Shown here: piece after piece, positions 1-64,000 of the stretch
How positions within the stretch are numbered: the stretch's first letter is position 1
How the letters are laid out: each line of letters starts with the position of its first letter
Source of the DNA: an uncultured Acidobacteriota bacterium
GTDB lineage: Bacteria; Acidobacteriota; Vicinamibacteria; Vicinamibacterales; CAVVIG01
Reading direction: 5' to 3'
NCBI GenBank assembly: GCA_963792785.1
Contig: CAWBXO010000004.1
Span: forward strand, 1,282,278-1,346,277
Length of the DNA: 64,000 bases
Made by a program: the position numbers and the translations under genes
Notes under the pieces: generated by a model
The model's database searches: none
What the model was told of the DNA's origin: nothing
Seen by the model: only the letters and a program-made list of their open reading frames with translations

Positions 1-1255
<1,255 letters not shown>

Positions 1256-1281
1256 GGGCGAAAACTATATCATCAATACTG
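1256..1281. promoter_or_regulatory. 26-bp AT-rich divergent spacer between ino1 and the methyltransferase-like gene; putative back-to-back promoters with very short or no leaders
   Basis: The sequence gggcgaaaactatatcatcaatactg is the only AT-rich patch here. On the minus strand, TATAGT (1269-1264) lies 8 nt before GTG 1255. No Shine-Dalgarno sequence fits on either side. Confidence 0.25.
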
Positions 1282-1839
1282 ATGAACCTTTTTGGACGAC
1301 GCGAGGATCCGCACATGCTCTCGGTGCGGATGACGGGCGTGAAGATGGGCGATCAGGTGGCCCTGGTGGGGTGCTCGAACGGCGCCCGGCTGGGGGCGAT
1401 TGCCAGGCAGGTCGGCCTGTCCGGGCGGGCGGTCGGCCTGATGCCGGACCGGGAGACGGCCGAGCGCATGCGCAAGGGCGCGGCGGCGGCCGGGGCGCTG
1501 GTCGAGATCGAGATCACGTCGCCGGTACGGCTGAAGGCCGACAATGACGCGTTCGACCTGGTCGTGGTGGACGACACGGGCGGCCTTCTGGCGTCGATGC
1601 GCGCCGAGGATCGGACGGGGGTGTTCAAGGACCTGCGGCGGATCGTACGGCCGGGCGGACGGGTGGTGATCATCGGCACCGTGCCGCGCGGCGGGGTCGG
1701 CGTGCTGATCTCGCGCGCGCAGAGCGGCCCGCCGTTCGATCCGATGCCGTGGCTGACGGCGGAGAACTTCAAGGCCGTGCGGCTGCTGGCGGAGCGCGAC
1801 GGGTTGAAGTTCATCGAGGGCACGCGGGCGAGGTCATGA
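1282..1839 (+). CDS. class I SAM-dependent methyltransferase-like protein
   Basis: 185-aa ORF with a Rossmann-like motif I (VALVGCSNG), an acidic loop, FDLVVVDD and LRRIVRPGGRVVIIG. Motif I is degenerate. Confidence 0.6.
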   Translation: MNLFGRREDPHMLSVRMTGVKMGDQVALVGCSNGARLGAIARQVGLSGRAVGLMPDRETAERMRKGAAAAGALVEIEITSPVRLKADNDAFDLVVVDDTGGLLASMRAEDRTGVFKDLRRIVRPGGRVVIIGTVPRGGVGVLISRAQSGPPFDPMPWLTAENFKAVRLLAERDGLKFIEGTRARS

Positions 1840-1840
1840 A

Positions 1841-1859
1841 AATGCAGGAATGCAGGAAA
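1841..1859. repeat. AATGCAGG x2 tandem octamer array; left arm of the inverted GCAGGAAT repeat pair
   Basis: aatgcagg aatgcagg aaa starts 2 nt after the TGA at 1837-1839. It is the reverse complement of the array at 2632-2680. Confidence 0.8.
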
Positions 1860-1866
1860 CCGCCGC

Positions 1867-2134
1867 CTATTCATTTAGTCCTGTGGCAAGAACGACCGAG
1901 TACGCCACTAGGGCGAAATACATTACAGGACCGTACACCAACGCCAGCCCACGCGTGAACCACCGAAACTCGGTCGCGAGTACCTGCTAAACCCAGGAGT
2001 AGAACCGCGACTATTTCCCACAGTGGTGGGGCTCCACCACGTGGGCCGGCAAGCACAAACAACGTCTGGGCAATCAGCGGAACGACAACGGATAGTAGCA
2101 GTGCCGGCGTTCGGAACTTCGTTGCTGAAGGCAT
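1867..2134 (-). pseudogene. small 3-TM membrane protein, paralog of 2269..2496, with a 1-nt frameshift near 1980-1984
   Basis: The ATG 2134 frame gives MPSATKFRTPALLLSVVVPLIAQTLFVLAG...EIVAVLLLGLAG, then turns Arg-rich. The +1 frame continues LATEFRWFTRGLALVYGPVMYFALVAYSVVLATGLNE*, which matches the C-terminus of the neighbouring ORF (ALVYAPVM). Confidence 0.35.
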
Positions 2135-2268
2135 TCGGTGGAATTGCAAGAGGAGGCTGCTAGATTCCCAACACGGGCATCCGCCGGCCAATTACAGACA
2201 CGAGACCACTGGCCACGAGAACGAGCGTCGGGTCCAACCATCGGGCCATGATCTTCTTAGATCTTGAG

Positions 2269-2496
2269 TCACGGGCCTCCAAGCACACCCGCCAGGGCGA
2301 GTGCCGAGTAGATCAGCACGATGAACATCACGGGCGCATAGACCAGCGCGATTGCACCGGTTCGACGAGGGTAAGCGCGGGACAGCGGATAGAACCCAAC
2401 CGCGACGGCTACCGGCACCGCGAACACAGAGACAACGTTCGATAGTTCCGGCACGCGGCCACCGATGGCGTAACCGACCGCCAGCGTTCCGGCCAA
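2269..2496 (-). CDS. small hydrophobic membrane protein (hypothetical)
   Basis: 75-aa ORF from TTG: LAGTLAVGYAIGG...VSVFAVPVAVAVGFYPL...GAIALVYAPVMFIVLIYSALALAGVLGGP. The start is uncertain because the first helix seems to begin upstream of any start codon. Confidence 0.4.
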   Translation of the reverse strand: MAGTLAVGYAIGGRVPELSNVVSVFAVPVAVAVGFYPLSRAYPRRTGAIALVYAPVMFIVLIYSALALAGVLGGP

Positions 2497-2631
2497 GGTC
2501 GCGATGGCGAGCGTCGTCGACGCCTAACGATCCGAACCGCCATACTCCGCCCCAGCCTACGCTCATTGCTTAGGTCCCTATCTCGCCCTGGCGTGCGAGA
2601 GTCTGCATTCGCCATGCGTGAAGGTCCATTT

Positions 2632-2680
2632 TGCATTCCTGCATTCCTGCATTCCTGCATTCCTGCATTCCTGCATTTCC
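2632..2680. repeat. TGCATTCC x6 tandem octamer array; right arm of the inverted GCAGGAAT repeat pair
   Basis: Units lie at 2632, 2640, 2648, 2656 and 2664, plus a degenerate unit at 2672-2680. The array abuts the TAG stop (2680-2682) of the minus-strand SDR gene. Confidence 0.85.
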
Positions 2681-3447
2681 TACCGGAGGCATGTGAGGTG
2701 CCGCCCGCCGTCGATCGGGATCGTTTCGCCCGTCATGTTCGCCGCGCGATCTGAGGCGAGAAACAGAATCAAGCTCGCGACTTCATCCGCCTCGCCGGCT
2801 CGTCCAAGCGGATGCGTCGTCTTCGAGCGCTCGAGAAACGACGCATACGCCGCGTCGTCCATGCCGCCGCGCTTGTGCAGGTTCGTCACCGTCACACCGG
2901 GGTTCACCGCGTTCACGCGCACGCCGAACGGCGCCATCTCGAGCGCGGCGCACCGCGTGAGCTGATCCACCGCCGACTTGCTGACGCAGTACGCGAGCAC
3001 GCCGGGGAATGACCGCAGGCCGTTCACGCTCGACACGTTCACGATCGAACCCTTCCGCACTTTCAGGTGCGGCGCCGCCGCGCGCATCAGCCGGAACGGC
3101 GCGCGCACGTTGATGTTCATCATCAGGTCCCACGCCGCGTCTTCGGTCGTCTCGACGGTGCCGGTCCCGATGATGCCGGCCGCGTTCACGAGAATATCGA
3201 GGCCGCCGAAGCCGTCGACCGCCTCGGAGACGACGCGATCGGGCGCGTCCGGATCGGTGAGGTCGGCGCGGCACACGCGCGCGCGGCCGCCGGCTTCGAT
3301 GATGGCCCGCTCGGCCTGCGCGATGGCCGCATCGCTGCGGCCGACCAGCACCACGGAGCCGCCCGCCCGGGCAAAGGCCTCGGCGGTCGCCCGGCCGATG
3401 CCACTCGACGCTCCCGTCACGACGATTACTTTCTTGGAGAAGGGCAT
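2680..3447 (-). CDS. SDR family oxidoreductase (FabG-like short-chain dehydrogenase)
   Basis: 255 aa with TGASSGIGRA cofactor motif, NAAG, S-x12-YCVSK catalytic triad and PGVTVT. Confidence 0.9.
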   Translation of the reverse strand: MPFSKKVIVVTGASSGIGRATAEAFARAGGSVVLVGRSDAAIAQAERAIIEAGGRARVCRADLTDPDAPDRVVSEAVDGFGGLDILVNAAGIIGTGTVETTEDAAWDLMMNINVRAPFRLMRAAAPHLKVRKGSIVNVSSVNGLRSFPGVLAYCVSKSAVDQLTRCAALEMAPFGVRVNAVNPGVTVTNLHKRGGMDDAAYASFLERSKTTHPLGRAGEADEVASLILFLASDRAANMTGETIPIDGGRHLTCLR

Positions 3448-3463
3448 GGGACAGTTTAGAACG

Positions 3464-3499
3464 GTGCTAGCGTGCTAGGTGCTAGGTGCTGGGTGCACT
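3464..3499. repeat. GTGCTAG tandem heptamer array (about 5 units) in a divergent intergenic region
   Basis: gtgctagc gtgctag gtgctag gtgctgg gtgcact. No inverted partner was found nearby. Confidence 0.7.
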
Positions 3500-3601
3500 G
3501 GCACGGGGACGAAATGACCCGGCTGGCGGTCAAGTTCGGGCGAGTCTGGCCGAAAAGATGGGTAGATGGGGCGGCAAGGGTTTTGCTGCAAGGTACTGAT
3601 A

Positions 3602-4663
3602 ATGAAGGTGCGCCTGATTGCGGCCAGCTTGGCGTTCGCTGGGGCCTCCACCGGCCTCCTGGTCGCGGCCGGGCAGCCGCCGGCCCAGGAGCCGGCGCGA
3701 CCGCCGGGGCTCATCTTCTCGAGCCGGGTGGACCTGATTAACGTCACGGCCACGGTCTATGACGATGCCGGACAGTTCGTCGAGGGGCTGACTCAGGACG
3801 ACTTCGTCGTCTACGAGGACGGCGTTCGCCAGGACGTCACGCAGTTCAGCAACGAGCGCGTGCCGGTGAGCCTCGGCATCGCCGTGGACACGAGCGGCAG
3901 CATGGCCGGCGAGAAGATCCACGCCGCCGAGAGCGCGCTGAACCGGTTCCTCTACGATCTGCTCGGCCCGGACGACGAGATCTTCATCACGGCGTTCAGC
4001 GACGAGCCGCGCCTGGCCGAGAGCTGGACAAGCGACCGGTCGCTCCTGAGCCGCGCCCTCGCGCGGCTGAAGCCGACGGGCGGCACGGCGCTCTACGACG
4101 CGGTGGCCCAGGCGGTGCCGACGGCGATGCGGGGCCAGCACCAGAAGAAGGCCCTCGTGGTGATCTCGGACGGGAACGACACGTCGAGCCGGACGAGGGT
4201 GACCGACCTGCGCGAGGCCATCCGGCAGAGCGAGGTGCTGGTCTACGCGATCGGCATCGACGCCGAGTCGCATCCCGCCGCGGGCACGGGCAGCGCGCCG
4301 CCCCGCGGCCCCGAGCCGCCGCGGACGCCGGTGCCCTTCCCCTTTCCGAGCGACCGCCGGCTGCCGCCGCCCTCCACGCCGCCACCCACCGTCTGGACGT
4401 CACCGTCCTCGCCGAGCGAGGAGCGCGTCAACGTCGCGGCGCTGCGGGACATTACCGACGATAGCGGCGGGCGCACCGAGATCATCCGCGACGCCCGGGA
4501 TCTGGACCCGGCCACGGCCGGCATCGCCGACGAATTGAGCCGCCAGTACTTCCTGGGGTACGACACGGCCACCGGCAAGGACGGCAAGTGGCACGCGATT
4601 CGGGTCGAGACCCGCAACCCGGCCTATCACGTTCGCGCCCGCACGGGGTTCATGGCGAACTAG
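3602..4663 (+). CDS. VWA domain-containing protein (acidobacterial VWFA-related type)
   Basis: Signal peptide MKVRLIAASLAFAGA. Motifs VDLINVTATVYD, MIDAS AVDTSGSM, GGTALYDA and SDGNDTSS, with C-terminal WHAIRVETRNPAYHVRARTGF. The track start at 3566 is probably too early. Confidence 0.85.
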   Translation: MKVRLIAASLAFAGASTGLLVAAGQPPAQEPARPPGLIFSSRVDLINVTATVYDDAGQFVEGLTQDDFVVYEDGVRQDVTQFSNERVPVSLGIAVDTSGSMAGEKIHAAESALNRFLYDLLGPDDEIFITAFSDEPRLAESWTSDRSLLSRALARLKPTGGTALYDAVAQAVPTAMRGQHQKKALVVISDGNDTSSRTRVTDLREAIRQSEVLVYAIGIDAESHPAAGTGSAPPRGPEPPRTPVPFPFPSDRRLPPPSTPPPTVWTSPSSPSEERVNVAALRDITDDSGGRTEIIRDARDLDPATAGIADELSRQYFLGYDTATGKDGKWHAIRVETRNPAYHVRARTGFMAN

Positions 4664-4677
4664 AACTAAGATAGGCC

Positions 4678-5426
4678 GTGTCTCTTCTGGCGACGGCCTT
4701 CCTCCTGAGCCTCCTCGGCAGCTTCGGCGGCGTCATCGTGGCGGCCTCGCTCCTGCTCTTCAGCGACTCGATCCGCAAGCGCATCGTGCCGTGGCTCGTG
4801 AGCTACGCGGTCGGCGCGCTGCTGGGCGTCGCGCTCCTCGATCTGCTGCCCGAGGCGCTGGCCGAGCTGCCGGCCGAGCAGGTGCTCGGGACGCTCCTGG
4901 CCGGCATCCTCACCTTCTTCATCCTCGAGAAGCTGGTGCTGTTCCGCCACTGCCATACGGCGGACTGCGAGGTGCACGACGCGGCCGCCGCGCTCGTCCT
5001 GATCGGCGACGGGTTCCACAACTTCGTGGACGGCGCGATCATCGGCGCCGCGGTCCTCACCAGCGTGCCGCTCGGCATCAACACCGCCATCGCCGTCGCC
5101 GCGCACGAGATTCCGCAGGAGGTCGGCGACATCGGCGATCCTGCTCGCGGCGGGGTACTCGCGAACCCGCGCGCTCGTGCTCAACCTCGTCTCCGGCGCC
5201 TCGGGGCTGGTCGGAGCCGTCGGCGCATTCGGCGCCGGTCACCCTCCTGCCGAACGCTCGCCCGTACGTGCTCGCGTTCTCATCGGCGAGCCTCCTCTAC
5301 ATCGCGATGTCGGATCTCATCCCGAACCTTCATCGCGGCCAGCTCGACACGAACGGGGCCCGGCAGGTCGTCCTGCTCTGCCTCGGCATCGCCACCATCG
5401 TGCTGTTCGGGCGGCTGATCGGATAA
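4678..5426 (+). pseudogene. ZIP family metal transporter interrupted by two +1 frameshifts
   Basis: Frame 1 reads to HEIPQEVGDIG (about 5137). Frame 2 reads ILLAAGYSRTRALVLNLVSGASGLVGAVGAFGA (to about 5237). Frame 0 reads VTLLPNARPYVLAFSSASLLYIAMSDLIPNLH... to the stop at 5426. Joined, the three pieces give a normal ZIP C-terminal half. Confidence 0.75.
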
Positions 5427-5435
5427 GGCGGGCGC

Positions 5436-6575
5436 ATGGCGATCAACGCGAAGAACCTGGCGACCATCCAGATGATGTGGCGGCGCGAGGTCGAGGCCGC
5501 GACGACCTACCGGTATCTCGCCGGGCGGGAAACCGACCCCAACCGCCGCGACATCCTGAACCGCCTGGCCGAGCAGGAAGAGACGCACGCCGCGCGCTGG
5601 TCCGAGCGCATCGAAGCCACCACCGGCACGGCGCCCGATCCGCAGACCGTGCGCCAGGGCCTGAACTGGTTCGAGCGCATCGCCGACCCGATCGTGATCC
5701 TCCAGCGCCTCGAGCAGGAGGAGAACCGCGCCGAAGAAGAGTACGACGCCCTGATGGCGCGCCTCGCCGATCCGTCCGACCGGAAGATCGCCGAGGAGGC
5801 CAAGGACGAAGAGCGCGACCACGCGGTGATCCTGCGATCGCTCGCGGGCGGCGCCATGCCGTCGCCCCGCCACACGCTCGACCGGATCCTCGGCCGGGAG
5901 CGCTGGCACGTGCGGGGCACGGGCTGGATCGGCGACGCAATCTACGGCGTCAACGACGGCCTCGGCGCCGTCTTCGGCATCGTCTCGGGGATGGCGGGCT
6001 ACACCGGCGGCAGCGAAGTGGTGCTGGCCGCCGGCCTGGCCGGCATGGCCGCGAGCGCCCTCTCGATGGGCGCGGGCGCGTACCTCGCGTCGAAGTCGCA
6101 GCGCGAGGTGTACGAGGCGGAGGTCGCGCGCGAGCGGGCCGAAATCGAGGAGGACCCGCACGAGGAGATGGTCGAGCTGGAGCTGTTCTACCAGCTCAAG
6201 GGCTTCACGCCCGACGAAGCGCGGAACATGGCCGAGCGGCTGCAGAAAGACCCGAAGCAGTTCCTGCGGGCGCTCGTGCACGAAGAGCTCGGCCTCGCCG
6301 AGGAGACGTTCCCCAACCCGTGGCGCTCCACGATCTCGGCGGCGCTCTCGACGGCCGTCGGCGGGTTCATCCCGATCATCCCGTTCTTCTTCACCGTGGG
6401 CATGCCCGCGGTGATCGCGTCGTTCACCATCAGCACGATCGCCCACTTCGTCGTCGGCGCCTCGAAGGCGCTCGTCACCGCGCGCCCCTGGTGGGCGACG
6501 GGAATCGAGATGACGATCGTCGGAATCCTCGAAGCCGCCATCACGTACGGCCTCGGCCTCGCGTTCGCGTCCTGA
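5436..6575 (+). CDS. mbfA: ferritin-like (erythrin) domain fused to a VIT1/CCC1 iron/manganese transporter, MbfA-like
   Basis: 379 aa. N-terminal four-helix motifs E..A...Y and EQEETHAARW ... EEAKDEERDH. C-terminal VIT1 motifs DAIYGVNDGLGAVFGIVSG and EMTIVGILEAAITYGLG. Confidence 0.8.
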   Translation: MAINAKNLATIQMMWRREVEAATTYRYLAGRETDPNRRDILNRLAEQEETHAARWSERIEATTGTAPDPQTVRQGLNWFERIADPIVILQRLEQEENRAEEEYDALMARLADPSDRKIAEEAKDEERDHAVILRSLAGGAMPSPRHTLDRILGRERWHVRGTGWIGDAIYGVNDGLGAVFGIVSGMAGYTGGSEVVLAAGLAGMAASALSMGAGAYLASKSQREVYEAEVARERAEIEEDPHEEMVELELFYQLKGFTPDEARNMAERLQKDPKQFLRALVHEELGLAEETFPNPWRSTISAALSTAVGGFIPIIPFFFTVGMPAVIASFTISTIAHFVVGASKALVTARPWWATGIEMTIVGILEAAITYGLGLAFAS

Positions 6576-6580
6576 TTGTC

Positions 6581-6610
6581 GGCGCTTGTCCTCGCGAGCG
6601 GACAAGCGCC
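6581..6610 (+). terminator. stem-loop after mbfA
   Basis: GGCGCTTGTCC-tcgcgagc-GGACAAGCGCC is an 11-bp perfect stem beginning 6 nt after the stop. There is no T-tract. Confidence 0.45.
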
Positions 6611-6732
6611 CGCCGATGAGGTCCTCGAAATCCCTGCGAATGCAGCAGGTTGCCGTCCCGCCGGCCTGGCACCAACCTTGAAATAGACCACCTCGGGTGC
6701 CAGCCCGGACGTCGTTCTCATGGGAGGCAGAT

Positions 6733-7281
6733 ATGCTGCTGAAACGAGTGGGGCTCACGCTGGCGGCGCTCGCGCTCACGGCGGGCGTGGCGGCCGCGCA
6801 GGGCCAGCCGAAGAATCTCCAGGTGCTGAACGCGGTGTCGAACAGCGTGAACACGTACGGCTTCTTCACCATCTTCGACGACGTGCATGCGTCGGTCCAC
6901 GATGGCGCGGTCACGCTCACGGGCAAGGTCACGATGCCGTACAAGAGCCGCGACATCGCGAAGCGCGTGAGCAAGCTCGAGGGCGTGACGTCGGTGACGA
7001 ACGATCTCGGGGTGCTGCCGCTATCGTTCCTGGACGACGACCTGCGCTACGGCATCGCGCGCGCGATCTACACCAACCCGAACTTCTGGTACGCGACGAC
7101 GATGCCCAACCCGCCGATCCATGTGATCGTGGAGCGCGGGCACGTCACGATCACGGGCGTCGTGACCAACGAGATGGACAAGGCCATCCTGCGGTCGATC
7201 GTCGGCCAGTCGAGCGCCTTCTCGGTGACGCTCGACGTGAAGACCCCCGCCGAGGTCTCGGCCGAGCTCGAGCATGCCTGA
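6733..7281 (+). CDS. BON domain-containing periplasmic protein (two BON domains)
   Basis: GGGAGG lies 6 nt before ATG 6733. Signal peptide MLLKRVGLTLAALALTAGVAAAQ. Two repeats of the V.V.DG.VTLTG.V pattern. Confidence 0.7.
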   Translation: MLLKRVGLTLAALALTAGVAAAQGQPKNLQVLNAVSNSVNTYGFFTIFDDVHASVHDGAVTLTGKVTMPYKSRDIAKRVSKLEGVTSVTNDLGVLPLSFLDDDLRYGIARAIYTNPNFWYATTMPNPPIHVIVERGHVTITGVVTNEMDKAILRSIVGQSSAFSVTLDVKTPAEVSAELEHA

Positions 7282-7978
7282 CGAGATCGCCGTTCACGTG
7301 GCGCCCGACGCCCGCACGACCGCGCGTATATATCGCGCGCCCGCCGCGGGCGCCGGCGCCACGCTGATGCTCGCGCACGGCGCCGGCGCGGGCCAGGCGA
7401 GCGCGTTCCTCGTGTCGTTCGCGACGGCCATCGCCGCGCGCGGCGTCGACGTGGCGACGTTCAACTTCCTCTACACCGAACGCGGGCGCCGGCTGCCCGA
7501 CCGCGGGCCGGCGCTCGAGGCCTGCTACCGCGCGGCGATCGAGGCGATTCGCGCCGCCGTGCCGAGCGCGCGGCGCACGCTCGTCATCGGCGGCAAGTCG
7601 ATGGGCGGCCGCATCGCGACGCAGGTGGCCGCCGCGGATCCCGTGCTGCCGATCGCCGGCCTCGTGCTCCTCGGCTATCCGCTCCATCCGCCGGGGCGTC
7701 CGGAGAAGAGGCGCGACAAGCACCTGCCGTCGGTCAACCGTCCGATGCTGTTCGTGCAGGGGACCCGGGACACGTTCGGCACGCCCGCGGAACTGGAACC
7801 GCTCCTCGCCACGCTGACGCCACGGCCGGCGCTCTACGCCGTCAACGGCGGCGACCATTCGTTCAAGCTGGCCGGGCGCGGCATGGCCGACCCACAGGCG
7901 GAGGCCTACGGCCATATCCAGCGGACGATCACGGATTGGATCGAAGATCTCGCAAGAAGGCGGCCGCCTGCTCGATGA
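7274..7978 (+). CDS. alpha/beta hydrolase (KANL3/dienelactone-hydrolase-like)
   Basis: 234 aa with nucleophile elbow GGKSMGG, LMLAHGAGAG, and FVQGTRDTFG ... GGDHSF. Confidence 0.75.
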   Translation: MPDEIAVHVAPDARTTARIYRAPAAGAGATLMLAHGAGAGQASAFLVSFATAIAARGVDVATFNFLYTERGRRLPDRGPALEACYRAAIEAIRAAVPSARRTLVIGGKSMGGRIATQVAAADPVLPIAGLVLLGYPLHPPGRPEKRRDKHLPSVNRPMLFVQGTRDTFGTPAELEPLLATLTPRPALYAVNGGDHSFKLAGRGMADPQAEAYGHIQRTITDWIEDLARRRPPAR

Positions 7979-8588
7979 AGGGCGCGGCCCATTCGTGGCC
8001 GGCCTGGAACTCACAGGCCTCGAGCGCGACGCCGGCCTCGCGCAGGCGCGCGGTGTCGGCGTTGAACTTCTCCGCCGTGTACCAGTGATCGGTCGCGCCG
8101 TGGCCGACGAGGATGCGCGGTATGCGGGCGAGCGACGCGCGGTCGATCTCCGGCGGGACGTCGCCGCCCAGCGCGACGACCGCCGCCACGGGACGCGGGG
8201 AGGCGGCGGCCGCGCGGAACGCCGTCGCCACACCCTGCGAGAAGCCCGAGAACACGAGCGGCCCGGCCGTCGGCCACTCCCCCGCCACGGCCTCCACGAC
8301 CGACGCCACATAGGCGAGGTTGTCCGCGATCGCGTGCTCGCGATCCTCCCGCGTCATCCAGCTCGCGATCACCTGGTTCGTGCGCCGGTGATAGAAGCGA
8401 TGCAGCCCCTGGACGCCGACGCGCAGCCAGCCATCGTCGGGGTCGAGCGTCGCCAGCCGGTCCAACGCGATCGCGGCGTTCTCCGCGTAGCCATGGAAGC
8501 CGACGAGCAGCGGCCGCGGCTCGGCGCCGACCGGCGCCGACACGACGTAGCGGCCGTGCGTGCGCGCGGCGATGCTGCGCTCGATCAC
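7929..8588 (-). CDS. phospholipase/carboxylesterase-type alpha/beta hydrolase
   Basis: GTG 8588 overlaps the upstream stop (GTGA). Motifs [13 protein letters not shown] elbow and ILVGHGATD. The 3' end overlaps the convergent gene by 50 nt. Confidence 0.7.
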
Positions 8589-8947
8589 GGCAGGGGCCGT
8601 TCGGTGATGAGGAGGTCCGCGACCGGGCGTCCGCCGATCAGGTGCTCCTGGATAATCCGCTCGAGCGCCGCCGGATCGCAGCCCGCGTACCACGTGCCTT
8701 CGGGATAGACGACGGCGATCGGGCCGCCCTCGCAGATCCGGAGGCAGTTCGCCTTCGTGCGGAGGATCCCGCCCTGCTCGCAGAGGCCGAGTGCCTTCAG
8801 CCGCCGCTTCAGGTAGTCCCACGCCTCGAGGCCCTGCTCCTTCGAGCAGCACTTCGGCGTGGTCTGGTCGGCGCAGAGGAAGATGTGCCGGCGCGCCGCG
8901 GGCACGCCGATGCCGGCGGCGATGTCAGCCAGCGCCTTCGCGCTCAC
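8585..8947 (-). CDS. thioredoxin-like [2Fe-2S] ferredoxin domain protein
   Basis: 120 aa with [14 protein letters not shown] ... [20 protein letters not shown] ... [12 protein letters not shown]. Confidence 0.65.
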
Positions 8948-10101
8948 AGCGAGTTCGTCCAGTCCCGGATCAGGCCCGGCAGGGTGCGCACGAAGTCACG
9001 GAACTCGGGCATGTAGGTGTACGCGAGCCAGAAGAACAGGATGAGGAAGCCGATGCGCATCAGCCCGCCCCAGAACGCCAGCCAGCCGTAATGATACCGC
9101 CCGTACGAGCGCAGCATGGTGTGCCGGCCGATGATGAGCGGCGTCACGATCATCTGGTAGAGGAGAAAGATCCCGAGCATGCCGGCCCACAGCGGAATGC
9201 CCGCGGGCAGCGACCAGCCGAAGACGAGGCCGCGGGTGCCGAGCGAGATGAGCGACCACACGAGCACGAAGAAGAGCGCCGCGCTGAGCACGGCCACGAT
9301 CGGCACGAGGATCCCGGCGAGCACCTGCATCCCGTAGCGGGGCTGGTGCTCCACGTTCTCGGCCCACCACCGCGACGGCCCGTACACCGCGCCGCGCATC
9401 CGCGACCGCCACTCGCGGTGCTGCCGCCGCCAGCGCTGGCGCCACTCGCGCCGCGAGGCGTGGCGATCGGCGAAGTCGCTGTAGTGCCGCTTGGCATCGT
9501 CGACGAGATCCTTTGCGCTGAACGGCCGGCCGCGCGCGGCCGCGCGCTCCTCGGACGTGTCCGCGTACGGGATCACGAACATCAGGATCGCGTACGCGAG
9601 GATCCACGCGCCCTTCGTGACGAGCGCGAGCAGCACGAAGACGACGCGCACGATGGTGACGTCGACGCCGAGGTAGGCGGCGATCCCGGCGCAGACGCCG
9701 CTCAGCATGGCTTCGTCGTGCAGCTGGTAGAGACGCTTGTGGGCCTGGCCCGCGTCGCCCGCCGCGCCGGCCGGGGCCGAACGCGCGGCGCCGGCGCCCG
9801 CGCCCGCCTGTGACTGGCCCTCCTGGTGCGCCGCGCCGTCGGCCGGCGGCTCGGCCACCGGGCCCATCTCCTCGAGGATCTGGCGCACTTCGGCGGCGTT
9901 CACGACTGACTTGTTCGCGCCGAGATAGCGCTGGCACTTCTCGGCGATCGCCTGCTCGAGGTCGCTCATGATCTCGGCGAGGTCCGGGTTGTCCTTGAGC
10001 TGCGCCGCCGACCGCTCGAGGTACGCGACGAGGGCGGCGTAGGCGTCCTCGTCGAGCTGGTAGGCGTTGCCGTTCAGGTTGATCGTGATGACTTTCTGCA
10101 T
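8944..10101 (-). CDS. PspC domain-containing membrane protein
   Basis: Starts at ATG 10101 ([11 protein letters not shown]). PspC motif [37 protein letters not shown]. Several C-terminal TM helices. Confidence 0.8.
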
Positions 10102-10103
10102 GG

Positions 10104-10433
10104 CTATCGTCCCACCTGCGTGATCGTCGCGTTGATGGTCTGCCAGTAGTCGTCGAGCTCGGCGAGATGCGCGCGGCCTTTCGCGGTGAGCTCGTAGTAC
10201 TTGCGCGGCGGCCCGGCGTCGGACTCGCGCCATTCGTAGTCGACGAGACCGTCGCGGCGCAGCTTGCTCAGGAGCGGATAGAGCGTGCCTTCCTGCGTGG
10301 CGAACTCGGTCGCGCTGAGGCGCGCGAGCATGTCGGCGACGTAGACCTTGTCGCCGGCGACGATCCGGAGGATCACGAATTCCAGGAGTCCTTTGCGGAT
10401 CGCGGCGAATTTTTCGGTGATGGGCGTGGTCAC
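10104..10433 (-). CDS. PadR family transcriptional regulator
   Basis: About 110 aa from GTG 10433: LEFVILRIVAGDKVYVADMLARLS...EGTLYPLLSKLRRDGLVDYEWRES...PRKYYELTAKG. Its stop is 2 nt before the pspC-like start. Confidence 0.85.
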   Translation of the reverse strand: MTTPITEKFAAIRKGLLEFVILRIVAGDKVYVADMLARLSATEFATQEGTLYPLLSKLRRDGLVDYEWRESDAGPPRKYYELTAKGRAHLAELDDYWQTINATITQVGR

Positions 10434-10436
10434 CAA

Positions 10437-10460
10437 GCTACCTTTTTCAGACAAGGTAGC
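10437..10460. promoter_or_regulatory. inverted repeat GCTACCTT-N8-AAGGTAGC; candidate PadR operator
   Basis: Perfect 8-bp arms lie immediately upstream of padR, in the 69-bp padR/apaG divergent spacer. Confidence 0.3.
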
Positions 10461-10502
10461 AGCGATTGCCAAGGCTGTCAAGGCGTATGATGAGAGCATC
10501 CG

Positions 10503-10925
10503 ATGGAATACGAGTCCGGCAACTACCCTCTGCACGCGCCCGCGTCGGAGGCCGTCACCAACAACGTCCGCGTCGAAGTGCACTCGAGCTACGCGCCCGA
10601 GCATTCGCTGCCCTTCCAGGGCGTCTGGTCCTTCTATTACACCGTGCGCATCACGAACGAAGGCCACGGGACCGTGCAGTTGATCAGCCGCGAGTGGGTC
10701 ATCACGGACCAGACCGGCCACATCGAGAACGTGAAGGGCCCGGGCGTCGTCGGCGTGCAGCCCGTGCTCGCGCCGGGCGAGTCGTTCGAGTACACGTCAG
10801 GGAGCCGGCTGAACACGCCGAACGGCGTGATGCGCGGGACGTATCACATGAAGGGCGAGCTCGACGATCACTTCGAGGTCGAGATCGCGCCGTTCGCGCT
10901 CTCGGAACCGTACACCATCCACTAA
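10503..10925 (+). CDS. apaG: ApaG (DUF525) protein
   Basis: 140 aa with FYYTVRITNEG...VQLISREWVITDQTGHIENVKGPGVVGVQPVLAPGESFEYTSG. Confidence 0.85.
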   Translation: MEYESGNYPLHAPASEAVTNNVRVEVHSSYAPEHSLPFQGVWSFYYTVRITNEGHGTVQLISREWVITDQTGHIENVKGPGVVGVQPVLAPGESFEYTSGSRLNTPNGVMRGTYHMKGELDDHFEVEIAPFALSEPYTIH

Positions 10926-11000
10926 GTCGCACGTCGCAAGACGATGATGACTTGCGACTGATGACTCTGACTTGCGACGAGAGACTTGCGACGTGCGACT
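10925..11000. repeat. 76-bp palindromic element with GTCGCAAG-type arms between convergent apaG and ispG
   Basis: AGTCGCACGTCGCAAG (10925-10940) is the perfect reverse complement of CTTGCGACGTGCGACT (10985-11000). Extra CTTGCGAC copies lie at 10951 and 10971. Each arm overlaps a stop codon. Confidence 0.85.
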
Positions 11001-12237
11001 ACCTGCGTGTGTAGTGCGACACGACGTAGTCGTCGACGAGCGACTGGAAGGCGGCGGCGAGTTCATCGTAGGTGCCGCGCAGCGTCGTCACGTGCTGGCC
11101 GTCGATGTAGACCGGGCAGGTGGGCGCCTCGCCGGTGCCGGGCAGGCTGATCCCGATGCTCGCCGCTTTCGACTCGCCCGGGCCGTTCACCACGCATCCC
11201 ATGACCGCGAGCGTCATCGCCTCGACGCCGTCGTACTGCGTTTTCCACACCGGCATCTGTTCGCGGATGTATTCCTGGATGCGCTCGGCGAGCTCCTGGA
11301 ACGTCGAGCTGGTGGTGCGGCCGCAGCCCGGGCACGCCGTGACGCTCGGTGAGAACGCGCGCAGCCCGAGCGCCTGCAGCAGCTCGCACGCCGCGTAGAC
11401 CTCCTCGCGGCGGTCGCCGTTCGGGCGCGGCGTGAGCGACACGCGGATCGTGTCGCCGATCCCCTCGTTCAGGAGCACGCCCATCGCCGACGCGGACCAC
11501 ACGAGCCCTTTCATCCCCATACCGGCTTCGGTCAGCCCGAGGTGCAGCGGCTGGTCGGTCGCCTTCGCGAGCGCGCGATACACGCCGATCAGGTCGCGCG
11601 GCCGCGACGTCTTGCACGAGATGATGATCTGATCCTTCCGCAGGCCGCACTCGATCGCGAGCGCCGTCGACTCGACCGCCGAGATCACCATGCACTCGTT
11701 GACGATCTCCTCCGACGACTTCCCGAGATCGCGATCCGTGTTCTCCTGCATCTTGCGGACGACGAGCTCCTGGTTGAGCGAGCCGCCGTTGACGCCGATC
11801 CGCACCGGCTTGCCCTCGGCCACGGCGACCGCGCAGATCGTCGCGAACTGCTCGTCGCGCCGCCTGCCCGTGCCGACGTTGCCGGGATTGATGCGGTACT
11901 TGTCGAGCGCTCGCGCGCACGCGGGATCTTTCGTGAGGAGGAGGTGGCCGTTGTAATGGAAGTCGCCGATGAGGGGCGCCGTGCAGCCGGCGTCGAGCAT
12001 GCGCTGCTTGATCTCGGGCACGGCGGCCGCGGCCTCGGGCAGGTTCACGGTGACGCGCACCATTTCGGAGCCCGCCTCGGCCAGCTCGATGCACTGTTGC
12101 GCCGTCGCGCGCGCGTCGGCGGTGTCGGTCATCGTCATCGACTGGACGACGATCGGCGCGCCGCCGCCGACCTGCACCGCGCCGGGGCCTTCCCCGACGC
12201 GCACGCCGACGGTCCGGTGAACCCGCAGCAGGGACAT
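10999..12237 (-). CDS. ispG: 4-hydroxy-3-methylbut-2-en-1-yl diphosphate synthase (flavodoxin)
   Basis: 413 aa from ATG 12237 with [24 protein letters not shown] and GCVVNGPGE. The track ORF is extended upstream artificially. Confidence 0.92.
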
Positions 12238-12264
12238 CAACTGATCATGATAGCATTCGCCTTC

Positions 12265-13236
12265 ATGCAGGCCATTCTCGTCCGCGAATTCGGCGCACCC
12301 GACGTGATGAAGCTCGAGACGCTCCCGGATCCCAAGCCGGGGTCGTCGGAAATCCTCGTGCGCATCCGCGCCGCCGGCGTCAACCCCGTGGAGACCTACA
12401 TCCGCAGCGGCGCCTACGCGCGCAAGCCGTCGCTCCCCTACATTCCCGGCTCGGACGCGGCCGGCGATGTCGAGGCGGTGGGCGCCGAGGTGACGACGGT
12501 GAAGCCGGGCGATCGCGTGTACATCACCGGCACGATCGGCGGCAACGTGGGCGCGTACGCCGAGCGGGCCGTCTGCTCGCCGGCGCAGGTGCACCCGCTG
12601 CCCGACAACACGTCCTACGCGCAGGGCTCGGCGCTCGGCGTGCCGTACGCCACCGCGTACCGCGCGCTCTTCCATCGCGCGAACGCGCGCTCGGCCGAGA
12701 CGGTGCTCGTTCACGGCGCGACGGGCGGCGTCGGCCTCGCGGCGGTGCAGATCGCGGTCGCGTACGGCCTGCGCGTGCTCGGCACGGGCGGCACCGAGAA
12801 GGGCCTGGCGATGGTCCTCCAGCAGGGCGCGGCCGCGGTGTTCAACCACAAGACCGCGGGCTACACCGATCAGATCCTCCAGGCCACCGGCGGCAAGGGC
12901 GTGAACGTCGTGCTCGAGATGGCCGGGCACATCAACCTCGACAAGGATCTCGGGATGCTCGCCCCGCGCGGGCGCGTCGTCGTCATCGGCAACCGCGGAC
13001 GCGTCGAGATCGACGCGCGGCAGGCCATGGCGCGCGACGCCGCGATTCTCGGCATGACGCTCTTCAACGCGACCGAGGGCGACCTCACGTCGATTCACGC
13101 GGCGCTCGTCGCGGGTCTCGCCAACGGCTCACTCGCGCCGGTCGTCGGCCGCGAGATGCGGCTCGCCGACGCGCCGAAGGCGCACGAGGCGATCATGGGT
13201 GACGGGGCGCTCGGGAAAATCGTGCTGACCGCATGA
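12265..13236 (+). CDS. qor: NADPH:quinone oxidoreductase (zeta-crystallin family)
   Basis: [10 protein letters not shown]..., [30 protein letters not shown]. An alternative start is ATG 12247. Confidence 0.85.
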
Positions 13237-14540
13237 CAGTCGCAAGCCGCAAGGCGCAAGTCACAAGTCTGATCACGGGTGTCACGCTGCTGGGCCTGTC
13301 TGCCGGCGTCGCGCTGCGGGCGCAGCGGGCGACGGCGGCGGATCCGTCGCGCGGCAAGGTGATCTACGACGCGCACTGCGTGGAATGCCACGGCACGGAC
13401 GGCCGCGGCGACGGTCCGGCCTCGCCGCTGCTCGAGCCGCGCCCTCGCGACTTCACGAGCGGCAAGTTCAAGATCCGGACCACCGAGACCGGCAGCCTGC
13501 CGACCGACGCCGATCTGATCCGATCCGTCTCCGACGGCCTCGCGTCCACGGCGATGCCGGCCTGGCGCGGCATTCTGCGAGACGACGAGATCCGCGACGT
13601 CGTCGGCTACGTGAAGTCGCTGTCGCCGCGGTTCGTCGGCGAGGTGGTGCAGGAAGTCACGCTCGGCCCCGAGACGCCCCGCACGCCCGAGAGCGTCGCG
13701 CGCGGCTCGCTCGTGTACCAGACGCTGCAGTGCGCGAAGTGCCACGGCGTCGACGGCCGCGGCACGGGCGCCGTCACCACCGACTTCCAGGACGACTGGG
13801 GGCAGCCGCTCCCGGCAGCGGACCTCACCGAACCGTGGACGTTCCGCGGCGGCGCCGCGCCGCGCGATATCTACCTGCGCTTCCGCACCGGCATGTCGGG
13901 CACGCCGATGCCGTCGTTCAAGGAGGCCGCGAGCGACGCCGACATGTGGGACCTCGCGAACTTCATCGCCTCGCTCGGCCGCAAGCCGGTCTGGGAGATG
14001 GACGCCGGCGAGGTGTCGGCCCTTTACGCGCGGAACGCGGACGAGGCGAAGGCCGATCCCGTGACGCGCGGCGAGTATCTGTCGAAGACGCTGCTGTGCG
14101 TCGTCTGCCACTCGCCGCTCGGCGACGACGGCCGCGTGGTCGCCTCGTTGAAGATGGCCGGCGGCCAGCTGATACGCATCACGCCGTACGGCGATTTTCC
14201 GACGGCGAACCTCACGTCGGATCCCGGGACGGGCCTCGGCACGTGGTCGGACGACCAGATCAAGACCGTGCTCACGCGCGGCGTGCGGCCCGACGGCACG
14301 AAGATGCTGCCGTTCCCGATGGACTGGCCGAGCTTCTCGGCGCTCTCGCCCGACGACTTGAACGCGATCGTCGCCTACCTGCGGAGCGTTCCGCCGATCG
14401 TGAACCGCGTCCCGCCGCGCTCGCGGCCGTTCCTGCCCGTGTATCTCTGGGGCAAGTTCAAGATGCTCGTCATGGGGATCGATCCGCCGATGCTGTTCTT
14501 CCCGGGCAACGTCGGCTCGGCGGGGAGCCCCAGGGGATGA
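13233..14540 (+). CDS. triheme c-type cytochrome (secreted)
   Basis: Three CXXCH motifs (CVECH, CAKCH, CVVCH). Hydrophobic N-terminus. The ATG overlaps the qor stop (ATGA). Confidence 0.85.
   Translation: MTVASRKAQVTSLITGVTLLGLSAGVALRAQRATAADPSRGKVIYDAHCVECHGTDGRGDGPASPLLEPRPRDFTSGKFKIRTTETGSLPTDADLIRSVSDGLASTAMPAWRGILRDDEIRDVVGYVKSLSPRFVGEVVQEVTLGPETPRTPESVARGSLVYQTLQCAKCHGVDGRGTGAVTTDFQDDWGQPLPAADLTEPWTFRGGAAPRDIYLRFRTGMSGTPMPSFKEAASDADMWDLANFIASLGRKPVWEMDAGEVSALYARNADEAKADPVTRGEYLSKTLLCVVCHSPLGDDGRVVASLKMAGGQLIRITPYGDFPTANLTSDPGTGLGTWSDDQIKTVLTRGVRPDGTKMLPFPMDWPSFSALSPDDLNAIVAYLRSVPPIVNRVPPRSRPFLPVYLWGKFKMLVMGIDPPMLFFPGNVGSAGSPRG
13239..13267. repeat. GTCGCAAG-like heptamer/octamer tandem array lying inside the cytochrome c coding sequence
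   Basis: gtcgcaag ccgcaag gcgcaag tcacaag is translated as VASRKAQVTS, in the n-region of the signal peptide. Confidence 0.65.
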
Positions 14541-15151
14541 CGATGAAGAAGATCCTCAAGCGCACCGCGATCGCGATCGCCGTGGTGGGTGTCATCGCCT
14601 TCCTGGCATTCCTGTACTTCATCCCGCCGTTCTCGTTCATGGAGCCGGAGGAGTTTTCCGGTCCTCAGAACGACGCGGCCCCCGGCGTGGCGGCGATCGC
14701 GGACCCGGCCGAGCGCGCGATCGCCGAGCACGGGCGCTATCTCGTCATGACCACGGGCTGCATCGGCTGCCACCAGGTGCCGGCGGCGCAAGGCCCCGAC
14801 TTCTCGCGCTACCTCGCGGGCGGCATGCGGTTCGTCACACCGCACGGCACGTTCGTGAGCCGCAACCTCACGCCCGATCCGGCGACGGGCCTCGCCCGCC
14901 GGACCGACGACGACGTGAAGCGCGTGCTGCGCAGCGGCACGTTCCCCGACGGCCACGTGACGTCGTACCGGACGATGCCGTGGGGCGGCTACACGAGCTG
15001 GACCGAGGAAGATCGGCACGCGGTGCTCGTCTACCTGCGGCACCTGCCCGCCGTGCCGCACGCGATCCCCGATCCGGTGCCGACGGCCGTCGTCGATCCT
15101 CCCGCGGTCGAGGCAGTCTACGGCGGCTACGACTACGGCCGCACGCCGTAA
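14537..15151 (+). CDS. monoheme c-type cytochrome, N-terminally membrane anchored
   Basis: ATG 14537 overlaps the upstream stop (ATGA). TM helix AIAIAVVGVIAFLAFLYFI. One CIGCH motif. Confidence 0.8.
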   Translation: MTMKKILKRTAIAIAVVGVIAFLAFLYFIPPFSFMEPEEFSGPQNDAAPGVAAIADPAERAIAEHGRYLVMTTGCIGCHQVPAAQGPDFSRYLAGGMRFVTPHGTFVSRNLTPDPATGLARRTDDDVKRVLRSGTFPDGHVTSYRTMPWGGYTSWTEEDRHAVLVYLRHLPAVPHAIPDPVPTAVVDPPAVEAVYGGYDYGRTP

Positions 15152-15160
15152 CTCATCCTC

Positions 15161-15372
15161 AACCACAGAGGCACAGAGGTCGTCCGGTGCGGTGATCGGC
15201 GCGGACGGCCTGCGTCGCAGGCCGCAGTCCAAGGGAAGAAGACCGGAGGACGCAAGCCCGGAGGGCCAGGCTGGGCTTGTGTCCTCCGGTCTTCTTCCCT
15301 TGGACGGGCCGCCTACGGCGGCCCGCGCCGATCACCCGCGATCCGTCTCCGTGTCTCTGTGTCTCTGTGGTT
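15161..15372. repeat. 212-bp nested palindromic element with CACAGAGG-repeat termini (family member 1)
   Basis: Termini AACCACAGAGGCACAGAGG and CTCTGTGTCTCTGTGGTT. 12-bp stem at 15191-15202/15325-15336. Perfect 25-bp stem at 15227-15251/15281-15305. Two flanking 8-bp hairpins. Confidence 0.9.
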
Positions 15373-15400
15373 TGCTGCCGGGTGTGGAATAATCGACGGT

Positions 15401-18289
15401 GTGGCAGAAACAATTGACTGGCCGACGGGCCGACGGGCCGGGCGGCCGGTCGGGTTTCTCGTCCTTGGACTCCTCGCCGTCCTGCTCATCGGCGGCGGCA
15501 CGGTACTCTCGTACTACGTCGACGCCCTCTGGTTCGGCTCGCTCGGCTTCTCCGACGTCTTCTGGACGTCACTGAACTACGAGGCGATCGTCTTCGGCAT
15601 CTTCGCGCTGGCGACGTTCGTCGTCCTCTACGGCGCGTTCCTCGCGCTGAAGCCCGCGAAGCTCTCGGACTTCATGGGCGGGCCGATCCTGATCAACGGC
15701 CAGCCGCTGCGCCTCCCGGTCGAGCCCGTGCTGCGGCTCGTCGCCGGCGGCGGCGCCCTCTTCATCTCCGTCGTCACGGGCTTCGGCATGATGGGCGACT
15801 GGCGCGTTTTCGCGCTGTACCAGCACGCGCCGGCGGCCGCGTCGACGGTGCTCGATCCGATCTTCGGCCGGCCGCTCACCTTCTACCTGTTCACGCTGCC
15901 GGTGTGGCAGCTCGTGAGCGGCTGGGCGATGGTGCTCGCCGTGCTCACCTGCCTGGTCGCGGTGTTCTTCCTGGTCGTCGGCGGGGGCACGTGGATGGCG
16001 GTGGGCCGGCGGCGCGACGCGCACGCGCCGTCGCTGCGCGGGGTCTCGCTCGCGTTCGCGTTCCTGCTGCTCGCGCTCGCGTCGCGGGCGTATCTCGGAC
16101 GCTTCGAGCGCCTGTTCGACGACCACACGATCTTCAGCGGCGTCGGCTACACCGACGCGCACGTGGGCCTCACCGGCATGCTCGTCGTCTCGGGCGCGCT
16201 GGTGCTCGGCGCCCTGATGGCGGCGGCCAACGCCGTGGCCGCGCCGCGCGTGCGGTGGATCGTCGCGGCGGTGATTCCGGCGGCGGTGGCCTACTTCGGC
16301 GTGGGCGTGCTCACGTGGTACGTCGGCTCCTTCATCGTGCGCCCGAACGAACTGGTGCGCGAGACGCCGTACATCGCGCACAACATCGAGATGACGCGCG
16401 CGGCCTACGCGCTCGATCGGGTGGAGCAGCACGACTTCCCGGCCGACGCCGGCCTGAGCGCCGTGGACCTCGCGAATAACACCGACACGATCGACAACAT
16501 CCGGCTGTGGGACTGGCGCGCGCTCCAGGACACGCTGCGCCAGATCCAGGAGATCCGGACGTACTACGACTTCCCCGACGTCGACATCGATCGGTACGAG
16601 GTGAACGGCTCGGTGCGCCAGATGATGCTCGCCGCCCGCGAGCTGAGCATCGACAAGCTGCCCGAGAGCAGCCGGAACTGGATCAACGAGAAGCTGATCT
16701 ACACGCACGGCTACGGCGTGACGATGAACCCGGTGAACGGCTTCACGACGGAGGGCCTGCCGACGCTCACGCTCAGCAACATGCCGGTCGAGAGCACGGT
16801 CCCGTCGATCCAGGTCACGCGGCCGGAAATCTACTTCGGCCAGATGACGAACACCGACGTGTACGTGAACACGCGGCAGAACGAGTTCAACTACCCGCAA
16901 GGCGAGACCAACGCGTTCGCGTCGTACCAGGGCAAGGGCGGCATCGTCCTCGGCGGGTTCCTGCGGCGCACGCTCATCGCGCTCGAGCGCGGCGACATCT
17001 CGCGGCTGCCCTTCAGCGACGACATCACGGCCGAGAGCCGGCTGCTGATGCGGCGCAACGTGCAGCAGCGCGTGCAGACGCTCGCGCCGTTCCTCACCTT
17101 CGACGCCGATCCCTACATCGTGATCGGCGAGGGCGGCCGCCTCTTCTGGATCATGGACGCCTACACGACGTCCGATCGCTTCCCGTACTCGCGGCCGTAT
17201 CGGCTCGGCACGGCGCGCCTCAACTACATGCGGAACAGCGTGAAAGCGGTGGTCGACGCGTACGACGGCTCGGTGACGTTCTACGTGTTCGACGACGAAG
17301 ATCCGGTCATCGCGGCGTACCGGAACCTGTTCCCGACGCTGTTCACCGATCGGTCGGAGATGCCGGCCGGGCTGCTCGCGCACGTGCGCTACCCCCAGCT
17401 CTTCCTGCAGATGCAGGCGGCCGTCTACGGCCTGTATCACATGACGGATCCCGAGGTGTTCTACAACCGCGAGGATCTGTGGACGGTCGCCGCCGAGGTG
17501 GGGCTCTCGGCGCAGCGCCAGCAGACCGCGCAGGTCATGGAGCCGAATTTCGTCCTGATGCGGCTGCCTGGCGAGGAGTCGCTCGAGTTCGTCGAGATCC
17601 TCCCGTTTACACCGGCCAACCGCAATAACCTCATCGGCTGGATCGCCGGCAGGAGCGACGGCGAGAACTATGGCAAGGCCATGGTCTACGACTTCCCGAA
17701 GACGAAGCTCATCGACGGACCGCTGCAGATCGAGGCGCGCATCGATCAGAACGCGCAGCTGTCGGGACAGCTGTCGCTCTGGAATCAGCAGGGATCGAAC
17801 GTCCGCCGCGGCACGCTCATCGTGATCCCGATCGGCCGCGCCCTGCTTTACGCCGAGCCGATCTACCTGCAAGCCGAGCGCAGCCCGATGCCGCAGCTGC
17901 GGATCGTGGTCCTGGCGCTGCAGGATCGGCTGGCCTACGGGCCGACCTTCGAGGACGCGCTGTCGGCGCTCTTCGGCCAGCAGGAATCGTCGCTGACGCC
18001 GCGCCAGGGCTCCCGGCCGGACAACGCCTCGGGAGCCGTCTCCAACCCGGACACCGCCGCGGCCGCGGCCAACGCGGCGACGTCACCAGGTGCAGCCGGT
18101 GCACCCGGCACCGCCGCGCCTACGCCTGCGTCCGCGCCCGGATCGACCGACGTGAACGCGCTCATCGCCGGCGCCGCGCAGGATTTCGAGGAATACCAGC
18201 GGCTGACCGCCGCCGGCCGCCTCAGCGAAGCCGGCCAGCGCCTGGAAGCGCTGAAGCAGAAGCTGGAGCAACTGCAGACCCTCCGGTAA
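15401..18289 (+). CDS. UPF0182 family large membrane protein
   Basis: About 960 aa with N-terminal multi-TM region (YYVDALWFGSLGFSDVFWT) and a long soluble part (YTHGYGVTMNPVNG, LFWIMDAYTTSDRFPYS, LLYAEPIYLQAE). The start is set at GTG 15401 because the track start lies inside the repeat. Confidence 0.85.
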   Translation: MAETIDWPTGRRAGRPVGFLVLGLLAVLLIGGGTVLSYYVDALWFGSLGFSDVFWTSLNYEAIVFGIFALATFVVLYGAFLALKPAKLSDFMGGPILINGQPLRLPVEPVLRLVAGGGALFISVVTGFGMMGDWRVFALYQHAPAAASTVLDPIFGRPLTFYLFTLPVWQLVSGWAMVLAVLTCLVAVFFLVVGGGTWMAVGRRRDAHAPSLRGVSLAFAFLLLALASRAYLGRFERLFDDHTIFSGVGYTDAHVGLTGMLVVSGALVLGALMAAANAVAAPRVRWIVAAVIPAAVAYFGVGVLTWYVGSFIVRPNELVRETPYIAHNIEMTRAAYALDRVEQHDFPADAGLSAVDLANNTDTIDNIRLWDWRALQDTLRQIQEIRTYYDFPDVDIDRYEVNGSVRQMMLAARELSIDKLPESSRNWINEKLIYTHGYGVTMNPVNGFTTEGLPTLTLSNMPVESTVPSIQVTRPEIYFGQMTNTDVYVNTRQNEFNYPQGETNAFASYQGKGGIVLGGFLRRTLIALERGDISRLPFSDDITAESRLLMRRNVQQRVQTLAPFLTFDADPYIVIGEGGRLFWIMDAYTTSDRFPYSRPYRLGTARLNYMRNSVKAVVDAYDGSVTFYVFDDEDPVIAAYRNLFPTLFTDRSEMPAGLLAHVRYPQLFLQMQAAVYGLYHMTDPEVFYNREDLWTVAAEVGLSAQRQQTAQVMEPNFVLMRLPGEESLEFVEILPFTPANRNNLIGWIAGRSDGENYGKAMVYDFPKTKLIDGPLQIEARIDQNAQLSGQLSLWNQQGSNVRRGTLIVIPIGRALLYAEPIYLQAERSPMPQLRIVVLALQDRLAYGPTFEDALSALFGQQESSLTPRQGSRPDNASGAVSNPDTAAAAANAATSPGAAGAPGTAAPTPASAPGSTDVNALIAGAAQDFEEYQRLTAAGRLSEAGQRLEALKQKLEQLQTLR

Positions 18290-20694
18290 TGCGAAGGGCG
18301 TGGCGATCCATCGCGTCCCGGCCCGTGGTGGCGGCCGTGGCGATCGCCACGATTGCCGTCGGCCTCGGCGTGAACGCCGCGATCTTCAGCCTCACGCGCG
18401 AGGTCCTGCTCCAGCCGCTCCCCTACAAGAACGCCGACCGCCTCGTCCGGGTCTTCGAGACCAGCCAGGCGCTCGGCGTCGACGACGCCGGCGTCGCGCC
18501 GGTCCGCTACGCCCTCTGGCACCAGGGCGCCGACGCGCTCGACGACATCGCCCTCTTCCGCCGCGTCTCGTTCAACGTCGCCATCGGCGGCGACGCGCGG
18601 CAGGTCGAGGGCTTTCAGGCCGATGACCATTTCTTCCCGATGCTCGGTGTCGCGCCGGCGATCGGCCGCGGCTTCACGGCCGACGACGTGCGGCCCGGCG
18701 CCGACACGGTGGTGCTCCTGACCGATGGGTTCTGGCGCCGCCAGTTCGGCGCCGACCCCGCCGTCGTCGGGCGTGTCATCACCGTCGACGGCATCCCCTG
18801 CACGGTGGTCGGCGTGCTGCCGGCGACGTTCCGCATTTATCACGTGCTGAACCAGGAGCTGCAGCTGTTCCGGCCGCTCGTGCTGGACCCGACCGATCGC
18901 GCGCACTCGCTGAACGCCTACGCGACCCTGAGGCCTGGCGTCTCGATGGAGGCCGCGCGCCGCCAGCTCTCCGCGCTCTACGTCGATCTGCCCGGCACCG
19001 ACGGCATCTGGACCGCGGGCGTCGAGGGGCTGGCGGACAGCTTCGCCAACCAGTCGCGCGCGCTCCTCCTCGCGCTGCAGTGGGCGGTGGCGCTCGTGCT
19101 CCTCATCGCGTGCGCCAACCTCGCCAACCTGCTGCTCGCCTCGTCGGCCGGACGGCGCAAGGAGCTCGCGGTGCGGCAGGCGCTCGGGGCCTCGCCGTGG
19201 CGCATCGCCCGGGATCTCGCCGGAGAAACGCTGCTCATGGTGGCGATCGGCGGCGCGCTGGCGATCGGCGTCGCGATCGGCCTCGTACGGGCGCTGAACG
19301 CGACGCTCAGCTTCGACGACATCAACCGCCTCGCGCCGTTCCGCGTGGACGGCTGGGTGCTGGCCTTCACAGCCGCCCTCACGCTCGCCGTGGCCGCGCT
19401 CGTCGGGCTCCTGCCGGCGCGGGCGGCCGTCAGCCCGAACCAGCTGGACGCGCTGAAGGACTCGACGCACGGCGTGACGACCGGCCTGTCGCACCGGCGC
19501 CTGCGCCAGGCGCTCGTCGTCGGCGAGATCGCGCTCGCGGTGGTGCTCGCCGCCTCGGCGCTCGCGCTCACCCGCAGCGCGATCGGCCTGCAGGCGCTCG
19601 ACCGCGGCCTCGAGACCGGCGGGGTCATGACGGCGAAGGTGTCGTTCAACAGCCCGCAGTACGCCGACGCCGGCGTCCTCGCGCGGACCGGGTCGGCGAT
19701 CGCCGACCGCCTCGCGGCCGAGCCCGGGATCGCGGCCAGCGCGATCGTGAACTATCCGCCGCTGTCGCAGATTCGCGTGGGCGTGCCGCTCGAGATCGAG
19801 GGGCAGGCCGCGCAGCCGGGAGACGAGCCGGCGGCCGCGCGCTTCTGGGTGATGTCGCCGGGGTACTTCACGGCGGCGGGGATTCGCCTGGACGCGGGAC
19901 GCGACTTCACGGCCGCCGACAACGGGGACGCGCCGGGCGTGGCGATCGTGAGCGAGACGTTCGCCGAGCGGTACTGGCACACGGCCGACGTGATCGGCCG
20001 GCGCGTGACGGCGAAGTTCTCCGGCAGCCCCACGTTCTGGATCCCGCGCGCGCGCAAGGGCCCGCTCACGGTCGTCGGCGTCGCTGCGGACGTCCGCGAG
20101 GATCCGCTCGAGCGCCCGGCCGGCCCGCAGCTCTACCTTCCGTACGCGCAGAACCCGACCGTGGAGATCACGCTGATGGCACGCGTCGCGGACGGGCGGC
20201 GCGCGGAGGAGGCGCTCCCGGCGATGCGCGAGGCCGTGCGCGGCGCCGATCCGCAGCTCCCGGTCACCCAGGAGACGACGTTCGACGGCATCATGCGCGA
20301 GGCCTTCGCGCGGCCGCGCGAGATGGCGTGGCTCCTCGGCGCGTTCGCCGCGCTCGCCCTGCTCCTCGCGACGCTCGGCGTGTACGGCGTCATCGCGCAC
20401 ACGACGAGCGCGCGCGCGAAGGAGATCGGCATCCGCATCGCCCTCGGCGCCTCGCCGGGCGACGTGGTGGCGCTGGTCGTCCGGCAGGCGGCCGGGCTGG
20501 CGGCGATCGGCGCGGCGATCGGGATCGGGCTGACGCCGATCGCGCTGCGCTTCGCGCGCGGGCTCCTCTTCGGCATCGGGCCGTTCGATCCCGTCACCCC
20601 GCTGGCGGTCGCGGCGCTCCTCGCCGTTGTCGCGATCGCCGCCTCGCTCATCCCCGCCCTTCGCGCGGCCTCCGCACCCGCTCCGCGAACGTGA
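18289..20694 (+). CDS. ADOP family duplicated FtsX/MacB-type ABC transporter permease
   Basis: 801 aa with two FtsX modules (ACANLANLLLASSAGRRKELAVRQALGAS and LGVYGVIAHTTSARAKEIGIRIALGAS). The ATG overlaps the upstream TAA by 1 nt. Confidence 0.85.
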   Translation: MRRAWRSIASRPVVAAVAIATIAVGLGVNAAIFSLTREVLLQPLPYKNADRLVRVFETSQALGVDDAGVAPVRYALWHQGADALDDIALFRRVSFNVAIGGDARQVEGFQADDHFFPMLGVAPAIGRGFTADDVRPGADTVVLLTDGFWRRQFGADPAVVGRVITVDGIPCTVVGVLPATFRIYHVLNQELQLFRPLVLDPTDRAHSLNAYATLRPGVSMEAARRQLSALYVDLPGTDGIWTAGVEGLADSFANQSRALLLALQWAVALVLLIACANLANLLLASSAGRRKELAVRQALGASPWRIARDLAGETLLMVAIGGALAIGVAIGLVRALNATLSFDDINRLAPFRVDGWVLAFTAALTLAVAALVGLLPARAAVSPNQLDALKDSTHGVTTGLSHRRLRQALVVGEIALAVVLAASALALTRSAIGLQALDRGLETGGVMTAKVSFNSPQYADAGVLARTGSAIADRLAAEPGIAASAIVNYPPLSQIRVGVPLEIEGQAAQPGDEPAAARFWVMSPGYFTAAGIRLDAGRDFTAADNGDAPGVAIVSETFAERYWHTADVIGRRVTAKFSGSPTFWIPRARKGPLTVVGVAADVREDPLERPAGPQLYLPYAQNPTVEITLMARVADGRRAEEALPAMREAVRGADPQLPVTQETTFDGIMREAFARPREMAWLLGAFAALALLLATLGVYGVIAHTTSARAKEIGIRIALGASPGDVVALVVRQAAGLAAIGAAIGIGLTPIALRFARGLLFGIGPFDPVTPLAVAALLAVVAIAASLIPALRAASAPAPRT

Positions 20695-20715
20695 TCGTGC
20701 AGCCGTCGCGATAGA

Positions 20716-21276
20716 ATGCCGCCCGTGCGTTCCCTCTGCGTGTATGCCGGCTCCGCCACAGGCGCCCGGCCCGAGTATGCCGAGGCGGCGCGCCATCTGG
20801 GCCGGCTGATGGCCGCGCGCGGCTGCGGCCTCGTGTACGGGGGCGGCGCCATCGGCTTGATGGGCGTCCTGGCGGACACGGTGCTCGCGGAGGGCGGGCG
20901 CGTGATCGGCGTCATCCCCGACTTCCTCGCCTCGAAGGAAATCGCGCACGCCGGTCTCACCGAACTGCTCGTCGTCGAGACGATGCACGCGCGCAAGGCG
21001 CTGATGGCGGCGCGCTCCGACGCGTTCGTCGCCCTCCCGGGCGGCCTCGGCACGCTCGACGAGCTGTTCGAGATGCTCACATGGGCGCAGCTCGGCCTGC
21101 ACGACAAGCCGTGCGGCCTGCTGAACGTGGCCGGCTATTTCGACGACGTGGTCAGGTTCCTGGATCGGGCGGTGGCCGAGGGGTTCGTGAAGGCGCACCA
21201 CCGCGATCGCATTCTCATCGACACCGACGCGGCGCGCCTCCTCGACCGCTGCGAGTCTGGTAGGATTTCCGTATGA
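20716..21276 (+). CDS. LOG family protein (TIGR00730-type nucleotide phosphoribohydrolase)
   Basis: VYGGGAIGLMG and PGGLGTLDELFE motifs; 186 aa. Confidence 0.88.
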   Translation: MPPVRSLCVYAGSATGARPEYAEAARHLGRLMAARGCGLVYGGGAIGLMGVLADTVLAEGGRVIGVIPDFLASKEIAHAGLTELLVVETMHARKALMAARSDAFVALPGGLGTLDELFEMLTWAQLGLHDKPCGLLNVAGYFDDVVRFLDRAVAEGFVKAHHRDRILIDTDAARLLDRCESGRISV

Positions 21277-22055
21277 GACTGCTGCTCGCCCTGCCGTTCG
21301 TGTTCGCCGCCGCCGCCGTGTTCGCCCAGACGCCCGCGCCGCCCGACGTGGCCGCGCCGCCCGCCGACGCGCAGAAGACGCCGTCGGGCCTGGCGTCGAA
21401 GGTGCTGACGAAGGGCACCGGCACGGCCCACCCCTCGAAGACCGACGTGGTCACCGTGCACTACACGGGCTGGACGACCGACGGCAAGATGTTCGACAGC
21501 TCGTACGCGCGCGGCGAGAAGGCGACGTTTCCGCTGGACCGCGTGATCGCGGGCTGGACCGAAGGCGTGCAGCAGATGGTCGTGGGCGAGAAGCGCCGCT
21601 TCTGGATTCCGGAGAACCTGGCCTACAAGGGCCTGCGCGATCCGAAGGGCATGCTGGTGTTCGACGTGGAGCTCTTCTCCTTCGCGCCGTCGCCGACGAT
21701 CCCGCCGCCCGACGTGAAGGCGCCGCCCGCCGACGCGACGAAGACGGCGTCGGGCCTGGCCTACAAGGTGCTGCGGCCCGGCACGGGCACGCGCCATCCG
21801 GCGGCGACGAGCCAGGTCACGGTGGACTACTCGGGTTGGACGACCGACGGGAAGCTCTTCGACAGCTCGATCACACGCGGCGAGCCGGCGACGTTTCCGC
21901 TGAACGGTGTGATCAAGGGCTGGACCGAGGGCGTGCAGCTCATGGTGGAAGGCGAGAAGGCGAGGTTCTGGATTCCCGAGAACCTCGCCTACCAGGGCCA
22001 GCAGCCGCCGTACGGCTTGCTCGTGTTCGACGTAGAGCTGCTGCAGATCAAATAG
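21273..22055 (+). CDS. secreted FKBP-type peptidyl-prolyl isomerase with two tandem FKBP domains
   Basis: Signal peptide, then two copies of V.Y.GWTTDGK.FDSS...FPL..VI.GWTEGVQ.MV.GEK.RFWIPENLAY. The ATG overlaps the LOG stop (ATGA). Confidence 0.9.
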   Translation: MRLLLALPFVFAAAAVFAQTPAPPDVAAPPADAQKTPSGLASKVLTKGTGTAHPSKTDVVTVHYTGWTTDGKMFDSSYARGEKATFPLDRVIAGWTEGVQQMVVGEKRRFWIPENLAYKGLRDPKGMLVFDVELFSFAPSPTIPPPDVKAPPADATKTASGLAYKVLRPGTGTRHPAATSQVTVDYSGWTTDGKLFDSSITRGEPATFPLNGVIKGWTEGVQLMVEGEKARFWIPENLAYQGQQPPYGLLVFDVELLQIK

Positions 22056-22617
22056 CGAGGGCGGCCTGGATGTCGAGCGTCACCTTGACCTCGTCGCCGA
22101 CGACCAGGCCTCCGGCTTCAAGCGGCGCGTTCCACGCCAGGCCGAAGTCCTTCCGGCTGAGCGTGATCGTCGTCTCGAACGCCGTCTTCTCGACGCCCCA
22201 CGGATCCCGCACCGATCCCAGGTAGCGCACGGGCAGATCGATCGTCCGTTCCACGCCGTGAATCGTGAGCGGCCCGGACACGACGAATGCGTCGGGCGAC
22301 GCGCTCGTCACGCGGCGACTTTCGAACGTGATCTGGGGATAGTGCTCGACGTCGAAGAAATCCGCCGAGCGGAGGTGCGTGTCGCGATCGGCCACGTTCG
22401 TGTCGATGCTCGCCGCTTCGATGCGGAACGCCGCCGTCGACGCGGACGGGTTCGCCGGATCGAAGGTCAGCGTCCCGGAGAACTCGCGGAACCGCCCCGT
22501 CACCCGCGAGAGCAGGTGGCGCACGCTGAACAGCACTTCGCTGTGCGCCGGATCGATCGCGTACGTGCCCGCCGCCGCCTGTGTCGCCACCGCCGTCATC
22601 GTCTGCGTCTGTGCCAT
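22048..22617 (-). CDS. YceI family protein
   Basis: YAIDPAHSEVLFSVRHLLSRVTGRF.EF.G...., HGVERTIDLPV. A GAGGAG Shine-Dalgarno sequence lies upstream. Confidence 0.85.
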   Translation of the reverse strand: MAQTQTMTAVATQAAAGTYAIDPAHSEVLFSVRHLLSRVTGRFREFSGTLTFDPANPSASTAAFRIEAASIDTNVADRDTHLRSADFFDVEHYPQITFESRRVTSASPDAFVVSGPLTIHGVERTIDLPVRYLGSVRDPWGVEKTAFETTITLSRKDFGLAWNAPLEAGGLVVGDEVKVTLDIQAALAI

Positions 22618-22698
22618 GGTCGTCTCCTCTGTGGTTAACCTGTGAACGATTGACTAGTCATGTAATTGAGCCGATCGCGTCCTCGTGTCGCGGCTCGG

Positions 22699-23133
22699 TC
22701 AGGCATGCGCCGCCCTGGCGCGATCCAGGAGGGTCACCAGCGCCTGCTGGTCCGCCCGGTTCAGCCCCTTCAAGCAGCGTTCGGCGCTCTGGACCACCGG
22801 CACATCCAGCGTGTCGAGCAGGCGCGTGCCCTCGTCTGTAATCCGGCACAGGTGGCGCCGGCGGTCCTTCGGGCACCGCTGCCGCCGTACCAGCCCCTTG
22901 GCCTCGAGCCGATCCAGGAGCCGCGTGATGCCCGGCGTCTGCTCGATCAGCCGGTCCGCCACGTCGAGCGTCGGCAGCTCGCCGCCCGCGCCGCGCAGGA
23001 TCCGCAGCACGTTGTACTGCTGCGGCGTGAGCCCGTGCGCCTCCAGCAGTCCGGTTGAGAGCCGCATGAACAGGTCCGCGGTGCGGACGACGCCGATGAG
23101 CGCCTGCTCGGCCCGGGACGGTGTCGCCCTCAT
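22699..23133 (-). CDS. MarR family transcriptional regulator
   Basis: Winged helix LTPQQYNVLRILRGAG...VADRLIEQTPGITRLLDRLEAKGLVRR...DRR. The start is taken at ATG 23133; the track start is 23169. Confidence 0.85.
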   Translation of the reverse strand: MRATPSRAEQALIGVVRTADLFMRLSTGLLEAHGLTPQQYNVLRILRGAGGELPTLDVADRLIEQTPGITRLLDRLEAKGLVRRQRCPKDRRRHLCRITDEGTRLLDTLDVPVVQSAERCLKGLNRADQQALVTLLDRARAAHA

Positions 23134-23154
23134 GTGAATTACAATACCAATCAT

Positions 23155-23172
23155 TAATTGACGTGTCAAGTA
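23155..23172. promoter_or_regulatory. imperfect palindrome TAATTGAC-GT-GTCAAGTA upstream of marR; candidate MarR box
   Basis: 7 of 8 arm positions match, in an AT-rich patch 22 nt upstream of the marR start. Confidence 0.3.
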
Positions 23173-23203
23173 TTAAGCCGACCGCCCCTCGTGGCGGCCG
23201 GTT

Positions 23204-25726
23204 TCAGCGGCCCTGGCGCGGCCGCTCGGGGCGACGGCCTCCCGACGGCCGGCCCGATCCGGGGCCGGGGCCGGAGGCCGCGCCGGCCTTGCTGAAGATC
23301 AGCCGGCAGGCGCGATCGAAGCGTTCGGCGAGCGGACGACGGGCGGCGTCGGGCACGCCGGTGACGCGCGTCCAGTGCGCCTGGATCTGACGGGCCTCGT
23401 CGGCGGCGGCGCGCCACCGGCTGCCGTCGTCCCCTTTGCCGCCGATCGTGTTCGACGCGAGGCGTTCTTTCAGCTGGCGGGCGAGCCGCTCGGTCGGCGA
23501 GAGCGCGGCGTCCGCCGCGGCGTCGCCGGCGCCCGACGCCGATGCGGCGAGCTGTTCCACTTTCTCGCACAGCGTCTCGAGGCGGCGGCGCTTCGTCTCG
23601 GGGTCGAGTTCGGTGCCGGCGAGCGCGGAGGGCCAGCGGGCGATCACCGCGCCCCACGCGGCGGCGTAGCGATCGTCGAGCGCGCGGTCGCGGCCGCCGG
23701 CGGTGTGCGCCTGATTCCAGCGCGTGTCGATGCCGCGCAGGACCGTCGCCAGGTCCGCGGGCGGCTCGGCGGCCTCGCCGGCCGCGAGCTGCTCGAGCTC
23801 CTCGCAGACCGCGGCGCGCGCCGCGACGCGCTCGGCATGGGCGGCGTCGTGCCGATGGGTGTAGCGCTCGAAGAACGCGTCGCACGCGGCGCGGAAGCGG
23901 AGCCAGATGGCCTCCGACCGGGTCTTCTTCACCGGGCCGATCGTCTTCCACTCGGCCTGCAGCCCCTTGATCACGGCGACGGCCGCGTCCCAGTCGGTGG
24001 ACTCGGCGAGCGCCTCGGCCTTCACGCAGAGGGCGTCCTTCTTTGCGAGGTTGTCCACCCAGACGGCCTTGCGCTGCTTCAGGTCGTCGTTGCGGCGGCT
24101 GAAGAAGCGATCGCATGCGGAGCGGAAGCGCTCCCAGACCGCCTTTTCCTGGCCGCGCGACACCGGGCCGACGGCCTTCCACTCGGCCTGCAGCTTCTTG
24201 ATCTCCTCGGCGGTCTGGAGCCAGTGCGTGGAGTCGGTGAGGGCCTCGGCGCGCTCGCAGAGGGCGATCTTCTGTTCGAGGTGGCCGGCGCGGCGCGCGG
24301 CCTGCCCGGCGAGCCATTCCTCGCAGCGCGGCCACACGCGATCGTGGGCGGCCTTGAAGCGTCGCCACAGGGCGTCGGCCTGGGCGCGCGGCACGTCGGC
24401 GGCGGCGCGCCACTGCTGCTGCAGATCGCGAATCGCGCCGAGCAGCGCCTCGGTGTTCGCTTCCGCCTCGAGCGCCTCCATCTTCGCGCACAGCTGTTCC
24501 TGCATGCCGGCGTTGACGAAGCGCTGCCAGTCGGCGGCTTCACGCAGCTCGAGTGTCCGCGGCGAGAGCAGGGCCTGCGCGGCCTCGAGGCGGCGGTGGA
24601 GCTCGGTGTGATCGTCGCGCGTCGGCAGCGGGGGCATCTGCGCGAGCGCGGCACGGACGTCGCGCAGCACGCGCTCGGCGGCTTTCAGGGTGAGATCCGT
24701 CTTCGCCGCGAGCGACTCGGCGCGCAGCGCGAGGTTGCGCAGCCGCGCCAGCGCGTCGCGCCGGTTCCGGGCGTCGGTCTCGGCCTGCGCGGCGTCGTCC
24801 GCGGCGGTGGTGTCCGCAGCGGCCGTCTCGACGGCGGGCGCCGGGGCGGCGGCGGGCTCGGCGGCCGGCGCCGGCTCGGGCACGACTGCGGCTTCTTGCA
24901 CGGGCACGTCCTCGATCTTCGGTTCGTCAGCCGTCACGTCACTCACCTGCACGTCGGGTTCGGGGGCGGCCGCCGCGCGGACCGCGTCTTCGCGGGCACG
25001 GGCGTCCACGGCTCGGGCGGCTTCCTCGATCTGGCGCGCTTCGGCGGCCGCGGCCTCGCGCGCCCGCGCCTCGGCGGCGGCGCGCTCCTCGATCTCCCGG
25101 AGCCGCCCGCGCGCGCGCTTCGCCGCGTTCTTGTTGGTCGCGTGCGCCGCCACCTGCTCGAGATCCGCCGGCTCGGCGAGCCGGTCGAGCGCGGCGAGCG
25201 CCGAGTCGCGGAACTCGCTGTTCATGGCCACGGCGACGATGTCGGCGCGATCCTGCAGACCGTCGAGCGCGGCCTGCCGCACCGCCTCGAGCGCCGCGTG
25301 CCGCGCGATCGAGCCGCGCCCGTGCGGCTCGTCGATGCGCGCGAGCGCGGCGAGCGCGGCGCTCTCGCGGAGGGCGCCCTTGGCGACCGCCGTGAGGGCC
25401 TTCACGTCGGCGAGCGCGGCCACCGCCGCGAGGCTGTCGGCCTCGCTCACGTCCTCGAACACCTCGAGCGCGATGTCGCGCAGCATGGCGATTGCCCGGG
25501 CGCGCACGTCCTCGTCCGCCTCGGCGGACACAACGGCCGCCAGCGCGGCCGGGTCGAGCAGCTTCACGACGGCCGCCGCCCGCACGCGCGGGTCCTCGTC
25601 CTCGCGCGCCACTTCGGCGAGGAGCGCGCGATCCTCGAGCGGCACCTCTTCGACGAACGCGAGGCGGACCGCCGCGTCGGGATGCTTATGCGGGGAGCTG
25701 GTGCGAAACCGATCGAGGAGCGTCAT
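23204..25726 (-). CDS. DUF349 repeat protein with an N-terminal HEAT-like repeat region
   Basis: 840 aa. N-terminal repeated D..VR.AA. Central Ala/Glu-rich linker. At least four repeats of the pattern LQ.EWK..GPV.......W.RF..ACD.FF.R. Confidence 0.75.
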   Translation of the reverse strand: MTLLDRFRTSSPHKHPDAAVRLAFVEEVPLEDRALLAEVAREDEDPRVRAAAVVKLLDPAALAAVVSAEADEDVRARAIAMLRDIALEVFEDVSEADSLAAVAALADVKALTAVAKGALRESAALAALARIDEPHGRGSIARHAALEAVRQAALDGLQDRADIVAVAMNSEFRDSALAALDRLAEPADLEQVAAHATNKNAAKRARGRLREIEERAAAEARAREAAAAEARQIEEAARAVDARAREDAVRAAAAPEPDVQVSDVTADEPKIEDVPVQEAAVVPEPAPAAEPAAAPAPAVETAAADTTAADDAAQAETDARNRRDALARLRNLALRAESLAAKTDLTLKAAERVLRDVRAALAQMPPLPTRDDHTELHRRLEAAQALLSPRTLELREAADWQRFVNAGMQEQLCAKMEALEAEANTEALLGAIRDLQQQWRAAADVPRAQADALWRRFKAAHDRVWPRCEEWLAGQAARRAGHLEQKIALCERAEALTDSTHWLQTAEEIKKLQAEWKAVGPVSRGQEKAVWERFRSACDRFFSRRNDDLKQRKAVWVDNLAKKDALCVKAEALAESTDWDAAVAVIKGLQAEWKTIGPVKKTRSEAIWLRFRAACDAFFERYTHRHDAAHAERVAARAAVCEELEQLAAGEAAEPPADLATVLRGIDTRWNQAHTAGGRDRALDDRYAAAWGAVIARWPSALAGTELDPETKRRRLETLCEKVEQLAASASGAGDAAADAALSPTERLARQLKERLASNTIGGKGDDGSRWRAAADEARQIQAHWTRVTGVPDAARRPLAERFDRACRLIFSKAGAASGPGPGSGRPSGGRRPERPRQGR

Positions 25727-26261
25727 GACGTGGAATACCCAGTTCGGCCAGCCTGGCCGCCACGGCCGGGCCCGAAGTCGCCGGATTCACCCGGCGATCG
25801 ACGTCGAGGATGCGGCCGTCGGCGCCGATGTAAAACGTCCAGCGCGCCGCGAATCCGGACGGCCGTAAGACGCCGTAGGCGCGCGCCGCGGTGCCGCCCG
25901 GATCGCTCAGAATCGGGAACGTCGCGCCGAGGGCGCGCGCGAACTTTGCGTTGTCCTCCGGCCGATCAACGCTGGCGGCCACGTATCTTACGTTGAACGG
26001 CGCGAGTTCGGCGCTGCTCGCGCCCACAGATTTGCACTGCACGGTGCACCCGGGCGTGAAGGCCTTCGGAAACCAAGCAAGGACAACGGCTTGCCGCCGA
26101 TCCAAAAAATCGGCCAGCCGGTAAATTTCCTGATCCGGCCCCCACAGTTCGAAGGCCGGCGCCGGATCGCCCGGCCGCAGGTCCACGACGGGACCGCCGC
26201 GCGGCGCGAAAAGCGTCCTGAACAGCCCGACGGCAATCGCCTTCAGCGTGGCCAGGATCAT
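25686..26261 (-). CDS. peroxiredoxin (AhpC/TSA/BCP-like), secreted or membrane-anchored
   Basis: ATG 26261 gives MILATLKAIAVGLF. Catalytic motif WFPKAFTPGCT. The 3' end overlaps the DUF349 start by 41 nt. Confidence 0.8.
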   Translation of the reverse strand: MILATLKAIAVGLFRTLFAPRGGPVVDLRPGDPAPAFELWGPDQEIYRLADFLDRRQAVVLAWFPKAFTPGCTVQCKSVGASSAELAPFNVRYVAASVDRPEDNAKFARALGATFPILSDPGGTAARAYGVLRPSGFAARWTFYIGADGRILDVDRRVNPATSGPAVAARLAELGIPRHDAPRSVSHQLPA

Positions 26262-26272
26262 TGACCGCCCTT

Positions 26273-26312
26273 CCGCATTCCTGCATTCTTGCATTTCCGC
26301 CTTCGTGCATTT
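26273..26312. repeat. degenerate CTGCATTC octamer array (third copy of the GCAGGAAT family)
   Basis: ccgcattc ctgcattc ttgcattt ... gtgcattt fills most of the 43-bp spacer between the divergent peroxiredoxin and Nudix starts. Confidence 0.7.
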
Positions 26313-26952
26313 CACCGATCTCATCGCCCGCCTCGACGCGGGACTGACCCGCCCCCTGCCCGGCCCCGCGGCGCACGCGATTGCCGAGCCGCGGCCACGG
26401 CGCGCGGCCGAGTCGGCCGACGCGCTGCCCCTGCGCGACGCGGCGGGCCTCGCGCTCGTCTGCCCGATCGACGGCCAGGCCCATCTGGTCCTCACCGTGC
26501 GGCACGCCGGGCTGGGGCGCCACGCCGGCCAGGTGTCCTTCCCCGGCGGCGTGGTCGATCCCGGCGAGACGTTCGAGGCGGCGGCGCTCCGGGAAGCGCA
26601 CGAGGAAATCGCCCTCCCCCCGGACGCCGCGCGCGTCCTCGGCCGGCTCACCCCGATCGACATCGCCGTCTCCGGCTTCCGCCTCCACCCCATCGTCGCC
26701 GCCACGGACGCGCGGCCGGTGCTGGTGCCCGCCGACGCGGAAGTGGAGCAGATTCTTGAGGTTGCCTTCGACGAGCTGACCGATCCCGGGCGGCTGCGCC
26801 TCACCGAGCGGCGGCGGGGCGCGCTGGTCGTCGAGGCGCCCGCCTTCCTGGTCGGGGGCGTGGACCTCTGGGGCGCCACGGCCATGGCCGTCGCCGAGCT
26901 CCTCGTCGTCGCGGGCTGGAAGGGGCGCCGGCCAGGGCGATCTCCGGCGTGA
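26305..26952 (+). CDS. NUDIX hydrolase (CoA pyrophosphatase-like)
   Basis: Nudix box GQVSFPGGVVDPGETFEAAALREAHEEIAL. The start is set at GTG 26305 because the track start reads through the repeat. Confidence 0.8.
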   Translation: MHFTDLIARLDAGLTRPLPGPAAHAIAEPRPRRAAESADALPLRDAAGLALVCPIDGQAHLVLTVRHAGLGRHAGQVSFPGGVVDPGETFEAAALREAHEEIALPPDAARVLGRLTPIDIAVSGFRLHPIVAATDARPVLVPADAEVEQILEVAFDELTDPGRLRLTERRRGALVVEAPAFLVGGVDLWGATAMAVAELLVVAGWKGRRPGRSPA

Positions 26953-27166
26953 TTCCAGCGTGATCATGAATTCGTGCACGAACTGCACGCGATGCTCGTC
27001 ACGGCGCAGTAAACGTCCTTAAGAGACACATGATGACGACCATTTCGTACCGAAAATACACGAAATCAGAGATAATGCAGACGTCGGCGTCGGCGCGCTA
27101 TCATGCGCATTCCTAACCGGAGTTCCGCACGCCATATTGTTCGGTTGACGCCAAAAGGGGGACGCG

Positions 27167-29341
27167 ATGGGTTCGGCAGTGCTCGGTGACGCGATCAGCG
27201 CGATTCGCGCCTGGTCGATGAATGAAGCAAAAGGGTCCGGGGGTCTCGGCGCCGACGATGCGTTCGGCAGCCTGGTGTTCAACGAGTCGCTGCAACAGGC
27301 GCGGCTGCCAAAGCCGGTGTTCGAGGCGCTGCGGCGCACGATCGCGCACGGCGAAGCGCTGGATCTCTCGGTCGCCGACGCCGTCGCGACGGCGATGAAG
27401 GACTGGGCGGTCGAGCACGGCGCGACCCACTACACGCACTGGTTCCAGCCGCTCACCGGCATCACGGCCGAGAAGCACGATTCGTTTCTCAATCCGACGG
27501 CGGACGGCAAGGCGGTCGCGGAGTTCTCGGGCAAGGAACTGATCCAGGGTGAGCCGGACGCGTCGAGCTTCCCGTCGGGCGGCCTGCGCTCCACCTTCGA
27601 GGCGCGCGGCTACACGGCGTGGGATCCGACGAGCCCGCCGTGGCTGCTCAAGAGCGGCGGCGCGGTGACGCTGGTCATCCCGACGGCGTTCGTCAGCTGG
27701 ACGGGCGATGCGCTCGACAAGAAGACGCCGCTCCTGCGCTCGATGGAGGCGCTCTCGAAGCAGGCCGTGCGCGTGCTGAAGCTGTTCGGCTCGAAGGCGA
27801 CCCGCGTCGTCACCACGTGCGGGCCCGAGCAGGAATACTTCCTCATCGACCGCTACTTCTACCTGTCGCGTCCCGACCTGATCAACGCGGGCCGGACGCT
27901 CTTCGGGGCGAAGCCGCCCAAGGGCCAGGAGCTCGAGGATCAGTACTTCGGCGCGATTCCCGAACGCGTCATGGCGTGCATGTCGGAGGTCGAGAGCGAG
28001 CTGTACAAGGTCGGCGTGCCGGTGAAGACGCGCCACAACGAGGTGGCGCCGAGCCAGTACGAGATCGCGCCGGTGTTCGAGAACGCGAACGTCGCGACCG
28101 ATCACCAGATGATGGTGATGGAGACGCTGCGCCGCATGGCGCCGAAGTTCGGGCTCTCGTGCCTGCTGCACGAGAAGCCGTTCGCCGGCGTGAACGGATC
28201 GGGCAAGCACCTCAACTGGTCGATGAGCGACAGCGACGGCCACAACCTGCTCAGCCCCGGCCGCAACACGCACGACAACGCGCAGTTCCTCGTCTTCTGC
28301 GCGGCCGTCATCCGCGCCGTGAACAAGTGGCAGGGCCTGCTGCGCGCGTCCATTGCCAGCGCCGGGAACGACCATCGACTGGGGGCGAACGAGGCGCCGC
28401 CGGCGATCATCTCGATCTTCCTCGGCGACATGCTCACGGACATCTTCGAGCAGATCGAGAAGGGCGGCGCGAAGAGCACGAAGTCCGGCGGCGAGCTCGA
28501 CACCGGCGTCATGGTGCTGCCGAAGCTGCCGCGCGACGCGGGCGACCGCAACCGCACGAGCCCGTTCGCGTTCACCGGCAACAAATTCGAGTTCCGTGCC
28601 GTGTCGTCGAACCAGAGCATCGCGTACCCCAATATCGCGCTGAACGTCGCGGTGACCGAGTCGCTCGACTACATGGCCACCGAGCTCGAGAAGCTCGTCA
28701 AGGGCGGCAAGTCGATCGAGAAGGCGGCGGCCGAACTCCTGCCGAAGGTGATCAAGGAGAACAAGCGGATCATCTTCAACGGCAACAACTACTCGAAGGA
28801 GTGGGAGAAGGAGGCGGCCAAGCGCGGCCTGTTCAATCTGAAGAACACGGTGGACGCACTGCCGCAGCTCATCACGAAGGACGTCATCGCGACGTTCGAG
28901 AAGTACAAGGTGCTCAATGCGCGCGAGCTGCACTCCCGCTACGAGATCATGCTCGAGACGTACAACAAGGTCGTCAACGTCGAGGCGCAGCTGATGGTGC
29001 TGATGGCCAACCGCTACATCCTGCCGGCGGCCATCAAATACCAGATGCAGGTGGCGCAGAGCGTCGCGGCCGTGAAGCAGGCGGGCGGCACGGCGGGCGA
29101 GTCGAAGAAGGTCCTCGCCGGCGTGATCAAGCTGGTCGACACGTTCAAGAAGGGCACCGACAAGCTGGCCAAGGCGCTCGAGCACGACGCGCCCTCGGCC
29201 GAGAAGCACGCGAAGTACTTCCGCGACATCGTCATCCCGGCGATGACCGCGCTGCGCGAGACCGGCGACGAGCTCGAGGTCGTCATGCCGCACGGCCTGT
29301 GGCCGCTGGCGACCTATCGGGAGATGTTGTTCATCAAGTGA
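27167..29341 (+). CDS. glnN: type III glutamine synthetase
   Basis: 724 aa with [50 protein letters not shown] and [16 protein letters not shown]. Confidence 0.92.
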
Positions 29342-29345
29342 CGTG

Positions 29346-29450
29346 TAGCCGTTAGTTGTTAGCTGTTAGCCGTTAGCTGTTAGCCGTTAGCCGTTAGCTG
29401 TTAGCCGTTAGCTGTTCGCCCTAATGGCTAATGGCTAACGGCTACTGGCT
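29346..29450. repeat. about 105-bp hairpin element made of CYGTTAG heptamers (about 10 units) followed by about 4 inverted CTAAYGG units
   Basis: tagccgttag ttgttag ctgttag ccgttag ... then ctaatgg ctaatgg ctaacgg ctactgg. It starts 5 nt after the glnN stop. Confidence 0.85.
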
Positions 29451-29465
29451 TTATACTGTTCCCCG

Positions 29466-31880
29466 TTGGCCAAGCGTCGATCCAAAGCGCAATCCCTGTT
29501 CGACAACCTGGACGCCGGCGGCAGCGGCGGTGCGGCCGGCGGCCCGCCGTCGTGGCCCGCGCCGATCGAGGCGGTCGCGCTGCACGAGGCCGCGCAGTCC
29601 CGCTACCTCAACTACGCGCTGTCGGTCATCACCGCCCGCGCGCTGCCCGACGTCCGCGACGGCCTGAAGCCCGTCCAGCGCCGCATCCTGTACACGATGT
29701 GGCAGCAGAACCTGACCGCCGACGTCAAGCACCGGAAGTGCGCGAAAGTCGTCGGCGACGTGATGGGCAGCTTCCACCCGCACGGCGACGCCGCGCTCTA
29801 CGAGACGCTCGTGCGCATGGCGCAGCCCTTCTCGCTGCGCTATCCCCTGGTCGACGGCTCCGGCAACTTCGGATCGCTCGACGGCGACAGCGCCGCGGCC
29901 ATGCGCTACACCGAGTGCCGGCTGGCGAGAATCAGCGACGAGCTGCTCACCGAGATCGAGCAGTCGACGGTGCCGTTCCGGCCCAACTACGACGGCACGA
30001 AGACCGAGCCCGTCGTGCTGCCGGCGCGGATCCCCAACCTGCTGGTCAACGGCGCCACCGGCATTGCCGTCGGCATGGCGACCAACGTGCCGCCGCACAA
30101 CCTGGCCGAGGTCTGCACGGCGCTCATCAAGCTCCTCGACAACGAGGACATGGGCAATACCGCGCTGTGCCGCGTGATCAAGGGTCCCGACTTCCCCACC
30201 GGCGGACAGATCCTGAACTCGCCCGAGGAGCTGCGCGAGATCTACCGGACGGGATCCGGATCGATCCGGCTGCGCGGCACGTGGGACATCGGGCCGGACA
30301 CGCGCTCGACCAAGACGATCTTCATCGACAGCATTCCGTACACGGTGAACAAGTCGACGCTCGTCGAGCGGATCGCCGAGGTGGTGCTGAGCCGCAAGCT
30401 GCCGCAGCTCCTCGACGTGAAGGATCTCTCGACCGAGGACGTCCGCATCGCGCTCGAGCTGAAGAAGGACGCCGACGAGAAGATGATCATGGCGTATCTC
30501 TTCAAGCACACGCCGCTGCAGATCAACGTGGTGGTGAACCTCACCTGCCTGATTCCGACCGAGCAGGCGGAAGTGGGACGGCCCGAGCGCCTGGATCTCA
30601 AGTCGATCCTGTGGCACTTCCTGCACTTCCGCCTCGACGTGGTCACGCGCCGGCTCGAGCACGAGCTCGCCACGCTCAAGAAGCGCATCCACATCCTCGA
30701 GGGCCTCGCCACGGTCTTCGACGCGCTCGACGAGATCATCAAGATCATCCGCAAGTCGGACGGCAAGGCCGACGCCGCGGAGAAGATCATGAAGCGGTTC
30801 GAGCTCGACGCCGACCAGACCGACGCGATCCTCGAGCTGAAGATCTACCGCCTCGCCCGCCTCGAGATCCTCGTGATCCGCGAGGAGCTCGACGAGAAGA
30901 AGAAGCGCGCGCGGCAGATCGGCGCGCTGCTCAAGGACGAGGACAGCCGCTGGTCGCTCGTGCGCGGCGAGCTCGACGAGATCCTGAAGACCTACGCCGA
31001 TCCGAAGGCCGACAAGCGGCGCACCCGCATCGCGAGCGACAGCGACGAGCCCGAGTACTCGGCCGACGACTTCATCGTCGAGGAAGACAACGTCGTGATC
31101 GTGTCGCGCGACGGCTGGGTGAAGCGGCAGAAGGACGTCAAGGACCTCTCCACGCAGCGGCTGCGCGAAGGCGACGCCGTGCTGGCGGCGTTCGGCGGGA
31201 GCACGCGCGCCACGTGCGTGTTCTTCTCGAGCGCCGGCGTGGCCTACACGTGCCGGTTCATCGACGTGCCCGCCTCGACCGGCTACGGCGAGCCCATCCA
31301 GAAGCAGTTCAAGCTCAAGGACGGGGAGCGGATCGTCGCGGCAATGAGTCTCGACCCGCGCGTGGCCGGCGCGATCGTGCCGAAGAAAGCCGGCGACCCG
31401 GCCAAGGTTCACGCCGTGGCCGTGTCGAGCGACGGCTACGCGCTGCGGTTCGGTTTGGACGGCCTCGTCGAGCCGAGCACGCGCGCCGGGCGGCGGTACG
31501 CGCGGCCGTCCAAGGACGCGGAGATGCTCGGCGTCGCGCGATACACGGGCGACGAGGTCCTGATCGCCGCCACCGCCGAGGCCCGCGGGATCCTCGCGAA
31601 GGCGGAGGAAGCGAACTTCCTCTCGGGGCCCGGCAAGGGCGTACTGCTGATCAAACTGGGCAAGGACGATCGCGTGCTCGGCTTCATCGCCTCGACGGGC
31701 GACCGCGACCTGCTGACCGTCGAGACGAGCCGCGGCGCCGAGCAGACGATCAGCACGGCGAAGTACGAGGTGACGGGCCGCGGCGGGAAGGGGCGCGAGC
31801 TGCTCCAGCGCGGCCAGTTCGTGAAGATCCTCTGGCCGACGCCGGACGTCCCCGCCCCGCTCGGCCCGGACTCGAAGTAG
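29466..31880 (+). CDS. parC: type IIA topoisomerase subunit A, ParC-like (topoisomerase IV)
   Basis: 804 aa from TTG with [19 protein letters not shown] (Q rather than the gyrase H), HPHGD and active-site AAMRYTE. C-terminal beta-pinwheel repeats. Confidence 0.8.
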
Positions 31881-31885
31881 ATCTC

Positions 31886-32115
31886 AACCACAGAGGACAC
31901 AGAGGCACAGAGGGATCACGCGGTGCACGCTTGACGTGCGCTCGGCGCGGGGCGGCCTGCGCAGCAGGCCGTGGCAGGAGCGAGGGAGACGCGGAGACAT
32001 GCCGCTCTGGATCGTCCGGCGGCATGTCTCCGCGTCTCCCTCGCTCCTGCCGCCCGCCTTCGGCGGCCCCGCGTCGAGCGTTCGGTGCCCTCCGTGCCTC
32101 CGTGTCTCCGTGGTT
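31886..32115. repeat. 230-bp nested palindromic element with CACAGAGG-repeat termini (family member 2)
   Basis: Termini AACCACAGAGGACACAGAGGCACAGAGGG and CCCTCCGTGCCTCCGTGTCTCCGTGGTT. Perfect 32-bp stem at 31973-32004/32020-32051. Flanking hairpins are the same as in member 1. Confidence 0.9.
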
Positions 32116-32153
32116 CAATCCGCTAGTACAATGACAGCGAAAGGAATGCCCAT

Positions 32154-33593
32154 TTGGCTCAAGATCGCCTGAACATTGCAGTTTTCATCGATTTCGACAA
32201 CATCGAGATCGGCGTCCGCACCACCCTCCACGAACATTTCGACGCCGGCACGGTCCTCGAGGCCATCAAGGAGCGGGGCGAGGTCGTCACCAAGATCGCC
32301 TACGCCGACTGGACCCGGGCCGGCGAGTACAGCCGCTCCCTGACCCAGCACGCCATCCGCCTGGTGCAGCGCAACCTCACGCCCGGCGGCGACAAGAACG
32401 GCGCCGACATCAACCTCGCCCTCGACGCGCTCGAGATGGCGTTCACGCACCCGCACATCAACGCCTACGTGATCGTGGGCGGCGACAGCGACTTCCTGTC
32501 GCTGGTGGAAAAGCTCAAGCAGTACGACAAGAAAGTGTTCGTCGTCGGCGGCCGGCAGTTCACGAGCGTGATCCTGCAGCGCAACTGCTACGAGTTCATC
32601 GCCTACGAGAACCTCTCGCGGCCGCGCCGCTCGCAGGGCGGCGTGAAGGACCCGCGCCCCGCGCCCGCCGCCGCGTCCGCGTCGATCGGGCAGGTCGTGC
32701 CGCTCGTCCGCCGCGCGCTCAAGATTCTCGCCGACCGCGAGGTCACGCCGCAGACGGGCCTGCTCAAGAGCACGCTCCTGCAGCTCGACTCGACGTTCTC
32801 CGAGCGCAGCTACGGCGCGAGCTCGTTCCTCGACTTCGCGGAGAAGCTCGCGAAGACGGGCGTCGTGAACCTGAAGCACAGCGGCCGCAGCGTCACCGTC
32901 GAGCTGAACGAGGGCGTCGAGTTCGCCGAGGCGCCGGCGGACGCGCCGGCCGAGGCGGACGCCGCCACGCCGGCTGCCGCGCCGGTTGCGCCGGACCCGC
33001 AGGGCCGGCCGCCGGTCGAGGCCACCGAGTCGCAGGCCGACGGCGTGCGTCTGGTCGCCGAGATCCTCGGCGCCGCCGCGAACGCGCGATGGCCGATGTA
33101 CGTGCGCAACCTGAAGCAGATCCTGCGGCAGGCCGATCGCGGGTTCGACGAGCGCCGCTTCGGCTTCGGCGGGCTGATGGATCTCGTCCGCGCGTGCCAG
33201 CGCGACAACCTGCTGCGCGTCGAGCGCGACCGCCGCGGCGGCATGCGCGTCTTCCCCGGCGCCGCGCTGCAGCGCCAGGCGCCCGCACCCGCCCTTCCGC
33301 AGCCGGACGTCGAAGCCGAGGAAGCCGGGCTCCCGGACATGCCGTTGATGACAGCCGAGAGCGAGGCCGGCTTCGAGACGGACGCCGACAGCGACGGAGA
33401 CGAGGCGCCGCAGCCGGATCTCGTCGACACCACCGCCGAGCTCCTCGGCCGGGCGAAGGCCCGCCCGCGCCGCGCGAAGGCCGCACCCGCGGCCGGCGCG
33501 CGCAAGACGACGACCCGCACGCGCAAGCCCGCCACGCGCCGCGCCGCGAAGGGCAAGAAAGCGCAGGCGGATGATGGGGACGGAAACCGCTAG
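32154..33593 (+). CDS. NYN (LabA-like PIN) domain protein with two OST-HTH/LOTUS-like domains and a basic tail
   Basis: IAVFIDFDN ... GKNGADINLALD ... VIVGGDSDFLSLVEKLKQYDKKVFVVG. Two repeats of about 70 aa end in FGF/YGA..L.DF. C-terminal Lys/Arg-rich tail. Confidence 0.75.
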   Translation: MAQDRLNIAVFIDFDNIEIGVRTTLHEHFDAGTVLEAIKERGEVVTKIAYADWTRAGEYSRSLTQHAIRLVQRNLTPGGDKNGADINLALDALEMAFTHPHINAYVIVGGDSDFLSLVEKLKQYDKKVFVVGGRQFTSVILQRNCYEFIAYENLSRPRRSQGGVKDPRPAPAAASASIGQVVPLVRRALKILADREVTPQTGLLKSTLLQLDSTFSERSYGASSFLDFAEKLAKTGVVNLKHSGRSVTVELNEGVEFAEAPADAPAEADAATPAAAPVAPDPQGRPPVEATESQADGVRLVAEILGAAANARWPMYVRNLKQILRQADRGFDERRFGFGGLMDLVRACQRDNLLRVERDRRGGMRVFPGAALQRQAPAPALPQPDVEAEEAGLPDMPLMTAESEAGFETDADSDGDEAPQPDLVDTTAELLGRAKARPRRAKAAPAAGARKTTTRTRKPATRRAAKGKKAQADDGDGNR

Positions 33594-33605
33594 GCGGCCG
33601 GTTCG

Positions 33606-36327
33606 CTAATTCAGGAACGCCAGCCACTGGCGCACGAGCTCGACCTGGACGCCGCCGGCCTGTTCATAGGCGGCGGCGTACTTCTTCGCGAGCGCCGCGT
33701 CCTCCGCGGGTGAGTGCGCCGACGCGCCGGCGAGCTTCAGGTTGTAGATCCACTCCACCGCCCGCTCCAGCGCCTCCACATCGTCGGGCCGCGCGTCGAG
33801 GTAGCGCTCCATCGTGCGCACGGCCTCGCGGCCCTGGCCGAATGTCGCGTACAGCATCGCCAGCGGACGCGTGAGGCGCGGGTCGGAGGGCCACTTGGCA
33901 ATGCCCTCGTCGAGGATGGACCGCGCGGCGTTCATGTCGCGGTCCCGCAGCAGCGCCTCCGCCAGCCACTGGTAAATCTCGGGGATGTCGCCGCCGTCGA
34001 TGAGCGCGGTCTGCCAGGCGCCGCTGGCCTCCTGGTCGTGGCCCGATGCGGCATAGGTGGCCGCGAGGTAGACCAGCGCGGGCAGGCTGTCCACCTCGGG
34101 ACGGATCGCGTCCTTGAAGCGCTCCTCCGCTTTCGGATAGTCGCCGGCCGCGAGCGCCTTCACGCCGGCGTCGAACGCCGGCCGCACGCTGGCGTCGACG
34201 CGCGCCTCGAAGCGAGCGAGCGCGGGCGCCGCCAGGGCCTCGCCCTTCTCGAACGGCGACGTGAAGTCGCTCTGCTCGACGGGGAGGAACAGGTCCGCCT
34301 CGCCGGCCGCGGCCGGGCGCCGGGATCCGGCGGCCGACGTCAGCAGCACGTCGGGCGGCGCGATGTCGAACGCCCGCGCGAGCCGCGACACCTCCTCGCC
34401 GTTCTCCGTCACGATCGCGCGCAGGTAGTACGAACCGGGCGGCAGCTGGCGGATCGCCATGACGTGCGAGAACATCGTGCGCGTCGGCCCCGCCGGCGCG
34501 CCCGGCACGTCTTCGCCCATGATCGCGGGGCCGTCCTCGGACGCGGCGATCTCGTACCGCACCGCGAGCGACGAGGAGGTGCGGCCGTACGCCTCGAGGT
34601 AGCCCTGCACGACGCCGAAGTTCGCGGCGGGCGTGACCATGGGCTGGAGGCGCTCGGTCAGATCCGTGGGACCGCCGACCATGAGATCGCTCAGGTCCGC
34701 CTGGCCGCCGGCGACGAGTCCGGCGTGGAACGCGTGCTCGACGCTGCCCACGCGGTCCCCTTCCGCGACCGCGAGCTTCAGCGTGTAGTCCCCGGGCGGC
34801 AGGCTCGCGCCGGCCGTGTAGAGGAGCGGCGACGGCACGCCGTTCATCACGGGACCCACGCGCGCCGAGGCGCCCAGGCTCGTGACATCGCGGCCGTTCT
34901 CGTCGGCAATCACGTAGGCGACCGCGATCTGGCGGTTCGCCGTGTACTGCTGGCCGACGTCCGCGTGGATCAGCAGCTGCACCTTCGTCGGATCCTGGTC
35001 GCGGAGCGAGAACGTGACCACGCGCAGCGGGAGCGCCGACGAGAGCAGCGGCGCCGTGATGGCCGCCATCACTTCCTGGCTCATCGACCGCGGCTGGTCC
35101 GGCTCGGCCGCCGTCCCGTCGAGGAGCGATCGGCGCGCGCGCACCGTCGCGCCGGCGCGCGACACGCGCACGCGGATCGGATGGGGCTTCCCGTCGCGAT
35201 CGCTCGGCGCCGACTCGACGCCGAGCAGGTAGTAGCCGGAAATCTCCGAGCCGATCTTGTCGAAGAGCTGCTGGCCGGTTCCCGTCACGTTGAACACCGC
35301 GCCGCGGCTCGCGGCCGCGAGCGCCATCACGCCGGTCGTCCGCCGCTGGCGGTCCTCGCCGCGGGCCGTGTCCCCGCTCGGCATGTTGACGTCGAAGTAG
35401 GAGTTGTCGAGCTTCAGCACGTAGATGCTGGTCCGCGACGCCGACGCCAGGCGCCGAGCTCGGTGACGGGCGACTCGTGCGGTCCTGCATGACGAAGCCC
35501 TCCGTCATGATCACCATCGTCTTCGGACGCGTCGATGGTGGCCAGGCCCTTCAGCAGCTCCCGCAGGCCGCGGATCGTCTGGGTGCCCTACGTTCCCGAG
35601 CCGTCCGCGCGATGTCGCGCGCGTCGTCGCGGACGGACGAGGGGCAGATCGTTGGCCGACGGGCGCCGCCGCGCCGCCGCCGCCTCCAGCGCCGCACTCG
35701 CGCTCGGTCGACGCTCTGCAGCACCTGCTCGTCGCCGCGCTCGATGGCGAGCGCCTCGGCGAGCGACATGTGCGTCGCCGTGATGCTGCCGGCGGTCGCC
35801 GCCTCCATCTGGCCGTGCATCGTCGCAATCGCGGCCTTCAGATCGCTCGCGGTCCGGCCAGGAACGCCGTCGAGCGCCCGCCCGTGCCGAAGCCGACCAC
35901 GGCGACGCGATCGGCGGGCTGGAGCGTGTCGAGGAACTCGCCCGCGGCCTTCAGCAGTCATCTGCCCGCCGCCGAACCGGATGTTCGGCTGATCGACGAC
36001 GAGCACGATCAGGCGTCCGGCGGTGCCGCCTTCGTTCGAGCTGTAGCCCTCGGGCAGCGGCGGCGGCGGCGCGGCGTTCGCGTCAGGCAGCATCGACACC
36101 CAGTCGGCCGACACGACGCGGCGAGGCCGGCCGTCGACGTCGACCGTGAACTCGCCGGCGCCGAGATCGGTGATCGGGCGGCTCGCGCCGTCGACGACGG
36201 TCGCGTCGATCGACGTGACCTCGACAGCCGAGCGGAAGACGGGCGGCTGCGTGGGCGCCTGCGCCGCCGGGCGCGCGACGAGGGCGGCGAGCGCCGCGAC
36301 GAGCAGGCCGGCGCGGCGGCGGGTCAC
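33606..36327 (-). pseudogene. VWA-related (acidobacterial type) plus C-terminal TPR protein, disrupted by about seven frameshifts between about 35452 and 35958
   Basis: The N-terminus from GTG 36327 (PVFRSAVEVTSIDATVVD...LVVDQPNIRFGGG) and the 604-aa C-terminal ORF (TSIYVLKLDNSYFDV...TPR) are intact. The middle can only be read by hopping frames: LLKAAGEFLDTLQPADRVAVVGFGTGG / ALDG..LKAAIATMHGQ..QSVDR / ICPSSVRDDARDIARTARE / GTQTIRGLRELLKGLATIDAS / KTMVIMTEGFVMQD / ESPVTELGA. Confidence 0.7.
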
Positions 36328-37541
36328 CGGCCCGGCCTCACCGGCTCGGCGCGGTAGCCCTGACGCGCGCGGACGTTGTGGTAGCCGTCGACGTCGACGT
36401 GGATCTCGCGCCAGGTGTCGTCGCGCTTCGCGTTGGTCGGCGGGTAGCCGAGCAGGTACTGGTTCGAGAGCTCCTCGATCAAGTCGGCGAACCAATCGTT
36501 GAGCTCGTCGATGTTGTCGGTGAACAGGGCGCGGCCGCCGGTCGGGTTCGCCAGGCGCGTCATCACGCTCTTCAGCCGCTCGAGCTCCACGCCGCGGCCC
36601 TGGCCGATGATGTACAGCGTCACGTCGCTCGCCTGCAGGCGCCGCTCGACGTCCTCGATCGTCGCGTGGCTCCCCTGATCCTCGCCGTCCGTGAAGACGA
36701 CGAGCGCCCGGCGGCCCGTCTCGCGCCCGAGCATGTCGAGCGACTGGAGGATCACGTCGTAGAACGCCGTCGCGCCCCACGGCGCGAGCCGGTCCACGGC
36801 GCGCACGCGGTCCTCCGGCTCGGTGGCGCGGCGCGTGATGGTGAAGATCCGGTCGTTGAAGCCGAGCAGCGTCACCTGCGCCTGCGACGGCACGGCGAGG
36901 AGGAAGTCGCGCACGGCGCTGCGCAGCTTGCTCATCGCGTTCGTCATGCTGCCGCTGATGTCCACGGCCGCGATGAGCTCGAGCGGCACGTCCTCGGACG
37001 AGAAGTACGTGATCGCCTGCGGCACGCCGTCCTCCTTCACGTGGAAGGCGGACCGCGGGATGTCGCGGACGAATTTGCCGTTCTCGGTGACGGTCACGGT
37101 GACCTGCACGACGTTGGCCTCGGCCGTATCGGCGTAGCCGAGCGCCTTGGTGCGCACGGTCTCGACGAGCCGGTCGCCCTCGGTCAGGTTCGCCACGGCG
37201 CGCACCTGGTGCTCGTGAATCGTCGGGCCGGCTTCCCAGCGGCACTCGTACGGCGCGGCGGCGATGGCGCAGACCTGCCGGCCGTCCACATAGAACGTGA
37301 CGTTCGCGATGCGATCGGTCGGGCCGGCCTCGGCGCGCAGCAGCAGCAGGCCGCTGACGTAGGCGTCGGCGTCAGGCGAGACGATGCGAAGGGTCGGCGC
37401 CTCGACGGCGCTCGGGGCGGCCGTCCGCGCCGGCTCCTGCGCGAGCAGCGCGCCTGCCCCGAGCACGGTCGAGGGGGCCGCGCACACCAGCGCGAGCAGC
37501 GGCACGGCGATGACGAGCGCCCCGGGTCGCAAGCGTGTCAT
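36324..37541 (-). CDS. VWA domain-containing protein (acidobacterial VWFA-related type)
   Basis: 405 aa with signal peptide, Ig-like N-domain (VTFYVDGRQVC...YECRW), MIDAS AVDISGSM, WGATAFYDV, FTDGEDQGS and C-terminal WREIHVDVDGYHNVRARQGY. Confidence 0.85.
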   Translation of the reverse strand: MTRLRPGALVIAVPLLALVCAAPSTVLGAGALLAQEPARTAAPSAVEAPTLRIVSPDADAYVSGLLLLRAEAGPTDRIANVTFYVDGRQVCAIAAAPYECRWEAGPTIHEHQVRAVANLTEGDRLVETVRTKALGYADTAEANVVQVTVTVTENGKFVRDIPRSAFHVKEDGVPQAITYFSSEDVPLELIAAVDISGSMTNAMSKLRSAVRDFLLAVPSQAQVTLLGFNDRIFTITRRATEPEDRVRAVDRLAPWGATAFYDVILQSLDMLGRETGRRALVVFTDGEDQGSHATIEDVERRLQASDVTLYIIGQGRGVELERLKSVMTRLANPTGGRALFTDNIDELNDWFADLIEELSNQYLLGYPPTNAKRDDTWREIHVDVDGYHNVRARQGYRAEPVRPGR

Positions 37542-37544
37542 GAA

Positions 37545-40340
37545 TCACGGTTCGGCCGGCACGAGCGGCCCGACGGCCGCCGACGCGGCGACATAGTCCT
37601 CAATGCGCTGCCGCGACGCCGTGCGCGCCCCGCGGATGAGCGACAGCCAGTCGTCCGGATCGGTCGGCCGCACTTCGTCCACGAAGTCCTGCGCGGCCGA
37701 CCTGAGGACATCTTGACCGAGGGCCGCCGGCAGCCGCAACTGCTGAAGCGCCATGGCGACATGCAGGTTGAGGTCGGCCACGGCCGTCGACAGGAGGCCG
37801 AGCGGGGGCCGGCCGCTGCGGATCCGCCATTGAAATGTCGGGATCATTTCGAGGCAGAGGCAGTCGTCGGCCTGGAGGCCCGACGCGCCCCAGGCGTCGA
37901 AGGCGCCGGGCGCCTCGCCGCCCCACTCGAGAAATTCTTCGAGCGAGAAGAGCGACGGCAACGCGCCGCGGTCGTGCTCGAGCAGCCACGCCGCCGCCCG
38001 GCGGCGCCAGCCATCCACGCGCACCTCGTCGGCCATCGCCGCCCAGGCGTCGTCCGGACCGGTGAGCGCGGCGAGCCGCGCCTGCCCCACGGCAATCGCC
38101 GCCGCGAGGCGGTCGCGATCGGCGTCGGTGAGGGCCAGCGGATCCATCAGGGCCACGGCGTCGGTCACCGTGTCGCGCTCGTTCATGGTGACGACGGGCG
38201 CGGGAATGACGCGCTCGGTGTTGATCCGGCGCAGCGCGAGCGAGCCGAGCGCAACGTCGAGCGCCAGCACGGGGCCCGCGACGTGCCAGGGCTCGCCCGG
38301 CGTGACCTGCTCGCGCGGCATCCCCCAGGCGACATGGGTCCACCCGTCGGGGTCGCGCGCGGCGAAGCCGAAATCATGCCGGCGCGACACGTCGCCGGCG
38401 AGCAGCACCGTGCCGTCGGGGTCGCCGACGTACAGCGCATAGACGATCGAGACGAGCGACTGCGAGAGCATCACGTCGCCGAGCCGCACGAGCGGCGCCC
38501 CCGCGCGCGCCGCACGCACCGGGTCGCGCGGCCCGGCCCGCGTCAGCTCGCCGACGGCCTCCTCGATCACCGACAGCGCGTCGGGCAGCGCCACGCGATC
38601 GGGCGTGATCCCGCGCGACGGGTTGCGCCGCACGTCGTCGGCGAAATGCTGGAGGTCGGCGATCGCGCCGCTCACCAGGTCGGGGCCGAGGGCCGACGAC
38701 GTGAGGCGCCGGCCGGCCAGGGCGACGCCCAGCGCGACGTCGATCGGCTCGGCGCCCTGCTTGGATCGGACGAGATCCAGCCGCCGCCGCTCGGCCTGTC
38801 CGAGATCGAGGCGGTACTCCTGCCCTTCCCACGTCACGCGGTGCTCGGCGCCGTCGGGCGTCGCCGCGCCGCCGAGTCCGCCGAGGAGCGCGTGCTCCGT
38901 GTCGTACGCCGGATCGAGGAGCGGCACCACGCGATCGGTGAGCCACGCGCCGACGGCGCCGGCGTACCAGCCGTCGGTGAAGTCGATCGCGATGAGCGCG
39001 GAGGCCAGGTCCCCGGCCTGCGCGCGATCGATCGCGCGCACGCGCTCGAGGCGCGACACGAGCGCGAGGCCGCCCTGGAATTGCCCGAGCGCGGCGAACG
39101 CACGCGTCGGATCGAGGTCGTCGATGCGATCGGCGCGGCGCGCGGCCGCGGCGTAGAGCGCGGGCGAGTGGAGGCCCATGCGCTCGAGCGCAAGCATGAG
39201 GTACGGGAACCGGAGGTAGCCGCGGAGGGCCACGAGCGCGTCGGCGGCCTCGCCGGGCTGGGCCGCGCCGAATGCGCGCTGCGCGAAGGTCAGGGCGCCG
39301 AACCGCGCGGAGCGCGCGCGGCCGTCGAACTGGAACATGAGCTGCACGAGCCAGGCCGCGTCGATCGGCGTGTCGTCGCCGGCGTCGCGGGACGACTCCG
39401 CGCGCAGGCTGTCGTCGAGGAACGCCTGGCTCCAGACGCCGCGCCGCGCGGGCGGCGCCGGCGCGCCGCCGGGCAGGGCGCGCACGCGCCACAGGAGCGC
39501 CGCGACGTCGTACTGCTGGCGCGCGAAGGGCAGCCGCTCGATGTCCCAGCCCCGCGCGGCCATGTCGGTCGCGCCGACGAGCGCGGCGAAGCGATCGGCG
39601 GCCCGGGCCTCGTCCATCCAGGCGCCGAGCGCGAACGCCGCGCCCGCCTCGTCGAGGCCGTCGATCACGTTATAGAGGTAGGCGACGCGCCCCTGCTTCT
39701 GCTCGAGCCAGGCGGCGATGAAGGCCTCCGGATCGGCGAGGGGCTTGCCGACGGCGGCTTCCCACCACGGGGCGGCGCGCGAGCCGCCGGGCGCGATCAC
39801 GACGCCGCCGCGCACGTGCAGGGATCCCGCGAACGCCGCGAAGACGCCCGGGCGCCGGTACAGGCGGCGCGTGAGGTCCGGATGGTCCGCGACGTACTCC
39901 AGCGTCTCGTCGTCCAGGCCGGACAGGCCGTAGCACAGCAGCGCGGCGGCGCGGTCGCTCAGGATCGCGGCCAGCAGCCCCGCCGGGGCGACGTCGCCGC
40001 GATCGAGGAGGGTGGTCCAGAACGCGGCCGTCAGCGGGATGGGCACCCGCTCGCCCTCGGTGCCCAGCGTGGGCACGGCGGCCTGGAAGCGGGCGATGTT
40101 GCGGATGGCCTCCGCGTTGCGGTCGAGCGGCAGCGCGTAGAGGACGCGCACCAGCTCGCTGGCGAAGCGCGGCGCGTCGGGCGCCGGCCGGATGCCGAGC
40201 ATGCTGGCCACCACGTCGCGTCCGCCCGGCACGAGCACGTCCTCGGCGCGGGCGGCGCCGGGACACACCCCGCACAGCATCGCGGCCAGGACGAGCGGAC
40301 GACAAGCGAGTCGGGCGCGCGTGGCAGGACTGGCTGACAT
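37545..40340 (-). CDS. hypothetical secreted protein, 931 aa, no recognisable domain
   Basis: Protein-like, non-repetitive composition. Signal-peptide-like N-terminus MSASPATRARLACRPLVLAAMLCGVCPGAARAED. Its stop is 3 nt before the VWA gene start. The opposite-strand 1319-aa ORF is Arg/Gly-rich shadow. Confidence 0.7.
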   Translation of the reverse strand: MSASPATRARLACRPLVLAAMLCGVCPGAARAEDVLVPGGRDVVASMLGIRPAPDAPRFASELVRVLYALPLDRNAEAIRNIARFQAAVPTLGTEGERVPIPLTAAFWTTLLDRGDVAPAGLLAAILSDRAAALLCYGLSGLDDETLEYVADHPDLTRRLYRRPGVFAAFAGSLHVRGGVVIAPGGSRAAPWWEAAVGKPLADPEAFIAAWLEQKQGRVAYLYNVIDGLDEAGAAFALGAWMDEARAADRFAALVGATDMAARGWDIERLPFARQQYDVAALLWRVRALPGGAPAPPARRGVWSQAFLDDSLRAESSRDAGDDTPIDAAWLVQLMFQFDGRARSARFGALTFAQRAFGAAQPGEAADALVALRGYLRFPYLMLALERMGLHSPALYAAAARRADRIDDLDPTRAFAALGQFQGGLALVSRLERVRAIDRAQAGDLASALIAIDFTDGWYAGAVGAWLTDRVVPLLDPAYDTEHALLGGLGGAATPDGAEHRVTWEGQEYRLDLGQAERRRLDLVRSKQGAEPIDVALGVALAGRRLTSSALGPDLVSGAIADLQHFADDVRRNPSRGITPDRVALPDALSVIEEAVGELTRAGPRDPVRAARAGAPLVRLGDVMLSQSLVSIVYALYVGDPDGTVLLAGDVSRRHDFGFAARDPDGWTHVAWGMPREQVTPGEPWHVAGPVLALDVALGSLALRRINTERVIPAPVVTMNERDTVTDAVALMDPLALTDADRDRLAAAIAVGQARLAALTGPDDAWAAMADEVRVDGWRRRAAAWLLEHDRGALPSLFSLEEFLEWGGEAPGAFDAWGASGLQADDCLCLEMIPTFQWRIRSGRPPLGLLSTAVADLNLHVAMALQQLRLPAALGQDVLRSAAQDFVDEVRPTDPDDWLSLIRGARTASRQRIEDYVAASAAVGPLVPAEP

Positions 40341-40415
40341 GACAGCAGCGGCGAATGGACGACATTAGCATACGGATGTGGCCGGCCGGCCGGCCGTTCG
40401 GTACAATCTCCATCG

Positions 40416-42326
40416 ATGGCACCGTCGACGTACACCGCGAAAGACATCACCGTGCTCGAGGGCCTCGAGCCCGTCCGCAAGCGCCCCGGCATGTACATCG
40501 GCGGCGTCGGGTCGACGGGCCTGCATCACCTCGTCTGGGAGATTCTCGACAACTCCGTCGACGAGGCGATGAACGGGCACGCGACGAACATCTGGGTCAC
40601 GCTCCACGCCGACGGCGCGTCGATCACGATCGAGGACGACGGCCGCGGCGCGCCGATCGACAAGCATCCGCAGACCAAGAAGAGCGCGCTCGAAGTGATC
40701 TTCACGGTGCTCCACGCCGGCGGCAAGTTCGAGCAGGGCAACTACAAGACCGCCGGCGGCCTGCACGGCGTCGGCGCGAGCGTCGTGAACGCGCTGTCGA
40801 AAGAGCTCGTCGCCACGGTGACGCGCGACGGCGCGCAGTGGGAGATGCGCTTCAAGCAGGGCAAGGTCACGAGCGGGCTGAAGAAGATCGGCCCCGCGCG
40901 CGGCTCCGGCACGAAGGTCTACTTCCACCCCGACCAGGCCATCTTCCCGCGCGTCGAGTTCGACCCGGCCGTGATCGCCGAGCGGCTCGAGGTCGTGAGC
41001 TACCTGCACAAAGGCGTGAAGGTCACGTTCGAGGACGAGACCTCGAAGAGCAAGCACGTCTACGAGCACGCGAACGGCCTCGCGGACTACCTGAAGAAAA
41101 TCGTCGCCGAGCGCGGCGCGAAGCCGGTGCACGACGCGCCGTTCGAGATCAGCCGCGACGACAGCCTGCGGCTCGACCTCGTGCTGCAGTGGACCGAGGC
41201 GACCGACGAGCACCTGCGGTCGTACGTGAACGGCATCCCGACCGGCTCGGGCGGCACGCACGAGACCGGCCTGCGCGCCGGCATCGGCAAGGCGGTGCGC
41301 AACTTCATCGAGACGCACAACCTCTCGCCGAAGGGCGTCACGCTCACCGCCGAGGACATCCGCGAGGGCCTGACGGGCGTGCTGAGCGTCTTCATCCAGG
41401 AGCCGCAGTTCCAGGGGCAGACCAAGGACCGGCTGAACAACCAGGAGCTGACGTCGGGGGTGGACGGCGTCGTGCGCCCCGCGCTCGAGCACTGGCTGAA
41501 CCACAACATCAGCGTGGCCGAGGCGATCGTCGCCCGCATCATTCTTTCGGCGCGGGCGCGCGAGGCGAGCCGCGCGGCGCAGGCCGAGGTCTCGCGCAAG
41601 AGCGCGACGTCCACGCGCCTGAACCTGCCGGGCAAGCTGAGCGACTGCACGAACTCGACCGCCGACTCGAGCGAGCTGTTCGTCGTCGAGGGCGACTCGG
41701 CCGGCGGATCGGCGAAGCAGGGCCGCGATCGCGCGCGCCAGGCGATTCTGCCGCTGCGCGGGAAGGTGCTCAACACCGAGAGCGCGTCGCTCGCGAAGGT
41801 GCTCGAGAACAAGGAGCTGTCGGATCTGGTCACCGCGCTCGGCTGCGGCCTCGGAAAGAACTTCGACCTGACGAAGCTGCGCTACGGGAAGGTCATCATC
41901 CTGGCCGACGCGGACTCGGACGGCAACCACATCGCGACGCTTCTGCTCACGTTCATCTACCGCCACCTGCCGCAGCTCATCGCCAACGGCAAGGTCTATC
42001 TGGCGCAGCCGCCGCTCTACCGCATCGACATCGGCAAGGAGACGTTCTGGGCGCTGGACGACGCGCAGCGCGACCAGATCCTCACGCAGCGCGCGAACGG
42101 CCGCGGCACGCCCGAGATCACGCGGTTCAAGGGCCTCGGCGAGATGATGCCCAAGGTGCTCTGGGAGACGACGCTCAACCCGCGGACGCGGCGGCTGCTG
42201 CGCGTCGAGGTCACCGATCAGATCGTGACCGACCGCGTCATCAACGAGCTCATGGGCAAGGACGCGTCGGCCCGCTTCCGCTTCATCATGGAGCGCGCCG
42301 AAGAGGCCGAGGAACTCGACGTCTAG
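40416..42326 (+). CDS. parE: type IIA topoisomerase subunit B, ParE-like (topoisomerase IV)
   Basis: 636 aa with EGLEPVRKRPGMYIGG, GGLHGVGASVVNALS, Toprim EGDSAGGSAKQGRDR, PLRGKVLN and ILADADSDGNHI. Confidence 0.85.
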   Translation: MAPSTYTAKDITVLEGLEPVRKRPGMYIGGVGSTGLHHLVWEILDNSVDEAMNGHATNIWVTLHADGASITIEDDGRGAPIDKHPQTKKSALEVIFTVLHAGGKFEQGNYKTAGGLHGVGASVVNALSKELVATVTRDGAQWEMRFKQGKVTSGLKKIGPARGSGTKVYFHPDQAIFPRVEFDPAVIAERLEVVSYLHKGVKVTFEDETSKSKHVYEHANGLADYLKKIVAERGAKPVHDAPFEISRDDSLRLDLVLQWTEATDEHLRSYVNGIPTGSGGTHETGLRAGIGKAVRNFIETHNLSPKGVTLTAEDIREGLTGVLSVFIQEPQFQGQTKDRLNNQELTSGVDGVVRPALEHWLNHNISVAEAIVARIILSARAREASRAAQAEVSRKSATSTRLNLPGKLSDCTNSTADSSELFVVEGDSAGGSAKQGRDRARQAILPLRGKVLNTESASLAKVLENKELSDLVTALGCGLGKNFDLTKLRYGKVIILADADSDGNHIATLLLTFIYRHLPQLIANGKVYLAQPPLYRIDIGKETFWALDDAQRDQILTQRANGRGTPEITRFKGLGEMMPKVLWETTLNPRTRRLLRVEVTDQIVTDRVINELMGKDASARFRFIMERAEEAEELDV

Positions 42327-42329
42327 CGC

Positions 42330-43463
42330 ATGCTGATCGACCCGGGCCAGGCGGCGGCCTTCGGCGCGATCCTCGTGGCCGGCCTGTTGATCCTGCAGTT
42401 CGCCCACCGGCGAACGACGTTCATCCTCCCGTGGATCGGCGGCTGGCTGTTCGTCGCGCCGGCGATGCTGCTGACGACGCTCGGCCCCGGGTCGCTGCTC
42501 GCGCGATGGTCCGCCGGGCTCGAGCAGGTGTGCGGCCTGGCCACCGCCTCGCTATTCTTCTGGAGCGCCGATCTCTTCCGGCAGACCCACTGGCTGAAAC
42601 GCTGGCACCTGCGGTGGGTGGCCGTCGTCTCGCTCTGGCTGCTCCTCGCACCGCTCGCGTACGGCCCGCTGGCGGCGGTGGTGCCGGGCGGCCTCGTCAG
42701 GGCCGCCGTGCTCGCCGGCGCCGGATCCCTGTACGTCGCGCTGCTCCTCGAGCGCCGCATGGTCGGCGCCGGCCTGATCGCGTTCGTGCTGCTCGGCCTG
42801 GCGATCGTGAATCTCTCGACGGCGTACGTGACCCTGCGCGGCAACGCCCCTGACATCAGGCTCGAGATTCTGGTGCTGCGCGTGATCCTCTACGCGTGCG
42901 GGGCGCTCGGCGTGCACCTGCTCGTCTTCGAGGACATGACCTACGAGCTGACCGCGACGAACCGCCAGCTCGAAGCCGCGCAGCAGGAGCTGATGCGCGC
43001 CGCGATCACCGATCCGCTCACCGGCTGCCACAACCGGCGCTTCTTCGATCAGGTGATCGATCGCGAGCTGCAGCGGCACAACCGGTTCGGCCTGCCGCTG
43101 TCGCTGCTGTTCATCGACCTGGACCGCTTCAAGTCGATCAACGACACCTTGGGCCACGAAGCCGGCGACGAGGTGCTCCGCTACATCTCGCAGTTCCTGC
43201 ACCAGCACATCCGCGAAGCCGACTACATCTTCCGCTGGGGCGGCGACGAGTTCCTCGTCCTGATCACCTGCCGGGCGGCGGACGCGGGGCTGAAGGCGAT
43301 GACCCTCAAGACCGCGCTCGACACCGCGCCCGAAGCCGTGGACCTTCCGCCCGGCCTCGGGCTGAGCATCGGCTGGATCGAAGTGCCGGACGGCACGACC
43401 GACATGGCGCCCCTCATCGACGAGGCCGACCGCCTGATGTACGAGGACAAGGGACGACGCTAG
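42330..43463 (+). CDS. membrane-anchored GGDEF diguanylate cyclase
   Basis: About 6 N-terminal TM helices, a coiled linker, then DPLTGCHNRRFF, FIDLDRFKSINDTLGHEAGD and RWGGDEFLVL. It starts 3 nt after the parE stop. Confidence 0.85.
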   Translation: MLIDPGQAAAFGAILVAGLLILQFAHRRTTFILPWIGGWLFVAPAMLLTTLGPGSLLARWSAGLEQVCGLATASLFFWSADLFRQTHWLKRWHLRWVAVVSLWLLLAPLAYGPLAAVVPGGLVRAAVLAGAGSLYVALLLERRMVGAGLIAFVLLGLAIVNLSTAYVTLRGNAPDIRLEILVLRVILYACGALGVHLLVFEDMTYELTATNRQLEAAQQELMRAAITDPLTGCHNRRFFDQVIDRELQRHNRFGLPLSLLFIDLDRFKSINDTLGHEAGDEVLRYISQFLHQHIREADYIFRWGGDEFLVLITCRAADAGLKAMTLKTALDTAPEAVDLPPGLGLSIGWIEVPDGTTDMAPLIDEADRLMYEDKGRR

Positions 43464-43565
43464 AACGCCGCGCGGCGCCGGCGGGAGCCAGCATCGAGGC
43501 CGCCGGCCGGCCGTTCATAAGCAAACAATAAGATGTTAGGATCTCCGAAATCCAAGGGGGTCCGC

Positions 43566-46022
43566 ATGCCGACAGCGGCAAAGAGGCTCTGGCGTCATCC
43601 CGGGGGGCGCGGTCTCGTCGTAGCACTGGTGGTCGGCGTGGCGTTGGCGTGGCAGGCAGCAACCCGGCCGCCCGCGCGGGCGCAGGCACCGTCCGGTCAG
43701 AGCCAGTCCGCCGCGTGCACGCAGGGCCCGGACGTCTCGAGCCTCGGCCCGGTGGACGCGCAGACGGCCACCACGTTCATCAACGGCATGCGGCTGGCGT
43801 CGTCCGGAAAAGGCCTCGGCCAGACGCGCCTCGTCACGCCCAGCGACGTCGCGATCGGGGACTTCACGGGCGACGGCTGCCAGGACATCGCCGTGGTCGA
43901 TCGGCAGGCCGCGAGCGGCCAGCTGCAGATCCTCGCGGGCCTCGGCGATCAGAGCTTCGGCTTCTGGAAGAACTTTCCGGTCGACGGACAGATCACCTCC
44001 ATCACTTCCTTCAGGGCGGACGCCGACGGCATGGCCGACGTGGCGCTCGGCGTGACGGGCAAACAGACCGGTCTCCAGCTGTATTCGGGTTCGTACATGG
44101 CCGGTGGCGCGCCGGGCCCGACGTTCGTGCCAACCGGGTTCGTGCCCTTTCAGCTCACGGGCATCACGGATCCCGAAGCGCTCGACCAGCCCTTCAACCT
44201 CGCCGCCGCCGGTTCGACCACCGCCAACGCCACCGACATCTCGCAGTTCACCGCGTTCCGGACGGCCGCGGACTCGATCGTGAGTGCCCTCACGGGCACG
44301 CCGGTCGTGAGCCGTCCGATCGTCGGCGGCCTGTCCGCGATGACCCTCGTGCCAGGCGGCCTGTTCCTCGGCGACGACGACGGCACGTTCTTCTCGGTCA
44401 CAGGCAGTCCGACCTGGGCGACGCCGGCGCCCATCGATCCCTCCGCGGGCGGTCCCTCCTACGTGAAGGTGAACGACGTGAGCTCGCCCGCGCAGCTGAT
44501 GGCGGGAGACTTCAACGGCGACGGCGCGACGGACATCGTGGCGACGTACACGGCCCCTGACGGGACTTCCCACGTCGTGATCACGCACGGCGACCGCAAC
44601 GCCCCCGTCGTCTCAACGACCACCGGCGCGAACGTATTCTCCGCCTGGGGCGACCCGTTCGTGTCGGACGGGCCGGGCACCTTTCTGTGGGGCGCCGACG
44701 GGCCGGATGGAAAGACGTCTCTCGTCGACGGCGGCGGGCTGGGCGACGCGCTCCAGATCCTCACGGAGCCGGACACGCCGGGCGGCCCGCCCAGCGTCAC
44801 GACGATTCCGGGCGACGGGTTCACGACATTCGTCCACGCCGTCGGCTACTTCAGCGACGACCCTCCCCAGGACCTGACGAGCCTGGCGAGCTGGACCTCG
44901 TCGGGCTCGCCGGCGATCCTGTCGGGGCCGGCGGTCGAAGCCAAGATCAACAACCAGATCGCCGGGCAGGTCGCCCAGGCGGGCGGGCTGACCGACTGGC
45001 AACGCTTCGTCCCGCCTGACAGCGGGCCCATCGACGTAAAGGGCTTCGATCCGGCGACCGGAGACTTCACCCTCCCCTGCGACGATCAGTGCTCGCGCCT
45101 TTTCGGCAGCGAGCCGACCGGCTGCGTCGGCGACAACTGCGGGGGCAACACCACCGACGAGCTCAGCGCGTGCCCGTTCGGCGACGGCCTGTGCACGCCG
45201 CCGACGGAATGCGAGGGCGGCTCGTGCCTCGACATGTCGCAGTTCTGCGCCGACAGCCTGTGCGGCGAGGGCCGCGTCGATTCGTCCGTCCAGAACTTCT
45301 TCAGCGGCGGCTACACGGCGCCGCCCCAGGATCGCAACAGCACGGTCGCGCCGATCTTCCCGGGCCAGGGCGCCCTCACCCGGCCGCCCGACGGTGTCTG
45401 GGCCGCCCGCGTCCTGCGCGCGGTCGGCGACTGGCTGCTGCCCGTGCCGTTCGCCGCCGACGAGCCGACGGTCGCGATCATCGCCAACGGCGCATCGCTC
45501 GGCCAGTCGCTCGAAGTCCAGATCACAGACGGATCGGGACAGATCAAGACGATGGCGATGCCGGGCGGGATCGTGCTGCAGCCCGTCTCCGGACGTGCCA
45601 AGCCGTACGGCGCGAACGCGCGGCTGCCGCGCAACACGATCCGGCAGGAGGTGGGCGCGTTCTGCATGGACTTCGTGAAAGAGCCGCCCTCGCCGGGCCA
45701 GGCGTACCGGTTCGCGCCGCCCGAGGTGCAGCGGCAATTCGCGCAGTTGAAGAAAGTGCTGCAGGCCGCCGACAAGGTCGCCGATCAACTCCATCCCGAC
45801 AGCGAGCCGGGCGCTTACCTGAACGCGATCCGCCAGTATTCCCTCTGGTCGAAGATCGGGAACTGGGACGAGGCGGCGTTCGGAAAGAACTTCCTCGAGC
45901 GCACGAAGAAGAACGCGCAGAACGCGAAGGTGCCCTGGACCGCCGCGATGGAGGCGACGATCAATCGCGTCGTCCCCAGCCGCTGGCGCGACATTCAATC
46001 GGTCCTCGCCGCCGCGCAATAG
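43566..46022 (+). CDS. large secreted protein with FG-GAP/VCBS-like repeats, a Cys-rich linker and an unknown C-terminal domain
   Basis: AAGGGGG lies 6 nt before ATG 43566. Motifs GDFTGDGCQDIAVVD and GDFNGDGATDIVATY. 13 Cys occur within about 65 aa (LPCDDQCSRL...CGEGRVD). The C-terminal 250 aa have no motif I recognise. Confidence 0.7.
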   Translation: MPTAAKRLWRHPGGRGLVVALVVGVALAWQAATRPPARAQAPSGQSQSAACTQGPDVSSLGPVDAQTATTFINGMRLASSGKGLGQTRLVTPSDVAIGDFTGDGCQDIAVVDRQAASGQLQILAGLGDQSFGFWKNFPVDGQITSITSFRADADGMADVALGVTGKQTGLQLYSGSYMAGGAPGPTFVPTGFVPFQLTGITDPEALDQPFNLAAAGSTTANATDISQFTAFRTAADSIVSALTGTPVVSRPIVGGLSAMTLVPGGLFLGDDDGTFFSVTGSPTWATPAPIDPSAGGPSYVKVNDVSSPAQLMAGDFNGDGATDIVATYTAPDGTSHVVITHGDRNAPVVSTTTGANVFSAWGDPFVSDGPGTFLWGADGPDGKTSLVDGGGLGDALQILTEPDTPGGPPSVTTIPGDGFTTFVHAVGYFSDDPPQDLTSLASWTSSGSPAILSGPAVEAKINNQIAGQVAQAGGLTDWQRFVPPDSGPIDVKGFDPATGDFTLPCDDQCSRLFGSEPTGCVGDNCGGNTTDELSACPFGDGLCTPPTECEGGSCLDMSQFCADSLCGEGRVDSSVQNFFSGGYTAPPQDRNSTVAPIFPGQGALTRPPDGVWAARVLRAVGDWLLPVPFAADEPTVAIIANGASLGQSLEVQITDGSGQIKTMAMPGGIVLQPVSGRAKPYGANARLPRNTIRQEVGAFCMDFVKEPPSPGQAYRFAPPEVQRQFAQLKKVLQAADKVADQLHPDSEPGAYLNAIRQYSLWSKIGNWDEAAFGKNFLERTKKNAQNAKVPWTAAMEATINRVVPSRWRDIQSVLAAAQ

Positions 46023-46035
46023 GTCGGGGCTTCCT

Positions 46036-46202
46036 AGAGGTTCTGGAGGTTCCAGGGGTTCTGGGGGTTCTGGAGGTCGGGTTCCAAGGTTCGATGGTTC
46101 GGAGGTGCAAGGGTTCCACACGGGAACCTGTTGAACTTTCGAACGTCCGAACATTAGAACCCGACCCCCAGAACCCCCAGAACCCCTGGAGCCTCCAGAA
46201 CC
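46036..46202. repeat. about 167-bp palindromic element with GGTTCTGG/CCAGAACC tandem arms between convergent genes
   Basis: GGTTCTGG at 46039, 46057 and 46066. CCAGAACC at 46168, 46177 and 46195. GGTCGGGTTC (46075-46084) pairs with GAACCCGACC (46157-46166). Central GGTTCC-acacg-GGAACC. Confidence 0.85.
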
Positions 46203-46206
46203 GCTG

Positions 46207-47448
46207 CTAGGGGGCTCGAAGCGCATCGATCGGCTGGATGTCGGCGGCGACGCGGGCGGGGTAGATGCCGAAAACGAGGCCGACGGTGGTCGCGAGCGCG
46301 AGCGCGGCGGCGACGGCCCAGAACGACAGGCTCACCGGCCATCCGGCGGCGAGGGCGACGAGGCCCGAGAGCGCGGCGCCGAGCGGGATGCCCACCACAC
46401 CGCCGCACACGCACAAGGCCGCCGCTTCGATCGCGAACTGCGCGATCACGTCCGCCCGCCTGGCGCCGAACGCGCGCCGCACGCCGATCTCCTGCGTCCG
46501 CTCGGCCACGCCCGCCAGCATGATGTTCATGATCCCGATGCCGCTGATCAGCAGCGCGAGGGCGCCAATCCCGACGAGCACCACGTCGAACGTGCGCTGC
46601 GCGCGCAGCCGCGCCGCCAGCAGCTCGCGCGGCACCACGAGCGTGTAGGCGCCCGGGCCGTCGCGGCGCGCGAGGATCCCGTCGATCACCTCGGCCGCGG
46701 CCTCGACCGCGCCGGCGCCGCCGGTCGCGACGCCGATCTCCTGCACGCGATCGATCCGGTCGCCCTCGCCGAGGCTGACGTCCATCGCCGGCAGCGGCAC
46801 CACGAGCGCGCGATCGGTGTCGAGGCTCTGCAGCACGGGCCGCGCCCCGGCCGCGCGCGCGTTCAGCTCGCCCACGATGAAGTACCAGTTGCCGCCGGCC
46901 TCCACGCGCGAGCCGATCGCGTCGCCGGCGGGAAAGAGTTCACGCGCGAGCGTCGCGCCGATCACGGCCACGCGCCGGCGCGTCCGCTGGTCGTCCTCCG
47001 AGATCACGCGCCCGCCGGCGAGCGACGCGTTCGTCAGCGTGAACCAGGAGGCGGTGACGCCGGCGAGCGACGCGTCCGCCGCGTGGCCGCCCGCCTGCGC
47101 GTCGACCGGCGCGACGCGCGCGGCCGAGACGGCGCGCACCATGGGCAGCGTGTCGGCGATCACGCGGCGGTCGGCGTCGGTGAGGGCCGGCGCGGGCGGC
47201 CGCGCCTTCGGATCGGCCGGCGGCGGCGGATCGGCCGCCCGCACGAAGACGTTGTCGATGCCGAGCGCGCCGATCTCGGCGAGCGCCGTCCGGCGCGCGC
47301 CCTCGCCGATCGCGAGCGCGGCCACGACCGTGGCGATCCCGAAGACGATGCCGATGGCCGAGAGCGTGGCGCGGAGGCGGTGCGTGAGGAGGGCCGCGAT
47401 GGCCTCCTGCGCGAGATCGCGCGGGGAGACGCGCGGCGTCCAGGTCAT
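46207..47448 (-). CDS. MacB/FtsX-type ABC transporter permease (no ATPase domain)
   Basis: 414 aa from ATG 47448 with N-terminal TM helix, periplasmic domain, and GIGIMNIMLAGVAERTQEIGVRRAFGARR plus three C-terminal TM helices. Confidence 0.85.
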   Translation of the reverse strand: MTWTPRVSPRDLAQEAIAALLTHRLRATLSAIGIVFGIATVVAALAIGEGARRTALAEIGALGIDNVFVRAADPPPPADPKARPPAPALTDADRRVIADTLPMVRAVSAARVAPVDAQAGGHAADASLAGVTASWFTLTNASLAGGRVISEDDQRTRRRVAVIGATLARELFPAGDAIGSRVEAGGNWYFIVGELNARAAGARPVLQSLDTDRALVVPLPAMDVSLGEGDRIDRVQEIGVATGGAGAVEAAAEVIDGILARRDGPGAYTLVVPRELLAARLRAQRTFDVVLVGIGALALLISGIGIMNIMLAGVAERTQEIGVRRAFGARRADVIAQFAIEAAALCVCGGVVGIPLGAALSGLVALAAGWPVSLSFWAVAAALALATTVGLVFGIYPARVAADIQPIDALRAP

Positions 47449-48914
47449 GGCCGCGCCGGCACGGTGGGATCGACGAGCAGCACGGCGTCGCCCTCCGCCA
47501 CGCCGCTCGCGATCGCGGCCATCGACTCGTTTTCCGCGGCGACGCCCACCTGGTGGCGGACCGGCTCGCCGTCCTCGAGCGCCACGACGTACGGGCGGCC
47601 GTTGTCGTCGAAGATCGCCTGCACGGGCACGACGACGGCGGAATCGAGGGACGCGACCTCGATGTCCACGCGCGCGGTCATGCCCGTGCGCAGCCGTGGG
47701 TCGTTGTCGAGGAGATCGACGGTGACCGGAAAGAATTTCGTGCCGGCGCGGGCGGCGTCCTCCTGCGCGAGGGCCCCGACGAGCGAGACCTGGGCGTCGA
47801 GGCGCATGTCGGGATAGGCGTCGACGCGCACGACCACGTGCTGGCTCTCGGCGACCTTGTGCAGATCGATCTCGCGGATCCGCGTCTCGATCGTCAGCCG
47901 GCTCGAGTCGGGCAGCGCGATGATCGGCTGGTTGGGAAACACCTCGTCGCCGACCTGCGGCTTGCGCCGATCGCTGCCGAAGAACAGATCCCGATAGACC
48001 ACCAGGCCCGGCCCTTCGGCCCGGATCGTCCCGCGCGCGATCTGCCCGTCCAGGATCGCGATGCGCGACTTGATTTCGTCCACGCGGCTGCCGGCGGCCG
48101 CGATGGCGGCCTGGCGCTCGGCGGCGCGGGCGTTCGACGTCTCCTGCTGGCGGACGAGGCCGTCGCGCGCGGTGTTCAGGTCCGCCTCGGCCCGGCTCGT
48201 CGCGGCCGGGCGCTCGAACTGGACGAGCGAGTCGAGCCGCGCGGCGGCGACACGATGGGCGTCCCGCGCGTGCTCGAGGGCCTGACGCGCCGCGTCGAGC
48301 TCGGCGCGCGTGATGAAGCCCTGGTCGAGCAGCGGCGCCATGTCGTCGTAGGTCGTTTGCGCGCGCTCGAGGTCGCGGTCGGCCTGCGCCGCGGCGGCCT
48401 GCGCCTCGACCAGATCGACCTGTCCGCGGCCCTGCACCTGGTTGGCGAGGCCCCGCTGGGCGTTCGCGATCTGCTGCGTGGCGGCGTCGAGCGTCTCGGC
48501 CGTGCGCAGCGACTCCACCTGCGCGTCCTGCTGCACGCGGACGAGCTCGGCCTCCGCCTGCCGCAGCGCGGCGCGTTCGCGCTCGCGGTTCTGCTCGAAC
48601 GTCGACGTGTCGAAGCGCACCAGCAGGTCGCCCTTCCGCACGGTCTGCCCCTCGGGCGCGAGCTCGATGATCTTCGCCTGCGCGCCGGGGATCGTCGACG
48701 AGTACAGCATCAGGCGCTCGGCGCTCACCGTGCCGGCCTCGACGAGGTGCTCGACGAACGGCTGGCGGACGGCGGTGGCCGCCGGCCACGCCGGCGCCGA
48801 GTGGCGGAGCTCGAGGGCGACGACGAGCAGCAGCACCATCGCGCCGGCGGTGGCGACACCCGCCTCCCGGCGGCGGCCGCCCAGCTTCGCGAGGCTCGAC
48901 GCGAGGCGGCTCAC
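47445..48914 (-). CDS. HlyD/MacA-type periplasmic adaptor (membrane fusion protein)
   Basis: About 490 aa from GTG 48914 (GTGA overlap with the tolC-like stop). TM anchor, long coiled coil (AELVRVQQDAQVESLR...) and beta-barrel (GMTARVDIEV). Confidence 0.8.
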   Translation of the reverse strand: MSRLASSLAKLGGRRREAGVATAGAMVLLLVVALELRHSAPAWPAATAVRQPFVEHLVEAGTVSAERLMLYSSTIPGAQAKIIELAPEGQTVRKGDLLVRFDTSTFEQNRERERAALRQAEAELVRVQQDAQVESLRTAETLDAATQQIANAQRGLANQVQGRGQVDLVEAQAAAAQADRDLERAQTTYDDMAPLLDQGFITRAELDAARQALEHARDAHRVAAARLDSLVQFERPAATSRAEADLNTARDGLVRQQETSNARAAERQAAIAAAGSRVDEIKSRIAILDGQIARGTIRAEGPGLVVYRDLFFGSDRRKPQVGDEVFPNQPIIALPDSSRLTIETRIREIDLHKVAESQHVVVRVDAYPDMRLDAQVSLVGALAQEDAARAGTKFFPVTVDLLDNDPRLRTGMTARVDIEVASLDSAVVVPVQAIFDDNGRPYVVALEDGEPVRHQVGVAAENESMAAIASGVAEGDAVLLVDPTVPARP

Positions 48915-50350
48915 GGCAGGAACGCCTCCGGATCGAGGGTGCCGACGGCGTCGCGCAGCGACAGCCCCGCGAGCGCCCGCTCCACCTGCGCGGCGACGAG
49001 GCTCGATTGCGCCTGGAACAGGTTCGTTTCGGCGTCCACGACGTCGAAGTTCCCGGCCACGCCGCGCTCGTAGCGGAGCTGGGCGAGGCGCAGCTGCTGC
49101 TCGGCGAGGCCGACGCTCTTGGCCTGGATCTCGATCGTCGAGGCGGTGCGCATCCACGCGCGGTACGCCTGGCGGACCTCGTCGGTCACGCGCCGCTCGG
49201 CGTCGATCGAGTCGCGCTCGGCGGCGCGGGCGGCCAGCGCCGCCGTCGCGGCGGCGGCCGACTGGTCCGCGCGGTTGAGCGGATAGGACGTGGTCACGCC
49301 GACGCGCCAGCCGTTGAAGAGCTCGCCGAAGATCTCCGCGCCGCTGCCGCCGATGCCCCGCTTCGTGTACGAGACGTCGAGCGTGACGGGCGGCAGCAGG
49401 TTCCAGCGCGCCACCGATTCGTTCAGCCGGGCATCGTTGATGCGGTCGTGCGCCTCCTGGACGTCCACGCGCTGCACGAGGGCCGTCTGGATGAGCCGCG
49501 CGAGAGGGTCGCCGCCGTCTGCCATGCCGTCCTTCGTGCCGACGGGAGGCGCGAACGCCGAGAGCAGCGCCTCATCGTCGAGGGCGGACGCATCGAGCGA
49601 GACGTCGGCGTCGGGCGCCCGGCCCAGCAGCCGCTTGAGCCGATCGAGCGCGTCCTCGTGCGACTGCCGCTCGGCGACCAGCGCCGCCTCGGCCTGCGAG
49701 GCGAGCAGGTCCGCGCGGAGCACGTCGAGTTCGGTGGCGAGGCCGACCTTCGCGCGCGCCTCCGACGAGGTGCGCAGGCTCACGGCCCGCCCGAGCGAGC
49801 GTTCGGCGGACTCGACGATCCGGCTCGAGCGCAGCACGCTGAAGTAGGCGTCGGCGACCGACACGACGAGCTGCTGCCGCGCGTCGCGGTACGCGCGCCC
49901 GGCCGTCTGCTGCGACCGGCGCGCCGCCGTCAGCTGCTGCCGCTGCTCCACGCCGAAACCGCGCAGCAACGGCTGCGACACGGCGACCTGGTAGCCCGTG
50001 TCGTCGAGCGCGCCGGCGCCGCTGCCGAAGCGCAGCGAGTTCATCGTCACGCGCACGTCAGCCCCCGTCTCGAGGCGGCGCGCGACGTCGAGACCGATGG
50101 ATCGCTGGTCGAAGCCGGCGGGATCGGTGCGGCGCTGAAACGAGGGCGTGGCCTTCAGCCCGAACTGCGCGCGCGTCTGGCCGGCGCGGATGTCGGCGAG
50201 GGTCCGGTTGTCGTCAGGGGATCGGAGCGTGGGGCTGGACGACAGGGCCTCCGCCACCGCCTGGCGGAATGTGAGCGGGGCCGCCTGCGCCCACACGGGG
50301 CCCGAAGAGAGCGCGAGAAGCAGCCCCGCGTACACAAACATTCGAGCCAT
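48911..50350 (-). CDS. TolC family outer membrane efflux protein
   Basis: 479 aa with signal peptide MARMFVYAGLLLALSSGPVWAQ, LTFRQAVAEAL and two-fold repeated helical/beta pattern. It is the first gene of the efflux operon. Confidence 0.8.
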   Translation of the reverse strand: MARMFVYAGLLLALSSGPVWAQAAPLTFRQAVAEALSSSPTLRSPDDNRTLADIRAGQTRAQFGLKATPSFQRRTDPAGFDQRSIGLDVARRLETGADVRVTMNSLRFGSGAGALDDTGYQVAVSQPLLRGFGVEQRQQLTAARRSQQTAGRAYRDARQQLVVSVADAYFSVLRSSRIVESAERSLGRAVSLRTSSEARAKVGLATELDVLRADLLASQAEAALVAERQSHEDALDRLKRLLGRAPDADVSLDASALDDEALLSAFAPPVGTKDGMADGGDPLARLIQTALVQRVDVQEAHDRINDARLNESVARWNLLPPVTLDVSYTKRGIGGSGAEIFGELFNGWRVGVTTSYPLNRADQSAAAATAALAARAAERDSIDAERRVTDEVRQAYRAWMRTASTIEIQAKSVGLAEQQLRLAQLRYERGVAGNFDVVDAETNLFQAQSSLVAAQVERALAGLSLRDAVGTLDPEAFLP

Positions 50351-50491
50351 GGGCCGGCGACCTCCTTCGGAAACGCGGCCATGTTACCTCAGCGTCGCCG
50401 ATCGCGGCCGACGGAATTGAGGGTTGCGCAGCCGTACTGCCGGCTTTTATGCTATGCGCACTCGGTTCATTGCATCCCCAAGGAGCGACGC

Positions 50492-51475
50492 ATGCGCAAA
50501 CTCGTGGTGGCGCTGATAGCCGCGGTCGGACTGGCGGCGACGATCGGGTACGTGATGCCGGCCGCGCAGGCGGGCCGGTCTCTGACCGTGAAACTGGATG
50601 GCCTCCCGCCGGGCAGTGCCGTCAACGTCCTCATGAACATCGGGAAGGTGCCCCAGGCCACCGCCACGGGCATGACGAGTGACGCCGGCGACGTGGCGCT
50701 GGCACTCGATCTCGGCAACCTGGGGAAGAACGATACGACGGCCGTCGACGTCTACATCGGGAACTGCCCCGACCAGAGCACGCGCGTCTACCTCGTCGCG
50801 CAGGGCCAGCAGCCGCCGCCCGAGTGCAACCGGAAACTGATCGGCGGGTTTCTTCTGAACAACACCGGGACCTTGACCGTGCATCCCGACAGCATCGCGA
50901 CGTCGGGCATCGGGTTGTCCAACGCGGTGAAATACGGCCTGATCGGCGGCGGCGCCGCGGTGGCGACGGTCATCGGGATCACGGCCTCGGGGGGCAACAA
51001 CAACCAGACGAGCACCGGCGGGCAGTCGTCGAGCAGCACCTCGACGTCGAGTTCGACGTCGTCGAGCAGCTCATCATCGAGCAGTTCGTCGTCGTCCAGC
51101 TCCTCGTCCAGCAGTAGCAGCTCGACCGCCACGGACTTCACGGTCTACAACGGCACGTACAACGGCACGGGCACGGCGACCACCAATAGCTGCAACTTCA
51201 CTTCGCCGGCGCAGATCCGCGGCATCCTCAACGTGGACCAGAACGGCCACGGCGAGTGGAAGAAGCAGCATCTCAATGCGAACGCCGAGTTCAACTTCCA
51301 GATCACGATGAACGGAAACTCCTCCTCCGCGTCGTTCAGCGGTCAGACGACATATCAGGGCAGCTATTCGGTGACCGATCAGGTCACCGTCAGCGGGAAC
51401 ACGATCAACGTGATCCAGACGTTCGACAACGGCTCATGCAAGGTGATCTACAACATCGTCCTCACGAAGTCGTAG
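50492..51475 (+). CDS. hypothetical secreted protein with a long poly-Ser linker; lower GC than its surroundings
   Basis: AAGGAG lies 6 nt before ATG 50492. Signal peptide [27 protein letters not shown]. About 40-residue S/T tract. Asn/Thr/Gly-rich beta-looking C-terminal domain. A hand count on one 60-nt line gives about 57% GC. Confidence 0.65.
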   Translation: [327 protein letters not shown]

Positions 51476-51479
51476 ACCA

Positions 51480-51497
51480 GCGGACCTGAAGGTCCGC
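51480..51497. terminator. REP-like hairpin GCGGACC-TGAA-GGTCCGC followed by CCTAC, between convergent genes
   Basis: 7-bp perfect stem 5 nt after the TAG at 51473-51475. It belongs to the same family as the hairpin at 59784-59803. Confidence 0.5.
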
Positions 51498-51518
51498 CCT
51501 ACGACGAGCGATTCCGAA

Positions 51519-53015
51519 TCAAGGCGAGGGCCGGCACCCGAGTGGCGGCTCTCGCCTTCCGCACGATCCGCACGTCAGATCCCAGATCCCCACGAGCGCC
51601 CGCCTCGCGAACTGTTTCTCGGACAGCGGCTGGAAGTACGTGAGCGGCGCGAAGAACACGTACGCGGCGACGATCGCGGCCGCGACGCCCGTGAGGACGG
51701 CCGTGCGCCGGCCGACGGTCCACCACGCGCCCAGGAGCGCGGCGGCGTCGGCGACCAGCGCGCCCGCGATCACGAACGTGAACAGGAGCGGCAGGAAATA
51801 GGAATAGAGATAGAGCACGCGGGGCAGCAGGCTCAGGCCGATCATATAGATCCAGTACAGCGCCGCGAACGCCGCCACCAGCTCGCGGTGCGGCCACGCG
51901 CGCAGGCGCGGCACCCAGGGCGACGCCAGCACCAACCCCGTCCCGGCCAGCAGCGCCGCCAGCCCGAGCCACCACACCACCGGGTTCGACTGCAGGTACG
52001 CGTACCGGAACGTGTGGCCGTCGCCGGTCTCCATCCGGTAGTTGATCGCCCGGCCGCCGAGCGGCCAGTAGTACGGCGGGCTGCCGTTCTCCGTCGCGCT
52101 GCACATGTCGAGCGCCGGGATGCCGCGGTTCACGCCGGCCTCGTAGCTCCAGAGGTTCCGCAGCTCCGCCGGCAGCATGCCGATCGAGCCGGTGCGGCCC
52201 TCGTCGAGCGCGGCCCGGACCGCGGGCGAGGCCTCGAAGTATCCGCCGTTCGGCAGCGCCGGGTTCACGCGGCGCGCGATCGCGAAGTGCACATCCCACA
52301 CGGCCGCGTACGCGATCGCCGAGGCGACGAAGGCGACGACGAGGAATCCGGCGGCGGCGCGCCACCGCGGCCGCAGCCGCCACGCGGCGAAGGGCGCCAG
52401 GCCGCCGAGGATCATCGCGGGCTCCTTGGTCGCCGCCAGCAGGCCGAGCGTGACGCCGAAGAGCGCCGCCCATCCAAATCGCGCGGCACGCTCGGGGCGC
52501 GCGTCGAGCAGGACGAAGATCAGGATCGCCGCCGCCGCGAAGAAGATCATCGGACCGTCGAGCATCGCCGTGCGCACGTGCACGATCAGCGCGTTGTCGA
52601 AGAGGTAGAAGGCGCTCAGCAGCAGCGCCAGCCGCCGGCGGCCGGTGAGCGTCAGGAAGACGACGAAGAAGATCGGCGCGGCCCACCAGGCCAGGAGCGC
52701 CGGGAAGAAGCGGTAGCCAAGAAACGAGAGGCTCTCCGGCGGATCGTGCGCGACCGGCGTGGACACGAACAACGCGTCGTCGGCCTCGTCGTTCACGCGG
52801 AAGAGCGCCTCCCCCGCCGCGACGAGCAGCTTGCCGAGCGGCGGGTGGTCCTGCATGAAGAACACGCCGTGCAGGTACTTCTGTGCGTCGGCCACGTAGT
52901 AGGACTCGTCGAACACCGAGCCGCGCGGGTAGCCGTAGTTGCGGAAGTACGTGACGTTCGAGACGACGAGGACGAGGAGGAACGCGAGGAGGGTGAGGAT
53001 GCGCCCGCGCGTCAC
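51519..53015 (-). CDS. dolichyl-phosphate-mannose protein mannosyltransferase-like glycosyltransferase (GT39/PMT family)
   Basis: About 499 aa from GTG 53015 (GTGA overlap). VFDESYYVADAQKY and DHPPLGKLL motifs. Many TM helices. Confidence 0.75.
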   Translation of the reverse strand: MTRGRILTLLAFLLVLVVSNVTYFRNYGYPRGSVFDESYYVADAQKYLHGVFFMQDHPPLGKLLVAAGEALFRVNDEADDALFVSTPVAHDPPESLSFLGYRFFPALLAWWAAPIFFVVFLTLTGRRRLALLLSAFYLFDNALIVHVRTAMLDGPMIFFAAAAILIFVLLDARPERAARFGWAALFGVTLGLLAATKEPAMILGGLAPFAAWRLRPRWRAAAGFLVVAFVASAIAYAAVWDVHFAIARRVNPALPNGGYFEASPAVRAALDEGRTGSIGMLPAELRNLWSYEAGVNRGIPALDMCSATENGSPPYYWPLGGRAINYRMETGDGHTFRYAYLQSNPVVWWLGLAALLAGTGLVLASPWVPRLRAWPHRELVAAFAALYWIYMIGLSLLPRVLYLYSYFLPLLFTFVIAGALVADAAALLGAWWTVGRRTAVLTGVAAAIVAAYVFFAPLTYFQPLSEKQFARRALVGIWDLTCGSCGRREPPLGCRPSP

Positions 53016-54187
53016 GAGCAGACGGCGCGAAGACCGGTGACGAGCCGGCCCAGTCCCTCTTCGACGGTGTGGGCCTGCAGCGCGCCGTACGCCACGCGGA
53101 AGTAACAGCCCGTGGTCATCCCGAACGCCGTGCCGGGAATCACGGCGACGCGATGCTCGCGGATGAGCCGCTCGGCGACGTGCAGCGGGTCGAGCGGCGT
53201 GTTCACCTTGATCAGGCAGTAGAGCGCGCCGTCGGACGTCGGCGGCTCGACGAGCGGCGCGAGCGACGCCAGGCGATTCACGACGGTGCCGCGCAGCGCC
53301 TCGAGCGCCTGGACATGAGGCCGGCAGTACGCGCGCCCCACCTCGATCGCGGCCTCGGCGGCCACCTGCGCGAGGATCGTCGGGCAGATGAGGATCGTGT
53401 CCTGGCTCTTCATCATCGCGGTCGCCAGGTGGTCGGGATAGACCACGTAGCCGATGCGCCATCCCGCGAAGCCGTAGGTCTTCGACAGCGAGTACATCGC
53501 GATCGTGTGCCCGGCCGCGCCCGGCAGCGCGGCCACCGACGTGTGCTCGGCGCCGCCGTAGGTGAAGTACTCGTACACCTCGTCGGCGACGTGGTACATG
53601 CCGCGCTCCGCGCAGATCGCATTCACCTCGGCGAGCGCGGCGCGCGGGAACACCGCGCCGCTCGGGTTGTTCGGCGAGATCGTGACGATGGCGCGCGTGC
53701 GATCGGTGATCGCGGCCCGCACGGCGTCCGGCTGCAGCTGGTAACGCGCGTCGGTCGGCACGGGCACCGCGCGACAACCGGCCATCTGCACCGCCATCTC
53801 GTGGTTGAAATAGAAGGGCGCCGGCAGCAGCACCTCGTCGCCGGGCTGCGTCGTGGCGAGCAGCGCGTGGACGAACGCCATGTTCGCCCCGGCCGTGACC
53901 ATCACGCGCCGGCCGTCCGCGACGTCGATGCCGTTTTCCTCGGCAAGCTTGCGCGCGATGCGCGCCAGGAGCGACGGGCGTCCCGCGCCGTCGCCGTACT
54001 GGTAGACCTCGTCGCTCCCGAGCGCCTCGCGCGCGGCCGCCACGGCCTCGGCCGGCGGGCCGTAATGCACCACGCCCTGGCCGAGGGAAATGGTGCCGGG
54101 CGTCTCGCGGATCATCCGTCCGATCACCGGGATGATCGGGGACTGCACGGCGTCCATGCGGGTGCGGAATCGAAGCGTTTCGGGCAC
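53012..54187 (-). CDS. class I/II pyridoxal-phosphate-dependent aminotransferase
   Basis: 391 aa with SPNNPSG, YSLSKTYGFAGWRIGY (PLP lysine) and FRVAYG. Confidence 0.88.
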   Translation of the reverse strand: MPETLRFRTRMDAVQSPIIPVIGRMIRETPGTISLGQGVVHYGPPAEAVAAAREALGSDEVYQYGDGAGRPSLLARIARKLAEENGIDVADGRRVMVTAGANMAFVHALLATTQPGDEVLLPAPFYFNHEMAVQMAGCRAVPVPTDARYQLQPDAVRAAITDRTRAIVTISPNNPSGAVFPRAALAEVNAICAERGMYHVADEVYEYFTYGGAEHTSVAALPGAAGHTIAMYSLSKTYGFAGWRIGYVVYPDHLATAMMKSQDTILICPTILAQVAAEAAIEVGRAYCRPHVQALEALRGTVVNRLASLAPLVEPPTSDGALYCLIKVNTPLDPLHVAERLIREHRVAVIPGTAFGMTTGCYFRVAYGALQAHTVEEGLGRLVTGLRAVCS

Positions 54188-54261
54188 GGGCCCCCTGTTG
54201 TATCACAGCGGGGGTGGGTCGCAAATCGTTGCAGACATGTGGCTTGGGTTATAGTTTCCCG

Positions 54262-56892
54262 ATGCGTCGCGTCCTGGCCGGCGTGCTCCTCGCCGCCGTC
54301 GCCGTCCTCGGGTCACAGGCCGCGGGCCCGGTCGACAGCCCCGACACGTACTTCGGGTTCCGCATCGGGTCCGACAACCACCTCGCCCGCTGGGATCGCA
54401 TCGTCGACTACCTGAAGCTGACAGCCGAGTCGTCCGACCGCGTCCGCTACCGCGAGCTGGGGACGACGGCCGGCGGGCAGCCGTTCGTGCTGCTCGAGAT
54501 CAGCGCGCCCGACACTCTGCGCGATCTCGATCGCTACCGCGAGATGGAGCGGAAGCTGTACTTCCAGGGCGGCGCGCCGACGACGGCCGAGCGGGACGCG
54601 ATCGTCGCGCAGGGCAAGGTGGTGGTGCTCGTCACGTGCTCGATCCACGCGACGGAGGTCGGCGCCACGCAGATGTCGATCGAGCTGGTGCGCCGGCTCG
54701 CGACGGACGACTCGCCGGAGGTGCGGAAGATCCTCGACAACGTGATCTTCCTGCTCGTGCCGAGCCTCAACCCGGACGGGCAGGTGCTCGTGACCGACTG
54801 GTTCAACAAGAACCTCGGCACGGAGTTCGCGAACAGCCCCCTGCCCTACCTCTACCATCCGTACGCGGGCCACGACAACAACCGCGACATGTACATGTTC
54901 AACCTCGACGAGAGCCGGTGGATGGCCAACCTGCTCTGGCACGACTGGTTCCCGTCGGTGTGGCTGGACGAGCACGAGATGGCGCGCGACGGGCCGCGAA
55001 TCTTCGTGATGCCGGCGACCGATCCGATCAACCCGAACGTGCATCCGCTGATCTACCGGTGGAACACGATCCTCGGGCAATCGCAGGCGGCGGCGCTCGA
55101 GGCCGAGGGCAAGACCGGCATCATCCACAACTCCACGTACACGAACTTCTGGGAAGGCGCGATGGCGTGGAGCGGCTGGTGGCACAACGAGATCGGGCTG
55201 CTCACCGAGGTCGCGGGCGTGCGCATCGCCTCGCCGATCGACCAGCAGCGCGCCACGCTCAACCAGCCGCCCGATCCGCAGCGGCGCGCGAGCTCGGCCT
55301 TCTCGCTCGGCAACCTGCTGCCGGCGCCGACCGACGTGATCGCGCGCACCGAGTATCCGCGGCCGTGGCTCGGCGGCCACTGGACGCTGCGCGACATCGT
55401 CGACTACGAGCTGACCGCCACGATGGCGCTGCTCGAGACGACGGCGGATCGCCGCGAGGCGATCGTGAGCCAGATCTACGAGGTGAACCGGCAGACGATC
55501 GCGGACGGCGACAAGGGCAATCCCTCGGCGATCCTGATCCCGGCGCGTCAGGCGGATCCGCGCGAGGCCGCCCATCTGGTGGGCCGCCTGATGCTCGGCG
55601 GCGTCCAGGTGTACCGCGCCGATCAGGCGTTCGTCGCGGATCGCGTCTGGTACGGCGCCGGCACCTACGTGATCCCGATGGCGCAGGTCTTCTCGCGCTT
55701 CGCCAAGGACGTGCTCGAGGTGCAGAGCTATCCCGAAATCCGGCGCGCGGCCGAGGACGGCGCGGACTCGCCCTACGACGTGACGGCCTGGACGCTCGGC
55801 ATGCAGATGGGCGTCCGGACCCAGATGATCGCCGACCCCCTCCCGGTGTCGCTCGCGCTGACACGGCTCGACGAGGAGCCGCACGACGACGGCGGGATCC
55901 GCGGCAACGGCACGACGTTCACGTTCCCCTATCACGGCGCCGACTCGGCCATCGCCGTGAACCGGCTGCTCGGCGCCGGGGCGAGCGTCACGCTCGAGAC
56001 GGCGGCCTCGGGCGCGCGGGCCGTGGCGAGCGGCGTGCCGCGCGCCCGGATGGCGTCGATCGCCGGCGACCTCGGCCTCGACGTCGCCGCGGGCGCCCGG
56101 CCGTCCGACGCGCGCCCCGGCTCGGCGATGCCGCTGCGCCAGCCGCGCGTCGGCCTGTACCAGCCGTGGACCGGCGACGGCCTCGACGAAGGCTGGACGC
56201 GGTGGCTGTTCGAGCACTACGAGTTCCCGTTCACCACGGTGCACAACAACGACATCCGCGCCGGCGCGCTCGACACGCGCTTCGACGCGATCGTGATCGC
56301 GGATCAGGATCCCGATTCGATCCTGACCGGCTTCGACTCGCTGGCGATCCGCCCCGAGTACCGCGGCGGCATCGGGCAGCAGGGCCTCGAGGCCCTCGTC
56401 GCGTTCGTCCAGGCGGGCGGCACGCTCATCACGCTCGGCCGCGCGTCCGACCTCGTGATCGAGCACCTGCCGGTGCCGGTCCGGAACGTGAAGGACACTC
56501 TCGGCCGCGACGATCACTTCGCGCCCGGCACGATCCTGCGCGTCCAGGTCGACACGCAGCACCCGATGGGCTACGGCATGCCCGCCGAGACGTACGCCTT
56601 CTACGACAACAGCCCGTTCTTCATGATCGGGGAGGGCTTCGCCTCGTGGCACACCTCGGCCGTCGTGCGCTACCCGAACACCGAGGTGCTGGCGTCAGGC
56701 TGGATGAAGGGCGGCGCGCTGATGCAAGGCCGGGCGGCGGTCGTCTCGATCGAGACGAACCCCGGGCGCATCGTGCTCTTCGGGATCCGCCCGCAGCACC
56801 GGGGCCAGACGCACGTCACCTTCCCCCTCCTCTTCAACGCGCTGTATCTCTCCGCGGTCGACGGCCCACTTCCCTCGGGCGCCACCCAGTAG
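54262..56892 (+). CDS. M14 family metallocarboxypeptidase-like protein with a C-terminal amidotransferase-like domain
   Basis: Signal peptide MRRVLAGVLLAAVAVLG. Zinc motif CSIHATE, LVPSLNPDG, HDNNRD. Long C-terminal extension. Confidence 0.75.
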   Translation: MRRVLAGVLLAAVAVLGSQAAGPVDSPDTYFGFRIGSDNHLARWDRIVDYLKLTAESSDRVRYRELGTTAGGQPFVLLEISAPDTLRDLDRYREMERKLYFQGGAPTTAERDAIVAQGKVVVLVTCSIHATEVGATQMSIELVRRLATDDSPEVRKILDNVIFLLVPSLNPDGQVLVTDWFNKNLGTEFANSPLPYLYHPYAGHDNNRDMYMFNLDESRWMANLLWHDWFPSVWLDEHEMARDGPRIFVMPATDPINPNVHPLIYRWNTILGQSQAAALEAEGKTGIIHNSTYTNFWEGAMAWSGWWHNEIGLLTEVAGVRIASPIDQQRATLNQPPDPQRRASSAFSLGNLLPAPTDVIARTEYPRPWLGGHWTLRDIVDYELTATMALLETTADRREAIVSQIYEVNRQTIADGDKGNPSAILIPARQADPREAAHLVGRLMLGGVQVYRADQAFVADRVWYGAGTYVIPMAQVFSRFAKDVLEVQSYPEIRRAAEDGADSPYDVTAWTLGMQMGVRTQMIADPLPVSLALTRLDEEPHDDGGIRGNGTTFTFPYHGADSAIAVNRLLGAGASVTLETAASGARAVASGVPRARMASIAGDLGLDVAAGARPSDARPGSAMPLRQPRVGLYQPWTGDGLDEGWTRWLFEHYEFPFTTVHNNDIRAGALDTRFDAIVIADQDPDSILTGFDSLAIRPEYRGGIGQQGLEALVAFVQAGGTLITLGRASDLVIEHLPVPVRNVKDTLGRDDHFAPGTILRVQVDTQHPMGYGMPAETYAFYDNSPFFMIGEGFASWHTSAVVRYPNTEVLASGWMKGGALMQGRAAVVSIETNPGRIVLFGIRPQHRGQTHVTFPLLFNALYLSAVDGPLPSGATQ

Positions 56893-56903
56893 CCGGGTGT
56901 AAC

Positions 56904-57407
56904 ATGCCGGGAGTGCCCGGTCCGCTCTCCGAGTCCGCGATTCCACCCTCGAGTGCCGGCGGCACGTTCGACCGCCGGACGTTTCTCGACTCCCTGCTGA
57001 TGGTCGGGTTCGTCTCCACCGCCGCGGCGATGGCGTATCCGGTGGCCCGCTATCTGGTGCCGCCGCCGAGCGGCGAGCCCGAGACGATGACGGCCGTCGC
57101 CGGCGCGGCGGGCGATCTCCCGCCGAACAGCGGCCGCGTGTTCAAGTTCGGCGCCCTGCCGGGACTGATCCTGCGCACGCCCGACGGCGAACTGCGTGCA
57201 TTCACCGCCGTGTGCACGCACCTGCAGTGCACCGTGCAGTACAAGGCCGACACGTCGCAGATCTGGTGCGCGTGCCACAACGGCTACTACGACCTGGCCG
57301 GCAACGTCGTCTCCGGCCCGCCGCCGCGTCCGCTGGAGCGGTTCGCGGTGAACCTCCGGGGCGATCCCGGCCGCGAGGACATCGTCGTGTCGCGCCAGGC
57401 GACCTGA
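56904..57407 (+). CDS. Rieske [2Fe-2S] subunit of a cytochrome bc-type complex
   Basis: Twin-arginine FDRRTFLDSL, one TM helix, and cluster motifs CTHLQC and CACHNG. Confidence 0.88.
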   Translation: MPGVPGPLSESAIPPSSAGGTFDRRTFLDSLLMVGFVSTAAAMAYPVARYLVPPPSGEPETMTAVAGAAGDLPPNSGRVFKFGALPGLILRTPDGELRAFTAVCTHLQCTVQYKADTSQIWCACHNGYYDLAGNVVSGPPPRPLERFAVNLRGDPGREDIVVSRQAT

Positions 57408-57425
57408 GGCGCCTTCAGGCATCCC

Positions 57426-58514
57426 ATGCTGCAGCGCACCATCGACTGGATCGACGAGCGGGTGGATCTGAGCGGGATCCGCCACTTCGTGGCCGAGAAG
57501 GGCGTGCCGATCCACACGCAGAAGCTGTGGTACTACCTGGGCGGCCTCACGCTGTTCCTGTTCGTCGTGCAGGTGACCACCGGCATCCTGCTGCTGCTCT
57601 ACTACCGCCCGAGCGCGTCGGAAGCCTACGAGAGCGTCCAGTTCATCGTCACCAAAGTGGAGTTCGGCTGGCTGATCCGCAATATCCACAGCTGGTCGGC
57701 CAACCTGCTCATCGCGGCCGCGTTCGCGCACTTCTTCAGCGTGTTTCTTCTCAAGGCGTACCGCAAGCCGCGCGAGATGACGTGGGTGAGCGGCGCGCTC
57801 CTCCTGTTCCTCATGCTCGCCTTCGGGTTCAGCGGCTACCTGCTGCCGTGGAACGAGCTCTCGTTCTTCGCCACGAAGGTCGGCACCGGCATCGCCGGCA
57901 CCGTGCCGTTCATCGGCGGCTTCATGATGCGCCTGCTCCGCGGCGGCGACGATGTGACGGGCGCGACGCTCTCGCGGTTCTACGGCCTGCACGTCGCCAT
58001 CCTGCCGGCGGTCACGACCGCGCTGGTCGCCGTGCACCTGCTCCTGGTCCAGCGCCAGGGCATGAGCGTGCCGCCCGGGATCGAACGGCAGCTCAAGCCG
58101 GGCGAGAAGCTGCGGCAGATGCCGTTCTTCCCGAACTACATCCTGCGCGACGTCCTCGCGTGGTACATCGCGCTGGCGGTGCTGGCGGCGCTCGCCGCCT
58201 TCCTCCCGTGGGAGCTGGGCACGAAGGCCGATCCGTTCGCGCCCGTGCCGGCGGGCATCCGGCCCGAGTGGTACTTCCTCGCGATGTTCCACACGCTCAA
58301 GCTGGTGCCGGCCCACGTGTTCGGCATCGAGGGCGATCGGCTGGGCGTGCTGGCCTTCGGGCTGGTGGCGGCGTTCCTGGTGCTGGTGCCGTTCCTCGAT
58401 CGGCGCGCGTCGCAGGGCAAGAAGAGCCCGGTCTTCACGGCGCTGGCGATCGCGGGGCTCCTCTACCTCGTGATCTTCACCATCATCGGGTACTACGCGA
58501 GTGTGAACGGATGA
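57426..58514 (+). CDS. cytochrome b (fused b6 plus subunit IV type)
   Basis: 362 aa with [32 protein letters not shown], and PEWYFL in the C-terminal part. Confidence 0.9.
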
Positions 58515-59779
58515 GATACGCGCGCATCGTATGCATCGGCGCGGGACTTCTGCTGGCGGCGGCCGGGGTGCGGGCCCAGGCGCCCGCGGCGGCGGTGAAC
58601 ACCTGCCTGTCGTGCCACGCGGGGCTGACGGACGCGCGCCTGTCGGAGCCCACGCGGCTGTTCTCCGGCACGGACGTCCACCGCGATCGGGGCTTCGCGT
58701 GCGTCGACTGCCACGGCGGCGACGCGACGGCCGCCGACGAGGCCGGCGCGCACAGCGCCGCCCGCGGCTTCCACGGCGCGCCGCGCGGGCAGGCGCAGAT
58801 CGCGGCGTGCGCCCGCTGCCACAGCGACGCGGCGCTGATGCGGCGGTTCGCGCCGAGCGAGCGCGTGGACCAGGCGGCGGAGTACGCGACGAGCGTGCAC
58901 GGCGCGCGCCTCGCCCAGGGCGACACGAAGGTCGCCACGTGCGCGAGCTGCCATGGCGCGCACGGCATTCGGCCCGTCGCCGACGCGCAGTCGCCCGTCT
59001 ACCCGACGCACGTCGCCGAGACCTGCGCGGCGTGCCACGCCGATCCGCAGCACATGGCCGGGTACACGCTGCCGGACGGCTCGCCGCTGCCGACCACGCA
59101 GTTCGCGGAGTACCAGACCAGCGTGCACCATCAGGCGATGGTCGAGGGCAACGACCTCTCGGCGCCGACGTGCAACGACTGCCACGGCAACCACGGCGCC
59201 ACGCCGCCCGGGGTGGACTCGATCGTCAACGTCTGCGGCACGTGCCACGCGGTGTTCGCGGAGAAATTCGCGACGAGCGCGCATGCGTTCGTCTTCGATC
59301 GCGGCTGCGTGGAATGCCACGGCAACCACGCCGTGGCGCGGCCCACCGATGCGCTTCTCGGCACGGGCGACGGGGCGCTCTGCGGCACGTGCCACAGCGA
59401 CGACACGGGCTCGGCGGCGGCGCAGCACATGCGCGCGGCCATCGACGGCCTGAAGGACCGCTTCGCCACGTCGACCGCGCGCGTCGCGAGCCTGGGAAAC
59501 GCCGGCATCGAGGTGGGCGACGAGCAACTGAAGCTCCGCGAGGTCAGCAACGCCCTCACGCTGGCGCGCACCGACCTGCACGCCTTCACGCCGACCGCCG
59601 TCGACGCGGCGGTGGCCGGAGGGATCTCCGCCCTGGACGAGGTCGATGCCGCCGGCGACGCCGGGGCGAAGGAGCTGAGCTTCCGCCGCCGCGGCCTCGC
59701 GGTGTCGCTCGGCCTGATCCTGTTGTTCGTGATCGCGCTGGCGCTCAAGATCCGCAGCATCGATCGCCGCGCTGACTAG
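58511..59779 (+). CDS. nine-heme c-type cytochrome with a C-terminal membrane anchor
   Basis: ATG 58511 overlaps the cytochrome b stop (ATGA). Signal peptide. Nine CXXCH motifs: CLSCH, CVDCH, CARCH, CASCH, CAACH, CNDCH, CGTCH, CVECH, CGTCH. C-terminal TM helix [17 protein letters not shown]. Confidence 0.88.
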
Positions 59780-59783
59780 GTAG

Positions 59784-59803
59784 GGCGGGTCTTCAGACCC
59801 GCC
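59784..59803. terminator. REP-like hairpin GGCGGGTC-TTCA-GACCCGCC preceded by GTAG, between convergent genes
   Basis: 8-bp perfect stem between the TAG at 59777-59779 and the minus-strand stop at 59805-59807. It is the inverted orientation of the 51480 hairpin family. Confidence 0.5.
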
Positions 59804-59804
59804 G

Positions 59805-60278
59805 TCAGCCGATCGTGTCCAGCTGGCCGATGTGGTGCAGCTGGTGGCCGGCGATCATGTGGATGACCCAGTCCACCGTGATCGCGCCGTACTCCGGGTG
59901 CGCCATGGCGACCTCGCGCTGCGCGTCGGAGAGCCGGTCGAAGAGCGCGACGTTCATCCGGCCGATCGCCGCGAGGGCCGCGACCGCGTCGGGGCCGCTC
60001 AGCCAGGCGTCGAGCGCCATCCAGCCGTCCTGATCGAACTTCTGCGCTTCGTAGCCGGGCGTCGTGAGCGCCATGCGCGCGCGGTTGCCGAGCGCGAGCT
60101 CCGTCTCGGCGAGGTGCACCAGGATCTGGCGCGCGGTCCACTTGCCCGGCGCCAGGGGCCGTTCGTACTCGGCCGCGCCCCACGCGCGCGTCATCGCCTG
60201 CACGCGCGCGATCGAGTCGCGCATCGCCGCGAGGGGCTCGCGGTCGCCGAGCACGGCGCTGTACGTCGTCGTCGTCAT
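59805..60278 (-). CDS. DinB family protein
   Basis: 157 aa with WTARQILVHLAETE and IAGHQLHHIGQL (DinB-type His triad pattern). Confidence 0.75.
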   Translation of the reverse strand: MTTTTYSAVLGDREPLAAMRDSIARVQAMTRAWGAAEYERPLAPGKWTARQILVHLAETELALGNRARMALTTPGYEAQKFDQDGWMALDAWLSGPDAVAALAAIGRMNVALFDRLSDAQREVAMAHPEYGAITVDWVIHMIAGHQLHHIGQLDTIG

Positions 60279-60871
60279 AGCGTGGCCTGCACGACGGTCT
60301 TCTGGCTGCGATGCCGCCGCAGCAGCTCGGGGTGGATCTTCTTGGCGAGGTAGACCTTCGATTCCGCGTTGTCCGCGGGGTTCCGCTCGTACTTCACCAC
60401 CTCGAAGCGGAGGTGGTCGAGCGTGCCGCGCATCTCGTAGAACCGGTTCTTCGTCTTCACGACGATCTCGTCGAACCCCTGCTCGCTGGCCCAGAGCTCC
60501 TGCTGCTCGGTGAGCGCGCGGAAGTGGCCCTGGCCGCGCCAGTCGCTCCGCGTGCCGCCGATCCAGGTGTAGAGCACGTGGCGGCCCTCGAACTGCACGT
60601 GGCCGTCGAGACGGGCCACGAGGTCCGCGAGCTTCGGGTCGGTTTCGACGGCGCGAAGCTCGTGGGCCACCTTGAACGACGCCGGCACGACGACGCCGGG
60701 ATCGTCGGGGAGCGGCGCGCTGGCCATCAGGATGAGGTGGCGGCGGTCGGCGAGGCGCGCCACGATCTCGGTCGCGCTCTTCTTCCGCGGGAACTCCCAG
60801 AAGAACTCCTCGATGTACTGAATCTCGAGGGCGCCCTGCTCCAGGGGGTACTGCGTGATGCGGTATTCCAT
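60275..60871 (-). CDS. GNAT family N-acetyltransferase-like protein
   Basis: About 199 aa from ATG 60871. The acetyl-CoA loop-like RGQGHFRAL is followed by GFDEIVVKT. The fold assignment is weak. Confidence 0.55.
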   Translation of the reverse strand: MEYRITQYPLEQGALEIQYIEEFFWEFPRKKSATEIVARLADRRHLILMASAPLPDDPGVVVPASFKVAHELRAVETDPKLADLVARLDGHVQFEGRHVLYTWIGGTRSDWRGQGHFRALTEQQELWASEQGFDEIVVKTKNRFYEMRGTLDHLRFEVVKYERNPADNAESKVYLAKKIHPELLRRHRSQKTVVQATL

Positions 60872-60881
60872 CGCCACCGGG

Positions 60882-62603
60882 TCAGCCCCCCTGCCGCCCG
60901 GCGATGCGGGCCCAGGTGTCGCGCAGCGACACCGTGCGGTTGAACACGAGCGCGTCCGGCGTCGTGTCGGGATCGACGCAGAAGTAGCCAAGCCGCTCGA
61001 ACTGCACGCGCGTGCCGGGCGCCGCGCCCGCCATGCCGGGCTCGATCCGGCAGCCGCGCAGGACTTCGAGCGAGGCGGGGTTCAGGAAATCGATGAACGT
61101 CTGGCCCTCGGGGGCCTGCTCGGGATCCTCGACGGAGAACAGCCGATCGTAGAGCCGCACCTCGGCCGGCACGGCGTGCGCCACCGACACCCAGTGCAGC
61201 GTCGCCTTCACGCGCCGCCGGTCGGGGGCGTCGCCGCCGCGGGTGGCCGGGTCGTAGGTGCACCGCAGCTCCACGATCTCGCCCGCGTCGTTCTTCACGA
61301 CGTCGGTGCACGTGATGAAGTAGGCGCACCGCAGCCGCACCTCGCGCCCCGGCGCCAGGCGGAAGAACTTCTTCGGCGGCGCCTCCATGAAATCCTCGTG
61401 CTCGAGAAACAGCTCGCGCGAGAACGGCACGGGGCGCGTGCCCGCGGACGGGTCCTCGGGGTTGTTGATCACGTCCACCATCTCGACCTGGCCCTCGGGA
61501 TAGTTCGTGATCACGACTTTCAGCGGCCGGAGCACGCCCATCACGCGCGGCACGCGCCGGTTCAGGTCCTCGCGCATGCTGTGCTCCAGCTGCGCGACGT
61601 CGATCACGTTCTCTTTCCGCGCCACGCCGATGCGGGCGCAGAAGTCGCGGATCGCCTCGGGCGTGCAGCCGCGGCGCCGCAGGCCGACGATCGTCGGCAT
61701 CCGGGGATCGTCCCAGTCCGCGACGTGCCCCTGCTCGACGAGCTGCAGCAGCTTCCGCTTGCTCATCACCGTGTAGTTCAGGTTCAGCCGCGCGAACTCG
61801 TACTGGCGCGGCCGGTCGTTCGGGAACAGGTGCGCCACGAGCCAGTCGTACAGCGGCCGGTGATCCTCGAACTCCAGCGTGCAGAGCGAGTGCGTGATGC
61901 CCTCGATCGCGTCGGACAGCGGGTGCGCGAAGTCGTACATCGGATAGATGCACCAGGCGCTGCCCGTGCGGTGGTGCGACGCGTGCCGGATCCGGTACAG
62001 CGTCGGGTCGCGCATGTTCATGTTGGGCGACGCCATGTCGATCTTCGCGCGCAGCACCAGCGCGCCGTCCGGAAATTCACCCGCCCGCATCCGCGCGAAC
62101 AGGTCGAGGCTCTCCTCCACGGGCCGGTCGCGGTACGGGCTGTTGCGTCCGGGCTCGGTGAGCGTGCCCCGATACGCGCGGATCTGGTCGGCGTTCAGGC
62201 TGTCCACATACGCGAGGCCCTTCCCGACGAGGTCGGCCGCCAGCCCGTACAGCCGCTCGAAGTAGTCCGACGCGTACCGCAGCTCGTGCCACGTGAAGCC
62301 GAGCCACGCGACGTCTTCCTTGATGGCGTCTACGTACTCGACGTCTTCCTTCGTCGGGTTCGTGTCGTCGAGGCGCAGGTTGCACGTGCCGCCGAACTCG
62401 GCGGCGATCCCGAAGTTCAGGCAGATCGACTTGGCGTGCCCGATGTGCAGGTAGCCGTTCGGCTCGGGTGGAAACCGCGTCGCCACGCGGCCGCCGTGCT
62501 TCCCCGCCGCGACATCGTCCTCGACGATGGCGCGGATGAAGTCGGTCCCGGCGGCAATCGGCGTGTCAGGTTCGGTATTCCCGGGCTTCATGAATCCGAT
62601 CAT
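60882..62603 (-). CDS. glnS: glutamine--tRNA ligase
   Basis: [16 protein letters not shown] (HIGH), VMSKRKL (KMSKS) and RLDDTNP. The start is ATG 62603 or 62591. Confidence 0.92.
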
Positions 62604-62638
62604 TCTATAGGGAAAATCCCGGCGGCTATAATTCCCCC

Positions 62639-63478
62639 ATGGCGCTGACGACGCTGATCGAAACCGGCGAACTGGCCGCAAACATGGCGGATCCCTCGTT
62701 CGTGATCGTGGACTGCCGGTTCCAGCTCGCCGACACCGGCTGGGGCGAACGCGCGTACGCCGCCGGCCACGTCCCGGGCGCCGCCTACGCCCATCTCGAT
62801 CGCGACCTCTCCGCGCCCGTCACCGGGACCAACGGCCGCCACCCGCTCCCGGATCCGGCCGTCGCCGCCGCGACGATGGGGCGCCTCGGCATCAGCCGCA
62901 ATGACCAGGTCGTGGTCTACGACCAGGACACCGGCGCCTGGGCCAGCCGGTTGTGGTGGATGCTGCGGTGGCTCGGCCACGACGCCGTCGCCGTGCTCAA
63001 CGGCGGCTTCGCGAAGTGGACCGCCGAGGGCCGGCCCGTGTCGACGGCGGCGGACGCCCCGGCGCCGCGGACGTTCACCGCGTCGCCTCGCCCCGAGATG
63101 CTCCTCACCGCGCGGGACGTCGCCGCCCGCCTCGGCGATCCGTCCTGGCGGCTGCTCGATGCGCGCGCGCCGGAACGGTACCGCGGCGACGTGGAGCCCA
63201 TCGATCGCGTCGGCGGCCACATCCCGGGCGCGACGAATCACCCGTTCGCGTCGAACGTGGACGCCAGCGGCGTGTTCCTCGCGGATGCCGCCGCGGGCCT
63301 GCGCGAAGCGCTCGGCGGCACGCCGCCCGATCGCGTCGTGAACTACTGCGGGTCCGGGGTCACGGCCTGCCACAACGTCCTCGCGCTCGAGCACGCGGGG
63401 CTGAAGGGCTCGACGCTGTACGGCGGATCGTGGAGCGAGTGGTCGAGCGATCCGGCGCGGCCGATTGAAAGGGGCTAG
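62639..63478 (+). CDS. sseA: 3-mercaptopyruvate/thiosulfate sulfurtransferase (tandem rhodanese domains)
   Basis: 279 aa with [19 protein letters not shown] and active-site loop YCGSGVTA. Confidence 0.88.
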
Positions 63479-63524
63479 TCCGGCCACCTTGACACCCTGA
63501 CCGCCACGGTCCACACTCCCCGCC

Positions 63525-64000
63525 ATGAGAGCAGGCATTCGTGCGTGGGCGGGGGCGGCGCTGGTCGCGGGGCTGACGACAGGGTCGTTCGGTTGCGCTC
63601 CGCGAGGCCCCGACCTGGCCGGCCGGTGGGATGCCACGGTCGTCGTGAACGGCGTCGACATCCCGTGCGCCTTTCAGATCACGGGGACGGGCGCCGGGAT
63701 GACGGGCGCCTTCTTCAACAGCTCGCTGCAGATCGTCTCGACCGGCACGACGATTGAGGGCGATAACGTGAGGTTCGCGTTCGATCAGTACGGCTCGGCG
63801 CTGAACCTCACCGCAACCGGCGACAGCCTCGAGGGCGAATGGGAGCGCGCCCGCGGACCGTATCCCTTCCATGCCGTCCGCGCGCAGGCCCGGGCGGCCC
63901 TGGCCGAACCGGCGCCGTCGATCGACGGCGTCTGGATCGTCAAGGCGCGCGGCTCGAAGAGCGAGGCCGCGTGGCGCTTCATCGTGAAGCAGCACGACGC
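63525..64000 (+). CDS. hypothetical lipoprotein; the 3' end runs off the window, so it is absent from the ORF track
   Basis: Hand translation gives MRAGIRAWAGAALVAGLTTGSFGC (lipobox-like) APRGPDLAGRWDATVVVNGVDIPCAFQITGTG... The frame stays open to position 64000. Confidence 0.55.
   Translation, partial: MRAGIRAWAGAALVAGLTTGSFGCAPRGPDLAGRWDATVVVNGVDIPCAFQITGTGAGMTGAFFNSSLQIVSTGTTIEGDNVRFAFDQYGSALNLTATGDSLEGEWERARGPYPFHAVRAQARAALAEPAPSIDGVWIVKARGSKSEAAWRFIVKQHD

Follow-up and report, generated by a model that had tools for sequence, protein, structure and literature searches.

The 212-bp palindrome that follows a cytochrome c gene is best explained, at a probability of roughly 0.55, as a copy of a non-coding, non-autonomous nested foldback repeat of the REPIN/MITE kind that acts through DNA or RNA hairpins. 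It belongs among the bacterial interspersed palindromic repeats and is a member of a large family in soil Acidobacteria, in which self-complementarity persists across sequence divergence. The preliminary description had pointed to a structured RNA or to a cruciform-forming REP/MITE-like element, and the latter is supported by a second copy in the 64-kb stretch of DNA analysed (the window), by at least 52 cores at unrelated loci and by the presence, absence or decay of the element at both window sites. The window host appears to be a Vicinamibacterales-like acidobacterium, judging by protein relatives named Vicinamibacterales (Acidobacteriota).

Proteobacteria are well covered where dispersed palindromic repeats are concerned (REP, BIME and REPIN with RAYT); Acidobacteriota, Planctomycetota, Chloroflexota and Verrucomicrobiota are, to our knowledge, almost uncharted in this respect. 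Two features are surprising here: a four-way-junction core backed by covariation, and an arm sequence that is identical in different phyla and in viral contigs. The family is unusual in keeping a 140-nt four-way junction through dozens of compensatory changes, conserved like the neighbouring genes, in its nested-layer construction and in having one 8-mer array in many phyla and viral contigs. In practical terms, such elements break assemblies, create spurious ORFs and mimic predictions of microRNAs or RNA genes.

The two copies in the window

Copy 1, its parts and its flanking genes are located as follows.

14537-15151: cytochrome c gene upstream of copy 1, with the stop codon TAA at 15149-15151
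15161..15372: copy 1, a nested foldback element of 212 bp between the cytochrome c stop and the UPF0182 gene
15161..15179: left outer arm, AAC + (CACAGAGG)x2
15161-15178 and 15355-15372: termini, AACCACAGAGGCACAGAG pairing with its partner at 94% complementarity
15191..15202: 5' half of the closing stem of the four-way junction, GGTGATCGGCGC, partner 15325-15336
15206..15224: hairpin 1, CGGCCTGC-GTC-GCAGGCCG, with an 8-bp stem and a 3-nt loop
15227..15305: central hairpin, with 33-nt arms (15227-15259 and 15273-15305) that are 97% complementary and a 13-nt loop
15305..15325: hairpin 3, GGGCCGCC-TAC-GGCGGCCC
15325..15336: 3' half of the closing stem, GCGCCGATCACC
15345..15372: right outer arm, (GTCTCYGT)x3 + GGTT, an inverted counterpart to the left arm that carries A/G transitions
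15401: GTG start of the downstream UPF0182 gene

All the stems of the end-to-end palindrome of 212 bp listed in the preliminary description were found in their places. Its location right after the cytochrome c gene was correct, with 9 nt rather than 10 between the stop codon and the first A. The perfect 25-bp stem that it had reported exists; this is only the basal part of the 33-nt arms, and the loop is 13 nt instead of 29 nt. The closing stem extends to 15191-15210 / 15317-15336 at 90% complementarity, with the 12-bp perfect part lying within.

A 229-nt region was folded, and copy 1 formed a single nested fold from end to end. This fold is beyond chance. As RNA, the + strand reached -174.4 kcal/mol, compared with -100.0 +/- 5.0 for shuffled sequences (z = -14.8; 0/200 shuffles as good), and the - strand reached -164.3 kcal/mol; as DNA, the value was -102.3 kcal/mol (z = -14.6). 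The ORFs that cross copy 1 (15159-15413 on the - strand and 15192-15392 on the + strand) are mechanical products of the palindrome and confer no coding capacity. The ORF list also begins the UPF0182 gene inside the copy 1 arm, at 15359, which is a spurious start.

The terminal double octamer CACAGAGGCACAGAGG, allowing up to 3 mismatches, matched 7 times in the window against 0.51 expected, and this recurrence led to the second copy.

31878-31880: gyrA stop codon; copy 2 starts 5 nt after it
31886..32115: copy 2, 230 bp, after gyrA, on the same plan as copy 1
31940-32080: core of copy 2
31953..31971: hairpin 1, CGGCCTGC-GCA-GCAGGCCG
31973..32051: central hairpin, a 13-nt loop between arms of 33 nt with 100% complementarity
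32052..32068: hairpin 3, GCCCGCC-TTC-GGCGGCC
32154: TTG start of the NYN-domain gene, 38 nt past the end of copy 2

The two copies have the same termini, and hairpin 1 reads CGGCCTGC-GNN-GCAGGCCG in both. The central stem of copy 2 has diverged but is fully compensated, both arms having changed together (GAAGAAGACCGGAGGAC vs GAGGGAGACGCGGAGAC). With covariance model R1, the cores scored 100.9 bits (copy 1) and 91.8 bits (copy 2). Copy 1 is accompanied by genes for an alcohol dehydrogenase, two cytochromes c and UPF0182, and copy 2 lies between gyrA and the NYN-domain gene; these neighbours are ordinary, unrelated housekeeping genes.

The core family and its covariation

The metagenome collection was scanned for two small hairpins spaced 75-105 nt apart, which recovered at least 63 soil-metagenome loci with at least 52 distinct cores; the copy numbers and taxonomic range obtained from scans of the collection are lower bounds. 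Since boundary-finding with RNAfold over-extends into GC-rich flanks, element boundaries were set by anchored arm-extension alignment.

All copies are built alike: octamer outer arms surround a closing stem, inside which hairpin 1, the central hairpin (~79 nt) and hairpin 3 follow one another. In the outer arms, CACRRAGR octamers are repeated in tandem and terminate in A(A/G)CCAC...GTGG(T/C)T; the closing stem is 9-13 bp. Hairpin 1 has an 8-bp stem and a 3-nt loop, which is G-N-A in 42/48 members; the stem of hairpin 3 is 7 bp long and its loop reads T-N-C in 44/47 members, the equivalent of G-N-A on the other strand. The central arm measures 73-81 nt (median 79), and its tip is conserved as ACAAGCCGC...GCGGYTTGT, with the near-tip motif CAAGCC...GGCTTG.

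The four-way junction showed strong covariation. The preliminary description had suggested aligning the copies to look for it, and RNAalifold on a 48-sequence alignment gave 47 pairs, 31 of them with compensatory double changes. Compensatory changes affected 8 of the 9 pairs of helix 1 (the closing stem in alignment A1) and 22 of the 23 pairs of the central hairpin helices 3-5 in the same alignment. Transversion-related switches were among them, with CG in 23 and GC in 19 sequences at columns 43/126 and CG in 32 and AU in 14 at columns 10/153. The search pattern itself fixed hairpins 1 and 3, which is part of the reason why they are invariant, and left the closing stem and the central arm free to vary; the covariation signal is carried by these two.

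In slid controls, 30-47% of cells were paired and 25-71 cells showed double changes, compared with 93.3% and 274 in the core alignment. These slid controls are a fairer comparison than shuffles, of which 0/500 reached any observed pairing measure, a statistic that overstates independence because the metagenome copies are related by descent. The preliminary description had allowed that the element might be unique and its pairing not conserved; the second window copy, the cores of the collection and their compensatory changes show otherwise.

Cores at loci with non-homologous flanks reached 85-91% identity, which identifies a dispersed family. The highest identity between copies at different loci was 91%, too low to demonstrate recent transposition, a point against reading the element as a foldback repeat that spreads.

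Gene context, strand and history of the two sites

Syntenic relatives were recovered via flanking proteins. The site of copy 2, between gyrA and the NYN-domain gene, was empty in three relatives with 73-80% protein identity. At the site of copy 1, the relatives carried the following, given with the identity of their cytochrome c.

L360, 85%: nothing, with GTGTGAAATAAT 2 nt after the stop
L125, 85%: a single CCACAGAGG at the exact position
L358, 81%: a decayed element (AACCACATCAGTACAGAGA...CCCTCCGTG)
L359, 79%: nothing
L123, 76%: nothing
L121, 75%: a degenerate right arm ending in GGTGGTT

Sites that are empty, decayed or down to one unit, found at the two window loci, show that the element has been gained and lost, and its absence or decay in syntenic relatives indicates that it is dispensable there. 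In the window, the gene after each copy has a -10-like motif (TGGAATAAT at 15385-15393 for copy 1 and TAGTACAAT at 32124-32132 for copy 2) situated 8-12 nt beyond the element end; the motif is kept in relatives with or without the element. At orthologous metagenome loci that retain the element, the core was 93-97% identical, the coding flanks 86-95% and the arms 79-93%. That the core is conserved at least as well as the coding flanks weakens the case for a foldback repeat, since a function selected by the host would explain it too.

Such a function is the basis of the main rival explanation, a host-selected cis-acting RNA structure, which we consider possible without thinking it probable. The very stable hairpin, transcribed by read-through from the gene upstream in whichever direction, would block 3' exonucleases, pause or stop the polymerase without a U-tract, and/or be a target of RNase III; it would separate the upstream operon from a downstream gene with its own promoter, and the family would spread because it is useful. 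The core conservation is in its favour, and so is position, both window copies starting 5-9 nt after a stop codon and ending shortly before the conserved -10-like motif. In the core family, 42 of the 59 flanks called were gene 3' ends and 12 elements lay between convergent genes. The perfect stems of 25-33 bp are also long enough for RNase III, for which stems of this length suffice as substrates. The site history argues the other way, as close relatives do without the element at both loci and have no equivalent substitute (in L360, 2 nt separate the stop from the -10-like motif). Gene context is likewise divided. The 122 arm-only elements of type A, in which AACC is on the outside, were found between tandem (71), convergent (33) and also divergent genes (18), the last of which count against a cis-acting RNA; these gene calls are crude. 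Overall, the context is extragenic with a moderate bias to 3' ends.

The strand data do not single out a transcript. Scored by core polarity, the better-folding strand was the top one in 23 elements and the bottom one in 25, and G-U pairs numbered 92 (top) and 117 (bottom; p = 0.33). Alignment pair 70/95, the most variable of the wobble positions, was G-U 15 times and A-C 11 times. The strand that is sense relative to the upstream gene folded better in 5/13 full elements and 7/13 cores and was thus no better than the antisense strand, a point against a cis-acting RNA, and the two window copies disagree on the better strand for the outer arms. A weak trend was seen for the sense strand of the downstream gene to fold better (9/11), which rests on ~5 independent loci.

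Neither a U-tract terminator nor a sigma-70-like promoter was found at copies 1 and 2, where TGCTGCC and CAATCCG, respectively, stand directly after the stem. Identity with an intrinsic (Rho-independent) terminator was rejected, as neither copy has a terminator-like site or a U-tract, and the lack of a U-tract and of a consensus terminator also counts against the cis-acting RNA. An Rfam 15 search of the whole window at gathering thresholds gave no hits, and in E-value mode around the element only long-hairpin microRNA models appeared, far below threshold. Taken together, this speaks for a strand-symmetric entity (a DNA hairpin, a cruciform or an RNA made from either side) and against a dedicated RNA gene. 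Of the structured RNA put forward in the preliminary description, the conserved pairing stood, and it is because of the many compensatory changes that such an RNA is still conceivable; a strand preference, a promoter, a U-tract terminator and an Rfam match did not accompany it.

Outer arms, mobility and known repeats

The arm octamers in the core family are CACGAAGR, CACAAAGR, CACAGAGR, CACGGAGR, CGCAGAGR or AACGGAGN, all of them versions of a single octamer, CACRRAGR, that drifts through purine transitions. In some elements the two arms carry different versions, which remain paired via G-T, and one core occurs within CACGAAG, CACAGAG, CGCAGAG or AACGGAG arms. Besides type A, a type B topology was found, with AACC at the loop, a segment of 13-20 nt bordered by GTGGTT and AACCAC. 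Type A and type B arms alike co-vary, idiosyncratic spacers included, and it is therefore complementarity, not unit sequence, that is preserved.

An arm scan for AACCACRGAGRCACRGAG, with one genome per species, found at least 120 loci, and ~70 of those among the matches listed had a partner arm in inverted orientation no more than a few hundred bases away. Paired arms occurred in at least 8 phyla (Acidobacteriota, Planctomycetota, Chloroflexota, Verrucomicrobiota, Bacteroidota, Spirochaetota and Cyanobacteria, and also Alpha- and Betaproteobacteria, Sorangium and Geobacter). Sorangium cellulosum So0157-2, Nostoc sp. NIES-4103 and Magnetospirillum sulfuroxidans J10 are among the cultured carriers. 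Viral contigs likewise held at least 120 arm loci, 59 with paired arms among the matches listed; a permuted, composition-matched pattern gave 10 single hits there, so that the true arm 18-mer with the AACC boundary is at least 12-fold commoner. Both ends of 156 elements conform to a consensus of a purine-rich flank followed by T-T-(A/C)-A-C-C-A-C-R-G. The interiors of arm-bounded elements from different lineages were mutually unrelated. The outer module, an octamer hairpin bounded by TT(A/C)ACCAC, occurs in many bacterial phyla and in viral contigs, and the nested core has so far appeared only in soil metagenomes. A cis-acting RNA leaves this recurrence of the octamer and the AACC boundary across phyla and viral contigs unexplained.

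The element is also modular. Between DUF525 and gcpE, relative L123 has (6262-6388) the arms, closing stem and small hairpins without the central arm, and an acidobacterial metagenome-assembled genome (L001, 557-1280) contains an "onion" of 724 bp, in which inverted tandem repeats are nested at least three layers deep. Long arm pairs enclosed a periplasmic binding protein gene (L030), a GxxExxY (TIGR04256) PD-(D/E)XK gene (L088, in a type A element), phage genes or ordinary genes, never a transposase. The GxxExxY nuclease was considered as an autonomous partner and rejected, with one instance in 2.8 Mb of loci and distant viral relatives that have no flanking inverted repeats. Conceivably, the TT(A/C)ACCAC-(AGAGRCAC)n hairpin is an undescribed pan-bacterial, phage-borne module, mobile or recruited, with a dedicated unlinked factor and with its loop serving as a landing pad for nested palindromes and cassettes; this is speculative, and we think it rather unlikely. 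If true, it would be an insertion system that targets hairpins and differs from REP/RAYT, integrons and IS200/IS605.

The iterated octamers might instead be a double-stranded DNA array of CACRRAGR sites bound by a nucleoid protein, regulator or recombinase, with the inverted layout reflecting symmetric binding and the hairpin potential incidental. We judge this unlikely. Arrays do occur alone or in direct orientation, both elsewhere (e.g. L006, L052 and L096) and in the window (26271-26311 and 3463-3496), both polarities exist as types A and B, and unit and boundary sequence are conserved across phyla. However, a protein-binding array does not call for arms that co-vary down to their spacers, nor for units that drift freely by A/G transitions (CACGAAG, CACAAAG, CACAGAG and CACGGAG) and still pair via G-T; the core, which has no iterated sites, is the best-conserved part, and no candidate protein was found near the 120 listed loci.

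A discrete trans-acting structured non-coding RNA gene is very improbable: the extensive covariation and the constant geometry of the four-way junction would suit it, but the element shows no strand preference, promoter, terminator or Rfam family, relatives do without it at both loci, its multiple copies differ in their flanking arms and, as a near-perfect palindrome, it folds equivalently from both strands.

The search for a mobilising enzyme covered several sets of sequences. No transposase, recombinase or reverse transcriptase was found among the ~36 Pfam-annotated genes of the window, all-against-all clustering of ORFs from the 120 genome loci listed gave no recurrent protein family, Pfam annotation of ORFs inside long arm pairs gave no transposase, and in ~2.8 Mb of loci there was no parent insertion sequence whose ends matched. 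The flanks of the 156 elements had no 3-9-bp direct repeats that could be a target-site duplication. Their only excess was of self-complementary TA (41/156) and TTAA (14/156), which is indistinguishable from a longer inverted repeat; in the window, TC/TG flanks copy 1 and TC/CA flanks copy 2. The lack of a mobilising enzyme among the window genes and the ORFs near the listed loci, and of a target-site duplication beyond TA/TTAA, counts against a mobile foldback repeat.

The window also contains other palindromes, built from units of their own (AATGCAGG, CTTGCGAC, GGTTCTGGRG and TAGCYGT, the last of which recurs in viral contigs too), which could mean that such structures are generated locally. 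Terminator-like hairpins growing by slipped-strand duplication and arm-to-arm template switching, with CACRRAGR arising by convergence, would account for the missing transposase and target-site duplication and for the 7-10-nt unit peculiar to nearly every post-stop intergenic hairpin of the window, but we give this origin hardly any credence, given a non-tandem core of 140 nt that is 85-91% identical between loci with unrelated flanks and an arm and boundary that exceed the permuted control in viral contigs and form inverted pairs in many phyla.

If the element is a foldback repeat, as we prefer, the unit that matters would be the intrastrand hairpin, formed by single-stranded DNA, by a cruciform or by RNA on either strand. 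Pairing may be kept by an unlinked trans-acting factor that recognises the folded form for copying and, alternatively or additionally, by arm-to-arm templated repair (quasipalindrome template switching). New copies would land preferentially in the centres of existing hairpins or beside stop codons, which would produce the nesting. Effects on the host would be secondary, possibly as a terminator, insulator or other read-through barrier, as 3'-end protection or as an RNase III site between the cytochrome operon and UPF0182. If the trans-acting factor exists, it would represent a new hairpin-recognising system of mobilisation or processing; if it does not, the family would be a clean natural case of palindromes perfected and expanded by replication template switching.

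No described repeat family was found to match the element. Keyword searches of the literature returned only the comparison papers on REP, REPIN and TAACTGA repeats, the arm strings in full text matched nothing relevant (only primer sequences), and BLAST against cultured plasmid and phage records gave no match, a search in which the low-complexity filter may mask the arms. The element is most like REPIN/REP or MITE, yet fails defining features of both. REP/REPIN elements are mobilised by RAYT (TnpA-REP) Y1 transposases (Bertels & Rainey 2011, PMC3116915; PMC8266576; Di Nocera 2013, PMC3733652). Like REPINs, the elements described here are short, extragenic, multicopy, non-coding inverted doublets that fold into long hairpins, keep their pairing by compensatory change and persist vertically at loci for long, often at gene 3' ends. 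They differ in lacking the GTAG/CGTC head, the ends being TT(A/C)ACCAC in the profile of 156 elements, in having arms of tandem octamers instead of a single REP of 20-40 bp, and in the nested four-way-junction core. REP sequences are specific to a lineage, but the arm sequence here recurs in different phyla and in viral contigs, and the single-copy RAYT (Y1/HUH) gene flanked by repeats that goes with REPINs was not seen in the 64-kb window of this genome.

With the bacterial MITEs (Correia/NEMIS, ERIC and Nezha) they share terminal inverted repeats, a small size (60-370 bp), a non-coding, dispersed and intergenic nature, presence or absence between relatives and the possibility of nesting. In contrast to MITEs, no target-site duplication and no transposase-encoding autonomous element with the same ends were found, and only the arms are common to different lineages, the interiors being unrelated.

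For a short tandem unit shared across phyla there is one precedent, the unexplained TAACTGA repeats (PMC4679880). These heptamers and the cyanobacterial STRR occur in distant phyla, with no known transfer mechanism or binding factor (MacGregor 2015, PMC4679880), and resemble the present arms in their intergenic tandem units of 7-8 nt and in the occurrence of one unit in distantly related phyla. They are mostly direct arrays just upstream of start codons, whereas here an 8-nt unit forms inverted pairs that serve as hairpin arms, lie mostly after stops and enclose further palindromes.

The intervening sequences of 23S rRNA (e.g. in Coxiella, PMC4990558) are selfish insertions with long complementary ends, an RNase III-cleavable stem and sometimes a small ORF. 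The long complementary ends and the occasional ORF (the nuclease gene in L088) are features in common. The present element lies outside rRNA, however, most copies have no ORF, and the cargo is heterogeneous (binding protein, nuclease and small membrane proteins).

Integron attC sites, which are active as folded single strands, are likewise imperfect palindromes of ~60-140 bp that begin with ...AAC, end with GTT... and conserve structure over sequence, but the RYYYAAC/GTTRRRY boxes are mismatched here (CCTCAAC/GTTTGCT in copy 1 and TCTCAAC/GTTCAAT in copy 2), there is no cassette array and no intI nearby, the neighbours being housekeeping genes, and octamer arms with a nested core are unlike attC. 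Likeness of the ends to attC, a DnaA box, a tRNA T-loop or a Shine-Dalgarno/anti-Shine-Dalgarno pair, sought by eye, was rejected as partial or inconsistent between copies.

In eukaryotic Foldback (FB) elements, short tandem repeats make up long inverted arms around a middle that varies, and cargo is occasionally present. They share the arm plan with the present element and belong to another domain of life and another size scale, so that the comparison is an analogy only.

Inverted arrays also bound a longer segment in the window, where 840 bp of lower GC content with small membrane-protein ORFs lie between inverted (AATGCAGG)n arrays; in relative L121, the corresponding site is just 17 bp long.

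Promoter-like motifs and the UPF0182 start downstream of the two elements

Both copies of the nested foldback element in the window, copy 1 (15161-15372) and copy 2 (31886-32115), are followed at short distance by a -10-like motif:

15385-15393, TGGAATAAT, 12 nt after copy 1
32124-32132, TAGTACAAT, 8 nt after copy 2

We found that these motifs (GTGTGAAATAAT and (C)TAGTACAATGA) were kept in all syntenic relatives, with the element present or absent. Neither was called by a strict sigma-70 scan. UPF0182 and the NYN-domain gene probably have their promoters at the first and the second motif, respectively. In the mechanical ORF list, UPF0182 starts at GTG 15359, which lies within the right arm of copy 1; alignment with relatives indicates that the real start is GTG 15401. 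This case illustrates how palindromes of such kind can mislead start-codon calling.

Reverse-polarity hairpins, nested layers and enclosed genes at other loci

The arms of the element are inverted tandem CACRRAGR octamers, and hairpins with arms of this kind exist in two polarities, with AACC either outside (type A) or at the loop (type B). Type B hairpins, in which the polarity is reversed, follow the plan (CTCTGTGn)n-GTGGTT, a loop of 13-20 nt, and AACCAC-(AGAGnCAC)n; their arms are ~40 bp long, and the distance from such a hairpin to the start codon that follows it is usually 50-60 nt. Such hairpins were observed at the following loci fetched from other genomes:

L053, 1820-1910 and 5700-5790
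L007, L010, L028, L043, L060, L065 and L110

A locus from an acidobacterial metagenome-assembled genome (L001, 557-1280) contained an "onion" of 724 bp, in which three or more layers of inverted tandem repeats lay one inside another; these layers were built from the units CACAGAGG, CATCGCA, AACGCAGAGR and GAAACGCAAAGR and enclosed further hairpins. At two other fetched loci, whole genes were enclosed by type A arms:

L088, 1442-1970, GxxExxY PD-(D/E)XK protein of 139-144 aa (PF13366, TIGR04256)
L030 (Nostoc sp. NIES-4103), 3117-4378, periplasmic binding protein of 311 aa

The arms at the Nostoc locus matched at 39 of 45 positions, idiosyncratic spacers included.

An 840-bp segment between inverted octamer arrays

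Two tandem octamer arrays, inverted relative to each other, form the boundaries of an 840-bp segment of the window (1840-2680), which has a lower GC content and contains small ORFs resembling membrane proteins:

1841-1858, tandem octamer array, (AATGCAGG)x2
1871-2191, minus strand, small membrane-protein-like ORF
2269-2496, minus strand, small membrane-protein-like ORF
2632-2677, tandem octamer array, (TGCATTCC)x5.8

The segment is placed exactly between the stop codons of the convergent methyltransferase and SDR genes, and the gap between these genes is 17 bp in the syntenic relative L121.

Other palindromes and arrays in the window

Further repeats were found in the window, the two solo tandem arrays being intergenic, adjoining a gene start and lacking an inverted partner nearby:

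3463-3496, solo tandem array, (GGTGCTA)x4.7
10920-11000, palindrome of CTTGCGAC/GTCGCAAG octamers between convergent DUF525 and gcpE
26271-26311, solo tandem array, (TTCCTGCA)x5
29346-29450, hairpin, (TAGCYGT)x10.7 facing (CTAATGG)x4.3, immediately 3' of the glutamine synthetase III stop codon
46034-46205, palindrome with 75-nt arms, 85% complementary, 3' of the FG-GAP protein gene

Instead of the octamer palindrome, the DUF525-gcpE intergenic position in L123, another syntenic relative, contains a short CACAGAGG-armed element without the central stem (6262-6388). The TTCCTGCA unit is a relative of the AATGCAGG unit. The heptamer array TAGCYGTTAGCYGTTAGCYG of the hairpin at 29346-29450 was also found in 32 viral contigs, and the arms of the palindrome at 46034-46205 consist of 9-10-nt units, with (GAGGTTCTG)n opposite (ACCCCCAGA)n.

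A 366-bp unit was repeated 1.9 times at 80% identity at 21337-22039; this repeat falls within a gene (21273-22055) whose product scores as a protein with two FKBP_C domains, and it is thus a domain duplication inside that gene.

Follow-up and report, generated by a model that had tools for sequence, protein, structure and literature searches.

An apparently undescribed family of dispersed hairpin-forming repeats in soil Acidobacteria

Two intergenic elements of 212 and 230 bp, here called m1 and m2, were found in a 64,000-nucleotide stretch of Acidobacteriota DNA (the window). They belong to an abundant family of dispersed, hairpin-forming repeats of soil Acidobacteria which is apparently undescribed, its architecture being absent from Rfam and from the searchable literature. 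On balance, though by a modest degree of confidence, m1 and m2 are best regarded as gene-less, non-autonomous palindromic mobile DNA repeats of Vicinamibacterales-like Acidobacteriota, similar in kind to REP, MITE and foldback elements. The evidence favours a selfish DNA palindrome over a guide RNA or an RNA gene read from one strand.

Organisation and insertion sites of the two elements

The open reading frame ending at 31880 encodes topoisomerase IV subunit A (ParC/GyrA family), and m2 begins at 31886. An earlier note on this DNA had described a 230-bp element past parC with the same architecture as 15161–15372, and the sequence bears this out: m2 is a composite palindrome spanning 31886–32115, with terminal tandem arrays, hairpin 1 and the hairpin 3 core all present at the coordinates given here.

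31886–31913 (+): left terminal array, AAC + CACAGAGG, A, CACAGAGG, CACAGAGG, in 8-mer tandem units; pairs with 32088–32115 in RNA and DNA folds
31914–31952 (+): left spacer, with a small local hairpin and the 5′ half of the outer stem (..GCGCTCGGCGCGGGG), from the folds
31953–31971 (+): hairpin 1, CGGCCTGC-gca-GCAGGCCG; same stem in m1 at 15206–15224; search anchor
31973–32051 (+): central hairpin, arms 31973–32005 and 32019–32051 of 33 nt, 100% complementary, with a 13-nt tip
32052–32068 (+): hairpin 3, (C)CCGCC-ttc-GGCGG(CC), core at 32054–32066; same core in m1 at 15309–15321; search anchor
32069–32087 (+): 3′ half of the outer stem (CCCGCGTCGAGCG) and right spacer, from the folds and covariation
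32088–32115 (+): right terminal array, G-CCTCCGTG, CCTCCGTG, TCTCCGTG + GTT; the left array inverted, with A/G transitions
15161–15372 (+): m1, paralogous family member of 212 bp; covariance model score 85.8 bits

The left array of m2 contains three CACAGAGG units (31889–31913), the right array reads CCCTCCGTGCCTCCGTGTCTCCGTGGTT (32088–32115), and the outer stem pairs about 31935–31952 with 32067–32082. Predicted folding energies are −191 kcal/mol (z = −17) for RNA and −113 kcal/mol (z = −16) for DNA, and single-stranded m2 is predicted to adopt a closed four-way junction. Both elements follow one plan, in which inverted terminal arrays of CACRGAGR 8-mers enclose an outer stem and, within it, hairpin 1, the central hairpin (33 bp) and hairpin 3. 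In m1 the central arms (15227–15259 and 15273–15305) are 33 nt long and 97% complementary, with one G-T. The central stem of m2 had been described as perfect over 32 bp; it is indeed perfect, and one pair longer (33 nt), while the perfect 25-bp stem reported for m1 is only the perfect part of its 33-nt stem. Nor are the two stems unrelated, as had been supposed. The purine-rich 5′ arms of the two agree at about 14 positions out of 26 (~54%) and differ mostly by A/G transitions, so that they are diverged homologues under one family consensus; the stem of m2 is homologous to the central stems of the family, with compensated changes. The mismatches of the terminal arms, previously taken to be transitions throughout, are transitions together with one 1-nt indel, and on the + strand they appear as A-C in m2 and as G-T in m1.

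The covariance model finds m1 and m2 as the only family copies in the window. A further match at 36100–36217 (27.7 bits) was rejected, as it falls in an ORF-dense, GC-rich stretch without anchor hairpins or arrays. The sequence AACCACAGAGG occurs four times in the window at ≤1 mismatch, against 0.3 expected, and one of these occurrences (22626–22636, − strand) was considered as a third element and rejected, being a single unit ahead of an ATG. Further inverted tandem-unit palindromes lie at 29345–29450 and 46034–46205, and the window alone holds at least five unrelated types of array unit.

Both elements lie between co-oriented genes, just upstream of the conserved −10-like or ribosome binding site region of the next gene. 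m1 is found 9–10 nt past the stop of a gene in a cytochrome-c region, with a UPF0182 gene downstream, and the conserved upstream region of the NYN gene (GCTAGTACAATGA..GAAAGGA) stands directly 3′ of m2. Comparison with relatives at the level of sequence has shown both elements to be lineage-specific insertions into short spacers between co-oriented genes, because the relatives’ spacers at both loci are without the element. At 85–87% ParC identity, the parC-to-NYN spacer measures 40 bp (L121), 71 bp (L122) and 62 bp (L244) in three relatives that lack the element, and in a fourth (L245) it consists of 180 bp of unrelated sequence, again without the element. Among the relatives compared, only the window and its closest relative (L123, 90% identity) carry the element at this site. 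The L123 copy has arrays and hairpin 1 as in m2, its central 5′ arm differs by about one third, and its contig terminates within the hairpin. The m1 spacer of two other relatives (L260 and L261, 81–82% identity) runs for 35–36 nt from the stop codon to a conserved TGTGGAATAAT motif without the element; in the window it comprises 9 nt, the 212-bp element and another 9 nt. The relatives’ spacers are too diverged for an exact pair of filled and empty sites at nucleotide resolution to be obtained at the window loci, and the covariance model gave zero matches in ~65 kb of relatives’ DNA.

Neither m1 nor m2 is flanked by a target-site duplication. The same holds for 62 elements with defined array ends, in which adjacent direct repeats are as frequent as in a shuffled-partner control. 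Outward of the elements palindromy fades gradually, and the flanks often continue into more array layers. No Rho-independent terminator (a GC-rich hairpin followed by a U tract) was found in 31700–32300, m2 itself ending in ...GTGGTTCAATCC, and no sigma-70-like promoter was found within or beside m2.

Family size, placement and covariation

Metagenome contigs were searched with a pattern consisting of hairpin 1, 70–100 nt and hairpin 3, which returned at least 120 loci. Among the matches listed, 106 are true members and the others are chance matches in coding DNA; the 106 members listed have 95 unique central stems, and the matches listed represent ~98 distinct flank contexts. The family proposed in the earlier note therefore has more than 100 members, which are neither chance look-alikes nor confined to the two copies of the window. 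Two contigs (L133 and L164) carry two copies each, and the covariance model identified one further copy (L164) in 622 kb of fetched metagenome DNA. Decayed central regions, which the same note had named as the mark of a dead element, were seen in none of the copies found by this pattern, which required intact hairpins 1 and 3 and so under-samples decayed copies. No match to Rfam 15 was obtained in the window at gathering score, and four family loci searched at an E-value threshold gave nothing specific, with generic miRNA-precursor hairpins below threshold. In the searchable full-text literature no description of the element was found, only analogues (PMC4692102, PMC3733652, PMC11602168).

The family has dispersed to about a hundred different intergenic sites, and it favours the 3′ flanks of genes. 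Among the matches listed, the neighbouring gene on the hairpin 1 side points toward the element in 52 cases and away from it in 20, and on the hairpin 3 side the corresponding numbers are 40 and 26. Convergent gene contexts outnumber divergent ones by 20 to 6. Where the flanking genes are in tandem, hairpin 1 comes first in 16 of the matches listed against 6 in the other order, a weak orientation bias.

The central hairpins of the members listed have a median of 32 pairs and typically contain 1–4 wobbles or mismatches. None in the first member count is unbroken and fully Watson–Crick, and m1 and m2 are among the cleanest. The question raised at the outset, whether the central stems are always perfect and always different, has a divided answer: they are mostly imperfect at these 1–4 positions, but they remain paired and are nearly always different. 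The tip of the central stem has the consensus ..GGAAACAAGCCGC-loop-GCGGCTTGTTTCC.., to which both m1 and m2 conform. The outer stem exists across members in two covarying variants, GGTCGCC..GGCGACC and GTTCGAC..GTCGAAC (columns 10/172, GC 45 and UA 33; columns 14/165, CG 43 and AU 39). In an alignment of 91 sequences drawn from the members listed, standard pairs make up 95.2% of alignment cells compared with 82.5% in shuffles, double-change cells number 407 compared with 125 in shuffles and 30–84 with slid partners, and compensatory change is present in 25 of 38 pairs. It is thus pairing rather than sequence that has been kept, in agreement with the original proposal.

The central stems had also been suggested to hold guide-like or spacer-like information matching other loci, a reading which draws on the fact that they differ among copies while the flanking modules are conserved. 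It is now hardly credible, since the differences are compensated point changes around a single consensus, the arms of m1 and m2 match nowhere else in the window when up to 5 mismatches are allowed in 24 nt, and both arms are always present, which would leave any such ‘spacer’ sequestered in a duplex.

Wobble and A-C mismatches were counted at internal, doubly flanked positions only, with shared contexts collapsed. Their ratio is 88:68 on the strand that reads from hairpin 1 to hairpin 3 and 82:63 on the opposite strand. The folding energies of the two strands differ by a mean of −0.06 kcal/mol, and the reverse strand also scores highly with the covariance model. The earlier decision to draw no strand conclusion is supported by the lack of a strand signal in both the wobble/A-C counts and the folding energies. 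Selection on an RNA from one strand would predict that G-U is tolerated and A-C avoided on that strand only. This is not seen, and the constraint is therefore symmetric, acting at the level of DNA or on both strands equally.

The very strong covariation and the conservation of several helices would suit a structured, strand-specific non-coding RNA gene, for instance an sRNA or an RNA resembling a ribozyme or a riboswitch. Such a gene is nevertheless very unlikely, given the symmetry in wobble/A-C counts and folding energy, the high score of the reverse strand and the lack of any Rfam family at gathering score. Conservation, moreover, lies almost entirely in helices; the central tip and the unpaired stretches vary freely, and no conserved loops or bulges are evident (hairpins 1 and 3 being fixed by the search).

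The placement of the elements is open to a different interpretation, in which they are host-selected, cis-acting transcript elements. Each would be an intercistronic or 3′-UTR super-hairpin that terminates, insulates, processes (via RNase III) or stabilises the upstream mRNA, much as REP/BIME sequences do in enterobacteria, with dispersal as a secondary matter. m1 and m2 each sit between co-oriented genes, 6–10 nt past a stop codon; the family favours the 3′ ends of genes, with hairpin 1 first in 16 as against 6 tandem contexts among the matches listed; and the core faces the 3′ end of a PDDEXK_3 gene in four of the five gene-bearing units described below. A perfect 33-bp duplex is also long enough to be a substrate for a double-strand RNase. 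This interpretation is possible but doubtful: a U-tract terminator is lacking, relatives keep the same gene pairs without the element, and both orientations occur, including 20 copies between convergent genes among the matches listed, where either strand may be read. G-T and A-C are, furthermore, equally frequent on both strands, which is unexpected under selection on the RNA of one strand. The placement right after stops and the mild orientation bias leave some room for the host to use the element at the 3′ end of an mRNA, as a barrier or a processing site.

How the arms stay complementary is illuminated by close copies. Between copies with ≤14 differences, 38 changes are single-sided and 6 compensated. 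Templated double changes at short distance were considered and are not seen, close pairs showing mostly single-sided differences. As single-sided changes dominate close pairs, the stems decay by ordinary mutation, with complementarity restored over longer spans only; the ratio of 38 to 6 implies that perfection is not constant and must be renewed.

For a mobile DNA repeat, these observations can be brought together as follows. A trans-acting, structure-recognising enzyme may copy or move the element by way of folded single-stranded or cruciform DNA, as is the case for REP/REPIN and IS200/IS605-type hairpin elements, and not through a staggered-cut DDE transposase. Mobilisation through folded DNA is suggested by the symmetric mismatch spectrum, the lack of target-site duplication and the nesting of elements inside other palindromes. 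The complementarity of the arms would be renewed by hairpin-dependent DNA processes, for which quasipalindrome template switching, repair within the folded stem and loss of non-folding copies are candidates. Quasipalindrome template switching is an established hairpin-dependent mechanism. When transcribed from parC, the −191 kcal/mol structure would act as a 3′ barrier or as a target of double-strand RNases, but as a side effect and not as its raison d’être; effects of the element on transcripts are probably secondary.

Terminal arrays and GxxExxY cassettes

The units of the outer shell vary across the family. They read CACRGAGR in m1 and m2 and CACGAAG, CACAAAG, CACAGAG, AACGGAG or CGCAGAG in other members, and array layers are often nested, as in three loci (L224, L229 and L239) where (GACTCTACT)n lies outside (CACAGAGG)n. 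The arrays are also distributed well beyond the family. A scan for AACCACRGAGR(N)CACRGAGR in one genome per species (596 Gb) returned at least 120 loci, compared with a chance expectation for two-unit matches of a few dozen to about 140. A third unit is present in 102 of the 152 matches listed, against ~0.2% by chance, and 52 of the matches listed have an inverted ...CTCTGTGGTT partner within 1.6 kb, mostly 60–230 bp away. The matches listed come from Acidobacteriota, Planctomycetota, Verrucomicrobiota, Cyanobacteria, Bacteroidota, Spirochaetota, Chloroflexota, several proteobacterial classes, Sorangium and two archaeal MAGs. None of these cross-species array loci contains the Vicinamibacterales core. 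In IMG/VR viral contigs the core has 0 matches and arrays occur at no fewer than 120 loci, 109 of the 142 arrays listed having at least three units. Among the viral arrays listed an inverted partner is almost always lacking, and the examples that were read stand directly upstream of an ORF start.

Transposase cargo was sought between the arrays and rejected. The far-apart array pairs of a Nostoc locus (L043) and of L109 merely flank ordinary genes, and two further loci (L034 and L056) contain no convincing ORF. No recurrent family was found among array-adjacent ORFs in 120 genomes. In ~2 Mb of loci, the genes inside the longer array-bounded units are ordinary ones or a PDDEXK_3 gene, and never a recognisable transposase.

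The PDDEXK_3 gene (TIGR04256, GxxExxY; Pfam E = 8e-37) encodes 125–150 aa and lies between the core and one array in five family loci (L177, L205, L224, L229 and L236), its 3′ end facing the core in four of them; none is present in the 64-kb window. Almost all of the best 120 homologues of the L236 protein start with MNHE(G/E/D)HE.., which is an ATG followed by a translated AACCACGAAGG array. The homologues looked up share one conserved locus, comprising comEC, the PDDEXK_3 gene and a convergent mazG, in which an inverted array follows a few bases past the PDDEXK_3 stop codon. Only L236 has the core at this locus, between the stop codon and the 3′ array, and the core thus behaves as a separate insert in an array-bounded cassette that was already there. 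Both arrays of the locus have changed, in a single lineage (L254), to CACGACG/CACGATG units. The arms would therefore co-vary across ~450 bp of gene, the co-variation of 5′ and 3′ array identity here coming from this single lineage.

The AlphaFold2 model of the PDDEXK_3 protein has a pLDDT of 89 and a minimal PD-(D/E)XK fold. Its neighbours in the PDB are weak and generic (lambda exonuclease, the Cas4 protein SSO0001 and a restriction-endonuclease-like protein; E ≥3e-3). A role as junction resolvase was considered and rejected, as there is no specific fold similarity and no PDB sequence match, and PADLOC gave only a marginal similarity to Cas4.

These cassettes bear on the proposal that the element is a DNA architectural site, or a binding site for a structure-specific protein, at which a cruciform or four-way junction would be bound or cut and the arrays would serve as iterated sites. 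The partner might be a nucleoid protein, a topoisomerase or the GxxExxY nuclease-fold protein. A site of this sort would fit the symmetric constraint at the DNA level, the predicted four-way-junction DNA fold (−113 kcal/mol), the position of the core beside PDDEXK_3 genes at five loci, and array units of 8–9 nt whose iteration suits multimeric binding. It is unlikely all the same, as the PD-(D/E)XK matches of the PDDEXK_3 model are weak and generic, with none specific to junction resolvases, and the unit sequences vary widely among members, with five or more unrelated types in the window alone. Array units that differ so widely argue against one sequence-specific binder.

More tentatively, the elements of the window may be the gene-less end of an unrecognised, cross-phylum system of array-bounded mini-cassettes. 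Inverted arrays of 8–9-nt units (of the AACCAC-RRAG type and others) would bracket interchangeable cargo, which could be nothing, a junction-forming core, or a small GxxExxY/PDDEXK_3 gene with an array as its 5′ leader. A structure-directed mechanism would insert and nest such cassettes without duplicating the target, and their paired arrays would co-evolve across hundreds of base pairs. The arrays directly upstream of ORFs in viral contigs might then represent a vehicle or a source.

Significance and relation to known systems

Acidobacteriota are among the most abundant soil bacteria, and their repeat content is almost unannotated. The family appears to be frequent, with two copies per 64 kb here and more than 100 in the metagenome matches listed, and it places structures of roughly −190 kcal/mol a few nucleotides past the stops of essential genes. 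Its hairpins break assemblies, as exemplified by the contig end in L123, and its translated arrays inflate ORF calls, giving database proteins N-termini such as ‘MNHEGHEGHEG’ and ‘TEDTE’. It also offers a clean natural case of sequence drift in long stems that remain paired, without bias toward either strand. For this reason it is a good system in which to separate selection at the RNA level from maintenance of a palindrome at the DNA level by template switching or intrastrand repair. The link to the core offers a first concrete clue, from genomic context, to the GxxExxY minigenes, whose very large family has no known function, and the finding that the same arrays recur in many phyla and in phages leads in the same direction.

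Dispersed intergenic palindromes are already a well-known kind of sequence. REPs are 20–40 bp long and have a conserved GTAG or CGTC head (PMC3733652). The present element resembles REP/BIME sequences and REPINs, which occur in enterobacteria and Pseudomonas and are mobilised by RAYT Y1 transposases, in being extragenic and multi-copy, in forming hairpins at gene 3′ ends without target-site duplication, in its conserved structure and in an inverted-doublet organisation that gives long hairpins. It differs in its length of 210–230 bp (about six times longer), its three-hairpin core and its terminal arrays of tandem 8-mers, and no GTAG or CGTC head is found at the hairpin feet in m1, m2 or the family alignment.

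Bacterial MITEs have been surveyed (PMC11602168). Those such as Correia, ERIC/IRU, RUP and Nezha share with the element a size of 100–400 bp, a non-coding, multi-copy and intergenic nature, terminal inverted repeats, a single long hairpin fold and presence/absence polymorphism between relatives. The element, in contrast, has no target-site duplication, and its termini are arrays of short tandem units and not a transposase-type inverted repeat. Its gene-bearing relatives carry a PDDEXK_3 gene and no transposase, and no cognate IS was found in ~2 Mb of loci. Eukaryotic Foldback (FB) transposons likewise have terminal inverted repeats composed of short subrepeats in tandem, and an FB element as a whole folds back into a hairpin. 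The likeness is an analogy of architecture only, FB elements being eukaryotic and of kilobase size, with target-site duplications.

Integron attC sites are comparable in that a folded single strand is used, structure is kept over sequence and the palindromic centre is variable. The element has no RYYYAAC/GTTRRRY boxes in the attC arrangement, however; the termini of m2 are AACCAC... and ...GTGGTT, with AAC and GTT outermost. The stems of m2 are without extrahelical bases, and its neighbours are parC and an NYN-domain gene, with no cassette array or integrase. The element therefore lacks what defines a REP (the head), a MITE (target duplication and, in the ~2 Mb of loci covered, a cognate transposase) and an attC site (the boxes), and it also has no U tract.

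The nearest published analogue of the shell is provided by cyanobacterial STRR sequences and by the GGGAATC heptamer arrays of Xanthomonas, which occur as inverted pairs, 70 in Xcc and 75 in Xac (Rehm et al. 2015, PMC4692102). They likewise consist of intergenic tandem units of 7–9 nt, often in convergent pairs that could form a stem-loop, a likeness which extends to the outer shell only, and they also resemble the other array palindromes of the window. Their units are different, and no internal core, nesting or gene cassette is reported for them (PMC4692102); the Xanthomonas-type repeats have been discussed as G-quadruplex formers (PMC4692102). Compared with all of these, what appears to be new is the four-way-junction core inside inverted tandem-octamer shells, the onion-like nesting of array layers, strong covariation without strand bias, occasional residence in GxxExxY cassettes, and shell arrays that are common to several phyla and to viral contigs.

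Tandem-unit palindromes and an array-bounded cassette in the window

Besides the two copies of the dispersed palindromic family, inverted tandem arrays occur at further places in the window.

29345–29450: array palindrome ahead of the parC start, following a glutamine-synthetase-III-like gene whose stop is at 29341; arms 30 nt, 83% complementary
46034–46205: intergenic array palindrome; arms 75 nt, 85% complementary
1838–2680: low-GC cassette of ~840 bp with arrays on both sides

The first consists of (TAGCCGT)n, 10.7 units, followed by inverted (CTAATGG)n, 4.3 units. The second has (GAGGTTCTG)n and (GGTTCGAA)n on its left side and inverted (ACCCCCAGA)n on its right; its unit is of a third, unrelated type, while the architecture is the same. 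The cassette lies between (AATGCAGG)n, 2.2 units, an array overlapping the stop codon upstream, and inverted (TGCATTCC)n, 5.8 units. It contains two small minus-strand ORFs encoding membrane-like proteins of 75 and 106 aa, neither of which had a Pfam match, and it resembles a cargo insertion bounded by arrays. Tandem Repeats Finder also reported a 366-bp unit at 21337–22039 (1.9 copies, 80% identity). This looks like an internal duplication within a coding region and has no relation to the palindromic element.

Arrays at related loci

The loci L246, L254 and L258 share the gene order comEC, GxxExxY (PDDEXK_3) gene and convergent mazG. Compared with the other two, the L254 lineage has replaced the unit CACGAAGG with CACGACGG/CACGATGA in its 5' and 3' arrays alike (1501–1540 and 1965–2005). 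These arrays lie ~450 bp apart, and the two distant arms have therefore changed in concert.

At the family loci L224, L229 and L239, the CACAGAGG or CGCAGAG arrays are themselves enclosed by another inverted layer, made of (GACTCTACT / CTGATTCTA)n units, so that tandem repeats of differing kinds surround the family elements like the skins of an onion.

L224, 290–345 and 905–975: outer layer
L229, 3170–3262 and 3850–3900: outer layer
L239: outer layer also present

In L123, the closest relative, the contig breaks off within the orthologous element, in its central hairpin (region 3301–3420), which suggests that short-read assemblies are broken by these palindromes.

Array units at gene starts

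Minus-strand start codons in the window can also be immediately preceded by array units, and these purine-rich units place Shine–Dalgarno-like motifs at RBS distance.

26271–26313 (-): (TTCCTGCA-type)n array in front of the ATG at ~26262
22626–22646 (-): single AACCACAGAGGAGACGACC unit preceding an ATG

Database GxxExxY proteins (P0122–P0240) carry array-derived N-termini, such as MNHEGHEGHEG, followed ~20 residues later by a conserved internal MRLPSP; the homologue P0231 begins at MRLPSP. The annotated GxxExxY starts may therefore be artefactual, created by a 9-nt array that is in frame.

Among the listed matches to IMG/VR viral contigs (L262–L381), AACCAC(R)GAGG arrays of at least three units were common and usually had no inverted partner; one contig (L328 and L333) carries five array copies.

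L268, 7586: viral array
L293, 9254: viral array
L305, 2962: viral array

In the examples read, the viral arrays stop a few bases 5' of an ATG, a position in which they resemble the ‘start-associated sequences’ of some phages.
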